Positions 1 to 64,000 of a stretch of 64,000 bases of DNA are shown piece by piece. The DNA comes from Podarcis cretensis. Lineage: Eukaryota. The translations under genes and the position numbers were made by a program. Positions within the stretch are counted from its first letter, which is position 1; each line of letters opens with the position of its first letter. A model generated the notes under the pieces. That model searched no databases. It was given only the letters and a program-made list of their open reading frames with translations, and had not been told where the DNA came from. The DNA lies in the NCBI GenBank assembly GCA_951804945.1, contig OX638152.1:51584001-51648000 (forward strand), given 5' to 3'.

Positions 1-234
1 TTCCCAGGGCTGACTCCAGGTTTTGAGGACCCTTAGACAACATTCCCTGAATGGGACCATCTTCACCTCTGTTGCACAGTCAATTCCCCTCTCCCTTGTT
101 TCCACTTGCATGCTCAGAGAGGGAAGCAGACAGGCAGTGGCAACCATGAGGAGAGCAGGAGGTTCTGGAGGTTGACAGTGGGCCCCCTGCCTTGACAGGT
201 ACCTGACAATGCCTACTACAGGCAGGAATTTTTA

Positions 235-506
235 AAGTTGTATTTCAATCAACTTGTTTTTATTATTGGTTGTTAGCTGCCCTAAGCCCAGTCTTGGCTG
301 GGGAGGGCGGGGTATAAATAAAAATTACTATTGTTGTTGTTGTTGTTGTGGAGGGCGGGGTATAAATAAAAATTATTGTTGTTGTTGTTGTTGTCTGATA
401 TTTTGTAATTTTTTATATGTTCTGTAAGCCACCCAGAGTTGCTAGGGAAATCCAGCCAGATGAGCAGAGTATAAATAAATTATTATTATTATTATTATTA
501 TTATTA
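235..506 (+). mobile_element. Stacked L2-LINE 3' ends with (TTG)n/(TTA)n tails
   Basis: GGAGGGCGGGGTATAAATAAAAATTA occurs twice (302, 350), each followed by (TTG)n; 395-506 resembles the 3' end of the long L2 at 51050-51166. Confidence 0.75.
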
Positions 507-1336
507 CCGACTTTTGCTGGTCCTGACTGTTGAAAGCATTCACCCCCATATAGCAGCAGGCCATTCTGCTCTTGGTTTAGCAACTTTTATAATCTGGGTA
601 TTCATGTTGATTAAATACAGTCCAGCGTGCTCTGAATCTTCAGGATAACATACACATCCATATTCAGTTGTATGCATGTCATTTATTCATGGCAGACAAA
701 TGAAGGCATAATTTGTTTTCAAAAGAAGTCAAAGTGGAGACTTGCTGCATTACAGACCTGTTATATCATGTTAGCAGATAAATAGCTGCTCTCAGCCCGT
801 CTTCATAATTGGACAAGAAAATGCATATCCACCTTTTCTAATGCACTGAGAGAATGGAAACACACTATAACAACAGAGAATGCAATCCACATCTCATTGA
901 AGCCAGTAGCAATTTCCCACTAATTTTAAATGTACCCATAATACCCTTATTATTTCTCATCCACAAAGGATGTTTTAGCGGCCTTGTACTTTAGGAGTGC
1001 TACACAGTTTTTCTTCAAATAAAAAAACACAAGTTTATTGTGCTGCATTTTGAAGTATAGCAATTATAAATCAATCTAATCTCGTACCAGGTAATAGTAA
1101 TTTATCTCTTTGGTGCCAGAGGACTGGGAAGAGTAAAGTGTTCCAAACTTTACTGCGACGGATGGAGAAAAACTCAATGCTGTACTTTATCCCACAAATG
1201 AAACTTTCTTGCTTGGGGATCAAAGTTGTTTTTATTAAGGATAGAGTTCTGTATAAAGAACAGAGAATGCTGACCTCAGTTCTACAAAAGAACTTCATAG
1301 TTTGGTTCCAGGAAAAGTAGGGAAAAAACAGGTAAC

Positions 1337-1350
1337 GTTGTCATAGCAAC
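1337..1350. promoter_or_regulatory. RFX X-box-like motif
   Basis: GTTGTCATAGCAAC, 12/14 match to the palindromic X-box GTTGCCATGGCAAC; motif match only. Confidence 0.3.
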
Positions 1351-1595
1351 AAGAGAGAGAAGTTCTCTTTCAGAAAAAGCTGAAATAGTCATAGCCTCAA
1401 ATAATACAATATCCATATAGTTCTTCATGTCTTCAGGAGTGGGCAGAAGGTAGACCAGGATCTACAGGTAAATCTGTGGATGTTTTGCTATAGATTGGCA
1501 ACAGGTTCTGATTCTCAATTGTTCAGGAAAACAATTCCCCTCCTATCAAATTCAGGCTGATGAAATGAAGAAAGCTAACCAGAAAGCTAACCAGA

Positions 1596-2017
1596 AGGGA
1601 ATGGTGAATTTCTGCATTTCAGTTTCCCTCCCTTTTTCATTTCCACAATCTTCAGTTCTCCACACTTCTACACCAGTTTGTAAATTATGTTTTTAAAGTC
1701 CTCATCAAAATTTAGCAGCATTTGAGTGTGCATTTCTTCTAAAATACATATTTGTCCATGTCTACCCAATATACAAGTTTTTGCAAAAGCAATTTGCCCC
1801 TAATATAATGCATTTTTGTATGTTATTTCCTTTAAAATATGCATTTTTATGAAAACTCTACCCTAGCATATGCATTTTGTACCTCTTACTTGGCAAAATT
1901 CAGAGAAATATTTCAAAGGCTGGCTGCGTTTTTGTTCACATGCATTGTTTCAGAATGTGTGAATTAGGTAGATTCACCTATAAATGCAAACCGGCTCAAA
2001 TTTCTTTCCCATCCCTA
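1596..2017. mobile_element. hAT-type non-autonomous element (TAGGGATG-type termini)
   Basis: Right end CCCATCCCTA, degenerate left end AGGGAATGG; ACCAGAAG at 1590-1597 and 2018-2025 is a probable 8-bp TSD; related fragments near 19810-20130 and 21350-21490. Confidence 0.6.
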
Positions 2018-2561
2018 ACCAGAAGTAGATTTTTATGTGAAAAGACTGTGACCACAGTTCAATTCTAGTACTGAAAACTAATGCATAGTTTCATGTCCTT
2101 AGAGGCATCCTGCTCAATAATTCTAGCAAGGTAACTTACCAGATTCATCATGGTTTTCCAATATGAGATACTGGTTGTGCTTTTGCTATACAGTGGTGCT
2201 TCTGCACCAAAAGGGCAGAACATAGATGTTTTAATAAAATGAATAAATAAGGAAAATAGATGTTCAAAATTTCTCATGTCATTACCAAGTCAAGAGGGTG
2301 AGACGACATTGATGTTGTTCATCCCACATGTTCCTCTGGATAAGATGCAACAAAATAAACTGTATCTTCTTTAGAAGGTCAAATCAAGGGGTTTCTTAGT
2401 TTTTGGATTAGGTTCACCAGTTTGGCCTTTCTAGGTTACAGAATACCTTTCATAGCTAGCTGAGTGGCAAATTTTGCACCTTATCTGAAGTCGTTGATAT
2501 TGTCAAAGTGACCTTATGTGGATGACTTTTATGGTGCTTTTCCTGGTCACTAATTACATTT

Positions 2562-2562
<1 letters not shown>

Positions 2563-2595
<33 letters not shown>

Positions 2596-2617
2596 CAACA
2601 ACAACAACAACAACAAC
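2563..2617. repeat. Compound (AAT)n(AAC)n microsatellite
   Basis: Directly visible. Confidence 0.95.
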
Positions 2618-3288
2618 TATATTTGGTTATGCTTGAATCTTGATCCTTTGTGATTTAATCATGTGCTATAATGGCCAATTGGCTGAGCTATAACTTTGAA
2701 ACGTAATCCTGTTACTAAACTTGGGAAGACCTTAGTTAATATAATAATCTCAGAGGGCTGGGAAAGTAACCTTAAGTTATAGCAGGACGCAAATGTATAC
2801 TGTAGACATAAATAGCTCGTTTATTCCTTTTCATGAAAATTTCATAAAAGAAAAGCACACTGGATTTATTGATCTTTGTGCCAATAAAATACTGCAGTTG
2901 GCAGATATTCTAGTGATCTGTTTCTTCAGCTGCCTGGTTGTGCACAGATTAATAAAGCAGTGTTCTCATTACATTTTATTTCATCAGACACATATGAGGC
3001 CAATGGGAAAGCTTGCTCTCTCCAGCTGTAATAAAAATCTGCCCAGTAACAGCATCTGGTCCTGCACTATGCAAGCCTTTTATAAGCTATGTCTTGTGTT
3101 AAACATCTGATATATAAATGCATCATCTTGTACTTTAAACATATAATATTATCTGTGCATCTTAATAGGCATTAAAAGTAAAACACTATTTTCCATGCAA
3201 ATCAATCTTGTCATTGATGTCTAGCAACAGGGGCCAAAGTAGATGTGACATTAATTGGGTGAATGCAATTAACATGCACATTTTTTCC

Positions 3289-3410
3289 TATGTAAATAGC
3301 AGCCCTGGTGATATCCAAGTAGCCTCAGGATTGTTGAGTAGGGCTGGATATGTAAATAGCAGCCCTGGTGATATCCAAGTAGCCTCAGGATTGTGGAGTG
3401 GGGCTGGATA
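3289..3410. repeat. 60-bp tandem duplication (2 copies)
   Basis: TATGTAAATAGCAGCCCTGGTGATATCCAAG...GGGCTGGA repeated with period 60 and 2 mismatches. Confidence 0.95.
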
Positions 3411-3536
3411 GGCACAGTTTACCGTAACTATTTCTCTCTTTACCACAGTCCTGACAAAAATCTCCTCCCTGAAGCTACTATTTGCATTTCAAGTGAAGCA
3501 TCCACTGGTGTCAGTGAGAGCTTCCATTAGAATGCA

Positions 3537-4702
3537 AATCATAGAATCATAGAGTTGGAAGAGACCACAAGAGCCATCGAGTCCAACCCCCTGCCAAGCA
3601 GGAAACACCATCAGAGCACTCCTGACATATGGTTGTCAAGCCTCTGCTTAAAGACCTCCAAAGAAGGAGACTCCACCACACTCCTTGGCAGCAAATTCCA
3701 CTGTCGAACAGCTCTTACTGTCAGGAAGTTCTTCCTAATGTTTAGGTGGAATCTTCCTTCTTGTAGTTTGGAACCATTGCTCCGTGTCCGCTTCTCTGGA
3801 GCAGCAGAAAACAACCTTTCTCCCTCCTCTATGTGACATCCTTTTATATATTTGAACATGGCTATCATATCACCCCTTAACCTCCTCTTCTCCAGGCTAA
3901 ACATGCCCAGCTCCCTTAGCCGTTCCTCATAAGGCATTGTTTCCAGGCCTTTGACCATTTTGGTTGCCCTCCTCTGGACACGTTCCAGTTTGTCAGTGTC
4001 CTTCTTGAACTGTGGTGCCCAGAACTGGACACAGTACTCCAGGTGAGGTCTGACCAGAGCAGAATACAGTGGCACTATTACTTCCCTTGATCTAGATGCT
4101 ATACTCCTATTGATGCAGCCCAGAATTGCATTGGCTTTTTTAGCTGCCGCGTCACACTGTTGGCTCATGTCAAGTTTGTGGTCAACCAAGACTCCTAGAT
4201 CCTTTTCACATGTACTGCTCTCAAGCCAGGTGTCACCCATCTTGTATTTGTGCCTCTCATTTTTTTTGCCCAAGTGCAATACTTTACATTTCTCCCTGTT
4301 AAAATTCATCTTGTTTGTTTTGGCCCAGTTCTCTAATCTGTCAAGGTCGTTTTGAAGTGTGATCCTGTCCTCTGGGGTGTTAGCCACCCCTCCCAGTTTG
4401 GTGTCATCTGCAAATTTGATCAGGATGCCCTTGAGTCCATCATCCAAGTCGTTGATAAAGATGTTGAATAAGACCGGGCCCAAGACGGAACCCTGTGGCA
4501 CCCCACTAGTCACTCTTCTCCAGGTTGAAGAGGAACCATTGATGAGCACCCTTTGGGTTCGGTCAGTCAGCCAGTTACAAATCCACTGAGTGGTAGCATA
4601 GTCAAGTCCGCATTTTACCAGCTTCTTTACAAGAATATCATGGGGCACCTTGTCAAATGCCTTGCTGAAATCAAGGTAGGCTACATCCACTGCGTTCCCT
4701 TC
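3537..4702 (-). mobile_element. CR1 LINE, 5'-truncated, young
   Basis: Octamer tail (ATTCTATG-type; AATCATAGAATCATAGAG on + strand); uninterrupted RT reading frame. Confidence 0.95.
3611..4690 (-). CDS. CR1 ORF2 fragment: reverse transcriptase and C-terminal region
   Basis: [26 protein letters not shown] and [12 protein letters not shown] motifs; lacks the N-terminal endonuclease, so non-functional. Confidence 0.9.
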
Positions 4703-7700
4703 ACAGAGAGTTCTTCTTTTGGACCATGGCAGAGAAAGTTAAATTTTCTTTTTCTCTGCCCCACCCCTCAAGGTATCAGTGATGATCAGACTTTTCTGCA
4801 TTCACATAACCAACATCACATCTAGTTTGGCCATGAGGATCTCACCCATACCTTTTAATGGACCTTCAGCATTGGCCTGGTATGCTTTGCATACCACAGC
4901 AACATGCAGAGAGACTCCTATTGGCATGAGATCCCTGACATACGTCGCTCACTGCAATCCTGTCTAGCAATTGTCATTTGTACCTTCATAACTGCACAAC
5001 TAGACAGCTGCAATGTACTCCATGTACATTACTGCGGATGATTGTTCAGAATTTTCAGCTAGTACAGAATGTGACAGACCATTTCCTTGAGATGGCTGGC
5101 ATTGGAAGCATATTATATTATGGTTCTGGTAACTATGCTGATTGCATATTGCTTTCCAGGGATAAATCAAGATGCTGCTTTGAGACAAAAAGTCTTAAGA
5201 GCTTAAGACTGTCCACATGCGGAAACCAACCAGACTGGAAGCTAAATCTTACTGCAAATGGGAGATGAGGCAGGCAATGTTCTCTACTCCATCTGAGGGC
5301 AGGCGGCTAGCTTTAAGGGGTGCATGTGGCACACACAGCTTTGTGTCCTCTAATACCATGCTCCTACTCAGTATACATACAGCTGCCTCACTATACAGTA
5401 TGTGCATAGGGCCCTGAATGTGGGCATTGTGTAGGGTTGCCAGACCTCCAGGTCTGATCTGAAGCCTCCAGCTTTTCCTCACCTCTTCCAGGTAGCAGGT
5501 GGAGCACTTGAATCTCCAGGTGGGCAAGAAAGCCTTTAATTAAAAGAATATATATTGAAAATGCACACAGCTTGCAAGCTCTAGCCTGACAGGAGCTGGA
5601 TGCAAATTATAGGATAGACGCTAAGGGAGTGGATGTCCTACCCTCCCCCATTCTCCTCTTCCTATTCACCTCTGTCTCATTGACCCACCCAGTGACATCA
5701 CTAGGAGTCTCCCCCCGTGGCATCACCACAAACTGCCCCTAGTTCTGCCCCTTGAGGAGGACACTTGTTCCCCTTTCCAGGAGGCGAGGAGCCCGGCTAA
5801 AAAAGGAACAGGGTGCCTGTGGCTACTTGCTTGGGAGCAGGTCCAAAGGAACTCACCCCCCTCAGTCCCACCCTCCCAAAGTGGGGGGTGGGGGGTGGGG
5901 ATATCAGCAAAGAATCTCCCTTCCTTTCCCTGCTAGTAGTAGAAGAAGAATTGGCTCTTAGGGACACTGGGAGTGTGTGTGTTGATTTTTTTGTTTGTTT
6001 GCTTTTGGGGAGGGGAGGCTGTGCCTTCATTATACACCTTTAGGTGCCAGGCAAATACGTTCCTTTTTAACCAGGCCATTGGTTGATCCGATTTACACCC
6101 TATGCCCTTTTAAAATGTGTGGTTTTTTTTGGGGGGGGTATTGGGTTGCTGTTTTTGTTTTATTAGGTGTTTTGTAGTTTCATACCTTGATTTTATTCTG
6201 TGAATTGTTGGGGGTGTCAGGAATTTTACTTTTTGAAATATTGCAAGCCTACTGCCCTCGTACCAGTTTACACTGCTGCTTTCAACTTCCTGTTAATTCT
6301 CTCCCTTTTAAAAGTCAGGAACAGAACATCAAAACACATCCAGAAATTAATTCAGAATAGAAAAGCAGATTAATCAATTATGCACACTGAGAATCGCTCT
6401 TGGTGCTGCGCTGTTAGAATGGAGGGTCTGCACTTAAGTTTCAAATGAGTGCATCCATTGTTTACAAGTCAGTAAGTCTGAAAGGGAAATAATGAGAGCT
6501 GATCAGAAATAATATTGTATTTATTACTGCCCTTTATGCATTCATGGTCCCGGCTTATTTTTATGCGGAAGAGAGCAACTTTGCCAAGTACTTTTGAAAC
6601 ATAAACAGAGGACTGGCGAGTGTTTGGAAATAAATGATTAATAACTATTAGGGACAGGAAGTTGGATGACAATTGATCATAGTAGTTACTTTATTAGAGT
6701 GGTACCCTTATATTTTCAATTATTCTTCACTCTTTCTTCCTAGGATCACTTGTGTGTGTGTTTTCAACTTTGCATGACTAGATCCTTTGCGTTGTAGGTT
6801 TGGATTAATATGTTCTAGCTTAGATTGACATTTCTTGTGGCTGTAGAATGCCTCACAGCAGTTTCATAGCTGTGTAGTTCGCTATACTGGAACAGCATGA
6901 TTGTGACAACCATCAGATGACAGCATTCAGATGATTAGACATGAAACTGTGCAACAACCAAGCAAGGGAAACAAGTCATCTTGAATATGGAGAGGTTTTA
7001 GTGCTATAAATGAGCAGCCGCCCCAGTTCCTGGCTGTGAATGCACACAGGTATGCTGTGCATTAAATAGGCATTAATATGCAGCAAAAGCATCAGGGTAG
7101 AGAAGTATCACACTACCGGTACTTAAGATCATTGTGATTCCAAGTCAGGCAAGGACTCATGTCTCAAGCTAATAATGCTAGTGGCACCCCAATGATGTTG
7201 CAATTAATGTGAAACAATTGGGTTTATATAGTGCCTTGATGATGAGATGATGAATCATCAAAAGAGCCTCTTGAAACAACAACAAACAACAAAAAACTAT
7301 TAGGAAGACAGCATGCCAAGTGACGGTAGCTGTTGTGTGTGAATAAACAAAATTATTCCCCTTTGCTGGCTGAGACAGAAACGGTAACTTGATGTGACAG
7401 AAGAGTGGAGCTTTTCAGAGAATGATGACATGGTCACAATGATGAGTAAAGTAACCTTGACAGCAGCATCTTGTATGGGTTACAAAAAGTTAAGGAGTAG
7501 CAGAGGGCAGGATGAAGGGATTCAGAGAAGACAAGATGGGCAACAGCCAACATAAAAGATAAAATAGGACTGCCAAACACCCAGATTTTCCCGGACATTT
7601 CAAAGGCGGAATTAATGTTTCGGGGGATCTCAGGCAAGTCAATTGAAAAAGCTCAACAACCTGAGGTTTTTAAAAGTCAGACCAATAATAAATTCAATCA

Positions 7701-10118
7701 GCAACAACACAACATTCAGTTTTTGTTGTATTGAGGACTTTCCATGTTTGCACAAGCTCCAAGATGCTGTGAAATTAGCAGACATATTATTTTGGCAAAA
7801 TTGATATGTCCTGAAACCAAAGGTTCTTTGGTGACAGAAGGCGGTGTCTGAGTCACCTCAACTGACACATTAAGAACAAACAATAATCTGAAAGCACAAG
7901 TTGAGGTTCATTTGGTTCATTTCAGATTCTGGTTGGTTCCGAATGTGGAAATAATATGTTCTGGGTCCAGAACAAATTCATGAAGGAGGACTTACTTTGC
8001 TGCACACTGAGAAAGGAGGAGGGAAGAGGCAGCATGGGCAGGGACAAAACTCATGCATATCTTTGCCTAACAAGCTTTATTTACCAGCCAACTGTTTTCA
8101 TGCTTTCTAGCCAAAGAACAACAGAATGCCTGCAGTGTGTCTCAGCAAAAACAAGGAAACAGGCCAATAGCCAAAAAGGGTGCAAAACGCCTTTTTATGT
8201 GTTGTATTAAGAATAGCCAGCACCTCAGTGCTATAAAAATAAGCAGACTTCAAATTCTTTTGAGATGATTAAACAAGCAAAGAGATCTGAACAAACCAGC
8301 ACATGGCCCCCCAAAAGGAAAGGTTTTCACAGCGGGAGGAAAAATCACAAAGACATCCAGTGAAATAATAACTGGTTTGCACAGAACATTGCTCCAGCTC
8401 TGATTTAAAAATAAAACTGACAATTTTGGGGTCATTTAGTATTTCACGTAAGAACTTTGAAACCTTCAGTGAGAATACTGGAAGTTCCTTTTCACTACAG
8501 AATTGCCATCAAATTAATAGCTAGTGATGACCATGAGTGATATCTCTTTCTCCTTACAGGCAGATACAAATATAGTTACGAGAGCCTCACAGTGGATTTG
8601 CCATAAATCTAATTATTGCTGTGTAGAAATGCAAATGAGAATTAAAATTCAAGAAAATGCAAGGTGTGTTGATTTCTAATGTTAAGTTAATGCATTTTAA
8701 CCACAATGGACACATGACTTGTTTGTTAAACAAATAACTTAATTGCTCTAAACTTCTATCCACACTGAAGGATATCGTAGGGACCAGTTCATAAATTCAA
8801 CCATCTGTGTAGGGAGTTGCAAGAGACACCATTTTATGGAGGCTGCTCTATGTGGTGAGCCATTGTCAGCAGCCAGGTGGTTCCCTGGGCAGTTGTTTTT
8901 CAAGTAGCCTGTGACTAGAATTATGTCTGTGCCGATCCCTAAAATGCCCCTCTACCCTTTACCAAGTAGGCTGCAGAGGGCTGAAGTTGCAGTAGGGCAT
9001 AGAAATCAGGTTTTCCACTTTGGTATTCATCATGAATTGTACTTTCTCTAAGGGAACTGCTTACTTCATTAACTGGAATACTGTAGTACGTGGTTTATCC
9101 AGTGGCATTATGAGGTTAGGTTAGGCCTGTCAAGTTAAACAGTCGACCAGCTATGTTTGGTGACTCCTCGAGGCAAAGGAAGGGAAATTTGGTGGGGTAG
9201 CAAAGGACAGATTTCCTGGGTAGAAAGGCACGTTCCAGGGCTGGGCTTGCTTAATTAATTAATTAATTAATTAATTCATACAATTTATATACCACTTAAC
9301 TGTAAAAAAACCCACATCAAACCTCAAAGCAGTTATAATATCCCCCCCCCCCCATTTATGTTGTTAGGCATAAATGGGGAAAATATAGCTGTGGCCTCTT
9401 AGGAAATATCCAGCATCCACAATTTGCATTTATGCCCACAATAACTGGAAGATGTTCAACAGCATCCCAAAGGATGTGTCCTCTTGAACATTCAAAATGG
9501 AATTTGTCTTATTTGATTTTTTGGTAATTTTAATGAATTATCTTCCAAATCTGCTTCCTTGTGTGCAATTATTTAGAATGGCGGCAGCATCCTCAGACAG
9601 TGAATATGCTTCATATTTCGCAATATTAATCAGTATTCCTTTGGATGTCTTGAAATCAACAAGGAAGGAATAATTTGTAGCTGTATTAATGCAAACATAT
9701 GGCATCTTCTGAATATAAAAAAATATTCCTAGTCTCCCAGGTGAACTCAAAGAAGACTGAATGTTCAGGATTTCACCACAACAGCTGGTGGGTGGTGGGT
9801 GGGGAGTATCAGCATCTGAAGTATGTGCTTGATTTGCTCACAGTGAAATATCTCTCCTTGCCAGTGTTGATGAGATGCCCATAAAAAGGGGAGAAAAGCA
9901 GAGTGGTTGACTTCTGCTTTGCACAAAATCAGATTGCTTTGATGCATTACAAAGTTAGTTCCCAATTTGTCCAGTGCAGAGATAATGAAATTCACACAAC
10001 ATCCAATGCTCATTCTGTTCAGTTTCATGGTATATACTGTTGTAAGTTGGGGGGGGGGTTGGTTGTTTTGTTTTGGTGGGGGGAAGGTCGGTCCAATTGG
10101 TGCCTGAGGCCCCTCTAA

Positions 10119-10366
10119 TTCATATTTTATCCCCAATTATTTTTATTAATTTTCCAAATTACTGTATTGCAAATCAAACCAAATTAATTTAATACAATTT
10201 CTTAAAATCAGGTGTCCTGCTCCTGTTCCGAACATATGATCATCGTCATTTCCTCAGATTGCCACATCATTTCTTATTTAGAGTCCAGTTGACATCCTTT
10301 ACTTGCCATTAAACATTCTTCCAGCTGGCCGCTTTTTTCACCTTACAAACAACACCTCCATTACAC
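10119..10366 (-). mobile_element. Short retroposed insertion (probably an L1-type 3' fragment) with 13-bp TSD
   Basis: GAGGCCCCTCTAA at 10106-10118 and 10367-10379; AATAAA and a degraded A-rich end on the minus strand. Confidence 0.6.
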
Positions 10367-10431
10367 GAGGCCCCTCTAAGTCTTGGAGTCATGTACCCAA
10401 GTAAGGATTAAAATCTAGTGGAGGACTCCAT

Positions 10432-10871
10432 TGTTGAACCCGTCAGGCAAGTTTCTTTGTGAGATAATGGCCATAGATGTCACCTAAGCACTGACCTTGT
10501 GTTTAGGCAAAATGGCTGTATGGTCAAAGGTTAAGTACCATAATCACAGGCTACTGTGTGGGCCTCTCACCACCACCCTCACCTGACTGAGACCTAGATG
10601 ACAATGGCAAGGTGTATGTGAGAGAGAGCTGAGCTGGAAGCAGGCTGCAGGAAGAAGCTGAGAGGCAGGCCCATGCTTGATTAATGTGTGATTCCAATAC
10701 CTTTGGGGGCACTAATGCTGTGATCTACTCCATCTTAGGCTCAGGTTGTATATATGTGTGAATAAAACTGCCAGTTTCCACTTTCCCTCATTCCAATGAA
10801 ACCTAACCCTGGAGAAGTGACTCAAACCCCTGGAATCTCTCACTACTCAGAGATTGGAGTGACATGTAACA
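10432..10871 (+). mobile_element. Old solo LTR-like element
   Basis: TGTT...AACA termini and AATAAA; 3' half resembles 19300-19493; no clean TSD. Confidence 0.55.
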
Positions 10872-12336
10872 ATACATATTAATATGTTCTCTTGGGTAGC
10901 TCGTTAGTTGAATTTAGGACACTGATTTTGCACTGTGCAATGAGAAAATTTAAAACTCAACAAGATTTCATCTCAGCTCTACCTCAGACCACCTGCTACA
11001 AGATTGTTTAGACTCCAGAAGTAGTGCCATCAGGACAGGACTTTAGGGCAGACATCCAAGGCACCACTCAGCTGAATGAGCAGGAAAGGCCCCAAGCACA
11101 ATAGAGCTGGCTTGCCACATTTTGAAGTAAAGGAAGTCATACACATCTCAAAATTGAGACCCCCAGTAAGATCATGAAGTCAAGAGTCTAAAGTTGCCTA
11201 TCTGCACCACTAGGTTCACATACAAGTGAATCTCTAAGAAAAGAGTTCCATTTTGGGGCTAGTTCTGTGCATAATCTCCGCCTGTGCCCTTGGAGAATGA
11301 GTAGTTAGTATTTCCTTAGGTGCTAATATATTGCTATGGAGAAGGTGGTACAGTATCTTACTTGAAAATTACAATATAACTTACAATATTAAAACATCTA
11401 TTGAGGAGGAGGATGAGCAGAAATACTTCGGCCTTTGGCACTTGATAATAATCAGCTCTAAATCTTACAAGAAAGAAAGAAAGAATTCAGAAGTAGTGCT
11501 GTTAATATGATATTGCGCTTGTAAGAGACTAATTTCATTGCGTCCTGGAAGGAACTAGGCTTCATCATAGTAGATGACTCACAGATGCAGCAATATTTTT
11601 GAGACTAACGGTCTGAATAATGAAATGCATATATCAGGGTGCCGCATGTAAAACTACTGGAACATATTTTGCTTAGTTCTCATCAAGATCAAGCTGGCAC
11701 TGCAATCCAAACCCCAGCCAACCAAGGATGGGCCTTAATGGAACTGCAGAATTACCGCCACACCCACAGGCCCATGCCAGCCAGAGGGGAAGGTGGGGGC
11801 AGGCTGTTACGGCTGGGAACTGGTGCAGCAATCAGACCCGTACTGGGCCCAGTGTGATCTGGGCCCAGATACCCAGTTCACTTTGATACCCAGTTAAAGT
11901 CTCTCAAAATCAAATTCCAACTCCACACAATAGCATGAGAAGAGGGGAGTAGCATCTGGACAGTGCAGCATGTTCCTGATCTCAAGACAATCGGAAAGAT
12001 GAAGGGAACAAAAGGGACATGCATAAAAATAACCCCCTGAGAATTGTTGTCCAAGGGAATTACTTGGCAAACATCTTATTCAAAACATGACAAACACACA
12101 AGTTCAAAGTGTGTTGAGAGTTCATATTACGCTACCGTCAGCTTCTGACATGTAGATCTTTTAAAGGTGACTATTGATTTTCTGCCTGATCGCAGAGAGA
12201 TAAACACAAGGAAATGTTGCTTATTTTTGTTGATAGAGGAAATGCTGGTTCATATTTTCTTTCTTTCTAAGGAGATTGTAAAATACAACTGGCTGAGAAA
12301 AGGCACAAATATTACAGCAAAATGTTACAGTGAAAT

Positions 12337-12581
12337 TAGTGGAGGCTGGTCTATAGGGACAAATGGGGTTCTGCCCCATCAAGACTATTCTGCCCTCAAC
12401 TAGCCCCTACCTCCTTGCCTGCCTCCTTCCTTACAGGTAGTTTGGTGCTGTGTTTGGTGCTGTGTAGAATTCAGCAGGGAGGAGCATAAGGCCAAAACTA
12501 TAATTAGTTGGCTCTCCCAAACATTGGCTCTCGCTCCATTTCCTATTGGTCTCCCTTACTTCAGCATTACCAGTCACACTG
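12337..12581. mobile_element. Degraded MITE (CAGTGGCGGCTGG-type TIRs)
   Basis: TAGTGGAGGCTGGT ... ACCAGTCACACTG imperfect terminal inverted repeats. Confidence 0.45.
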
Positions 12582-13179
12582 GTCCCTGGTCTCAAAATGT
12601 AATGGTGTAGCATGGCTTCTTAAGTCAGTGAGTGGAATTTAAGCACATGTTTTTGCTCTCATTTCATTTTGAATGTGCATATGTGCATTCCTTAATTTTC
12701 AGAACAAGCAACTATTCTGTGCATTCAGTGTAAGATTCAAATACTAGATCTCCCTTTCTCTTTGTAGAACATTTACTTCTGTATCCAACAACTCTGAATC
12801 AAGATGTTGGAGACATGTCATAATTTTAAACTGAGTCGAGACGGACTTTTTATTACTGCAGATAAAAACACAATTCAAATAGCATATGATACTAAAACCA
12901 AGCCTTTATTTTCATTTAGTATACAGAGTTAAGGGTAAAATAAGCAAATTATCGATTCAAGTGCTAAAATTGATGGAAGTTCACTGCTTTAGTTCAACAC
13001 TCTAGATATCAGGCCTTTCCACGTACACTGGCTCAACCTCTCACCTTTTACCTCATTTATTAAAACAAAAACAAAGGAAACCTCTGTTAAGTGCTTCCAG
13101 GCGCCATGTTGGAAGGAAAGGCTGGATATAAATTTAACAAATAAAAAATACTTGTTTCATATATGTCCCTGTCCCAAAG

Positions 13180-13295
13180 TAGAATCAAGGAATTGTAGAG
13201 TTGGAAGGGACCCTGAGAATCATCTGGCCCAACCCTCTGCAATGCAGCAATATGTCCTGTGTGGGGATTAAACCCACAACCTAGGTGTTATCAGC
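13180..13295 (-). mobile_element. Short tRNA-derived SINE with CR1-type 3' end
   Basis: Minus strand has a B-box-like GGGTTTAATCCC, then GGTCCCTTCCAACTCTACAATTC, resembling the CR1 tail at 3537-3590. Confidence 0.7.
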
Positions 13296-13735
13296 CGCCC
13301 ACCCTCGACTCCCAAGCCTACCCCAAGCCGTTGGGGAAGGGGAGAAGCTGCGCCGCCTTGCCGGCAGCCTTCCCCCTTTCCCCCTTTGTTTTGACAGCTC
13401 AGGGGAGGCTTGGGAGTTGCGGGTGGGTGGCGTGCCATTGCCCCTCTCTCCCAGGTGGCTTGCTGGGGGGGCACAACTCCCCCGAGCTGTCAAAAGGAAG
13501 AGGGAAGGGAGGAAGGCTGCTGGCCAAGCTGTGTGGCTCCCTCTCCCCCCCCCCACCCAGGAAGCAGCCTGCCATGGGCTCGCTCCATCCCCATGAGTGG
13601 CTCACTCTGCCCCCCTGGTATGCTAGTTGCAGGCGGCGCCCCCCTGGGACGCTCGCCCCACCCCCATGGCCCTGCCCCCGGGCACACAGCATGTGTGCTG
13701 TTCCGGGTGTCGGAGCAGCTAGCTGCACCTCTGAT
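13294..13735. repeat. GC-rich element with interleaved inverted repeats (unclassified, probably MITE-derived)
   Basis: 13294-13319 is complementary to 13406-13431; 13339-13407 is complementary to 13477-13548. Confidence 0.6.
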
Positions 13736-13761
13736 ACTAGTATTTTTGTGTGTTTCCTATA

Positions 13762-13987
13762 CAGTGGTACCTCGGGTTACAGACGCTTCAGCTTACAGAC
13801 TCTGCTAACCCAGAAATAGTACCTCGGGTTAATAACTTTGCTTCAGGATGAGAACAGAAATCGTGCTCCAGCAGTGTGGCAGCAGCAGGAGGCCCCATTA
13901 GCTAAAGTGGTACCTCAGGTTAAGAACAGTTTCAGATTAAGAATGGACCTCAGGAACGAATTAAGTTCTTAACCCGAGGTATCACTG
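13762..13987. mobile_element. Tc1/mariner (Tigger/pogo-like) MITE
   Basis: TIR CAGTGGTACCTCGGGTTA ... TAACCCGAGGTATCACTG, TA on both sides; sister copies at 15719 and 23551. Confidence 0.9.
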
Positions 13988-14234
13988 TACTTAAAGAAAA
14001 TGTTGAGGAGAATGCATTGCCAGTTTTGACTCCTGAGTGTTCTTTTCCTTCCAGAAATAGAATTTGAAGCCACGTTCATGGCTTAATCCAACTGCCTCCA
14101 CTAGTCTAATTAGGAACTATCTAGTCGTGAAAGGATGAGAGAGAGAAACAGAAGAGCTGCCCATCATCTAGCTCCTAGTAGTCCAACTGAGGTGCACTTC
14201 TCCATTTCAGCTGCCACCACAGAGCTAATTTGTG

Positions 14235-14410
14235 GTTAGAAGTAGAACCTGTGAGACTAGGGTTCAAATCCCCACTCAGTCATAAATGGGTGCCTCCTAG
14301 CCAGTCACTGTTACTTAGCCTAACCTACCTCACAGGATCATTGTGAGAATAAAATGGAGAGTGGGGAAACATGCACATCACCTTGAACTCCCTGAAGGAA
14401 AAGTGGGACA
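14235..14410 (+). mobile_element. MIR-like CORE SINE
   Basis: B-box GGTTCAAATCC, core TAGCCTAACCTACCTCACAGGATCATTGTGAGAATAAAATGG, L2-like tail. Confidence 0.7.
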
Positions 14411-15718
14411 CACACACACACACTGAGAGGACAATAGATTTAGCTTTCAAAACATTTTTTCCTTGTTGTTTATCTATGCTATCTTATTATATAGTTATCT
14501 AGATTGAGACTTAATAATTGTAAATTATTTTGTGAGTCCACTTGAAAAGTGGTATGTAAATATACAAAATAAATAAAAGTTTACTTATCTTTTCCCTTTG
14601 GGAAAAGCAGTTTTTTCCCCTCCTAGATATGGGTAGATTTGTCTTCCCCCACACACTGGCTCTACTTGTGTACAGCTGCTCAATTGCATTACATTCAGAT
14701 AATCTGTGCAATTGACCAAATAATTAGGAGACCAAGCAATCCCCAAAGCAGCCCTTGTGTTTCTTCCAGTAATGTTAGATGGGGCAGAAGAGCCACAATC
14801 ATGTGGTAATCTGTAGCTCTGGTTCTCACATAACAAGATATATGAACATGGAAAGCTATTTTAGAATGAGTTGGCCTCTTGGTTCATTTAGCTTGGTATA
14901 GTGGAGAATATTCACCAACAAAAGAGTATTTCAACTTCTTATGTGCATGCAGTCCACCTTTGGTGCTTAAGCTTACTAGACAAGAAGCATGGCACAAAAA
15001 CTTGGGGGAGGGACTTATCAAGAAACACTGTATTGATTATTTCTCAGCTAGTTCAGATCATTGATGTTTATCTTTCTGAATCTTTTGAAGAAACAAATTA
15101 TATTTGAGAATACCTAAATATCTTATTTTTCTTTTCTAAGGCATTTTTTTAAGCCACAAGAATTTTTTAAAATAAAAGGTAAGCATATATTCTTCCCCTT
15201 GATTTCTTATATCTCCTTCTGCCTAAGCCCTTGCGAAGGACTTGCAAAGAAGTTAGGAATAATGAACAAATTAAATATGATGCAACAGATCTACTAACAG
15301 GATCTCCCACAAGTATTAACAGTAGCCGTGGTGTGTGGCCCAAGTTAGATTAGGTTAACCATTCTCCCATGCTACCACCATTAAAATTGTCACACACACC
15401 CCAAGCTGCTATTTGTTCCACCAACCCATATGTTTCCCATACCTTGTGGGGCATGCAGAAGTTTGGAGAGAGAATTTTAATTGCAAATATGGCACAGAGC
15501 AAATGGATTAACCATTTATTCTTTTCAAGTTTTTGTTGGTTCATCCTCATAGCTATTATTCAAAACTCTGAAAACCCCTATTCACTGACTTCTCATATCA
15601 CCCTTAGGTTCGGTCTGAATATGTGTATTGCAATTATAGTTCTCTTTTTCTCCCCCCCCCCCCCTTTCCAGCAGATAACTTTGTTCCATCAAGGGAATTT
15701 GGTCATATTCATAGACTA

Positions 15719-15944
15719 CAGTGGTACTTTGAGTTAAGTACTTAATTCGTTCTGGAGGTCCGTTCTTAACCTGAAACTGTTTTTAACCTGAAGAACCACT
15801 TTAGCTAATGGGGCCTCCTGTTGCCACCACGCCGCCACCACACGATTTCTGTTCTCATCCTGAAGCAAAATTCTTAACCTGAGGTACTATTTCTGGGTTA
15901 GTGGAGTCTATAACCTGAAGTGTATGTAACCCGAGGTACCAATG
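15719..15944. mobile_element. Tc1/mariner MITE (same family as 13762, opposite orientation)
   Basis: TA|CAGTGGTAC ... GAGGTACCAATG|TA. Confidence 0.9.
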
Positions 15945-15950
15945 TACTAT

Positions 15951-15951
15951 A

Positions 15952-15984
<33 letters not shown>

Positions 15985-16675
15985 TTATTTATACCCCGCC
16001 CATCTGACTGGGTTTCCCCAGCCACTCTGGATAGCTTAAAAAAAGGTAAAGGTACCCCTGCCCGTACGGGCCAGTCTTGACAGACTCTAGGGTTGTGCGC
16101 TCATCTCACTCTATAGGCCGGGAGCCAGCGCTGTCCGCAGACACTTCCGGGTCACGTGGCCAGCGTGACAAGCTGCATCTGGCAAGCCAGCGCAGCACAC
16201 GGAACGCCATTTACCTTCTTGCTGGTAAGCGGTCCCTATTTATCTACTTGCACCCGGGGGTGCTTTCGAACTGCTAGGTTGGCAGGCGCTGGGACCGAAC
16301 GACGGGAGCGCACCCCGCTGCGGGGATTCGAACCGCCGACCATGTGATCGTCAAGTCCTTGGCGCTGAGGTTTTACCCACAGCGTCGCCCGCGTCCCTAC
16401 CCGCTGGATAGCTTACAGCATATATAAAACATAATAAAGCATCAAATATTTAAAACTTCCCGAAACAGGGCTGCTTTCAGATGTCTTCTAAAAGTTGTAT
16501 AGTTCTTTATCTCCTTGACATCTGAAAGGATTGTGTTATCACAGGGAGGGTGCCACTACCTAGAAGGCCCTCTGCCTGGTTCTCTGTAACTTCGAGTCTG
16601 GCAGTGAGGGAACCAACAGAAGGCCCTCAGAGTAGGGCCTCAGTGTCCAGGCTGAGTGATGGGGGTGGAGACACC
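15951..16675 (-). mobile_element. L2 3' fragment with (ATC)n tail, interrupted by a Sauria SINE
   Basis: Reverse complement resembles 50820-51130; split at the SINE TSD. Confidence 0.85.
16039..16403 (-). mobile_element. Sauria SINE (tRNA head, RTE/BovB-related tail)
   Basis: GGGACGCGGG head, B-box GGTTCGAATCC, ACCTTT tail; 12-bp TSD CTGGATAGCTTA at 16027-16038 and 16404-16415. Confidence 0.93.
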
Positions 16676-17864
16676 AGGGTTTGAGTTTGGATTCCTGGCA
16701 AGAGCTTTGGAAAGGTACTCTATATTGGCTTTATTTACATATCAAAGCAACCTGCACCTAGATGGATGGACTGCCAGAAGGTGCACTCTTCCAGGGTCTC
16801 CTGAGAAAGATAGATGCTAACCAACCTAGATGGAGGGATTGCAGAGCATTCACATCCTATGAGGATTTGGCTTCCCCCTTAAGGGGGAAAGGTTCTCTAG
16901 GGAGTATGTGGAACATGTGAAGTAAAAATGGAATAAAATGTCCTGTGACCAGAAAGATATAAGAAGGCAACAGAACACATCTTTGGATAGCAATATTAAA
17001 TCAACAAAATTCAGTCCCACTTATACTGGGATTTTTTGTTTGGTTTCGTTGCCTTCTGAACACATTTTATTTAGTAGCTAAAAGAGAAGTGGGGCTTTGT
17101 GCAACTTAAATAATTAAAATAAGACTCCAGATAAATTACTGTATTGATTTTTTCTTTGTCAGAGTATCACTGTAAGAAATACACTTTCTAGACCAAACTT
17201 CATTATTTTACCTAATATTGCTTTAATAGGATTTTACTCCTATGTTTATTTTGTTTATCCTACTTAGAATATCATTTATTTTACTGCCTTAACTATTAAC
17301 TATCATTTATCCAAGCCTTAACTATAATGAAGTCAAGATCAGTACCTTGTAACAGAACTTGAGTTGCATCAAGGCCAGGTACTTTATTGGCATTATTTAC
17401 TGTCATCTTTTACACCAAATATGTATATTTTCAGGACCCACCCTATTTCTTTTGATTTCCTGGGGTTGAAAGGCAGGTAATAAATTAAAACAAAACAAAA
17501 CAACAACAGAGGGCTAGACCCAGAAGTTACCAATCCTCCATGGGGCAATTTTACAGGTGAGTAGGGCCACTCACTTGTAACTTGTCAAGCTCTAGGAAGA
17601 ACTGCAAGCCCACTTTAAGTGCACTACTAAGTGCCTTGCAATCTCAGCTTAAATTTAAAAGAATTCAAGCCAGGGTTCCAAAGACACTTCCTTTGCAATT
17701 CAAACCCAAATCTTCCTAGGCTAGAATTCCAAAAGGAATTCTTGCTTTTGACCTTGGCTTTACCTGTTTTGTGCCTGATGTCATGTAATATCAGGTGATG
17801 GGGAGATGGGGATGGTTTGGGCTAAACCATGTCCTATGTTAAATGCCAAGGCCTATGAACAGAT

Positions 17865-17865
<1 letters not shown>

Positions 17866-17908
<43 letters not shown>

Positions 17909-18178
17909 TTTATTTATATCCTCCCCTCCTCAGCTGAAGCCGGGCTCAGGGCAGCTAACAACAATCAAATAATCCAACATTCTAAAAACATTTCATTATA
18001 AAAATTAATTAAAATCAAATTGATGGCAACCGTTAAGCAAAATTCTGTGCAGATTGCCAGAGGAGGGAATCAGGCTGCACCCTGATCAAAGGCCTGGTGG
18101 AACAGCTCTGTCTTGCAGGCCCTGCGGAAAGATGTCAGGTCCCGCAGGGCCCTAGTCTCTTGTGACAGAGCGTTCCAT
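17866..18178 (-). mobile_element. L2 3' fragment with long (TTA)n tail
   Basis: (AAT)n, then TTTATTTATATCCTCCCCTCC...GGGCAGCTAACAAC; same subfamily as 270-330. Confidence 0.8.
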
Positions 18179-18291
18179 TTAAGGAGGAGCATCATGTGAT
18201 GCAGGAGATAAATTACCTTACATTCCAAACTTCATATTATTATGAGTTTGTGGGTGCCAAAGTGACACACATAATTCCTGGATTTAGTAAG

Positions 18292-19493
18292 TGTTAGAAT
18301 TTAATCAATGCTTGGAAAATTAAACTGGAAGTCAGATGTATGTATCTTAATAACTGGACTCAACTTCCTGTGTTCAGGAGATGCCTGAGAGATGGGCCAT
18401 CCCATTAACAGAGAACAAAGACAGGGGAATGGGCCATCAGACTCTGTGCCAGCTGGCAAATGGGTGGAGCTCATCCCTGAGCTCTGAGATAGCAGAACTA
18501 AAACAGAGTGGAGAGTTTAGGATTGCAGTTGGGGATGATATGGGCTGGAGGAAAATAGTTGCAGTCTGTAAAATGCAGCAAGTTGGAGAGAGGCTGAGCC
18601 ATGGCTGGTGACTTTTTAAACCCAATGCTGCTATGATGGAAGAAGCAAGAACTTCTTTGGGTGTCAATGCTGTGAGACCCTCCATCATAGGCTCATGTTG
18701 TATATATGTGTAAATAAACCATATATCAGAAAGACATCACAGGCTCTGCTGTGCCTCACTTCCAAAGGAAACATGAACCCTGGGTGAGCTTCCAAAGGAA
18801 ACATGAACCCTGGGTGAACTCTTTTTGACTGCCCTGGTCACCACTACTGAGTCGTACATCTGATTCATACTACGGATACGTCTTTTTGGCCCTATTTGAC
18901 TCTTCATTCTGACTTTATATAATATGGACTCTTTTTGACTGCCATTGAGACTTGTATAAAACTATTGTTGTGTACTGGTATTTATGTACCTTTATACTAT
19001 ATCATTGCATATTTGAAACTACACTATTTCTGTACTTAAACGTTGTGTTTAAATTTAATATTATTTTAAAACTATCACACTTATACGTCGTGTTTAAATT
19101 TACTATTAGTTTAACACTGGTATTCTTAGCAGAACATACACGTTTTTCTTCTCTACTCTCGAGTAGGAATTATTCCTTGTATTGAAACTTTTGGCCAGAG
19201 CTCTTGGTATATCCTGTTTAGTGTCTGTAAAATGCAGCAAGTTGGAGAGAGGCTGAGCCATGGCTGGTGACTTTTTAAACCCAATGCTGCTATGATGGAA
19301 GAAGCAAGAACTTCTTTGGGTGTCAATGCTGTGAGACCCTCCATCATAGGCTCATGTTGTATATATGTGTAAATAAACCATATATCAGAAAGACACCACA
19401 GGCTCTGCTGTGCCTCATTTCCAAAGGAAACATGGGTGAGCTCCTGGTCCCCTGGAATCTCGCAGTGCTCAGAGACTGAGATTGCTTGTAACA
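18292..19493 (+). mobile_element. LTR-like element with a 212-bp internal duplication flanking an AT-rich insert
   Basis: 18564-18775 matches 19223-19434 with 2 mismatches; ends TGTAACA; similar to 10432-10871; left boundary uncertain. Confidence 0.6.
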
Positions 19494-22022
19494 ATATCAA
19501 CAAACTGAGTGCTGCCTTCATTGCCTACTGAGCACGATCACCTGAGACATGACTGCTGGTAACGGTTTTATTATTTGGAAAACTTGCAGCCACATTTTCA
19601 AGTTAGATAGCAGCAGGAGACTTTCTCCTACCACTCCCCCCCATCCCCTGCCAAAGTATTAAGTCTCATACATTTTAAGAGCTGCATGAGGCCAGAACTG
19701 AATGACTGTATCCAAATTGCATTTTCACTGCTAGAGCCTGCTAAAAGGAGGAGAGAGTATTAGCAGATTTTCTGCTGTCTTTTAAATGGCAGAAATGCAG
19801 TGAAACTAGGGGTAGGGCCCATATCAGTTGTTGTTCAGTGCTGTACAAAAACAGAAGTAATAGGAAAGGGCACAGCAAGAAGAAGGAAGTTAAAGTAGCA
19901 GCCATGGTTTGTGTTTTTCCTTTTTCCAATCTTATGTACAATTTGCCCCATTTCTGTATCAATTTGCCCCCATTTCTTTTGAAAACTCCACATGAAAGTC
20001 AGCTTGCATTTTTGTGTGAATTTCCCTAATGGCACACGGTTTTGTCATGCATGTATTTTTTTTTTTTTGGGGGGGGGGGAGGCAACCATTGCCTCTAATA
20101 TGCTGCAGGATTGTTTGTTATGCACACTAAACTCTCATTTCTGTGTTTGTTCTGGGATGAGGAAGCAGTGGCCCTATAGATGTTGTTAGGCGCCATCTTT
20201 GACCATTGGTTATTCTGGCTGGGATTAATGGGAGTTGGAGTCCAACAACATCTAGGAGGCCACAGGTTCCCTATCCCTGTGCTAATGGAACCTAATTGCT
20301 TGTAGCACTGTGACACAGTGAACATGAGCTAGATAAGTGTGTGGCAAATTCCAGGTACCCACCAGGGCTGTCTATAGTCATTTCTGAAGTGTAGTTATAT
20401 CCACCCCAAATCTCCAGGGGCCTTAAGAAAAAGGGGGGAAAGCCTCATGCACTGTGTACAGAGGAGATAGCTTCTAGTTTGGGAATGAAAGTTTTTTAAA
20501 AAGTTTCCTTATGTGTGTTGAAATCTGTGCATTCCTACTAAGGATGTCTTGGAATCAGAGCCCTTAAGTCTAATTGATTTCAGAGGGAGTAACTATAGAG
20601 GATTGCAGTATAAAAGACAGAAATAGTTTGCCTACTTACTTATGGATAGGAAAGACACACATTGTCTTTCAAACAGCCAAATAAATGAAAAGGGAGGTCT
20701 ATTAATATTAAATATATGTATCATTTTGATAAAGTAAAATGAAATAGTTATTTGCAGAGACTTATTTCCAACTAGCTGGTTAAATAAATCCACGGATAAG
20801 CAAACAAAAGGAAGCAGAAAGTAATTGGAAAGCCACACCGCTGTTTGCAATAAATGGTCACTTGTGTTAACGTTTATAGTCAGTTTGTCTTCCTGAGGGC
20901 AAAAATCCTGGTGCAGTGTCCTTCATTAATATTAATGAAACCTTTAATTAAAAACAAAACAAAAACCCACACAAATTCTCAGTGGTGGGATAAAAATTAC
21001 TGCAGAATTGTGTTGTATGACTAATGGTATGGTCAGAAAACTCACTGGTTTGGTGAGCGGGGGAAGGTGTTATTGAGGAAGCATTAGGAGAAGGTTCAGA
21101 GAAGATCGGTCATTTAAATTGGAGAACCGAAGTGTGAATTTTCATTGGAAACACCCACATGGGAAACTGTATGAAGGGCAAAGCTACCAAGCACCATGAA
21201 CCAGGAGGTTTGGGCCACCATGTCAAGTTTGATCCCCAAGTAAGACAGTTTAGGGGGCGGGCCCTCGGTCTTTCTGCATGCCAGCAGGACTGCTGCTAAT
21301 GATTCCAGCAAATTCCCCTAAAACAATTCATCTTTGTATCTTATGTGGCTGCAGAACTGCACCGCAAAATTTGTTGAAGCATAAATTTTGAAAGATGGCT
21401 GTGTTTTGGTTCACATAGGCTTTTGCAAAGTGTGAATTAGGTATGCTCACCTTTAAATGCAAATGGAATCCAATTTCTTCCCATCCCAGCCATAAGCTTT
21501 TCCTTACTGTTTTGGCCACATGGAGTCCGTTTTTTGCTCCTGTTAAAACCAAATGTTCACGTCCTATGCCAAGGTCAAGATCTGTTAAATATGTCTCTGT
21601 TGCCTCAGGCCTATCTCTCCCCGCACATTTAAAACACACAACTGCACCCTTGCATGTTAATTCCTGTGTGTGAATCAAAATATGTGCAAATGTTATGTGA
21701 ACATGGGGACAACTACCTAGAACTTCTTAAAACTGTGAGATTCTAAAGGTCAATGCTTGAATTGTTTTCTGAATTTCATATATTTTATTTTTGTCTGATT
21801 AAGTACAGTCATTAATCTTGGTGTCTTACTATTGATTTTTTTTGGCTGCAAAGGTGACTTGCAAGGTTTCCCTGACTTATTTCCCCACATTGAGATATAC
21901 TATAAGTGATGTTTAGTTAGGGTTTCTGGGCCTGAAATTATTGCTGCCAAATATAAGAGCAATAACCTTTTCCCTGTTGCCATGGAAAGATGCCACACAA
22001 AAAAGAGATCTACATTTATCTC

Positions 22023-23080
22023 CTTTTTTTTTGAATAGATTTTTATTAAATTTTACACAAATATCTCCAATTAAACAATTTCCCAAATAACATATTTTCA
22101 TCTTTTGAACTTCCCTCAGCTTCTCTGACAATCATCCGTATTTAAATTTTTGTCTACGCATTCCTCAAATTTAGTATCGCCTTTTAAAAATACCTGTATA
22201 GCCTTATTTGCATTCTTGCAATATTTCTTATTTTTTCACAAAGCTTCTTTAAAACCCACTAGTGTTGTTTGCTCATCACATACACTCTTCAAATATTTTG
22301 AAAATTTTTCCCAGTCCTCAATGAACTTGTGATCTCATTGATATCTAATTTTCCCAGTTAACTTGTCCAGTTCTGCATAATCCATTAGCTTCATTCTCCA
22401 TTCCTCCAGAGTCGGTAGTTCTTCCTGCTTCCATTTTTGGGCCATCAATATTCTCGCTGCTATTATTGCATACTGAAAAAGTTTACAGTCCTTTTTATTT
22501 ATTTCATTTCTTGTTATTCCTAAAAGGAAGGTTTCTGGTTTCTTTATTTCAACATCTTCTTTAACTCATTGTATATCATCTCCCAGAACCCCTTCACTTT
22601 CTTCTTACATTCCCACCACATATGAATAAAGGTTCCTTCTTTCTCTTTACATTTCCAACACTTATAACAAGTTTTAAACATTTTTGCTAATTTAACCGGT
22701 GTAATATACCATCTGTATACCATTTTCATAACATTTTCCTTGAGTATAATACATGCAGTAAACTTCAAGTTATCATTCCATACTTTGACCCAATCTTCAA
22801 GATATATATTGTACCCAAAATCTCTGGCCCAATGAATCATTACCGACTTAACTTCCTCGTCCATCGTATACCATTCCAATAACATTTTGTACATTTTTGA
22901 GATTATCTTACAATCATTATTTACTATTTCTGTTTGGAATTTTGACTCTTTCTCTATATAACCCTTTTCTTTCACATCTTTTTTAAACATATCATTTATC
23001 TGATAATAGTGCAACCAATCTAATACATATTCTTTTACTTGTTCATATGGCTTCAATCTCCATTTCTCCATTTGGAGATT
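22023..23080 (-). mobile_element. L1-clade LINE, 5'-truncated, with 16-bp TSD
   Basis: GATCTACATTTATCTC at 22007-22022 and 23081-23096; poly(T) and TTTATT at the left end; ORF 22544-23071 has the CCHC knuckle CWKC-x8-H-x4-C. Confidence 0.9.
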
Positions 23081-23550
23081 GATCTACATTTATCTCTTGG
23101 GTGGCATCTACACAAATATAAAAAATGCTGTGAAAATGCTTTTTTTAAAAAATGTTTTGAAAAATACATTGAATTTTGCATAGCTCATTGTCGCCACCTT
23201 GTGCCACATTTGTATATTGCACTTTACAACACATTTAAAACGTTTTATTTGCAGCTGTGTAGCTGAGTCCTTGCACTCTAGATTCTCTGTGATCTGTCAT
23301 CTCCATACCTTTTCCCCATTGCTGAGAAATCAGCTGAGAGGAGGCAGTTTTACCAAATGGCCAGAAGGGAAAGAATTAAGCAATTCCCCTCCTACAATTC
23401 TTTCACATTGAAATGCAGCCTTCTAGGGCTATTTTTCAGGAACTCATCCAACTCCCCTCTCTCAAAACCCAAACCATCAGAAATGCAGAATTTCATATCA
23501 CATTTAGTTTGGCACCGATTATCTTGGAAATGTAAAAACTTTCAAGAATA

Positions 23551-23775
23551 CAGTGGTACCTCGGGTTAAGTACTTAATTCGTTCTGGAGGTCAGTTCTTA
23601 ACCTGAAACTGTTCTTAACCTGAAGCACCACTTTAGCTAATGGGGCCTCCTGCTGCTGCAGCGCCGCTGAAGCATGATTTCTGTTCTCATCCTGAAGCAA
23701 AGTTCTTAACCCGAGGTAATATTTCTGGGTTAGCGGAGTCTGTAACCTGAAGCGTATGTAACTTGAGGTCCACTG
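23551..23775. mobile_element. Tc1/mariner MITE (same family as 13762)
   Basis: TA|CAGTGGTACCTCGGGTTAAG ... GAGGTCCACTG|TA. Confidence 0.9.
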
Positions 23776-24701
23776 TATAAGAACACATTGCCTAAGCAAC
23801 CACAGGGCATTATTAAGTCTGTCAGATGACTAGCGGTAATGCTTTTTTACACATAGAAACAACAGGTATGTCAGGAAAATGCTAATCATGGCAGGGTGGG
23901 GGGAATTTGTGTGTTGCTTTAACTGGAAAAGCCAGCGACTTGGCTGTGATACAAAATACATTTACCAGGGAGTAAGTCCTGTTGAATTCAGTAGGTCTTG
24001 CTTTTGAATAAACAGACTTAGTAGGACTACATCCATGTAATCTATTTGAAGTGCTCTACAGTTACCTTCCATAAACTAAAGCAAGTTGAAAATCTCACTT
24101 GCTAGCATGAAATCTTTCCGCTAAAATGATTATTGGAAGAACTCTGCTTCTATCCTATTATCAAATGGACTAGAAAATGCTTCTACCGAAAGATTGCTTA
24201 CTGTTTGGAACAGAAAAACATGGTTTCTTGGACTGTATGTTTTATCTCTCAGCCCAAGACCATAAAGCAAGATAACTGTGGGAGTGGAATGGTTGCATGA
24301 TATATATTTCCCAGCCCCCCATAAAACACGGGTTAATACTCCTTATAGGTTTGCACAATGGATTATGAAAGGCAGAGTTTTCCATATGACTCCAATGAGG
24401 ATTGCTACAATAATAATGGTTTTAATTATTCAGTCTATTTGGCCAGATGTCCAAATCCAGGCAACCTTTCTGTGTATTCTCTCTCTCTTCTCTTCCCCTG
24501 CCTTTATTGTTCTCTCACATCTATCACTTCTGCCCTATTCAAGGGTCCTAAATCACAAGATTACAACTGTGTGAAGTGGAAAGTGGGTCATGGCTGCTGC
24601 CCCCATCTTCCCACTGCCCACACACTGAAGAGGGGAGGCTGCCTGTCATCCACAGCGCCCTCTGATGACTTGGAATCTGCATTGCACACAATTCCAAATT
24701 A

Positions 24702-24943
24702 CAGTGGTACCTCAGTTTTCAAACGTAATCCATTCTGGAAGACTGTTCAAGTTCTTAAACGTTCGAAAACTGAAAACTCAATAGCCAACAGCCAGGCCTC
24801 AGGATCTTGCACTCAGTGGAAGCCACGTGGCATGTTCGACTTCCGAGGCGTGTTCGAAAACTGAAGCATTTACTTCCGGGTTTATGGCGTTCGAAAATTG
24901 AAATGTTCGTCAGTGGAGATGTTTGGAAACCACGGTACCACTT
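24702..24943. mobile_element. Tc1/mariner MITE, second subfamily
   Basis: TA|CAGTGGTACCTCAGTTTTC ... GAAACCACGGTACCACTT|TA. Confidence 0.85.
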
Positions 24944-25015
24944 TATTGTGGTGGGGAACCCAAGTGTGTAGAGCAGGCTCCCTGCTTCTGACTCCCCCCA
25001 AAGTGCAAACAGTGG

Positions 25016-25177
25016 CAGAGGTGCCAACCTGAATACTGGGGGTGGGGAGCAGGTAAGCCCCACCCCACATAATCGCTGACATAATGTGGTGCAGGCACAC
25101 ACTTTAATGGAAATGCCCATCAAAGATTTTATGGGGGGGGGCAAAGCCCCCTCAGTCCCTAGGAGTTGACTCCTATG
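25016..25177. mobile_element. hAT-type MITE
   Basis: CAGAGGTGCCAAC ... GTTGACTCCTATG imperfect TIRs; flanks AACAGTGG / ACCAGTGG (7/8 TSD). Confidence 0.6.
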
Positions 25178-26034
25178 ACCAGTGGGAAGTTAGGAGATGT
25201 GACAGTAATGGCCCCAACTTTCCTAATTTACTATTTGCACATTCTGGAAACAACTGAAGACATTTTTGTTCTGACAAGCTTTTCCAAGATGGACGAATAG
25301 GATGAATAGGCTCTGGATGTCCATTTTGTATTGTTTTTCAAATTCACATTCTGTGGTTTTTAACTGGCCTTTTAAAAGCCATTTTTATTATATTTTCTGC
25401 ATGCTCACACACACATAGTGATTTATGACATCTGGGCAAGGCTATTCTCCAATAACAGTATTTGGGAATTGATTTTTACCAGTATGTGTTGGACAATGAA
25501 CTGGAATAAATGCATCTCAAAGTGATCCATGAAAACCTAATTTTCCTAAAGAGTATTGGCTGAGTATGGATTTTTCCAATGAATCAATTTTGTGTTGGGA
25601 ACTATATTGGCCAACTAATTCTTCCTGATTGATCAACTAATTCCTTCTGATGGTATCTTGAATGTATCTTGAAAACATTAATAAACATTGGGGGAAAAGA
25701 TTATTCAGCAAACATGGGCCACCTTCATGTCAATGGACTAAGTGTCACAACGCTCTCCTACACTAGACTTTCTTGAGCACTCAACTTCTGTGCAATAGAA
25801 AACCAAACCTCTGGATCAACAAACCACTGTTTTTATTATTTAAACTGCCACAGTTCTGTGACATCACCAATGCTGAGCGCAGCCCACCATCACAGATAAC
25901 TAATGTAGTGTAATAATGATTATAGATTGGGAAAGTGGGTTTTTTTTTTTTTTACAAAATAATTTTTGTTCATTGTAAGACAAATAGCTGAGTCTGATCA
26001 ACATAAGCATAAAGCCAACCTGGTGTCCGAATGC

Positions 26035-26570
26035 AGTGGTGGATTGGATGAGGGACAATAAACTGTGTTTGAATCCTGGGGAAACGGGGGCTCTTTGGGT
26101 TGGTCACTCCCATGTCTGGGAAATTAGCCTGTTTTGGACAGGGTCACACTCCTCTGAAGGAGCAAGTATGGAGCTTGGGAGTATTCCTGGATACTTCTTT
26201 TTCAGTAGAGGCCAATGGCATGCCTTTTACTGGCTTTGTCTGGCTTGCCAGCTATAGCTGTTCCTGGACAGGTGCAGCCTGACCACTGTAGTCCAGGTGC
26301 TGGTAACCCTGAGGCTGGACTACTACCATGCAATCTTTGAAGCTGCCCTTGGAGCTTGTCTGGAGACAGAATGCTGCTAACCTGCAGCTCCATTGTTACA
26401 TTGTCTGCATTGGCTGCCCATTTACTACTGAGCCAGGTTCAAGGGACCTTGGGGACCTCCTGAACCCTTCCTTTCCAGCTCCAATCATCTGCAGGAGTGT
26501 TGCTGGCTGTCTCCCTCAGTCGGGAAGGCTCATCTGATTCCAACAGCAACAAGAAACAGCCTTTAGTGCA
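26035..26570 (+). mobile_element. Old degraded L2 ORF fragment
   Basis: WMRDNKLCLNPGET and PLKEQVWSLGVFLD resemble WMAANGLRLNPDKT and PLKDQVRSLGVILD of the long L2. Confidence 0.8.
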
Positions 26571-28906
26571 TATTTGAAATAAACGAAAGGTGATTGTTAA
26601 TCTAATGAAATCAAGAGGCTTATATTTGACATTTCAGTTTCTGGTCTGTGTTGTTTGGGATATAAATTAGGAGAAAAATACATGCATTTTGTTTTCCTAA
26701 AAAGGAGGAGCATGAGGCCTGTTTGCTCTCTTGAGAGCTTGAACATAAAGTAGACTGTCTTGCAAAGCAAAACCTTTAACTAGAGTCTATGAAAGCCGAT
26801 TTTAGGTGATGACTGGTACTTTAGAGGATACAGATTTAAACAAAACAGAAAAGACTCCAGCTCTTTGCAACAGTGGATTCAATTTTCTCAGGGAAAGATT
26901 CCAGCAGGGCAGGGAAGCCATTACATGGATCATCTTCTTTCATCCCCTTGCATAAACTTAATACTCTGAGATTGCAGCTTTTAAGATTATTTTAGTAATT
27001 TCCATTTTTCAATGTCATGCAGCATTTCTTTGAGGAAGAATTTCTTCTGTGAGCTTGCACTAAATTGAGTTTAAGATTTTACAATAATACCACACATTTC
27101 ACTTACTCATTCCATTTTGATTCATTAAGGGTGCTTAAGGAAAATGTTGTCTAGCTTTAGATAATATATTGGGGTTGGGTTTTTTTTGTATTTTGTGTTC
27201 TCATGTAGCATGTTTATGTCATGAACCACCATGTGATCTTTGGATGTGGGGTGATATACAAATTTAGCAAATAAAATAAACAATTTGGGATGTTTGCTTT
27301 GGGATCATCAGTACACTGTAGCTATTCAGAAAGAAGACTGAACCCTATAACCACAGAGCAAGCTTGGTAAGTTGTGAAAGGTAATATCAATTCATTTTGC
27401 TTATCAACCAATATGTTGATCAACTCTAGCTCTAAAATTCTAAGCAACACACTGCTCACCACAAGCCCCCCCCCCATTATGTACCAGTGCCATTGTATCT
27501 GGTGGGCAGGTATTTGAGGTCCCCTTGGCTGTGGGGGGTCCAGACTTGGGCCCTGGAAACCACTCCAACTGGACCACTGCTTAGGAGGAAGGACAGTGTG
27601 AGCTAACCAGCCCATGTGTTTATTGTTTCAGAGAGCTAGATATCAAAGTATGCACTCTCTAGCAAAGAAAACCTGTTCTCCATTTTTAATAGGTGTGAAT
27701 CCCAATTGAGGAATTAAAGTGACAAAACATTCAGAAGCATTAAATCTTCCTAAATAAAGGCATACTTTCCCATTATCTAGGTTCAGTGTTTTACCTTCTG
27801 TTCAACTCCAATAAAGATTTCAGGGTATCCCTTTGGATTATGTTTATGTCCTAGCAGGATTGAAAATGCTGTGTCTGACATGCATTGGCAGTTTTACACA
27901 GAGAATAGATAAAACTTATTGCTAGATTTAAGGAAATTATTGCATGAGTTAATTGGATGTTTTATTTCTATCAATGACAGGTATCAGTCCTTATGTGTAA
28001 GTACACAAGTGTGCAAGTAAGCATGCGCTATTGTATTATACTACTGGGTATACTTGTAAATAAACATGTGTAACTGTATTATAGATAAGCTACGTGAATG
28101 TCATTGCCCTCTGAAATTATACACACATCTGGCTATCTGACATCTGGTCAGGCAACCAAGCAAGTTGTGTCATAGAAGGGAGCAAACATATGGTAATCTA
28201 GAAAATAGCCCATAAAGAGAAGGCAGCAGCATCTCCCTTGGGGGATGCATGACAAAGGAAATAGCATCTGATTTCTTTTTTCAAGATCAATTTATATTTC
28301 CAAACTGAAACACAGATCCTAGTTACTCCTGAGAACAAACACTTAAGAAATATTTAGTGCTAAGTTCTGACTACAAAGTTTGCTTTAATGGTTTCATTAT
28401 TACCTGCCGATGCGGCAGAGTGAATACTTTCCACAGCCACAAGTCAATAACAATAATTCCATATATTTTAATGAGGAGCTTTTGTGATCTTGGCAGATAT
28501 TTGCTTAAGACTTCAGAGTGTTACATTGACTATCTCATAATTTTTAAGAGCTCAGAGACAATTTTATTTTAGTCTTTGCTTCTGAAACAGAAGGCCAGAC
28601 TTCATATTTTCCGTAAGGCAATTAAGCAGTCATTCCAGTCATAGCTGCTAGACCAAGGAATTACGAAATGCATACTATAAAGTTGGTGAGAATTAAAGAA
28701 ACTGTTTCTATGTGCTCAAATGCCTGCTATTAGCAGCTATCAAACTGGGACTGCAGATGGCAAAAGTTTCCTTTGATATTTTTTTCCCTACGTGAAAGTA
28801 GGTCTCCTGGTCTTAAAAATATAAAAGTCAGTTCAAAGTTATTAAGGTTAACAAGAGACGTTTAGCTGAATGCAAACTCAGAAAGATTTATTACCACTTT
28901 TAACCA

Positions 28907-29045
28907 AGAGGTCAGGAGCCTGTGACCCTTCAAGTGTTACTGGACTCCAACTCCCATAAGACCCAGCTGCCATTGTCAATATTCAGGGGTGATGGGAGTT
29001 GTAGTTCATAAACATCTGGAGGGCCATTGGTTCACCATCTTCTTT
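28907..29045. mobile_element. hAT-type MITE, degraded (family of 51169-51300)
   Basis: GGACTCCAACTCCCAT ... ATGGGAGTTGTAGTTC internal palindrome shared with 51169-51300, 20160-20280 and 46903-47023. Confidence 0.7.
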
Positions 29046-29074
29046 TTAACTTCTCCCTCTGTCATAGAGCTTAA

Positions 29075-29258
29075 GAAGCTGTTTGATACCAGGTCACACC
29101 CATGAAGGCAAGTATTGCCTATGCTGATCAACAGAAGTTCTGCAGCCTGTGACACAAAGGTCTTTCTACCTGATCCTTCTTTTTAAAAATACTGGAGATG
29201 CTATCGATTGAACTTGGGACCTGCATATGCCCCATCGCTGAGCTATGGTCCTTCCCAT
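29075..29258 (-). mobile_element. tRNA-derived SINE, degraded
   Basis: Minus-strand head GGGAAGGACCATAGCTCAG...GGTCCCAAGTTCAATC; related copy at 38490-38665. Confidence 0.65.
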
Positions 29259-32200
29259 TGTTACATTAATCATATGTGGTACCTGCCCCCCTCCCCCCAT
29301 TGTCAACTGATTAGGAGGGGGGGTGCAGGCAAACGGTCTACCTAGTCATTCTTACCTTTGAACCAGTTGCCAGACATTTCTGTTTCTGTTTCTGAAACAC
29401 TTTCCTCCCACCGGGATCTTTGCTACACTGGAAATTCCATATACCGGTATGTGCCATGGCACAAGGAATACACAGTTTGCTGGACTGAAATCCAGTAGTG
29501 TCCAATGTGCTAACTCTGACCTCATCACCACCCTGCCTTCCCTTAGCTCTTCCCTGTTAAGCTGTAGCATTGCTGGTTCTGGGTGAGGCAGATGATCTGT
29601 GGCTCTAACTCACCACACCAGCCATTCCTCCAAGAGGCTTGTGATGAGTTGGCACTGAGATATAGGAGACGGGGGGGTTGGCACAGAGACTGCTTTCGTT
29701 GTTTTGGATCATTGTGTTCTGGAGCTAGACAGGGCAGCAAGACGGTGTTGACTGTCTTTGTCCTCTCAGCTTGACAGGTTATGTTGGCTTTCTATCCGCC
29801 TATTGAACAGGCCTTGTTATGGCATTTGCAGTAAAAAAAAAAAAATTTTTTTTAATAAATGGGGAAAGTGTTACAAGACAAAAAAGCCACAAAACCCTAG
29901 TTAAAAAGCAAAACAGCAGCCCTTCACCACCCATTTGGGTATAATTCTCTATTTTGTGCTACGAAAAAGATATATATCCTTAGTGACCAACAGTACAATG
30001 TTTCAATCACAGGATAATGTACAGCCCACATATTTGTGTTCTGATTTTTTATGGCAGCTCTTTTCTAAGGGTGACAAGGGAGGCATGGTTTTGCTAAATT
30101 TGGGGGGGGGGTATGGAGAAGAGGCTAGTGGATTTTATTAAGGCTCCAGATCCTCCCCACTCTCAAATTCAAGTCCTGCCACTGATGATGTCTAGCAGGT
30201 TCACATCAAATATTGTTAACAATCTCCCTACCCTTCTATTGCCAAAGGCATTCAATGTACTTTTAAGCAACGTGGAAAAATCAAGCTTTTAATTTATGTT
30301 TAATGGTGCATGGAAGTAATTGAAGGCCTAGTTCTATTTGATTGTCAGAACATTAAGGCAATGCAATCATAGTGGTCTGAAGAACAGGTAAGTTAACATT
30401 TTGAGCCAAGGTTGTCACCAGCAATAATTTTCTTGTTCCACCAGGATGATTTGCAGAGGATTTCAATACCCTTTTCTTTCTAAATGCCCATTTAGGGGAA
30501 TTTAAACCTGGTGAGACCAAACATAAGCATGGATCGGAAGTCAGTATCTTAAATAATGTTTATTAAAGATCCTGCATTTTCCCAGAGAAAGGTAGATGGA
30601 AGAGCTTTGCTGCATCATCTCTCTCCATAAAGTCCTTACCAACTCTAGCTACAGAAATTCTTCATGTTTCTGTGCAGAGAGTCATTGCCTCTCCTTTCCC
30701 TTCAAGAGCCTTGTGATGCTGGATTTAGTATGTGCAGAACATCTACAGAAAAGGATGGCATACGAAGATGAATTGGCACTGGCAAAAATGGGAAAGGCAT
30801 ATAGGGCATGTAGAGGGGGTGCTTACCTTTCAACTCTAGTCTACAGGCTGGGGGCAGACCAGAGTGAAGCCTGCACCAGTCCACTCCCAAGCCCCGCCCA
30901 CTCACCCCAGCCGGATGAGCCAGGATTCAAATAGTTGGATGGTAGGAAAGCCTGCCAATCCAAGCTGCCGGCCTGGGGGTTCCCCAGCTGCTGTCCGCCT
31001 AGCCCCAGCATTGCTCCCTTGGTATCTGAACCTGCCACAATGAGCTGCAACAGCCGCTCACCCCATGACTGGGTAAACAGCCATTGTAGTTCACACAAAA
31101 ATCAGTATCTGGGCGATGACGCTTTGGACTGATTTAGAATTTGTAGTTCACAAGTAAAGCCTACGGGCAGTTTATGGACAGTTCTAACAAATGAATTACT
31201 TTAAGTGTACACTTGAGAAGAATTTGCAAATATTATTCTCTCTCTGACAGCAAAACTATTTGGAAGGATGCCACATGTCCTAAATCCAAAAATACTTTCT
31301 ATTGATCTTATTTTGGTATTAACTTTAGAGCTTCATACTTCTTAAAATAAATATATTGAACATTTGTTTGACAAAAATCTCTAATTGGCTCCAAGTCATT
31401 TTAAAAACCTGTTTGGTTCCAAAGCAGAAGTTTACCTTGGAAATTATTGTGGTTATTTTGATGACTATTCTACTGGAAGATCTATTTGTTGTATGTCCAA
31501 AAGAAGCTAACTCAATGAAGTTGTTTGTGTGTGCATGGATGTAGGGAAATGAAGTATACCACTTTATGTAGCAGGAACAGTTTTCTCCACTGAGGTGTTG
31601 ATTTGAATGAGAGGGCTTGGTTTCAATGCAGCCCCTGATCTACTCTTGACATACATCTAAGAAGCATTTCTCTCTCTCCATCATCCAAGCACTGATGGTA
31701 GAGGACCAGCATCAGCAGTCCTTTGTGCACCAGCAGGGATGGGGCTTCTATTGAAGAGATGGGAAAATGTGTGTCACACTGATTTTGTGCTAAAGGGGTC
31801 TACCCAGCTCTGTTGGAATATCAGTTTAACACAGCAATCGTATGCACACATAGGTTTCAAGGCTGGTTTATAGATATTCCCTTTTTTACCATTACACATA
31901 ATAAGTCATCCTAGTATCTTGCACCATGTGAATGCCAATTTTCATATTTCTATAAGTTAGAGAAATAGTAATAATTTTAATACCTGCCCTCTGAGTGAGT
32001 CAGCAGGTGAGCAGCTTTATATGTATAGTTTTACTTCAGGGTAAGACAGTATCTAGCTTTACACAACTTAATATTTTACTTCTCCACAAAGGTGGAGGAG
32101 CAGAATGGCCAGTTACAGGTCTATTTTTGGTGTGCCTCCAGGTGGGCTTTCCGAAATGATCTTGTAGGTGGTTTGTAATTCCATCTCTGGAAACATGTGA

Positions 32201-32532
32201 AAAACATTTTCTTGTTTATGCAACTTATCTGTGCATTTACAATGTCATTTCAAAAAGGCATTCTCTGAGTGCCAAAGGTTATGTCAAAATAAATGTTTTT
32301 TGTCCTACTTTTTCAGACAAACTTAAAGCCATTGTAACTAACTGATGTGCTTAGCATCAATCAGGATCACACACAAAACAGAAGCAGAAATTAAATTTTC
32401 ACTTACATTTCCAAAAATCCCCTCACACCTGCTATTTAAACAGTAGACCATTCAGTTTTGCTTATTGTGTTTACTATCTGCATCTTGGTCTTAAAGAGAA
32501 GACTATTTGACTATGTGATTTGTTAAATCATA

Positions 32533-33220
32533 GGAGGTATTTGGGGAGGGAGATACATTGTCATCCTTCTAAGGTAGTTTGTCCGCCTTTGGGCCACACC
32601 CTGTTCTCAGATTTCCGGGAAGCTGTCAGCATGCAAAAATGGCCAAACCCTAGAAATGGCTTCAACTGGCTGGCTAAACCAGGTGAGGGTAGCCTCTGGG
32701 TCTCAAAGTCTCAGTGAGTTAGGGGCTTTCCCTGCATGAGAAGAGATCTCCAGTGGATTGAGCGGATGAGACCAATGGTGGGTCCAACAGTCAAGGAGGC
32801 AGTTTCTGCACATGCTGTAAAGGAAAGTGAGGGGCAGATGGCTTGGTCAACCTGAGAAAGCAGCTCATCCAGGAGAAGGAAAACTCTGATCCTAAACCCC
32901 AGCTGCCTTGCAGGATATCTCTGGGAGAAAAAAAGGATAAAGAATAAACAAATCTGGATTGGTGTCCCCAAGATGGTTGGATGGCGCCTTGTACACCTCC
33001 TTCCAGCAACTCTTGCAGCCAGGCTGGTGCCCAACATATTACTCTGCTTTCCTTTGTACCACATCAGCAAGACTGATGTGTCTTGTCATCTGGGCAGTTC
33101 AGACCTTCCATACATAATGCCCAGGCTTGTGCCCCACTTTGGTGCTGCTAATGCAGCAATTTGACTTGACCCTGGGGGCACACTCCACTGTCTCTTGAGA
33201 TAGATGGATGTCAATAACAA
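32533..33220 (+). mobile_element. Non-autonomous RTE-derived element (5' UTR plus 3' end, no ORF)
   Basis: RTE-like 5'UTR motif CAGCTCATCCAGGAGAAGGAAAACTCTG; RTE-like 3' end TGTCTCTTGAGATAGATGGATGTCAATAACAA; family assignment is from recalled resemblance, not a search. Confidence 0.55.
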
Positions 33221-34848
33221 TTGAGCAAGGACTACAGTAGAAGCCTATTGTCTTGCACCTGACCAAATAATATCTATTAATGCTTTGGAAAATATGGACA
33301 ACCAGAGATTGAAAACAAAGGGAAGAATTCAAAGTCACACTAATTTAAAATTGCTTAGCAGTGTATTAGTTGCACTAGTGGATGACTATGCGCAAGAGAA
33401 ACCACAGGAAGCCACTGTGGTTCTCATCACCAGTTGTCCAACAGCTTGCTTCTGTGGTCCCAGTACTTCCTGTTGCACAAGGTCCCATTAGCGCAACAGT
33501 TGTGCTGCATTTCATATTTCACAACCTTTATTTGTCCTTATGCTAGAGCAAAAGCCCTTGCACTGGTGACCCAAAAACATTGAATCCTGGCCAAATCTTT
33601 TATCTTAATGCTAGTATGAACTAGGTTTTCATTATCTGGGTTTTCTGTTCGTTTTGTTTTTTACAAAGATCTTGGCTATCTTCTTACCGCTTCCTCTGAG
33701 AGATGACCTTCCCTTTATTCACAGCTTCACAAGCTGTATTCCTGATTCAGTCAGACCCAGCTTAAACAGGCAAAAGACAAAATACCCATGCCCCCCTCCC
33801 CCCACCAATGTTCTTTCAATTGTTATAACCCGAAGGCAGAAGAAACATTAAAAAGTACTTTCAAGGGCAGCATCATGTGGTCAGCATCATTTGTATCCAC
33901 CAGTCAGTAGAATGATGTTTTATCTCATGGCCATTAATAAAATATTACCAACTCTATATCCTGTGCATATTTAGTATTTCGTGAATCTACATTTACAAGT
34001 TTGGCTTTTAGGAGTGATTGTCATATGTGCATAGCAATATGCAAAAATAACAAAGATGCTTACTTTTAAAAATCCCAACTTGAAAAACACTGGGAAAACA
34101 TAAATGACATAGATAGTGGAGGCATATGTATCTGCATATGGGGCAGTGTTAGCTAAATATGAAAGGAGGGGGATCATGAAAACTGGCAGTTAACTGGGAT
34201 GCTAGGACATAAAGCAGGATTAGCGCAAAGCAGTACCCTGACAACTTATTCTCCTTGTGATTTATAAAGTCTGGCAGGAATTAAGAAAAACATAGGGCAC
34301 TCCCAGGGCTGTTGCTAATTGTGGTTGGGATTCAATCACATATTGGCAAATTCAGATGGCACAATTAAATTGGGAGGTGTTGTGCAAAAAGCCAATTGCC
34401 CTCAAAGACTGGACTTTTTGCAATGTGGCAAGGAAATGCCCTGAAATTGTGCCATGACACTTGCTTTTATGCATCGTCATCTAAGTTCCCCACAAACATT
34501 TATTTATATTAATTAAATTTGTATACCGCCTTTCATCCTCAGGTCTCAGGGCGGTTCTCAACAAAAAATTACAATATAAATATGAAAAATTACATAGTAA
34601 ATAAGAACAGGAGGAGTCGTCACAGGCAAGAGAGATGAAGTAAAGAATCAACAAGCTGACAGACTTCATACATGACTGATTCGCTGGCATCCTTGTCTGT
34701 CAGTTTAAATTATGTAACCAGGAAGCATGAAGTAATCAACTGTGGAGGTTAGTGTATTAGCATGAATGGGGTAGTCTGTTAGATGTGCATAGACCCCTTT
34801 TTCACCAGTGCTGAATGCCTAGAATATCGGGGGCAGGGCCATCAGATG

Positions 34849-34994
34849 CAGTGGCGTAGCGTGGGGGGTGCAGGGGGGCCGGCCGCACCGGGCGCAACAT
34901 CTGGGGGTTAGGGTTAGGGGGCACAAATCCACGGGTTAGGGGGCGCAAATTACTTGCCTTGCCCCGGGTGCTGACAACCCACGCTACGCCACTG
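34849..34994. mobile_element. Young hAT MITE
   Basis: Perfect 17-bp TIR CAGTGGCGTAGCGTGGG; perfect 8-bp TSD ATCAGATG (34841-34848, 34995-35002). Confidence 0.95.
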
Positions 34995-37511
34995 ATCAGA
35001 TGCAACCTCACTTCAGCTCCATGTATTATGTGTGGCAGGGAAATGTGCATGCATGACATCACAGTTTCAATTCAGTCTGGTTTCTTACAAGTGGATGTGT
35101 GTGAAGGGACAAGCCTCAGGCTTCCACTATATCTCCAATTACACATAAGCCCAGCTGACACAATCTGTGTGCTGCAAAAAAGGGACAGGGGGTTCACATG
35201 GGTGGCATCTAACTCCATATGCCACAGTAGTTCATACTCGAGGTTCTGGGCATCCTAAGAGAAGGTGCATGAGCATAAAGTACACTGCCTTGCTCCACCA
35301 TATGGAAAATCTAGACACTGGAACCATTTATGAATCAAGACTCATTGTGCCAATCTGGGTGTCATGCCCAGGTGGATGGCCTAAAACAAGCTCTACACAG
35401 ATTTGGATTTTTAAAAAATATTTAAAGCTGAGATTCTGTGCTTTAGATTCTGAGATCTAAAGCTTCTCCGAATCTAAAGTGCAGAAGTTCAGCAAAGACA
35501 CTAATCGAAAACTGTTCTTTGCCCACACGCAAAGAGGGAGCATACTTATAGAGGGAAAACATTAAATGTTCCATAATCCCCAGTTCTTCTTTAGAAAGTA
35601 TAATGGCTGAAATCATTTCTGTTCCCTTTTCACATTTACATTTCTCTGGCGAGAAGGATGGAAAACAGCAACAACTATGTACTCAAGTTTCCTCATACCA
35701 AGCAGCCATCGTAATATGGCAATGAAAGTGACAGGTTGTAAGCACTGACTGGAGCATTTGAAATGGCATGCTGCCTTATCCCCTGAAAGCATGATAAGAT
35801 ACTGTTCTAAATAAGCAGCCAGTCCCACATTGTGCTAATGCAATATTAATTATTAGAGAGGCATAATAAAGGAAATTCAAGTCGTATTATTAAGGCTTTC
35901 CTGCATCACAGCTGAGAAGACAGAGGGCGGCTTCTAAACAAACAGATTATGTGGCCCAGGGCAGAGCTCAGCAAGCAATCTGCAATTATGTCTGCTCACA
36001 AGAGTGCTGTATTGAGTTATTGTGGGCAGTCCCAAAGGGAAAGGCTCTAGTGGCATAATGATTATTACAGATGCATTATTAAATATCCACATTTTGTTCA
36101 TTTGATCAAGGTGCCAACGGTATACTTCCATTTCTATTCTGCAATTAATATGTGTTGCATGAAAGAAATGGCAGATGAAATGTACAATTCCTTTCAAAAG
36201 CCGAGACAAATAACCATGAATGGGGAAAGACTAAACATAACTAAAAGTATTAAGCTTTTTCTGTTTTGAATGTGTACATTGACTAAGTGCTACCTGAATA
36301 GATCAATAAAGATTATTTTTTTATGAAAAAAAAATTGAGGGGTATTTGAAAGACACTTTGTTAATGTTTTAATGGACCACGGCTTTAGCATATAGCAAGG
36401 TATAAAAACAGATTGTGAAAGAAAATGTTGCAGATTTATTTGCAGGTAATGAAGAGCTCTGAAGAGTTTTGTGTGTGCAGTTAAAACAGAGCAACAAGGA
36501 TGTAAAAAAATTAAAAGGAAACTTAACTTTTTTAAAAAAAAATCTATGTTGCTGTGCTTTAACATAATTAAAATAAGAATTTAGTGCTCATCAATACTCC
36601 ACAGGTGACAGTCTCACTTCTTGAAAAGCCTATGGACCTAGAAATATACCTGATTGGTTTTGGTGTGTATGTGTTAATTGACATCATGCTTTGATTTAGG
36701 AGATGACCAACATACCACACCAGATCACCCCAGTTGGCCTTATTCAGCTCCCATACAGAGCTGAATCAAATCCCTAGGTTCTACTAGCAGAGGAAGCCTG
36801 GAGACTGGTTGTACTTAAAGTTAATTCTTTCTGCCTGAATGCAACACAGGAGTTCTCCTCTTCCTCGCCCTGTAAATAAGCCACAAAGTGACAGAATGCA
36901 AACCTCACTTTTAGAATGCTGTATTCAGTAAGCTTTGGGCTGCTTTGGTCTGGTTGCCTTGGAGGTAAGACAAAATAAAATAAAATATTCACATATGATT
37001 CGTCCATATTGTAAATGACATGACAGGGTGTCCATTAGGAAATCAAAGGTATAAATATACACATCTTACACCCTGGAGAGATGTCAGTGTCCCAGCTTCC
37101 CATCATAGCATTATTTTGAAGTCTCAATTTAAAAGCGGACACCATCATGGACCCATTCCAGCCATTTTTTTATAACAAAAGATTTTTGAAAAACTTTATT
37201 CTTTTCCAGATCCTGTTTAATCTTGGCTATTATCATATGCTGCAAGTGTCCCAGAAAAACTAGGATATCCCCCTTTTTTTTATAGTGAGAGAATGGTGGC
37301 CACTGGTTTTGCAGGCAGCAAAACCAACACAGCAGCAATGGGAGGATTCTCATTTCTTCCTCCCCCACCTCCACATTTTCAAAAAGTTTCTCAAGCAGGT
37401 TCCTGCTGACTGTTCCATGTAGCCGGCAGGCAACAAAATGGGTGACAGACAATTCTTGCATTTCTTTCACTACTTCCACAATGGGTATCATTGGGCCACT
37501 TACTACGGTAT

Positions 37512-37612
37512 ATCTCAGCCTAAGCCTACCTCACAGGATTGTTTTGAGGATAGAAATGGATCCAGGGGAGACCTATGTACTCCTAGGACTGGATAGAAAT
37601 GTTATAAGCAAA
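37512..37612 (+). mobile_element. MIR-like CORE SINE fragment
   Basis: CTCAGCCTAAGCCTACCTCACAGGATTGTTTTGAGGATAGAAATGG resembles 14315-14360. Confidence 0.6.
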
Positions 37613-38489
37613 CAGACAACTTCTGTGGCTATATATTTTGCTCTTGGACCTGTCTTGCTGTCCCCAGTCATTCCCCAAGCTCTGGAACCTTATGGGCTAT
37701 CTGCAAGTGCTGTAAAAGACTTTCGTAAAAAAAGAAGGGAGCTTAAAGTATCAAGGTGCCTTATAAACTCAAGATCTCTTAAGATATGTTGTGCCTCTGT
37801 GCATGTTCTTACAGTCTATATTTACTTCCATTTGTTAAGGATCTAACCCCATGGTGACTATTAAAGGGCTTCCTAAAAGCCCAGAATCACATAAGGATTG
37901 CTTAGTCCTACCTCAAAGCAAATAACATAAAAAGGAGTGTGCTTTTTGACTGAATTTCCCCTAATGAATAGGACCCATAAAAAGGAATTATGGTCAATGT
38001 AAATTATTCATACTTCAGCAACTAAACGATGCAACCTCAAGTTATGGCTCCCATCCACCAGCAGCCATAAACAGCCATTTCAGTAAGATTGCAATGCATG
38101 TTTCTCACTGTCAATTAGAATATATATCATGCACAAAGCAATAGAATGTGACAAGAAGAGGCGATAAGGCACAGTAGCCACGAGGGAAATGCATAGTCAA
38201 GACAAGGCAGGATTGTGTTGTTGTTGTTTTTTACAGGACTCTTATCTACAAGCTGCTTGTTTTGAAACAGTGACCTCTGAGGGACGATGAAAAAAGGCAA
38301 AAGGAGAGCCACTCTGTCACTGCTTGTTAAACATATTTCTGAAGTGACTCAGAGTTTTATAACTGAACATAGTAAAACAATAACAACAACAATGAACTGA
38401 AGATTTGTCCCGTGTGGGGTTCTGAGGAAGGACTTTCTGTGTCATTGTCTTGTGCTGTAAAGCTAGATTGCTTATTATTTTGAACATGG

Positions 38490-38665
38490 TCAGATAGGAA
38501 CATTGGAATACAGAGCCAGACCATTGGTCCATCACATATTGTCCATGCTGACTGGCTCTCCAAGACTTCAGACAGGAGTCTCTCCTAGCCCTACCTGGTG
38601 ATACCAGGAATTGAACCAAGGACTTTCTGCATAAAAGTATCTACTCTATCACTGAGCTATGGCCC
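38490..38665 (-). mobile_element. tRNA-derived SINE with CR1-type tail
   Basis: Minus-strand head GGGCCATAGCTCAGTGATAGAG...GGTTCAATTCCTGG; tail TGTTCCTAT. Confidence 0.7.
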
Positions 38666-39196
38666 TCAAGGATTTCTTCCTTTACCATACTCTGATGCTG
38701 ATGGAAGGAAATACTGAAGTGATTTCAGGAGAGGGAACTTTGAATTCACTGAAGTCTACCTCACCAAAGATCCATTGCAGATTCTGTTAAAAATAATCAA
38801 CCTCTTGCCACACTATTTCCTTCCACAGTGCTGTGAGTGGAGAAGGGGAGTAGGCTGTATATCCAAGACCCTTCCAATTCCTGTATCCAGCAAGGACTCA
38901 TTTGCTAGAAAGGTCAGACAAGTTTCATGATAACAGCCCTCTAAGTATGGGCCTTTAAGGTAACAAAGGAAGTGGCTCTGTACCAGAGAACAAATGGGTA
39001 GTCCCCCCCTTCCTCAACTGTCTAGCAGTTAGAAAGATCAAGGTCACCAATTGTGACTTACACCAATGTTAACTGTGCTAGAACAACAACTCATAATAAC
39101 AGGCCATTATTTAGAAGAATGTGCATTGAAGAAAGATGAGCATAAATATTAAGAGTGCATAAAACATGAACATATATTATGATGATCTGAACATAT

Positions 39197-39555
39197 AAAC
39201 GGCTTCAGCCCTGTATACCCAAAAGAGCATCTCCACCTGCATTGTTCAGCCCAGACACTGAGGGCCTTCTGGCAGTTCCCTCACTGCGAGAAGAAGTTGC
39301 AGGGAACCAGACAGAGGACCTTCTCGGTAGTTGTGCCCACTGTCAGGAGCACCCTCCTGTTAGATGTTTATTTCCTTGACAACTGTCTGACTTTTAGAAG
39401 ACATCTGAAGACAGCCTTGTATAGGAAAGTTTTTCCATGTTTGATATTTTACTATGTTTGAAGTTTTAATTTGATGGAAGCTGCCCAGAGGGGCTGGGGC
39501 AACCCAGTAGGATGGGTGGAATAGTGATGATGATGATGATGATGATGACGATGAC
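39197..39555 (+). mobile_element. L2 3' fragment with (GAT)n tail
   Basis: Resembles 50790-51130. Confidence 0.85.
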
Positions 39556-40603
39556 AACAGTACATCTCTGTTCTTCATTCACCCACGGACCTTAGGGCCA
39601 TTGAATATTTAAAGTTATTTAAAAGAAATTATGTTATGTTTGCAATTTTACCTTCTGCTTCACACAAAAAACTGCCATCACTGAGCATACTTAGAGACAG
39701 ATTTTGTTTTTCAAAATGTTTGGAACTTTTAATGTTTCATTTATTTGTTTTTCTTTTTTACAGGTGTATAATTACCTTAAATATCACTTTATGATGAATG
39801 GATCATTAAATAATGATGGTTCAAGGAATTAACTTCCCTGGATTTTGCCTAACCCCTTTACCTTTCTTGCTAATCGTTACCAGATTGGTAAAGCCCCTCA
39901 AATGGGCCATTAGAGATTCAACAAATATCTTTTACTGGCTCCTAATGCGCTTTGGGTATAACAGGCACATTAGTAGCTAAATACAGGCGTGTGTAGCAAG
40001 TGGCTCACTCATTCTGAATGGAACTCCTGAGGAAGACCTTGAGAAGCATCTGGGGGGGGGAATGACCTTCATCACTGCTATTCAAAATAATCTGATCTGA
40101 ATCCAGCTGAACACATTCATCTGCCCACATAATATTAAAATACATTTGGAAGTCCTCCTACTTGCTCTTAATCTCCCAACCCTCCAGGACAAGATTTGCA
40201 CCTTCAGTGTTGCTTCAGAATACCAGATCAGTCTCTGACAGCTGCTGTATCAGGTCTTTGAAAGAGGGACTAGAATTCTCCACTGACAGATGACTGATGA
40301 AGAGAACTGCATGTTCTTTCCCTGTGGCTAGATAGTTTGGTGGTGGTTCATGGGAGAAAGGTGCAGGAGTAGAAGTAGAAAACAAGTCATTAGTCAAAAA
40401 GACCTACTACAGGCAGTAAAGGCAATAGCATCATTGGCAGATCAAGTATGAAGACCCAAGAACATTAGTGGCATCTGTAAATTCAATGCCAACTGGAAAT
40501 AGAGGCATTGTCCACAGCCAGATTAAAAGGCTAATTATGAATTGCAAGCCACAATGCCATCTTGTATTATTCTAGTTTAACAAGCAATACACCATAGGAT
40601 AGG

Positions 40604-41073
40604 TGTAGGGATCATCGCGGAGTGGGGAGTGGGGTCCGGAGGGAGCACACTCCCCACCCGCAGGCAGCTTCATCCTGCCTGCATGCGTGACCTTGGGGAG
40701 CAGGGCAACCCCCCCCCCCCCAGACAAAGCCACGGCTATCTGAACATTGTTGCGTCTGTCTAACATTTTGCGGTCTCAGTAGTCTGCGGTGCCCTGTCTG
40801 TAACCTTTGTCTCTGAGACCTTTTGTCTCCTTAGTCATACACTGTGCAAGGGGAAAATGATGCGGTGGAAACAGGTGCCAAAATAACTTTGTACCACCCC
40901 ACGATCTCGGGACCGGAAGATGTGTAAAGGTCACAGCCCAAAATGTATCTGCCTGGTTTGCTTATTTGTCTCAATAAAAGGAGGCTCCACAGGGCTGGCC
41001 GGCAGCTCGCTTTCAGCTCACCTGTGCGCACCTCACCTGCATTATCAACTCCTGGCTCATGTCCATCACTTCA
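40604..41073 (+). mobile_element. Solo LTR (470 bp)
   Basis: TG...CA termini; perfect 5-bp TSD ATAGG (40599-40603, 41074-41078); AATAAA near 40974; CpG-rich. Confidence 0.85.
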
Positions 41074-41475
41074 ATAGGAAAGCAGATGTGTCTGATCTTT
41101 GGAATAATCTATCGGGTGGCAAATGAATCTGAACTGTTGAATAATTATTTCTAAATCGCAATAGCAAAACTTGAAGGACTTGGCAATGGAGTCAAAAGAT
41201 ATAGGCATTATCAGCGTTACAAGCTCCCTGACTGTCCCCCTAAGCCTGCTCCCGAGGCCAGCTGAAGTGAAATCACACTGGGGTAAAAGACCCTCTTCTA
41301 CCATACCCTAGAAAAACAGGTGGCAAAGTCATAGCTTTCATCTACTCTGAGTAAAACTTAGTTGCATACCAACTAATACCAATATGTTCAGAACTGTAAC
41401 CCTGACTCAGTAATTTTTTCTTAAATCTTTTATTTAAATCCCAAAATATTCCACCTTTCTTATTCTAACCACCCC

Positions 41476-41478
<3 letters not shown>

Positions 41479-41508
<30 letters not shown>
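41479..41508. repeat. (AC)n microsatellite
   Basis: Directly visible. Confidence 0.95.
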
Positions 41509-41510
<2 letters not shown>

Positions 41511-44500
41511 TTTTGACACCTGTTGTCACTTTCTAGAAAATTCTCTAAGAAATCTAGTTGCTAATTTATACTAATCGTCAGGGGAAATAGTTCAACCATG
41601 ACTGACTATGACTCATGTATTTTTGTCTACTTCTGTTCAGCCAGAAAAAGGATACAGTTGAAATAAGTGACTGACACACTAATTAAAAAGTGCCTTTAGA
41701 ACTGCAATCTGAAACATACCATTTGCATATGTAGGAAGGGGGGGGGGAATTCCAAGAAAGTGGGCGGAGGGATTTTGTAGTTAATTCAGGGAGACTTTAC
41801 TTTCCCAAGGGCAGCCCTCTTGGCACAGAGGTGTCAGTAGGCTTAATCAGCTGTAAAATGGCATGTGGTGCCATTGAAGCTGTGCTGCAGTTCTGCAGGG
41901 ACTTTATGCACCAAAAATGAGGCGTGCTGCGTTCCGCAGGCTGACCAGTAGTTGAAGCTGGCATATTGGCAGAGGCACAGTCATTCTAACAGATGGCCAG
42001 AAATGTTTCCAGACCAGACTCTATAGTCAGTGCATCCGATGTACAATCCCAGGATGGCAGTCTCTTGCGAGAATATCCATGTTAATGCCTAATGTGACAT
42101 GACATCATTACTCGAGCCCGTCACTGGATTATAAACAAAACAGTTTGGATTAGATTTCACATAGCAGGAGCAACGTGAGATAACGGACGTACCATGCTTT
42201 CTGGAAGGCTCCAATAGAACTGACTTCATGAAAGGATGGTCCACTTTCTGTTTACAGGTTAATTATTGCAGACTAGTGTTTTGCCTGATGAACATTTGGC
42301 AGAGACCTTGCTGACTATTTCTACTGCTGCATAAATTCACCCTGACAGGATTTTTTTTTTTTCCTACCAGTCAGCTTCATGACAAAAATTTAAAACTCAG
42401 GTTGCGTGACTTTTAAACATAACTACACATCACAGGCTAACATACTTAACAATGCTCCGAATCCCTTATTTAAAATAAGAAATAAAGAGGTGCTTTTGAC
42501 TTTTAATAGTAAATGCTTGACCACTAAAGTAACTATATCAGTATTGGAACTATAGTAACTACATCTTTACTACCTTGGTATCCCAGCTAGTTTTGTTTCC
42601 TTGCCAGATATGTACTGTGAGTTCAGTCTAATGCAAAAACATTTATCTACTCAAAACTATTATTCTTTTAAAATAGAATAACAGAACCACAGGGTTGTAA
42701 GGTGCCACCAAAAGTCATCTAGTCCAACCCTCTGAAAAAAATTCTCTAACCACTTGCCAAAAACTGTAGTAATTATAGTTTCTGAGCAAAACAGATTAAA
42801 AGAGATCCTTTTGTATTGATGTGTTTGATAGAATTCTTAATGAATGACATTTACCACAGTGTCAGAAAAGTAATTCCAAAGGAGGAGGGAAGAGCAGTTT
42901 GTGCTTTAGTGTCAACGGAAAACTCTTAAGCAAAGCGGCAGATCTCATTTCCATATTTTCTGTTTCCTTTCTTAATCTAGGGAAGCAAATCACTTATATT
43001 GGCAGAGAAAAACAATCCTATATATATCTGGTTGACAATGATTTCAATAACATTGTGGCATAAGATAGGACTAGAACTAATTCTAGCCTCATCTTCAGAA
43101 AGTGGCTCATCAAATGCAACCCATTTACATTGTATAACTTGCGTATCATTCAGATGGACTGATGTAAAATTCGGATAAAGAATGCAGGAAGTACTATTAA
43201 ATGTCATTTTAAAAAATGTAATCTAAATGTATATTCAAAGCCTGTTTTGATTTATGCAACATGAATCCACAGTTGCATCCTATGGCTGTGCAAGCAGACA
43301 GAAGCTTGCAAAACCACTCCCTTCTCCTCCCCACAGCATCCATGGAAAAGGCTCTTTGGAGACCCACTGGGTCATTCAGAAGAACAGGTGCTATGATCCA
43401 GTAGGCTGTAACAGAATGGTGGAATCTCCTAAAAGCAGACATAGGAATAAGACGCTTCTATGGCATTTTGAGCAATTCTCCTTCTTTCAGCAGCCTTTCA
43501 CATAGCAATGCCTGGACCCCCTGTCTACCCAGAGTGGGGGTTTGTTATGTCTTAAAGACCGTAGCCATTCTAGATTACTTAATTCATATAAAAGTGCAAA
43601 CTTGAATATGTGTCACCAAAGTGGCTACTCTGGAGTGGGGAAGGAGTGAAAGTCATTTTGTTCTCTGGTCCAGGGTAGAAAGTTCTGACAATTCCTACAC
43701 ATCTTATTTATAAAAAGCAAGGGGAAAGCAACTTCCCTTCGACACCTCCTATGGGAATCTGGAAGAGGAAGCAGCATTTCTTCCTGAGACATTTTTTTGC
43801 CCCTGAGATTTTTGAAGCCTCTTTTATTCTTCAGCTTGCAGCTTCTGGTGGCTCTTGGGATTCTAAAGATGCTTCGTCAGCAGTTTTATGGTTGTGAATC
43901 CTAATGACTTCTCTTTATTGCTCGTTCTCTATCTGGCAAAGTAATGCTGCTGTAATGATGATTACAACCAGGTTTACCAGAGTGGGATTGTAAGAGAGAA
44001 GGAGGGAAAGATAAAATAAGCAGAGACTTAAGAGTCGGCAATAAGGTTGCAAATGGATATGCAGCTGCATAATTGAATGGGAAACTTGCCCAAAACGTAT
44101 AATACTGACTGGGGCAGTGGTGACCAGACTTATGAGCAGACATATTTTTATGGGTCAAACTTAATATGCCTTGTTATTTGAAAAATAACAGCTGGTGGGC
44201 AGTGGTGGTAGAATCAGAATTGTTATTATTTATTCTTGTTAGCAACTCTGAGAACTTGGTTGAGGGAGGTCATATGCTTTATTTTTTGTTAAAATTAAAA
44301 ATCAGTAAACATACAACAATATAATAAATCCAGCGGTATTAACAGTCAATACAAAATGTAACTTAAAAAGTTATGGCAAATGGCTGTCAATTAGTAGCCA
44401 ATAAAGGCCTCAGTAAATACTTAAAACTGTTGTGTTGGAGGTGTATTTTCCCCATGCGCAAACACTAAATAAATAACTGACAAATATCTTCTGTGGCCCC

Positions 44501-44569
44501 AAATCCACGTCTCATCATGCTTTTTCTATCCTGCCTATCTTTTTACCACTAGATATATTTATTAAGATA

Positions 44570-44820
44570 CAGTTGTACCTTGGAAGTCTAACGGAATCCA
44601 TTCCCGAAGTCCGTTCGACTTCCAAAACATTTGAAAACCAAATTGCGGTTTCTGATTGGTTGCAGGAAGCTCCTGCAGCCAATCAGAAGCCGTGGAAGCC
44701 CCGTCAGACATTTGGGTTCCAAAAGAACATTCACAAACCGGAACAATCACTTCCGGGGTTGTGGTGTTCGGGACCCAAAACGCCCGAGTTCCAGGGCATT
44801 CGGGTTCCAAGGTACAACTT
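44570..44820. mobile_element. Tc1/mariner MITE, third subfamily
   Basis: TA|CAGTTGTACCTTGGAA ... TTCCAAGGTACAACTT|TA; central palindrome around 44645-44693. Confidence 0.9.
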
Positions 44821-44828
44821 TAGTTTTA

Positions 44829-44910
44829 TAACAGCCAGTTCACATATGCACATGTAATTTAAACATGCAAGCCACCACTTGATGTGTGTGCATATGTGAA
44901 CTGGCTGTTA
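44829..44910. repeat. 82-nt inverted repeat with a perfect 24-bp stem
   Basis: TAACAGCCAGTTCACATATGCACA (44829-44852) / TGTGCATATGTGAACTGGCTGTTA (44887-44910). Confidence 0.9.
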
Positions 44911-46902
44911 GATTTAGCATCCTTCATTAGGAGTAAATTGTATTGCAGCCTGGTGCTACTGGTTAAACATTTAAAGGATTAGTAGTTAGAAGTACCTACA
45001 CTGTGATTTAGAGTGTAATATATGGGATCATCCTATACACCAGCCTTTGTCTGTCAAAATGCAGTACAAATGAGCAAATCCTCTGTATAGGTGGGAGTCT
45101 CAACTGAGCTACCTCTACTGTAATGCCAAAAATTGCTTCACTCTCTGACTCTTCATGTCTCTGTGGCGTCCCACCTGACCCCCACAACTCTCCAGTAAAT
45201 ATCAATCAGTATGTTACATAAATTACCCAGTGTTAAATAAAGTAACAGTTATACTATGAAGGATGATAATCAGTGATGCTCTTAAATTAAGTGATTGTTT
45301 GAAATTTGCTGTCATAGATAGGTGAGTAGTTTATAATGTCAATCTTTCAATAAATTTGCTTCATGCTATTGCATGGTCTGTCTGGGAAAACAAGTTGGCT
45401 TTGGGCTCTTGATGTGGCATAGAGAGTGCTCATTCTTTGCAACTTGGGGGAGACGGGACTTCAGATACATGCTTACAAATACAAATGCCACAGGCACACA
45501 GCCATAAGGAAGCTCTCTCTTTCAAACTATTTGGGAATTCTACAAAGTTGAAAACCCCTCTATTGTCAGATTTCAGAAATGTAATAGAAAGAAGAGCATG
45601 ACGATACAAATTCAAAAGACAGCAAGTCCGTTGTTCCCAGCTAGAACAGTTGAGCTCGGCTGATCACAAAAGACAGGGTATCAATTTTAATACTGAGTCT
45701 CTAAAAGAGCAATTTGCTAAGGCAGCTCCTCCTCTGTGTTGTTATTAGGAGAAGCAGGCAGGCTGCAAGTTACTCTCAGTGAAGCTCAGTATGAAGACTG
45801 ACAGGGCTGTGTGTACCCCATTAATCTATGTACCAGATGCAGTTTGTATGTATTTGTAGAGAACAGAAACCTGCTACTGTTGCACCGTAACTGGAATTGG
45901 GTAGAAAGACTGGCTTCATCCTAGGCATGCGGAAATACTGTGCTTAAGTAAAATTATTCTGCTCATGTGTGAAGGTGTTACCATAGAAAATTGAACAACA
46001 TAGCTATGTGCATTCCATGTAAATGTAAAATCTAAGTCTGGCATGGAATTTGCTATATTGGTATATTGAAAATAACAGAAAATATAAATAGATCAATATA
46101 TAGATGGTGCTTTTGGCATATTGGTTTATTGAAAATTACACACACACACACACTACTTTCTTGGGGGGGAAATGAGGTGCTGCTACTCATATCTTAATAA
46201 ATCGTTAAATGCCTCTCCCATCACTCTCCTCTTCCCACACCTCCCACCCTTATCTACTGAACAAGCACTTCACTGTTGCTCATCCTGTATTCTAGAATAG
46301 TATACTATCACCCATTATTTCTACCCCAAAGATTTTCTTTCAGACCTGAAAATATAGATTTAAGAACCTGGAAGCTGAACTTTGGAATTCTAGTTGTCAT
46401 GCAAAAAGAAGGCAATCAAACTGAAAGCTAAAGGCGAGGACCCTTATTTATATCAAAAAATAAATAAATTGCTGTAACATTTCAAGGTACAACTGACAGA
46501 CCTTGCAGTTTATATATCCATCCAATTTTTCCTCGGGTGCAAAGTTGCCAATCCATAAAACAAATGGTGCAAACAGTAAGCTTCTAATGGTATGGAAAAC
46601 TGTCAGTGCAACTGTCTCTTATCTCTCCTGAGCTCCCTTTTGACACTACCACAGAAGCAGTACAATATAATGAAAGCTTCATCTATTATGAACGATTGCA
46701 GAACTCTTAATACTTTCCTCTTACATAAAGAAAATGAATCACTGTGACCTTCCTCAGGGAGTGCAGTAGTGGAATGCTGCAGAAAACAATGTGGTGAGGC
46801 ACGAGAGATATCCTCCTAAGAAAGCGTGAATGAAAATAACCCTTATAGAGAAAATTGGGGTAAGCTTTCAGATTTCCTCCTCTAATTGTTCCCGTGCTAA
46901 GT

Positions 46903-47023
46903 AGGGATGGGTAAGCCGTGGTCCTCCAGATGTTGTTGGACTACAATTCTCCTAATCCCTGACTCATGTCCATGCTGACGGCAGTCCAACAACATCCAGA
47001 GGGCCACATGTTTCTCATCCCTG
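46903..47023. mobile_element. hAT-type MITE (family of 51169-51300)
   Basis: TAGGGATGGG ... CTCATCCCTG termini; internal CCAGATGTTGTTGGACT / AGTCCAACAACATCCAG. Confidence 0.75.
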
Positions 47024-47499
47024 AAGTAAACCAGTAATTATTAAAAGCAAACGGGGATTTTTAGAGTTAAGAAGCTGGAAGAGGGCACTAAACCCTTTCT
47101 GCCCCCTGCTGCTGCCAGAGCTGATAACCTTTCCTCCACTTCTGCATTTGAGAGGGTGGTGGTGGTGGTGGTGGCTTCACACATTACTAGTATTTCATAT
47201 GACAAATTCAACTTCCTTGCATAAACAGGAAATAGAACAGGGATTGCTGCAGGGATACAGGAGCTCATGGCAAAAGGCATTCCTAGTCTCTTCCTAACTT
47301 CCAGTTTCCAATTGCTAAGTCTCGCTTGCTGCTCTCTGCAGACCAGCTCAGTTTGCAAGCCAGTTATGTTCTCTATGTCTTTTGCCGCTTTCTAAAACCA
47401 TGTTGCCTTCTGATTGTGCTTCCCCTTCCTTTGAGCCTGGCTTGTCCACGCTGGTTCTCTCCAGTCTACTTTTATAATCTTGGTGGAACATGTAGGTAT

Positions 47500-50400
47500 A
47501 CAACAGCTGGGACCATCGGCTGGGTGAGGACTGCAGGGCCTGCTCCTTTCCAGGGCCTTTTCCAGCTGGCCCAGGGGGCGTGGCCCAGGACCTCTCTCCC
47601 GGCTACAAAGGGACTCCTGCTGCAGTGAGGCCTCGGAACACCGGCTGGGTGAGGACTGCAGGGCCTGCTCCCTTCCAGGGCCTTTTCCAGCTGGCCCAGG
47701 GGGCGTGGCCCAGGCATTTATTTGGAACAAACTTTTTGGGAAGGGTGGGAAGTGTTCTGCCATTCTTCCCTGTTCCAGGTGGTTAATGTGCTTTAAAATG
47801 TCCTCAAGCAGTCGGTGGCAATTTAAATTTAAATTTAATTTTTTCCCCCTTTTTTCCATTGTTGGGGGTGGGTGGGATGGATATTTAGTTGGGGATTAAT
47901 TTTAGTATAATTGTTCTGTTTCTTTTTGTTGTTGTTGTTTTATTGGTTCTGTATAGTTTGTGTTTTGTTTTTAAGGGGCGGGATCAGGGCTGCCTGGGAG
48001 TGGGGCCCCAGCCAACACGATGGCTGGGACAAGTTCCACAGGGGGAGAAGCACTGGGACATCCGATCTCGGTGATCATGGGCAGGAGGCGGAGTTACGCT
48101 AAGACCAGACCATGTCATTACCGAGGAGGCAGGTTTAGTCGTTGTTTGAAGACTATTCCTGCCTCCGGGTCTGGCCTTGACCAGATGGATACTGGAATCA
48201 ACAGGGGAAACCTACATGACCTGAAGGTGTTGCTGTGTAATGCCAGGTCAATGATGAATAAAACCACTGCCATCCACGACCTGATTGTGGATGGAGGATT
48301 TGACCTGGCATGTGTGACAGAGACCTGGTTGGAGGAAGCAGATGGGCCTGTCCTTGCCGCTGCTTGCCCACCAGGTTTCTCTTACGCACAGCAACCCAGG
48401 TCATGTGGGCGGGGAGGGGGGGGTTGCAGTGATTTTTAGGAAGTCACTAGCTTGCACCAGGCGTCCTACTGGGAAGATCCAGTTTTCTGAGTGCATGTTC
48501 TGGAAGTTGGGCAATAGGGGCAGTACAGGATTCCTTTTGGTGTACCGACCTCCCCGCTGCACCAAGGATTCCCTGTCTGAGCTGCTTCAGGTCATGGCGG
48601 ATTTTCTCCTGGAGACACCTAGTTTGGTTGTCCTAGGAGATTTTAACATCCATGCCGACACGACCTTACAAGGGGCTGCTCGGGACTTCGTGGAAAGCAT
48701 GGCCTCCATGGGGCTGTCCCTGAATAAGTTTGGCCCAACTCATAGTCATGGACATGCCTTAGACCTGGTGTTCACCTCTAGTGACGTGGGTGATCTGACA
48801 CTAAGTAAAAGTGAAACAAAAGAAGTGCCATGGTCAGATCACTTCCTGGTGCAACTGGACTTCTCCGCGACCCTTCCCCTCTGCAGGGAGGTGGGACCAA
48901 TTCGGATGGTCCGCCCCCGCCACTTAATGGATCCAAATGGTTTCCAGAGAGTGGTAGGGGATGCTTTATCCCATGTTGATGGCCTTTCAGCTGATTCCCT
49001 GGTGGCCCGCTGGAATGCGGAGTTAACCAGGGCTATCGACTGTCTGGCTCCGAAGCGCCCTCTCCGATTGCATGGAGCCCAGACAGCTCCGTGGTTTTCT
49101 TCGGAGCTGAGGACGATGAAACAATCGCTGAGACGGCTAGAGCGTCGGTGGCAAAAAACTCACTCCGAATCTGACCGGACACAGGTTAGAGCTCAACGTC
49201 GAGCCTACCAAGTGGCGATAGCGACGGCGAAGAAGACTTTCTTCACCGCCTCTATTGCATCTGCAGAAAATAGTAGCAGGAGACTCTTTCAGGTGGTTCG
49301 TAATTTAACGGAACCACCTTTACCACCGGGGCCTTGTAAAGACCCCAAGATCTCCTGCAACGATTTTGCAAAGTTTTTTGCAGATAAAATCACTCATATT
49401 CGGAAGGAGCTAGACACTACCGTGGGAGCAGTGCCGGGGCGGGAGAGTGCTAGAGCTCTGTCTGGTCAAGTTGCATGGAATCAATTTCAATCCGTTAGCC
49501 CCGAGGATGTGGACAGGCTGCTTGGACGCGTGAAACCAGCCACCTGTCTCCTGGATCCTTGCCCATCCTGGCTAATAAAAGCAAGCCGGGAAGGGCTGGG
49601 CGATGGGCTCTGCGGGGTGGTGAATGCTTCCCTCTGTGAGGGAACATTCCCAGATCCGCTGAAAGAGGCGGTCATTAAACCGCTTCTTAAAAAACCATCT
49701 TTAGACCCGGCCAGTATGGCCAACTATCGCCCAGTCTCAAATCTTCCTTTCTTGGGCAAGGTGATTGAGCGCGTGGTTGCTGAACAACTCCAGGCACGCC
49801 TGGAGGATGCGGACCATTTGGATCCCTTCCAATCGGGATTCAGGCCTCATCATGGGACTGAAACTGCCTTGGTCGCACTGGTTGATGATCTCCGGCGAGC
49901 TAGGGACAAAGGTGAGAGTTGTTTCCTAGTTCTGCTGGATCTCTCAGCGGCCTTTGATACAATCGACCATAACATCCTTCTGGACCGTCTAGAGGGGCTG
50001 GGAGCTGGGGGCACTGTTATACAGTGGTTTCGCTCCTTCCTCCTGGGCCGTGTTCAGAAAGTGGTGGTGGGGGATGAGTGTTCAGACCCCTGGGCCCTCA
50101 CTTGTGGGGTGCCTCAAGGTTCCGTCCTCTCCCCCATGCTTTTTAACATCTATATGAAGCCGCTGGGAGAGATCATCAGGGGGTTTGGGCTGGGTGTCCA
50201 TCAATATGCAGATGATACCCAGCTCTACCTCTCTTTCAAATCAGAACCAGTGAAGGCGGTGAAGGTCCTGTGTGAGTACCTGGAGGCGGTTGGAGGATGG
50301 ATGGCGGCTAATGGATTGAGGTTGAATCCTGACAAGACAGAAGTACTGTTTTTGAGGGACAGGGGGCGGGCTGGTGTGGAGGACTCCCTGGTCCTGAATA

Positions 50401-51137
50401 GGGTAACTGTGCCCCTGAAGGACCAGGTGCGCAGCCTGGGAGTCATTTTGGACTCACAGCTGTCCATGGAGGCGCAGGTCAATTCTGTATCCAGGGCAGC
50501 TGTCTACCAACTCCACCTGGTACGCAGGCTGAGACCCTACCTGCCTGCAGACTGTCTCGCCAGAGTGGTGCATGCTCTAGTTATCTCCCGCTTGGACTAC
50601 TGCAATGCGCTCTACGTGGGGCTACCTTTGAAGGTGACTCGGAAACTACAACTAATCCAGAATGCGGCAGCTAGACTGGTGACTGGGGGCGGCCGCCGAG
50701 ACCACATAACACCGGTCTTGAAAGACCTACATTGGCTCCCAGTACGTTTCCGAGCACAATTCAAAGTGCTGGTGTTGACCTTTAAAGCCCTAAACGGCCT
50801 CGGCCCAGTATACCTGAAGGAGCGTCTCCACCCCCATCGTTCTGCCCGGACACTGAGGTCCAGCGCCGAGGGCCTTCTGGCGATTCCTTCATTGCGAGAA
50901 GCAAAGCTACAGGGAACCAGGCAGAGGGCCTTCTCGGTCGTGGTGCCTGCCCTGTGGAACGCCCTCCCATCAGATGTCAAAGCAATAAATAACTACCTGA
51001 CATTCAGAAGACATCTTAAGGCAGCCCTGTTTAGGGAAGTTTTTAATCTGTGATATTTTAGTGTATTTTTGGTTTTTATGGAAGCCGCCCAGAGTGGCTG
51101 GGGAGACCCAGCCAGATGGGCGGGGTACAAATAATAA

Positions 51138-51166
<29 letters not shown>
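47500..51166 (+). mobile_element. Near full-length L2 LINE
   Basis: GC-rich 5' region with 73-bp direct repeats, APE+RT coding region, 3' end GGGCGGGGTACAAATAATAAA(TTA)n; 5' boundary approximate. Confidence 0.9.
48020..51053 (+). pseudogene. L2 APE-endonuclease / reverse transcriptase, split by one +1 frameshift
   Basis: LLCNARS and VTETWL in the first frame; [26 protein letters not shown] and YADD in the second; removing one G from G8 at 48416-48423 gives RGGGVAVIF. Confidence 0.9.
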
Positions 51167-51168
<2 letters not shown>

Positions 51169-51300
51169 CAGGGGTGGGGAAGCTATAGCCTTCTAGTTGT
51201 TGATGGACTCCCATCAGCCCTGGGCAGCATAACCAATGGCCAGGCATGATGGGAGTTGTAGTCCAGCAACATCTGAAGGGCCACAGTTTCCCCACCCCTG
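51169..51300. mobile_element. hAT-type MITE
   Basis: Perfect 13-bp TIR CAGGGGTGGGGAA / TTCCCCACCCCTG. Confidence 0.85.
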
Positions 51301-53589
51301 AACTAAAGAAAGGTCAAGCAGAGCTGATATTGACCTGAATGTTTTAGGTGTACTCTTGCCTGCTACCTCTTAGCAATCCTCATCTTCTCTATAATCACAA
51401 CTCAATCTGATTTTGCCCAAACCTAAAACTGCATACAACACCTATTTTCTCCCCTGCCATAGTTCTTTAGAGACTTTCCTCTGTTTCAGTAGCCTTCTGC
51501 CTATTCTGTTGTTTCCTCATCCTCCATTCTGTTATCCTTCTTCACTCTAATTCTCATCTGATTTAAGTGCATTTTCCCCCACACTAAATTTCTGTGTTCT
51601 GCTGCCTTAAGGGCGAAGGAACCCATAATGAAATTTCTGCTTTTGAAAGACCATGTGTTCTACTGCTTTATGAGAAATGTGATCTGGATTCTGAACTTAT
51701 ACTAGGGAAAGTACAATCTTCCCTGATTGGTTCAATCACTTTTTCTTTGCTAAGGGAATGGTCTCATTTTCTTCTAGGGGAGAAAAGCTCACCTCAGTCA
51801 GCAGTCAAGAAAAGATATAGCGAGTACAAGAAATGGAGAAACTTTTCTTACCTGGTATCTTTTGAATAGCCCCAATCTCTCTTTCATTTTCTAACAAAAC
51901 TCACAGCCAGTCTGATATGATATGGTTCTACAGATTATATTTCAACATACTTGGGCTCATTTATTTGAAATGTGTCTCATAGCTTCTAGCTACTGTTGTT
52001 TGGAACATCTCACATAATTTTTACTACATGAAACTCAACCCAAAGCATGTACCATACTAAAACAAAATAAAAAAAAACCCCCAGCAAATACAAATGTCTA
52101 TGATGAATGCAGCTGGAAAAGGAATGAACTGACAAGAGGAATAAAAATGAAAGTTTTAAACACCCAGGAGGCAACTAAAAGTAGTTTTAGACCTGAAAAG
52201 GTTTGTAAGAGTCACTTTCAAATTTATTGTTACTATAAGGTCACATATGGACAATCTCATAGTAAGAATTGCATTTAATGACATACGACTTGCATTAAAC
52301 TATATTTCATTCTACTAATGTTCTGGAAAAGCCGGAATCCAGCATGGGATATGTTTTCCTTCTCTGTGGAGAAGGAACAAACAAAAGCCTCCATGAAAAA
52401 AGTAAAACCTCTCTGTATAGAAGCCTTATTCCAAACCAGAATAATTTTTCCAGTACACTGTTCCTCTCTACATAGTTATGTAATTAAATCACCCGAAAGA
52501 TTTAAAAAGGACTGCCAAATGTATACTGCCTTGCAGATTCAAAAATGCAGAAGAGACCTCAAGAAATAAACACCACCAATGCAAAATAGGATGCTTTATA
52601 AATAAAAGTCCTTATAGACACTTATCTTAGTTCCTTACTTTTCCATGGAAGCAGTTAGGATACTGGAATCATTAAAGGTTCAACATTAAATTGCAAAAAC
52701 CAAAGGGCAAAACCATTACTTAAAATTCTGGTAAGAAAGACTGGAGATCATGGTCTCTATATATACGAACACAAGACATGGTGGAATTGTGGTTCAGGAG
52801 TATAAACCTGGTGCCTACAAAACGCATCAGTGTCGAATTGGAGTGCCATGGGTAGTGCTGAACAAGCACCCTGTAAGTAGTTGTTGCTTCACATCTTGGT
52901 AGCCTAGTTTGTTAAGCTACTGGCCATTGGAGTCAACAACAAATGGTCCAGCTGAGGCTGACACGATGAGAATTTCTTCAGGGAGAGCTCGAGGACCAAA
53001 TTAATGTGATTCAAGCTGTCAAGTGATTCGATGCTTCTAAAGCTTTTCAGTGTTCTGCCAAGGAAGATGTCAATCCAAAAACACCTTTTAAAGAAAGTAA
53101 CAAACAGACCATGAATCAAATCCACATGTTGCTGCTTCATATGTGAACATAATACAAGTCTTGACCTTTAAATTCAACCAAATTGTGTCTTTAAACATGT
53201 AGTTTTAAAATCTCTTTAAATTAAAGCAGCTATTAGTGATCTCCTTTCACACTGTCCTCCCCCTGCTTTGCCTAGAGAGAAACTAGCTCTAGCACTGACA
53301 TACTTGATGTAGCAGCAGGACACAATTAGACATTCTGAATGTGCCATTGCATCTAATATTTGCAGGTGTTTAAATTTTAATAACACATGCCATGCTTGCC
53401 ATGTAAAAGTCGATGATGCAAGTCTATATGTCAAGTGCAGCTTGTTTAATGTAACAGAAGCTATGCTACATTTTTAAAAGTATTGTATCTATCAGCAATT
53501 TAGAAATTGAAACAGTAGTTTCAGTTTTATCATTCTCTGTTAGAATAGTTCAATTATGAATGTGTTTCTAGACACTGGAATTAGGATAG

Positions 53590-54210
53590 TGTGAATAATG
53601 AGTTAAAAAAAGATATTTAGGTACACCTTTTATAAAAAACTGGAGGAATTTTTCCTAGGAATGGTTGGAGAGGACATTTAAAAGGAAGATCAGAAATTCT
53701 TCCTGTATGCCACAACAGCATGAAGACTACTCCTTGCACAGAGATGGAAACAACAGGATATTCCGACAGTTGAAGAATGGCAACAGAAAGTATTGGAGTA
53801 TGCAGAAATAGCAAGGCTACCTGGAAGAATCTGACAGCAGGACAATGAGAAATTCCAAAAAGAATGGTCCAAATTTATGGTATACTTAGAGAAAACTGTA
53901 CATAAATAAAGACACTCACAGGACTAAAATAAAACTCATAACGTTTATTGTAAATATTTTGTTAGACCACAAGATGTAATGCTGTATTATAATAAGGAAT
54001 GTATGTCTAAAGTATAATACAAAAAATTATTAAGGAATTATAGACACTTATAGAATGTAGATATAGTAATCACGCTTAAGCAATAGCAATGTAGAGAAGC
54101 CAGAAGAGGGGTGGAGGGAAGTTAACTCAGATAAGATATAGATTTAAAGGAGAATAATATTGTTAAGCTGTATTGTGCTTAAGATATTTGGAAAAAAATA
54201 ATAAAAAATA
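53590..54210 (+). mobile_element. L1-clade 3' fragment, decayed
   Basis: Translates to NELKK...FLG...YATTA*RLLLAQRWKQQDIPTVEEW, a stop-interrupted homologue of the 22023-22570 region; AATAAA and A-rich end. Confidence 0.8.
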
Positions 54211-55415
54211 GGGGGGGTGATTTATTTATTTTTTAAAGAGAGAATTTCTTCACCCACACTTGTTAAACACAGTGGCAGGGAAGTCAGTTTGCTGGTCAAC
54301 TTGACCACCTAGTATTTGACTACTGACAAATATCCACAAAGGCACTGATACTTGAGGAATTGGCCAACTGCCTGCTTAGCACAACTTAGCCTGTACATAC
54401 TGACTTCAGGATTTTTAACATGCATCTCCACACCTCTGGAGTATGTTTGTAACCTGCTTTACGAGAGAATACTGCTATATATGTAGATATAGGAGAGATG
54501 CATAATGAATGATTCCTGCATCTTCCTTTCATACTTCAACTGCAAAGTCCAAAAGAGAAACTCATTCATATTTCCCCACAATGGAACGTGTGTACTAACA
54601 TCAGTGCCCAAACCATATGAGTCCAAACCATCTGTAGGAGAAAAAAACGTATAATTTAGCTAACAGAACAGAAAAATAGTTTTGAGTCTAAAACAGCACT
54701 GAAGGTGAAACATGACTTCTATAATATGATAGGAGCGTAATGCAATATTGTTGAAGCAGAAAAACACGCATCATAAAAAGTAAACACCACTTCTCAGAAG
54801 CATAATCCTGTTCATTTTTCTAAACTTATTTAGAAAGAAGGCTGTAGGTGAGGCAGGAATTTGCTTATTTAGTATTTGATTTTCTATTTTTCATGCTCTT
54901 AATGCAACATTTTGCCAGACTTGATCTCTGATTAGTCATCCTCCCAGAGAAGGTGGAGAGGAACAGCTTTGAAATTGTATTATTTTTTCTTTTTTACACT
55001 TTCGCTGCTCAGGCTGATGGTTCATGCAGCCACTTTATAATCACCCACTTAAATCCTATAACATACTCAAGCCTGGCTGCTTTTCAGTTGATCTGCCCTT
55101 GCTCGTATTTGTAAACATTCAGGGGCAATTTCAAGTATTCTGTTAAACCAAATGTTACATTGCATAGATGAGTCACCACCACCACCACCAGCAAATACTG
55201 TCAAAATATATCTTTCCCCTTGGAGTTAATGCTTTACTTGAATAAGCTGCTAGGCTGTCTGAATAAGTGAGGATAACTTGTTCCACTTGCAAAATGAGTC
55301 CTGCAGGAGGAAAAAGGACAACCAAGGCACAACTGTGACCCAAACACAGCACATGACCTGATAAGCTAAATCCATTAGAATCAATATAATAACTATTCCT
55401 ATTAACAGTACCATA

Positions 55416-55776
55416 GGGACGCGGGTGGTGCTGTGGGTAAAACCTCAGTGCCTAGGCCTTGCCGATTGCATGGTCGGCGGTTTGAATCCCTGCGGCGGGG
55501 TGCGCTCCAGTCGTTCGGTCCCAGCGCCTGCCAACCTAGCAGTTCGAAAGCACCTCCGGGTGCAAGTAGATAAATAGGGACCGCTTACCAGCGGGAAGGT
55601 AAACGGCGTTCCGTGTGCTGCGCTGGCTCGCCAGATGCAGCTTGTCACGCTGGCCACGTGACCCGGAAGTGTCTGCAGACAGCGCTGGCTCCCGGCCTAT
55701 AGAGTGAGATGAGCGCACAACCCTAGAGTCTGTCAAGACTAGCCCGAAAGGGCAGGGGTACCTTTACCTTTACCTT
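55416..55776 (+). mobile_element. Sauria SINE
   Basis: GGGACGCGGGTGG head, (ACCTTT)3 tail; 16-bp TSD TATTAA(C/T)AGTACCATA at 55400-55415 and 55777-55792. Confidence 0.95.
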
Positions 55777-56456
55777 TATTAATAGTACCATAAGTACAAC
55801 ACAGGCTGGCAGTGGCAGAGGTGCACACCATTTGAAAACTGAAGGCTGCTAAGATACATAGGCCTGATACATGCATGCAATCTCATCATGACTGATATGA
55901 ACGGACGGCTTGGACACAGAAATGTGCTATTGGTGACTGTGATATCACAGGCAGAACTTCTATAGCATCTCAAACACAATGCTTTTTGATGGGAGTTCAC
56001 TCACCCATTCAGCTTCTTGTAGGGAACTGAAATCCATGCAGTGCTCTGATCTGAGGCTTAGCAATGTTGAACATTTTTATATTTGTAACTGAGAGTATCA
56101 ATTTGTAAATCATGAGTGTAATTATTAACTTTTAAAAAAATATAAATTCAATATCTAAAGTCTTTCCTCTGGTTTCCTCTACTTAGCTCTGTCTTTCTTA
56201 CAGCATGTTGAGGTGACTGCTCAAAGTATGGATAGCGGAAGGAGCATTTGTGCAAACCCCTCCCCATAAGCCACCACACATATCACACACTCCTCAGTCC
56301 CTGACAGAAGCACCATCTTCTCAAGTTGATTGAGGGGGCCTGCTGCAACATCCTGATGCCACAAGCACAATGTTCAGATGTCATGCACACGGCATCCTGA
56401 TGTTGTGCACATGACATGTGTGGCTTTATGACATTGCAATGTTGTAAGGAGCCAGG

Positions 56457-56584
56457 CCCCTTCATGGATCACTGCCTTGCCGTGGCGAAGGGGCTTGAAG
56501 AACTCAGAGAAGCTATGAACTATGCCGAGCAGGGCACCCAAGATGAACAGGTCATAGTGGAGAGTTTTGACCAAACGTGATCCA
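56457..56584 (+). ncRNA. Candidate HDV-like self-cleaving ribozyme at the BovB 5' end
   Basis: Hand-folded P1 7/7 bp, P2 8/8 bp, P3 GCC/GGC, L3 UUGCCGU, P1.1 G-C, P4 and J4/2 CCAAA, in the HDV order; begins at the first base after the TSD. Confidence 0.65.
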
Positions 56585-56635
56585 CCTGGAGGAGGAATCG
56601 GCAAGCCACTCCAGTATCCCTGCCAAGAAAACTCC

Positions 56636-59600
56636 ATGGACAAAGACAACAGGCATATAAAAGTTATGACGCTGGAAGATGAGCCCCTCAGGTCGGAAGG
56701 CGTCCAACATGCTACTGGGGAAGAGCGGAGGGCAAGTACAAGTAGATCCAGAGCTGATGAAGCGGCTGGGCCAAAGCCGAAAGGACGCTCAGTTGCGGAT
56801 ATGCCTGGAAGCGAAAGGAAAGTCCAATGCTGTAAAGAAAAATATTGCATAGGAACCTGGAATGTAAGAACCATGAACATGGGTAAGTTGGAGGTGGTCA
56901 AAAATGAGATGGCAAGAATAAATATTGACATCCTGGGCATCAGTGAACTAAAATGGACGGGAATGGGTGAATTCAGTTCGGATGACCATCATATCTACTA
57001 CTGTGGGCAAGAAACCCGTAAAAGAAATGGAGTGGCCCTCATAGTCAACAAAAGAGTGGCAAAAGCTGTACTGGGTTGCAATCTCAAAAATGATAGAATG
57101 ATATCGATACGAATCCAAGGCAGACCTTTTAACATCACAGTAATCCAAGTTTATGCACCAACTACTGGTGCTGAAGAAACTGAAATTGACCAATTCTATG
57201 AAGACTTACAACACCTTATAGAAGTGACACCAAAGAAGGATGTTCTTCTCATTATAGGGGATTGGAATGCTAAAGTAGGGAGTCAAGAGATAAAAGGAAC
57301 AACTGGCAAGTTTGGCCTTGGAGATCAAAACGAAGCAGGGCAAAGGCTAATAGAGTTCTGTCAAGAGAACAAGCTGGTCATCACAAACACGCTTTTCCAA
57401 CAACACAAGAGACGACTCTACACATGGACATCACCAGATGGGCAGCATAGAAATCAGATTGATTATATTCTCTGCAGCCAAAGATGGAGAAGCTCTATAC
57501 AGTCAGCAAAAACAAGACCTGGAGCTGACTGTGGCTCAGATCATCAGCTTCTTATAGCAAAATTCAAGCTTAAACTGAAGAAAGTAGGAAAAACCACTGG
57601 GCCGGTAAGATACAATCTAAGTCAAATCCCCTATGAATACACAATGGAAGTGAGGAACAGGTTTAAGGATTTAGATTTGGTGGACAGAGTGCCTGAAGAA
57701 CTATGGATGGAGGCTCGTAACATTATACAGGAGGCAGCAACGAAAACCATCCCAATGAAAAGGAAATGCAAGAAAGCAAAGTGGCTATCCAATGAGGCCT
57801 TACAAATAGCGGGGGAGAGAAGGCAAGCAAAATGCAAGGGAGATCGTGAAACATACAGGAAATTGAATGCAGATTTCCAAAGAATAGCAAGGAGAGACAA
57901 GAAGACCTTCTTAAACAAGCAATGCAAAGAAATAGAGGAAAGCAATAGAATGGGAAGAACCAGAGATCTGTTCAAGAAAATTGGAGATATGAAAGGAACA
58001 TTTCGCACAAAGATTTCCATAATAAAGGACAAAAGTGGAAAGGACCTAACAGAAGCAGAAGACATCAAGAAGAGGTGGCAAGAATACACAGAGGAATTAT
58101 ACCAGAAAGAAACGGATGTCTCATATACCCCAGGTAGTGTGGTTGCTGACCTTGAGCCAGACATCCTGGAGAGTGAAGTCAAATGGGCCTTAGAAAGCAC
58201 TGCAAATAACAAGGCCAGTGGAAGTGATGGTATTCCAGCTGAACTATTTAAAATTTTAAAAGATGATGCTGTTAAGGTGCTACACTCAATATGCCAGCAA
58301 GTTTGGAAAACTCAGCAGTGGCCAGAAGATTGGAGAAGATCAGTCTACATCCCAATCCCAAAGAAGGGCAGTGCCAAAGAATGCTCCAACTATCGCACAA
58401 TTGCACTAATTTCTCACGCTAGCAAGGTTATGCTTAAAATTCTACAAGGAAGGCTCAAGCAGTATGTGGACCGAGAACTCCCAGAAGTGCAAGCTGGATT
58501 TAGAAGAGGCAGAGGAACCAGAGACCAAATTGCAAACATGCGCTGGATTATGGAGAAAGCTAGAGAGTTCCAGAAAGACATTTACTTCTGCTTCATTGAC
58601 TATGCAAAAGCCTTTGACTGTGTCGACCATGGCAAACTATGGCAAGTTCTTAAAGAAATGGGAGTGCCTGATCACCTCATCTGTCTCCTGAGAAATCTCT
58701 ATGTGGGACAAGAAGCTACAGTTAGAACTGGATATGGAACAACTGACTGGTTCAAAATTGGGAAAGGAGTACGACAAGGCTGCATTTTGTCTCCCTGCTT
58801 ATTTAACTTATATGCAGAATTCATCATGCGAAAGGCTGGGCTGGATGAATCCCTAGCCGGAATTAAGATTGCCGGAAGAAATATCAACAACCTCAGATAT
58901 GCAGATGACACAACCTTGATGGCAGAAAGTGAGGAGGAATTAAAGAACCTTTTATTGAGGGTGAAAGAGGAGAGTGCAAAATATGGTCTGAAGCTCAACA
59001 TCAAAAAAACGAAGATCATGGCTACTGGTCCCATCACCTCCTGGCAAATAGAAGGGGAAGAAATGGAGGCAGTGAGAGATTTTACTTTCTTGGGCTCCAT
59101 GATCACTGCAGATGGTGACAGCAGCCACGAAATTAAAAGACGCCTGCTTCTTGGGAGAAGGGCAATGACAGGCCTAGACAACATCTTGAGAAGTAGAGAC
59201 ATAACCTTGCCAACAAAGGTCTGTATAGTTAAAGCTATGGTTTTCCCAGTAGTGATGTATGGAAGTGAGAGCTGGACCATAAAGAAGGCTGATCGCCGAA
59301 GAATTGATGCTTTTGAATTATGGTGCTGGAGGAGACTCTTGAGAGTCCCATGGACTGCAAGAAGATCAAACCTCTCCATTCTGAAGGAAATCAGCCCTGA
59401 GTGCTCACTGGAAGGACAGATTGTGAAGCTGAGGCTCCAATACTTTGGCCACCTCATGAGAAGAGAAGACTCCCTGGAGAAGACCCTGATGTTGGGAAAG
59501 ATGGAGGGCACAAGGAGAAGGGGGCGACAGAGGATGAGATGGTTGGATAGTGTTTTCGAGGTTACCAGCATGAGTCTGACCAAGCTGCGGGGGGCAGTGG

Positions 59601-59668
59601 AGGACAGGAGTGCCTGGCGTTCTCTGGTCCATGGGGTCACGAAGAGTCGGACACGACTAAACGACTAA
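56636..59668 (+). CDS. BovB APE endonuclease / reverse transcriptase
   Basis: GTWNVRT, GDWNA, GSDH, FIDYAKAFD, GVRQGCILSP and YADD motifs; no stops; first ATG at 56636 (frame open from 56558). Confidence 0.95.
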   Translation: MDKDNRHIKVMTLEDEPLRSEGVQHATGEERRASTSRSRADEAAGPKPKGRSVADMPGSERKVQCCKEKYCIGTWNVRTMNMGKLEVVKNEMARINIDILGISELKWTGMGEFSSDDHHIYYCGQETRKRNGVALIVNKRVAKAVLGCNLKNDRMISIRIQGRPFNITVIQVYAPTTGAEETEIDQFYEDLQHLIEVTPKKDVLLIIGDWNAKVGSQEIKGTTGKFGLGDQNEAGQRLIEFCQENKLVITNTLFQQHKRRLYTWTSPDGQHRNQIDYILCSQRWRSSIQSAKTRPGADCGSDHQLLIAKFKLKLKKVGKTTGPVRYNLSQIPYEYTMEVRNRFKDLDLVDRVPEELWMEARNIIQEAATKTIPMKRKCKKAKWLSNEALQIAGERRQAKCKGDRETYRKLNADFQRIARRDKKTFLNKQCKEIEESNRMGRTRDLFKKIGDMKGTFRTKISIIKDKSGKDLTEAEDIKKRWQEYTEELYQKETDVSYTPGSVVADLEPDILESEVKWALESTANNKASGSDGIPAELFKILKDDAVKVLHSICQQVWKTQQWPEDWRRSVYIPIPKKGSAKECSNYRTIALISHASKVMLKILQGRLKQYVDRELPEVQAGFRRGRGTRDQIANMRWIMEKAREFQKDIYFCFIDYAKAFDCVDHGKLWQVLKEMGVPDHLICLLRNLYVGQEATVRTGYGTTDWFKIGKGVRQGCILSPCLFNLYAEFIMRKAGLDESLAGIKIAGRNINNLRYADDTTLMAESEEELKNLLLRVKEESAKYGLKLNIKKTKIMATGPITSWQIEGEEMEAVRDFTFLGSMITADGDSSHEIKRRLLLGRRAMTGLDNILRSRDITLPTKVCIVKAMVFPVVMYGSESWTIKKADRRRIDAFELWCWRRLLRVPWTARRSNLSILKEISPECSLEGQIVKLRLQYFGHLMRREDSLEKTLMLGKMEGTRRRGRQRMRWLDSVFEVTSMSLTKLRGAVEDRSAWRSLVHGVTKSRTRLND

Positions 59669-61621
59669 ACAACAACAACAACAAAGGAGCCAGGGGTGGA
59701 GCCAAACACCCTCTGAACATTGAGGGGGGCAAGCCTCCTCAAAAATAACCTGGGGGGCCGCGAAACTGCCTTGACTCCCAGGAGCTGGAATGTATGGTTG
59801 CTGACCATCCTGAAGTTAATGAAGAAAAGTCTACAGGAGCCTTTGATATGCATTTGCTTGAACATGAGGAGACCTCAACATGATCAGGGACCCTGATGTA
59901 GCAGGTTACTTATGTTCAAGCAAATGATACAGAGATGATGTGATAATAAAATGACAGAACTATCAGCTATACAACTATACAAATATTATCAGGGTTGCCA
60001 CACACAATATCAACCATCTTACTACCTAGTCCCATAACCATCTCCTTTTCTTCTTGCTTGAGCTTGGATAGGATATTTGGCTCTTTCACAAGTGTTGGAA
60101 ATCTATTAAATGTAATTTGCTTAAAATCAGTGACAATGGCCTGATCTTGGAAGGCTAGTGAGAATGGCAGCAGAATAATTAACTGCTAATTTCATTAAAT
60201 TTTAAAATGGGGAAAAATCTGTGCTTAACAGAACTGCACAAATATACAGTTAAGTTTTATCTCTTGGTGAAGAAACCCCATTTGTACTAAATTACTCCAT
60301 GATTTATATTTTCCATTTCACCAGGTCATGAAAGATTCAGCAGATAGCTGAATAAATTGTTTAAATATGCAAATCTTTGGGGCATTTAGTAATATTTCTC
60401 CAAGGATTTCATTCCAGTGCTTCTTGCCTCATCGCTCAAAAGAACATGAATCAGAAGAGGAAGTATATTGCATTTTAATTTACTACATGTTTATTTTAGC
60501 AGCAGTTAGTGCATATAGTGCATTCTCATTTTCTCGGGAGATTCTCAGGAACATGCAACACTTTGGGAATAAAGAAGGAAACTGAGATCATTCAGTCATG
60601 AGCTGGCAGGGACAGAATATAATATGAAGATGGTACATTAATATTGTTATTTGTGGCTTGATTTACTAAGTGCCTGGGAAGCTACCAATTCCACTTAAGT
60701 CAATGGGAGCTGCAAGTGTTTGGTACTCCAGAAAAACAAATCGTTATTGTATGTAGTATTATACAGTAAAACCTATTAAACCCTCATAAAGTTGCAATTA
60801 ATGAGCTGCAGCACATGCATGTTATAAGTGCTGAGCACCTCTCTCTTAGCATTTCTATATAATAAGGTACCCCTTAAATAACATGCAGAAGATCTTGAGA
60901 TGCTAATGAAATACACCTGTCAATGCAATTTTAAGTTAGAACTCAAATGCGGTTTATTTCACTGCTGAAATTTGGCAACACAAATAATCAAAACCACACT
61001 TTGTGTCACAATGTGAAAGACAGGCAACGCATGCCAACCATGTGTTTAACTAGGGACACACAGGACTAAATGCAATTAAAGTTTACTCTGAGCCAACCCA
61101 CTGCAACTAATGCACCTAAGTTAGTCATATCCATTCATTTTAATGCGTCTGCTATGTGTACGATTAGAATTGTATGCAACCTACAGTCTATGCTTACTTT
61201 GCAATTCTACAGCCCTGCTCACTTTGCTTGCCAACCCCACCCACCTCTCCTTTTACCCCTCACCAGCCTCATTCCCCCTCCCTCTTCACACCTCACCAAC
61301 CCCCATTTTATACTTTACTAACCCCCCTCTGCACCTTACAATAATCCGTGACTGTTGGCCATGCTAGCTAAGGATGATAGGAGTGTCACAGCATCTGGAA
61401 AGCACAAAGTTGAGGAAAGCTGCTTTATTCAATTTGCACTTGTGAAACGCCCCCTCCTCAGAAATGTATTACAAATTTCATCTAGAAAAGTGCACTTCTC
61501 TTAAGGAAGAGGGAATACACTGTATTGTTACACACTACCCCAATCTCCAAGCGGTGTAAGATTCCAGGAGTTTCAGATGATTACTTAGGGTCCGTGTTTC
61601 CTTTTAGGAATGAGGCATAGC

Positions 61622-61982
61622 AGTGGATGTATACCTGAAGGAGCATCTCCACCCCTATTGTTCTGCCTGGACACTGAGGTCCAGCGTCGAGGGCCTTCTG
61701 ACGGTTCCCTCACTGAGAGAAGTGAGGTTACTGGGAACCAGTCAGAGGGCCTTTTTGGTAGTGGCACCCATCCTGTGGAACACCCTCCCATCAGATGTTA
61801 AAGAAATAAACAACTATATGACATTTAGAAGACATCTGAAGGCAGCCCTATTTAGGGAAGTTTTTAATGACTGATGTTTTAATGTATTTTTAATCTTTTG
61901 TTGGAAGCCACCCAGAGTGGCTGTGGAAACCCAGCCAGATGGGCAGGGTAGAAATAATAAAAAATTATTATTATTATTATTA
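61622..61982 (+). mobile_element. L2 3' fragment with (TTA)n tail
   Basis: VYLKEHLHP...FRRHLKAALFREVFN matches the C-terminus of the long L2. Confidence 0.9.
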
Positions 61983-63316
61983 ATGGTTTATTTACACATA
62001 TATACAACCTGAGCCTACGACAGAGGGGTTCACAGCATTAACACCAAAAGAGGGTCTTTTTTCTCACATAACTGCTGCTTCGGATTCCAACAGAAATCAC
62101 ATATTGCTCTAACTATCCCTCCAGCTTGCTGCTTTTACCTGGAGCTCACATCACCCTCAACTCTAGCCGTGTCCTTGTAACTATTCATGTGTTGGGGGAG
62201 GGGCCCCATCCAGGCCCCACCCTTTTGCCACCTTGACATACGGTCTGCTTCCCCCCACCAACCTCATAACATTATGTTGGAAGTGCCACTTGTAATGCTA
62301 CAAACCAACAGTGTGTTTGATTGTCCTCGGAGCTCAAAGAGCATTAGTTGATTAAAACCACAAATGCACTTTCCAATTCTTAAATCTTCTTAGAAGAAAA
62401 ATAGTATATTATGCTTGAAGCCCATCAATAACCATAACTCAAAGCCCTATCGTTACAAGAGATTTCTGTTCGATTAAGGAGAAAACAGCTTTAGGATTGC
62501 CTTATGTGAATGCAAAAACATTTCCTTGTTCATTAAATAGGACAACAATGCCCTATAGCTATGAAGCTCCAAATATGTGTCCAATATGCTACAATGTCGG
62601 CTGAAAACAAAAGGAAATACTATCAATCTATATTTTCCTCTTACAGGTCAATAGTATGTATGTTCCACTGTGTACAGTGGTGTTTACATTTAGGTAAATG
62701 TGTACAGGATTGCAGTGTTTCAGCAGAATCAAGCACATGTCTACTCAGAAATATGTTGCACTGAATTCAATAGGGTTTACACCCAAATAAACAGGTATAG
62801 AGTTCTATATCCACTTGTCTTTGAGAAAGCCCTATTGAACTAAGCTGGATTTTCTTCTGAGTAGGCATGTTTAGGATTTCATTGCTAATCTTTTGCCTTC
62901 ATATGCTTAACAACATAAAATGTTTACAATTCCAAATGATGGTTAAATATTTCTATACAGCTTCTGCAATGTGCTCTTCCTTGGAGTGGGGAATGGAATC
63001 TGATGACTCCTTTACTTTTATATAAAAAAACCAATTTGTGCCTCCTTAAATCCTCTTACCTGAAAAATCAGCACAACACCTTCCTGGTTTCTTTTTTAAA
63101 GGAAACAAGCTTAGTTTAAAAAGCACTTCAGTAGCCCAGTTCTCTGTAAGTGCTTCTTCCTTCTGGACTCTGTGTTTTCACATTTCAAGAGAAAGAATAT
63201 AAAGTGTGAACTCATATTAAGTAACATCACAAACACCTAGGGGGAATATAATTGATTCTGACCAGACCCAAATTGGCTTAGCTTCAGTAAAATGGTGGCC
63301 TCATGTGCCTTGCAAC

Positions 63317-63496
63317 CAGTGGCGTAGCGTGGGTTATCAGCACCCGGGGCAAGGCAAGTAATTTGCGCCCCTTAACCCATGGATTTGCGCCCCCGAACCC
63401 GTGGATTTGCGCCCCCTAACCCGTGGATTTCCCTAACCCCCAGATGTTGCGCCTGGTGCGGCCGGCCCCCCCTGCACCCCCCACGCTACGCCACTG
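63317..63496. mobile_element. Young hAT MITE (same family as 34849, opposite orientation)
   Basis: Perfect TIR CAGTGGCGTAGCGTGGG; 8-bp TSD CTTGCAAC (63309-63316, 63497-63504); internal 22-bp tandem units. Confidence 0.95.
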
Positions 63497-63724
63497 CTTG
63501 CAACACAAGGGAGTAGGGAAAGTAAATCCCTTTTCCCATCAGAGCAATGCTTAATGATAATAACTCTTACTTAACACTGAAGAAAAGAAATGGGAAAGAG
63601 AGCCTTCAAATTACTTGCAGTACAATCCCAGGCAAGTTCATTAAAACTAAGTCCTGCTTAGTTCAGTGTGCCACTTTTTATTAAAAGCATCTTAAATATA
63701 CACACTTACTGCCAGGTAAGTCAT

Positions 63725-64000
63725 AAAGGTAAAGGTAAAGGTACCCCTGCCCGTACGGGCCAGTCTTGACAGACTCTGGGGTTGTGCGCCCATCTCACTT
63801 AAGAGGCCAGGGGCCAGCGCTGTCCGGAGACACTTCCGGGTCACGTGGCCAGCGTGACATCGCTGCTCTGGCGAGCCAGAGTCGCACACGGAAACGCCGT
63901 TTACCTTCCCACCAGTAAGTGGTCCCTATTTATCTACTTGCACCCGGAGGTGCTTTCGAACTGCTAGGTTGGCAGGCGCTGGGACCGAGCAGCGGGAGCG
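63725..64000 (-). mobile_element. Sauria SINE, cut by the window end
   Basis: (AAAGGT)3 tail; body closely matches 16045-16310. Confidence 0.93.

What the first reader, a model, noticed from the sequence alone, without database searches (positions are those of the whole stretch)
56457..56584. BovB 5' end folds into a complete HDV/CPEB3-like ribozyme that starts exactly at the insertion junction
Seen in sequence: P1 CCCCUUC (56457-63) / GAAGGGG (56487-93), 7/7 bp. J1/2 is A56464. P2 UGGAUCAC (56465-72) / GUGAUCCA (56577-84), 8/8 bp. P3 GCC (56474-76) / GGC (56484-86). The 7-nt L3 UUGCCGU has U at position 1 and G at position 6. P1.1 is G56479-C56494 next to U.U. The extended P4 has AGAACUC (56499-505) / GAGUUUU (56562-68) and GCUAUGA (56512-18) / UCAUAGU (56552-58). 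J4/2 is GACCAAAC, with a candidate catalytic C at 56571 or 56572. The 5' TSD ends at 56456, so the predicted cleavage site coincides with the element 5' end. Established: this strand order is the HDV double pseudoknot; CPEB3 has L3 UUCACGU and a one-pair P1.1; HDV-like ribozymes process the 5' ends of R2, L1Tc/ingi and some invertebrate RTE elements. Inference: BovB may excise itself from host read-through transcripts, reducing dependence on a host-specific promoter, which could help explain its wide horizontal transfer. The C1-G first pair and the swapped (G in L3) P1.1 would evade standard descriptors. I do not recall this being described for BovB but cannot check the literature.
Basis: partly seen in the sequence, partly recalled or inferred. 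Interest (0 to 1): 0.88.

Follow-up and report, generated by a model that had tools for sequence, protein, structure and literature searches.

The report
HDV-like ribozyme at BovB 5' end
The first 128 bases of an intact BovB jumping gene in this lizard-like genome very probably fold into a self-cutting RNA of the hepatitis-delta type that trims the transcript to the element's exact first base; this trick is already known for related elements but apparently not reported for BovB.

Summary
Observation confirmed; interpretation largely supported by computation only.

- **The element.** Window 56457-59684 is a full-length BovB/RTE LINE. It has an intact 1010-aa ORF, a (CAA)n tail and a 10-bp target-site duplication that ends at 56456.
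- **The pairings.** A strict HDV descriptor matches shuffled sequence about 2e-7 times per base, and matches the window once, at 56457.
- **Relatives.** Related 5' ends carry the same double-pseudoknot topology with different helix sequences.
  - Two rotifer-type BovB copies (L004, L029) become homologous to each other exactly at P1 base 1.
  - L016 shows 12 double-compensatory pairs against the lizard, 0 single changes and 2 broken outer P4 pairs. Its junctions are conserved: L3, J1/4 CUUG, J4/2 GAC(C/U)AA.
- **Rfam.** HDV-family models align the relatives from the predicted first base (26-32 bits, E 0.003-0.1, all below gathering). For the window an HDV model is the best of 4227 families, but weakly (14.9 bits).
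- **Catalytic C.** By homology it is C56571, with C56572 as the alternative.
- **Limits.**
  - Ruminant-type BovB lacks L3-3'/P3'/P1' and extends further 5', so this is not a pan-BovB feature.
  - The first pair is C-G, not G.U.
  - There are no cleavage or RNA data.
- **Novelty.** HDV-like ribozymes at RTE 5' ends are known (Ruminski 2011), so this is a new member of a known kind.

The parts
56447..56456 (+). 5' target-site duplication AGGAGCCAGG. It may be 11 bp if A56446 is included.
   Evidence: Identical copy at 59685-59694.
56457..56463 (+). P1 5' strand, CCCCUUC. Predicted cleavage is 5' of C56457.
   Evidence: 7/7 WC with 56487-93. P1 stays at 7 bp in L004, L029, L016 and L026, with different sequences.
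56465..56472 (+). P2 5' strand, UGGAUCAC. A56464 is J1/2 and U56473 is J2/3.
   Evidence: 8/8 WC with 56577-84. 4 of 7 pairs are doubly compensated against L016. The ruminant type has GGACCAC/GUGGUCC and L006 has CCAUGCCC/GGGCAUGG at the same places.
56474..56486 (+). P3 (GCC/GGC) enclosing L3, UUGCCGU. U56477 and G56482 sit at the positions of HDV U20 and G25. G56479 pairs with C56494 as P1.1.
   Evidence: The relatives have ACC/GGU and L3 of the form U-Y-N-N-C-G-U. The Rfam RF02682 alignment places P3 and L3 here.
56487..56493 (+). P1 3' strand, GAAGGGG.
56494..56496 (+). J1/4, CUU. C56494 forms the single Watson-Crick P1.1 pair, and U56495 lies opposite U56478.
   Evidence: L016 has the identical CUUG. 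The P1.1 pair covaries: G-C, U-A, C-G.
56497..56570 (+). Extended P4 domain, with helices 56499-505/56562-68 and 56512-18/56552-58.
   Evidence: MFE of the domain. Five basal pairs are kept in L016, two by double change; the outer two are broken. Primary similarity to L016's P4 domain gives z 3.8.
56571..56576 (+). J4/2, CCAAAC. The candidate catalytic cytosine is C56571, with C56572 as the alternative.
   Evidence: It aligns with L016 CUAAGA. L025's CCAAAG is aligned by the Rfam drz-agam-1 model to its J4/2. All relatives fit C-N-A-A.
56577..56584 (+). P2 3' strand, GUGAUCCA. This is the 3' end of the ribozyme.
56586..56614 (+). Conserved 5'-UTR hairpin directly 3' of the ribozyme: CUGGAG/CUCCAG around a conserved loop.
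   Evidence: The stem covaries: rotifer type CUGAAG/CUUCAG, ruminant type CUGGAG/CUUCAG. L005 and L006 also pair there. Function unknown.
56636..59668 (+). Intact BovB ORF of 1010 aa (AP endonuclease plus reverse transcriptase). The frame is already open from 56567.
   Evidence: 95% identity to a Podarcis muralis protein; Pfam PF03372, PF14529, PF00078.
59669..59684 (+). 3' (CAA)n tail.
59685..59694 (+). 3' target-site duplication AGGAGCCAGG.

Best explanation
Bases 56457-56584 encode an HDV-like (double-pseudoknot) self-cleaving ribozyme. It forms the 5' terminus of a young, intact squamate-type BovB/RTE LINE.

Proposed mechanism (inferred, not shown here):
1. An RNA that starts upstream of the element, for example a host read-through transcript, folds into P1/P1.1/P2/P3/P4.
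2. A cytosine in J4/2 (C56571, or C56572) and a bound Mg2+ catalyse attack of the 2'-OH of G56456 on the 56456/56457 phosphodiester.
3. The released RNA starts with a 5'-OH at C56457. Full-length reverse transcription therefore regenerates a copy beginning at exactly this base, with the ribozyme intact.
4. By analogy with R2 and other RTE ribozymes, the folded 5' end may also protect the uncapped RNA and help translation of the ORF 52 nt downstream.

Shown here: the fold, its position at the junction, its conservation by compensatory change, and its resemblance to HDV-family models.

Inferred: cleavage, the identity of the catalytic C, and the role in transcription-independent mobilisation.
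For: 1. All helices are present and perfect in a copy with an intact ORF and a perfect TSD.
2. The strict descriptor hits 2e-7 per base in shuffles and hits the window only at 56457.
3. The element's first base, defined independently by the TSD, is P1 base 1.
4. In the rotifer-type copies L004 and L029 (91% and 84% aa identity to Rotaria), mutual homology begins exactly at their P1 base 1. Their terminal 7-mer CUCUCAU pairs 7/7 with the 7-mer abutting P3.
5. Lizard against L016 gives 12 doubly compensated pairs, 10 identical, 0 single-sided and 2 broken (outer P4). L3, J1/4 and J4/2 are nearly identical in sequence.
6. The P1.1 pair covaries in three flavours, and P3 switches between G-C and A-U.
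7. Rfam covariance models:
   - RF02682 is the top hit of 4227 families for the window, starting at 56457 (14.9 bits, E 1.1).
   - L029 scores 32.3 bits (E 0.005), L004 26.3 and L026 26.6 (plus 31.1 against RF00094); these start at the predicted first base.
   - L025 scores 31.6 bits against drz-agam-1 (E 0.003); its hit begins at 118, a few bases from the first base predicted from the descriptor.
   - 20 other RTE loci give no HDV hit.
8. The ribozyme fold is energetically competitive: about -31 kcal/mol for P1+P3+P4 plus about -11 for P2, against -38.7 for the pseudoknot-free MFE.
9. Active HDV-type ribozymes at RTE 5' termini are established (PMC7936874, PMC5786205, PMC3774820, all citing Ruminski et al. 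2011).
Against: - No cleavage assay and no RNA 5'-end data.
- The first P1 pair is C-G, not the usual G.U (or G-C) with G at +1. The effect on catalysis is unknown, although C1-G is shared by the lizard, L004, L029 and L016.
- P1.1 is a single pair next to U.U.
- The Rfam score for the window (14.9 bits) is far below gathering (44), and all relatives are also sub-threshold.
- The compact 3' half seen in the rotifer copies (short P4 hairpin, GCUAA, proximal P2') is not present in the lizard. The lizard relies on a distal P2 across a roughly 75-nt P4 domain.
- The covariation rests on five or six sequences aligned by hand on structural anchors, most of them metagenome contigs of inferred origin.
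- Ruminant-type BovB lacks the core, and L006 keeps P2/P3/L3/J4/2 without an obvious P1. The P2-closed domain may therefore have a second function.
- At this locus G56456 could pair with C56494, extending P1 and competing with P1.1.
Confidence: 0.74

Rival explanations
1. The fold descends from a ribozyme but is catalytically weak or dead in this lineage. It is kept as a structured 5' module, for example to protect an uncapped RNA, to start translation without a cap, or to bind the ORF protein. The 5' end would then be set by something else.
For: - C-G at the cleavage-site pair, a one-pair P1.1, and loss of the compact J4/2-P2' arrangement seen in L004 and L029.
- The P2-closed domain survives in ruminant-type copies that have lost P1'/P3', and in L006, which has no clear P1. 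This points to a function for the domain beyond cleavage.
- R2-type ribozyme folds are reported to protect RNA 5' ends and promote translation (PMC13708176, PMC7761336).
Against: - P1 has turned over at 5 of 7 positions between lineages while staying perfectly paired and staying flush with the element terminus. That is what selection for cleavage at that bond predicts.
- J4/2 keeps the C-N-A-A motif, and L3 keeps U1 and G6.
- A non-cleaving fold would not explain why copies begin exactly at P1 base 1 in two unrelated hosts.
Confidence: 0.14
2. The 5' end is a transcription start fixed by an internal or downstream-acting promoter. The pairings are a 5'-UTR structure unrelated to self-cleavage.
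For: Many LINEs use internal promoters. BovB transcription is uncharacterised in the papers I could search. MFE statistics for the region are unremarkable.
Against: This does not explain:
- the precise HDV strand order;
- the HDV-type L3 and J4/2 motifs;
- the covarying P1.1;
- the Rfam HDV-family hits in the relatives.
Confidence: 0.07
3. Chance complementarity in a single copy.
For: A loose descriptor finds 38 hits in the window, including one of fair quality at 35020. The scan looks at very many windows.
Against: - The strict rate is 2e-7 per base and the position was fixed in advance by the TSD.
- The same architecture recurs with compensated helices in L004, L029 and L016.
- The Rfam hits start at the same register.
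Confidence: 0.03

Closest known systems
HDV-like self-cleaving ribozymes at the 5' termini of non-LTR retrotransposons (R2, R4, Baggins, L1Tc, RTE). Source: Ruminski et al. 2011 J Biol Chem, as cited in PMC7936874, PMC5786205 and PMC3774820. The paper itself was not held.
   Same: - Same element clade (RTE).
- Same position, with the ribozyme's first base being the element's first base.
- Same double-pseudoknot strand order.
- Same proposed role: 5' processing of co-transcripts, and possibly translation initiation.
   Different: - The host element is the BovB subfamily in a squamate-type genome. I found no paper linking BovB or Bov-B to a ribozyme.
- +1 is C paired with G.
- The P1.1 pair is G(L3)-C(J1/4) rather than C-G.
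- P4 is an approximately 75-nt domain.
Rfam RF02682 (HDV-F-prausnitzii), RF01787 (drz-agam-1) and RF00094 (HDV ribozyme)
   Same: - The models align P1, P3, L3 and, in the relatives, P4 and J4/2 in register from the first base.
- The L3 consensus UCUaCGU compares with UUGCCGU here.
- The J4/2 consensus CUAAGA or CuaAca compares with CCAAAC here.
   Different: - All scores are below gathering: window 14.9 against 44; relatives 26-32 against 37-50.
- The models do not score P2/P1.1 (drz-agam-1 scores P2 but not P1), and they penalise the long P4.
CPEB3 ribozyme (mammalian HDV-like ribozyme). Features are recalled from memory and were not tested here.
   Same: A single Watson-Crick P1.1 pair next to a U.U, and a 7-nt L3 of the form UU-N-N-CGU.
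   Different: - CPEB3 is intronic and not at a transposon terminus.
- It has G1.U and a short P4.
- Rfam's CPEB3 model gave no hit on the window at E<=10.
Truncated twister ribozymes at the 5' ends of RTE elements, such as Perere-3 of Schistosoma mansoni (PMC8501958, PMC7761336)
   Same: Same clade, same 5'-terminal position next to the TSD, and the same processing logic.
   Different: A different ribozyme class. This shows that RTE 5' ribozyme modules are interchangeable.

Membership tests
HDV-like ribozyme | Nested double-pseudoknot strand order: P1-P2-P3-L3-P3'-P1'-(P1.1)-P4-P4'-J4/2-P2'. | tested here: met
   The strict descriptor hits once in the window, at 56457.
HDV-like ribozyme | A 7-bp P1 beginning at the cleavage site, with P3' abutting P1'. 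| tested here: met
   7/7 WC, 56457-63 with 56487-93. P3' 56484-86 directly precedes P1'. The same holds in L004, L029, L016 and L026.
HDV-like ribozyme | G at +1 forming a G.U wobble (or G-C) as the first P1 pair. This is usual but not universal: the RF02682 consensus has G-C. | tested here: not met
   C56457-G56493. C1-G is shared by L004, L029 and L016, while L026 has G.U. The consequence for catalysis is unknown.
HDV-like ribozyme | A 3-bp P3 with an L3 of about 7 nt carrying U at position 1 and G at position 6 (the equivalents of U20 and G25). | tested here: met
   GCC/GGC with UUGCCGU. L3 is U-Y-N-N-C-G-U in all relatives.
HDV-like ribozyme | P1.1 between L3 positions 2-3 and the two bases after P1'. 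| tested here: met
   There is one WC pair, G56479-C56494, plus U.U. The pair covaries: G-C (lizard, L016), U-A (L004, L029, the latter with an added C-G second pair), C-G twice (L026).
HDV-like ribozyme | A catalytic cytosine opening J4/2, followed by N-R-A, just 5' of P2'. | tested here: met
   C56571-C-A-A-A-C, then P2'. It aligns with CUAAGA (L016), CUAAC (L026), CGAA (L004, L029) and CCAAAG (L025).
HDV-like ribozyme | Helices supported by compensatory substitutions. | tested here: met
   12 double, 0 single and 2 broken against L016. 5 of 7 P1 pairs are doubly changed against L004. Caveat: few sequences, and structural anchoring done by hand.
HDV-like ribozyme | A score at or above the Rfam gathering threshold for an HDV-family model. 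| tested here: not met
   14.9 bits against 44 for the window; 26-32 bits for the relatives.
HDV-like ribozyme | Site-specific, Mg2+-dependent self-cleavage giving 5'-OH and 2',3'-cyclic phosphate ends. | not testable with these tools
RTE-clade 5'-terminal ribozyme | The ribozyme occupies the extreme 5' end of a full-length RTE element, flush with the TSD. | tested here: met
   The TSD ends at 56456. L004/L029 homology starts at P1 base 1.
RTE-clade 5'-terminal ribozyme | Presence across the BovB subfamily. | tested here: not met
   Ruminant-type copies (92-95% aa to Bos/Moschus) lack P3'/P1' and extend 5'. Of the other RTE loci scanned, 20 gave no HDV hit.

The most novel reading that the evidence does not exclude
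The squamate-type BovB 5' ribozyme is a portable, promoter-independent 5' module.
- It lets a newly arrived element be mobilised from any host read-through transcript, which would favour horizontal establishment.
- It is exchanged between distant RTE lineages. L016 has an ORF only about 32% identical, yet its ribozyme and P4 domain are significantly similar in sequence.
- It was later deleted in ruminants, by an 18-nt deletion between CTTG repeats, once a GC-rich repeated 5' extension, presumably a promoter, had been acquired.
Probability: 0.3. Interest if true: 0.75.

Novelty: new member of a known kind. Interest (0 to 1): 0.57.

Why it matters
BovB is the textbook case of horizontal transposon transfer among vertebrates, yet how it is transcribed and how its exact 5' end is made are not described in the literature I could search.

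- A self-cleaving 5' ribozyme would explain the sharp 5' boundary of full-length copies.
- It would explain how an element without a known promoter can be mobilised from read-through transcripts in a new host.
- It gives a simple, testable contrast between squamate-type copies (ribozyme present) and ruminant-type copies (core deleted, longer 5' region).
- It adds a natural HDV-like variant with C at +1 and an inverted P1.1 pair, which standard descriptors and Rfam thresholds miss.

Tried and rejected
I could not fetch the 5' ends of the squamate, Varanus, Anolis, Paragonimus or mite homologues found.

**Searches that gave nothing useful**
- The viral-contig scan found no relatives.
- The genome-contig scan gave only ruminant-type contaminant fragments, none with a useful 5' end.
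- There is no second BovB copy in the window.
- Ruminski 2011 and Webb 2009 are not held.

**Approaches that failed**
- A covariance model built from L004 and L029 (R1) was too sequence-specific. It found L016 (13.8 bits) but not the window, even with filters off. I do not count this as evidence against the fold.
- My looser descriptor v2 (P2 of at least 4 bp) gave many false hits and was dropped.
- MAFFT alignments (A2, A3, A7, A8) misplace gaps inside P1 and P2. I therefore did not run the count of structure pairs, and tabulated the pairs from structural anchors in Python instead.

**Unresolved cases**
- L006 keeps P2, P3, L3 and J4/2, but I found no P1 partner next to P2. The only option is a distant G.U-started candidate at 97-103, which would need a 95-nt J1/2.
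- L025 and L044 are weaker candidates. L025 is supported only by the drz-agam-1 hit.
- No TSD was found for L004.

**Contigs and sequence handling**
- L028 (a contig labelled human gut metagenome) was only part of bulk scans and was not studied individually.
- I took no contig for human DNA.

Full report
**1. What is in the window**

Bases 56457-59684 are a full-length RTE/BovB LINE on the + strand.
- It has one open frame, with ATG at 56636 and stop at 59668 (1010 aa). The protein has AP-endonuclease and reverse-transcriptase domains and is 95% identical to a Podarcis muralis protein.
- It ends in a (CAA)n tail.
- It is flanked by a perfect 10-bp target-site duplication, AGGAGCCAGG, at 56447-56456 and 59685-59694.
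- The copy is therefore young, and its first base is fixed independently of any RNA model: C56457.
- No other BovB fragment lies in the window.

**2.

- P1 is 7/7, P2 is 8/8 and P3 is 3/3, with P3' abutting P1'.
- L3 is UUGCCGU, and G56479-C56494 can form P1.1.
- The two P4 helices appear in the minimum-energy fold of the P4 domain.

I wrote an HDV descriptor to measure chance.
- A strict form required P1 7 WC, P3 3 WC, L3 of 6-9 nt, P2 of at least 8 WC and a C in J4/2. It matched 4 times in 150 dinucleotide shuffles of both strands, about 2e-7 per base. It matched the real window once, at 56457.
- A loose form matches about every 3.4 kb, so stringency matters.
- Ordinary MFE statistics are unremarkable (z -1.2), as expected for a pseudoknot.
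- The ribozyme fold is energetically competitive with the pseudoknot-free optimum: about -31 kcal/mol for P1+P3+P4 plus about -11 for P2, against -38.7.

**3. Independent model-based support**

- Scanning 56440-56600 against all 4227 Rfam families puts an HDV family on top (RF02682). The alignment starts exactly at 56457 and puts P1, P3 and L3 in register. The score is weak: 14.9 bits, E 1.1, against a gathering score of 44.
- The long P4 and the pseudoknotted P2, which that model does not score, explain part of the deficit.

**4. Relatives**

That scan gave 80 loci.

- **Rotifer-type copies (L004, L029).**
  - They are 91% and 84% identical in protein to Rotaria socialis, and 59% to the lizard.
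  - Just upstream of a 5' UTR homologous to the lizard's, they carry P1 CUCUCAU/AUGAGAG, P3 ACC/GGU, L3 UUUACGU or UCUGCGU, and a J4/2 of the CGAA or CUAA type.
  - The two copies sit in different flanks. Their mutual homology begins exactly at P1 base 1, at L004 643 and L029 136.
  - Rfam aligns both end to end to RF02682 from that base: 32.3 bits at E 0.005, and 26.3 bits.
  - They have two alternative 3' closures. One is a compact 78-nt form. The other is a distal P2' at the position homologous to the lizard's.
- **L016.**
  - Its ORF is only about 32% identical, but its ribozyme region resembles the lizard's in primary sequence. The whole region gives z 3.1, and the P4 domain alone gives z 3.8.
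  - Helix by helix against the lizard, 12 pairs are changed on both sides, 10 are identical, none is changed on one side only, and only the two outermost P4 pairs are broken.
  - The junctions are almost unchanged: L3 UUGCCGU against UUGUCGUU, J1/4 CUUG in both, J4/2 GACCAAAC against GACUAAGA.
  - Variable helices with conserved junctions are the signature of a functional RNA.
- **More distant RTE elements.**
  - L026 has a textbook HDV-like ribozyme at the same place: G1.U, a two-pair P1.1 and CUAAC. It scores 26.6 bits against RF02682 and 31.1 against RF00094.
  - L025 hits drz-agam-1 at 31.6 bits (E 0.003), with CCAAAG in J4/2.
  - Twenty other RTE loci gave no HDV hit. The signal is therefore specific, not a property of RTE 5' regions in general.

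**5. Refinements**

- The P1.1 pair covaries: G-C in the lizard and L016, U-A in the rotifer copies (plus a C-G second pair in L029), and C-G in L026.
- By alignment with L016 and L025, the catalytic cytosine is most likely C56571 (C-C-A-A-A-C before P2'). C56572 remains possible.
- C1-G as the first pair is shared by the lizard, L004, L029 and L016. It looks like a subgroup trait rather than a lesion. It still departs from the usual G+1, and its catalytic cost is unknown.

**6. Limits of the claim**

- Ruminant-type BovB contigs L001-L003 are 92-95% identical in protein to Moschus and Bos.
  - They keep P2 with a compensatory change (GGACCAC/GUGGUCC) and keep a J4/2-like GACAGAAU.
  - They lack about 18 nt, consistent with a deletion between two CTTG repeats. 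That removes the 3' part of L3, P3', P1' and J1/4.
  - They continue more than 300 nt further 5' into GC-rich repeats shared by L002 and L003.
- The ribozyme is therefore a feature of the squamate/rotifer-type 5' end, not of all BovB.
- L006 (50% aa identity) keeps P2, P3, L3 and J4/2 but shows no convincing P1.
- These two cases hint that the P2-closed domain has an additional role.
- At this locus G56456 could pair with C56494 and slow folding.

**7. Literature**

- Full-text searches for BovB or Bov-B together with ribozyme returned nothing relevant. The same was true for HDV-like ribozyme with lizard or snake.
- The kind of feature is well known. Active HDV-type ribozymes at the 5' termini of R2, RTE and other LINEs are cited in PMC7936874, PMC7761336, PMC3774820 and PMC5786205.
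  - All of them point to Ruminski et al. 2011, which I could not read.
- RTE elements of Schistosoma use a twister variant instead (PMC8501958).
- I therefore class this as a new member of a known kind. It has variant features: C+1, an inverted P1.1 pair and a large P4.

**8. Earlier notes of this scan**

- It also flagged a mini-BovB that joins the 5' and 3' termini (s1-836369), and an HDV-like fold at the 5' end of a non-coding retroelement (s1-836303).
- These are unchecked notes. If true, they mean the 5' base and the fold recur among copies, and that the 5' terminus is retained in non-autonomous derivatives.

**9. Verdict**

- The fold is real, non-random and conserved by compensation, and it belongs to the HDV-like class (about 0.85).
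- That it actually cleaves at 56456/56457 and so defines the BovB 5' end is the best explanation (about 0.74), but it is untested.
- The link to horizontal transfer is speculation. It is compatible with, but not supported by, the loss of the core in ruminants.

Noticed in passing
window 56586-56614: There is a conserved hairpin directly 3' of the ribozyme: CUGGAG/CUCCAG around a loop whose sequence is conserved (GAGGAAUCGGCAAGCCA). The stem covaries in rotifer-type copies (CUGAAG/CUUCAG), ruminant-type copies (CUGGAG/CUUCAG) and in L005, L006 and L018. It could be a protein-binding or translation element of the BovB 5' UTR.
   Followed up: partly
L003 1-340; L002 1-110: The ruminant-type BovB 5' region extends upstream of the ribozyme-homologous part into GC-rich tandem repeats of about 100 nt (self-match 28-156 against 130-254). 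This may be an acquired promoter region that replaced the ribozyme.
   Followed up: partly
L004 643-774; L029 136-268: The rotifer-type copies offer two alternative closures for the same 5' half. One is a compact 78-nt ribozyme (P2 ACGUGCA/UGCGCGU, J4/2 GCCAA or GCUAA). The other is a distal P2' (GCAC-UCGGACU, preceded by CGAA). They could be stacked as one interrupted P2, or they could be competing folds.
   Followed up: partly
L016 934-1081: This RTE element has an ORF only about 32% identical to the lizard BovB, yet its ribozyme and P4 domain are significantly similar in primary sequence (z 3.1 and 3.8). That suggests the 5' ribozyme module is exchanged between RTE lineages.
   Followed up: partly
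L006 181-320: This BovB-like 5' UTR (50% aa identity) keeps P2 (CCAUGCCC/GGGCAUGG), P3 ACC/GGU, L3 UUCUCGU and J4/2 ACGAAC. It has no P1 strand next to P2. The only candidate is GAGUCGC at 97-103, which would need a 95-nt J1/2.
   Followed up: partly
window 55414-55771 (+), 16042-16399 (-), 63723-63988 (-): Three copies of a roughly 360-bp interspersed repeat, 91-94% identical to each other. ARAGORN calls no tRNA in it, and there is a weak Rfam pRNA-like hit at 55417-55502. It is probably a SINE. It produced a spurious loose-descriptor hit at 16118 and 55695.
   Followed up: partly
L004 445-526: A near-perfect hairpin (inverted repeat) of about 80 nt lies roughly 120 nt upstream of the rotifer BovB copy. 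It hits several miRNA-precursor models on both strands (48-50 bits, below gathering). It looks like a MITE-type or foldback repeat.
   Followed up: no
window 56567-56635: The BovB reading frame is already open 69 nt upstream of the first ATG. It starts inside the P4 3' strand and runs through J4/2, P2' and the conserved hairpin. This may be coincidence, or it may reflect non-AUG initiation close to the ribozyme.
   Followed up: no
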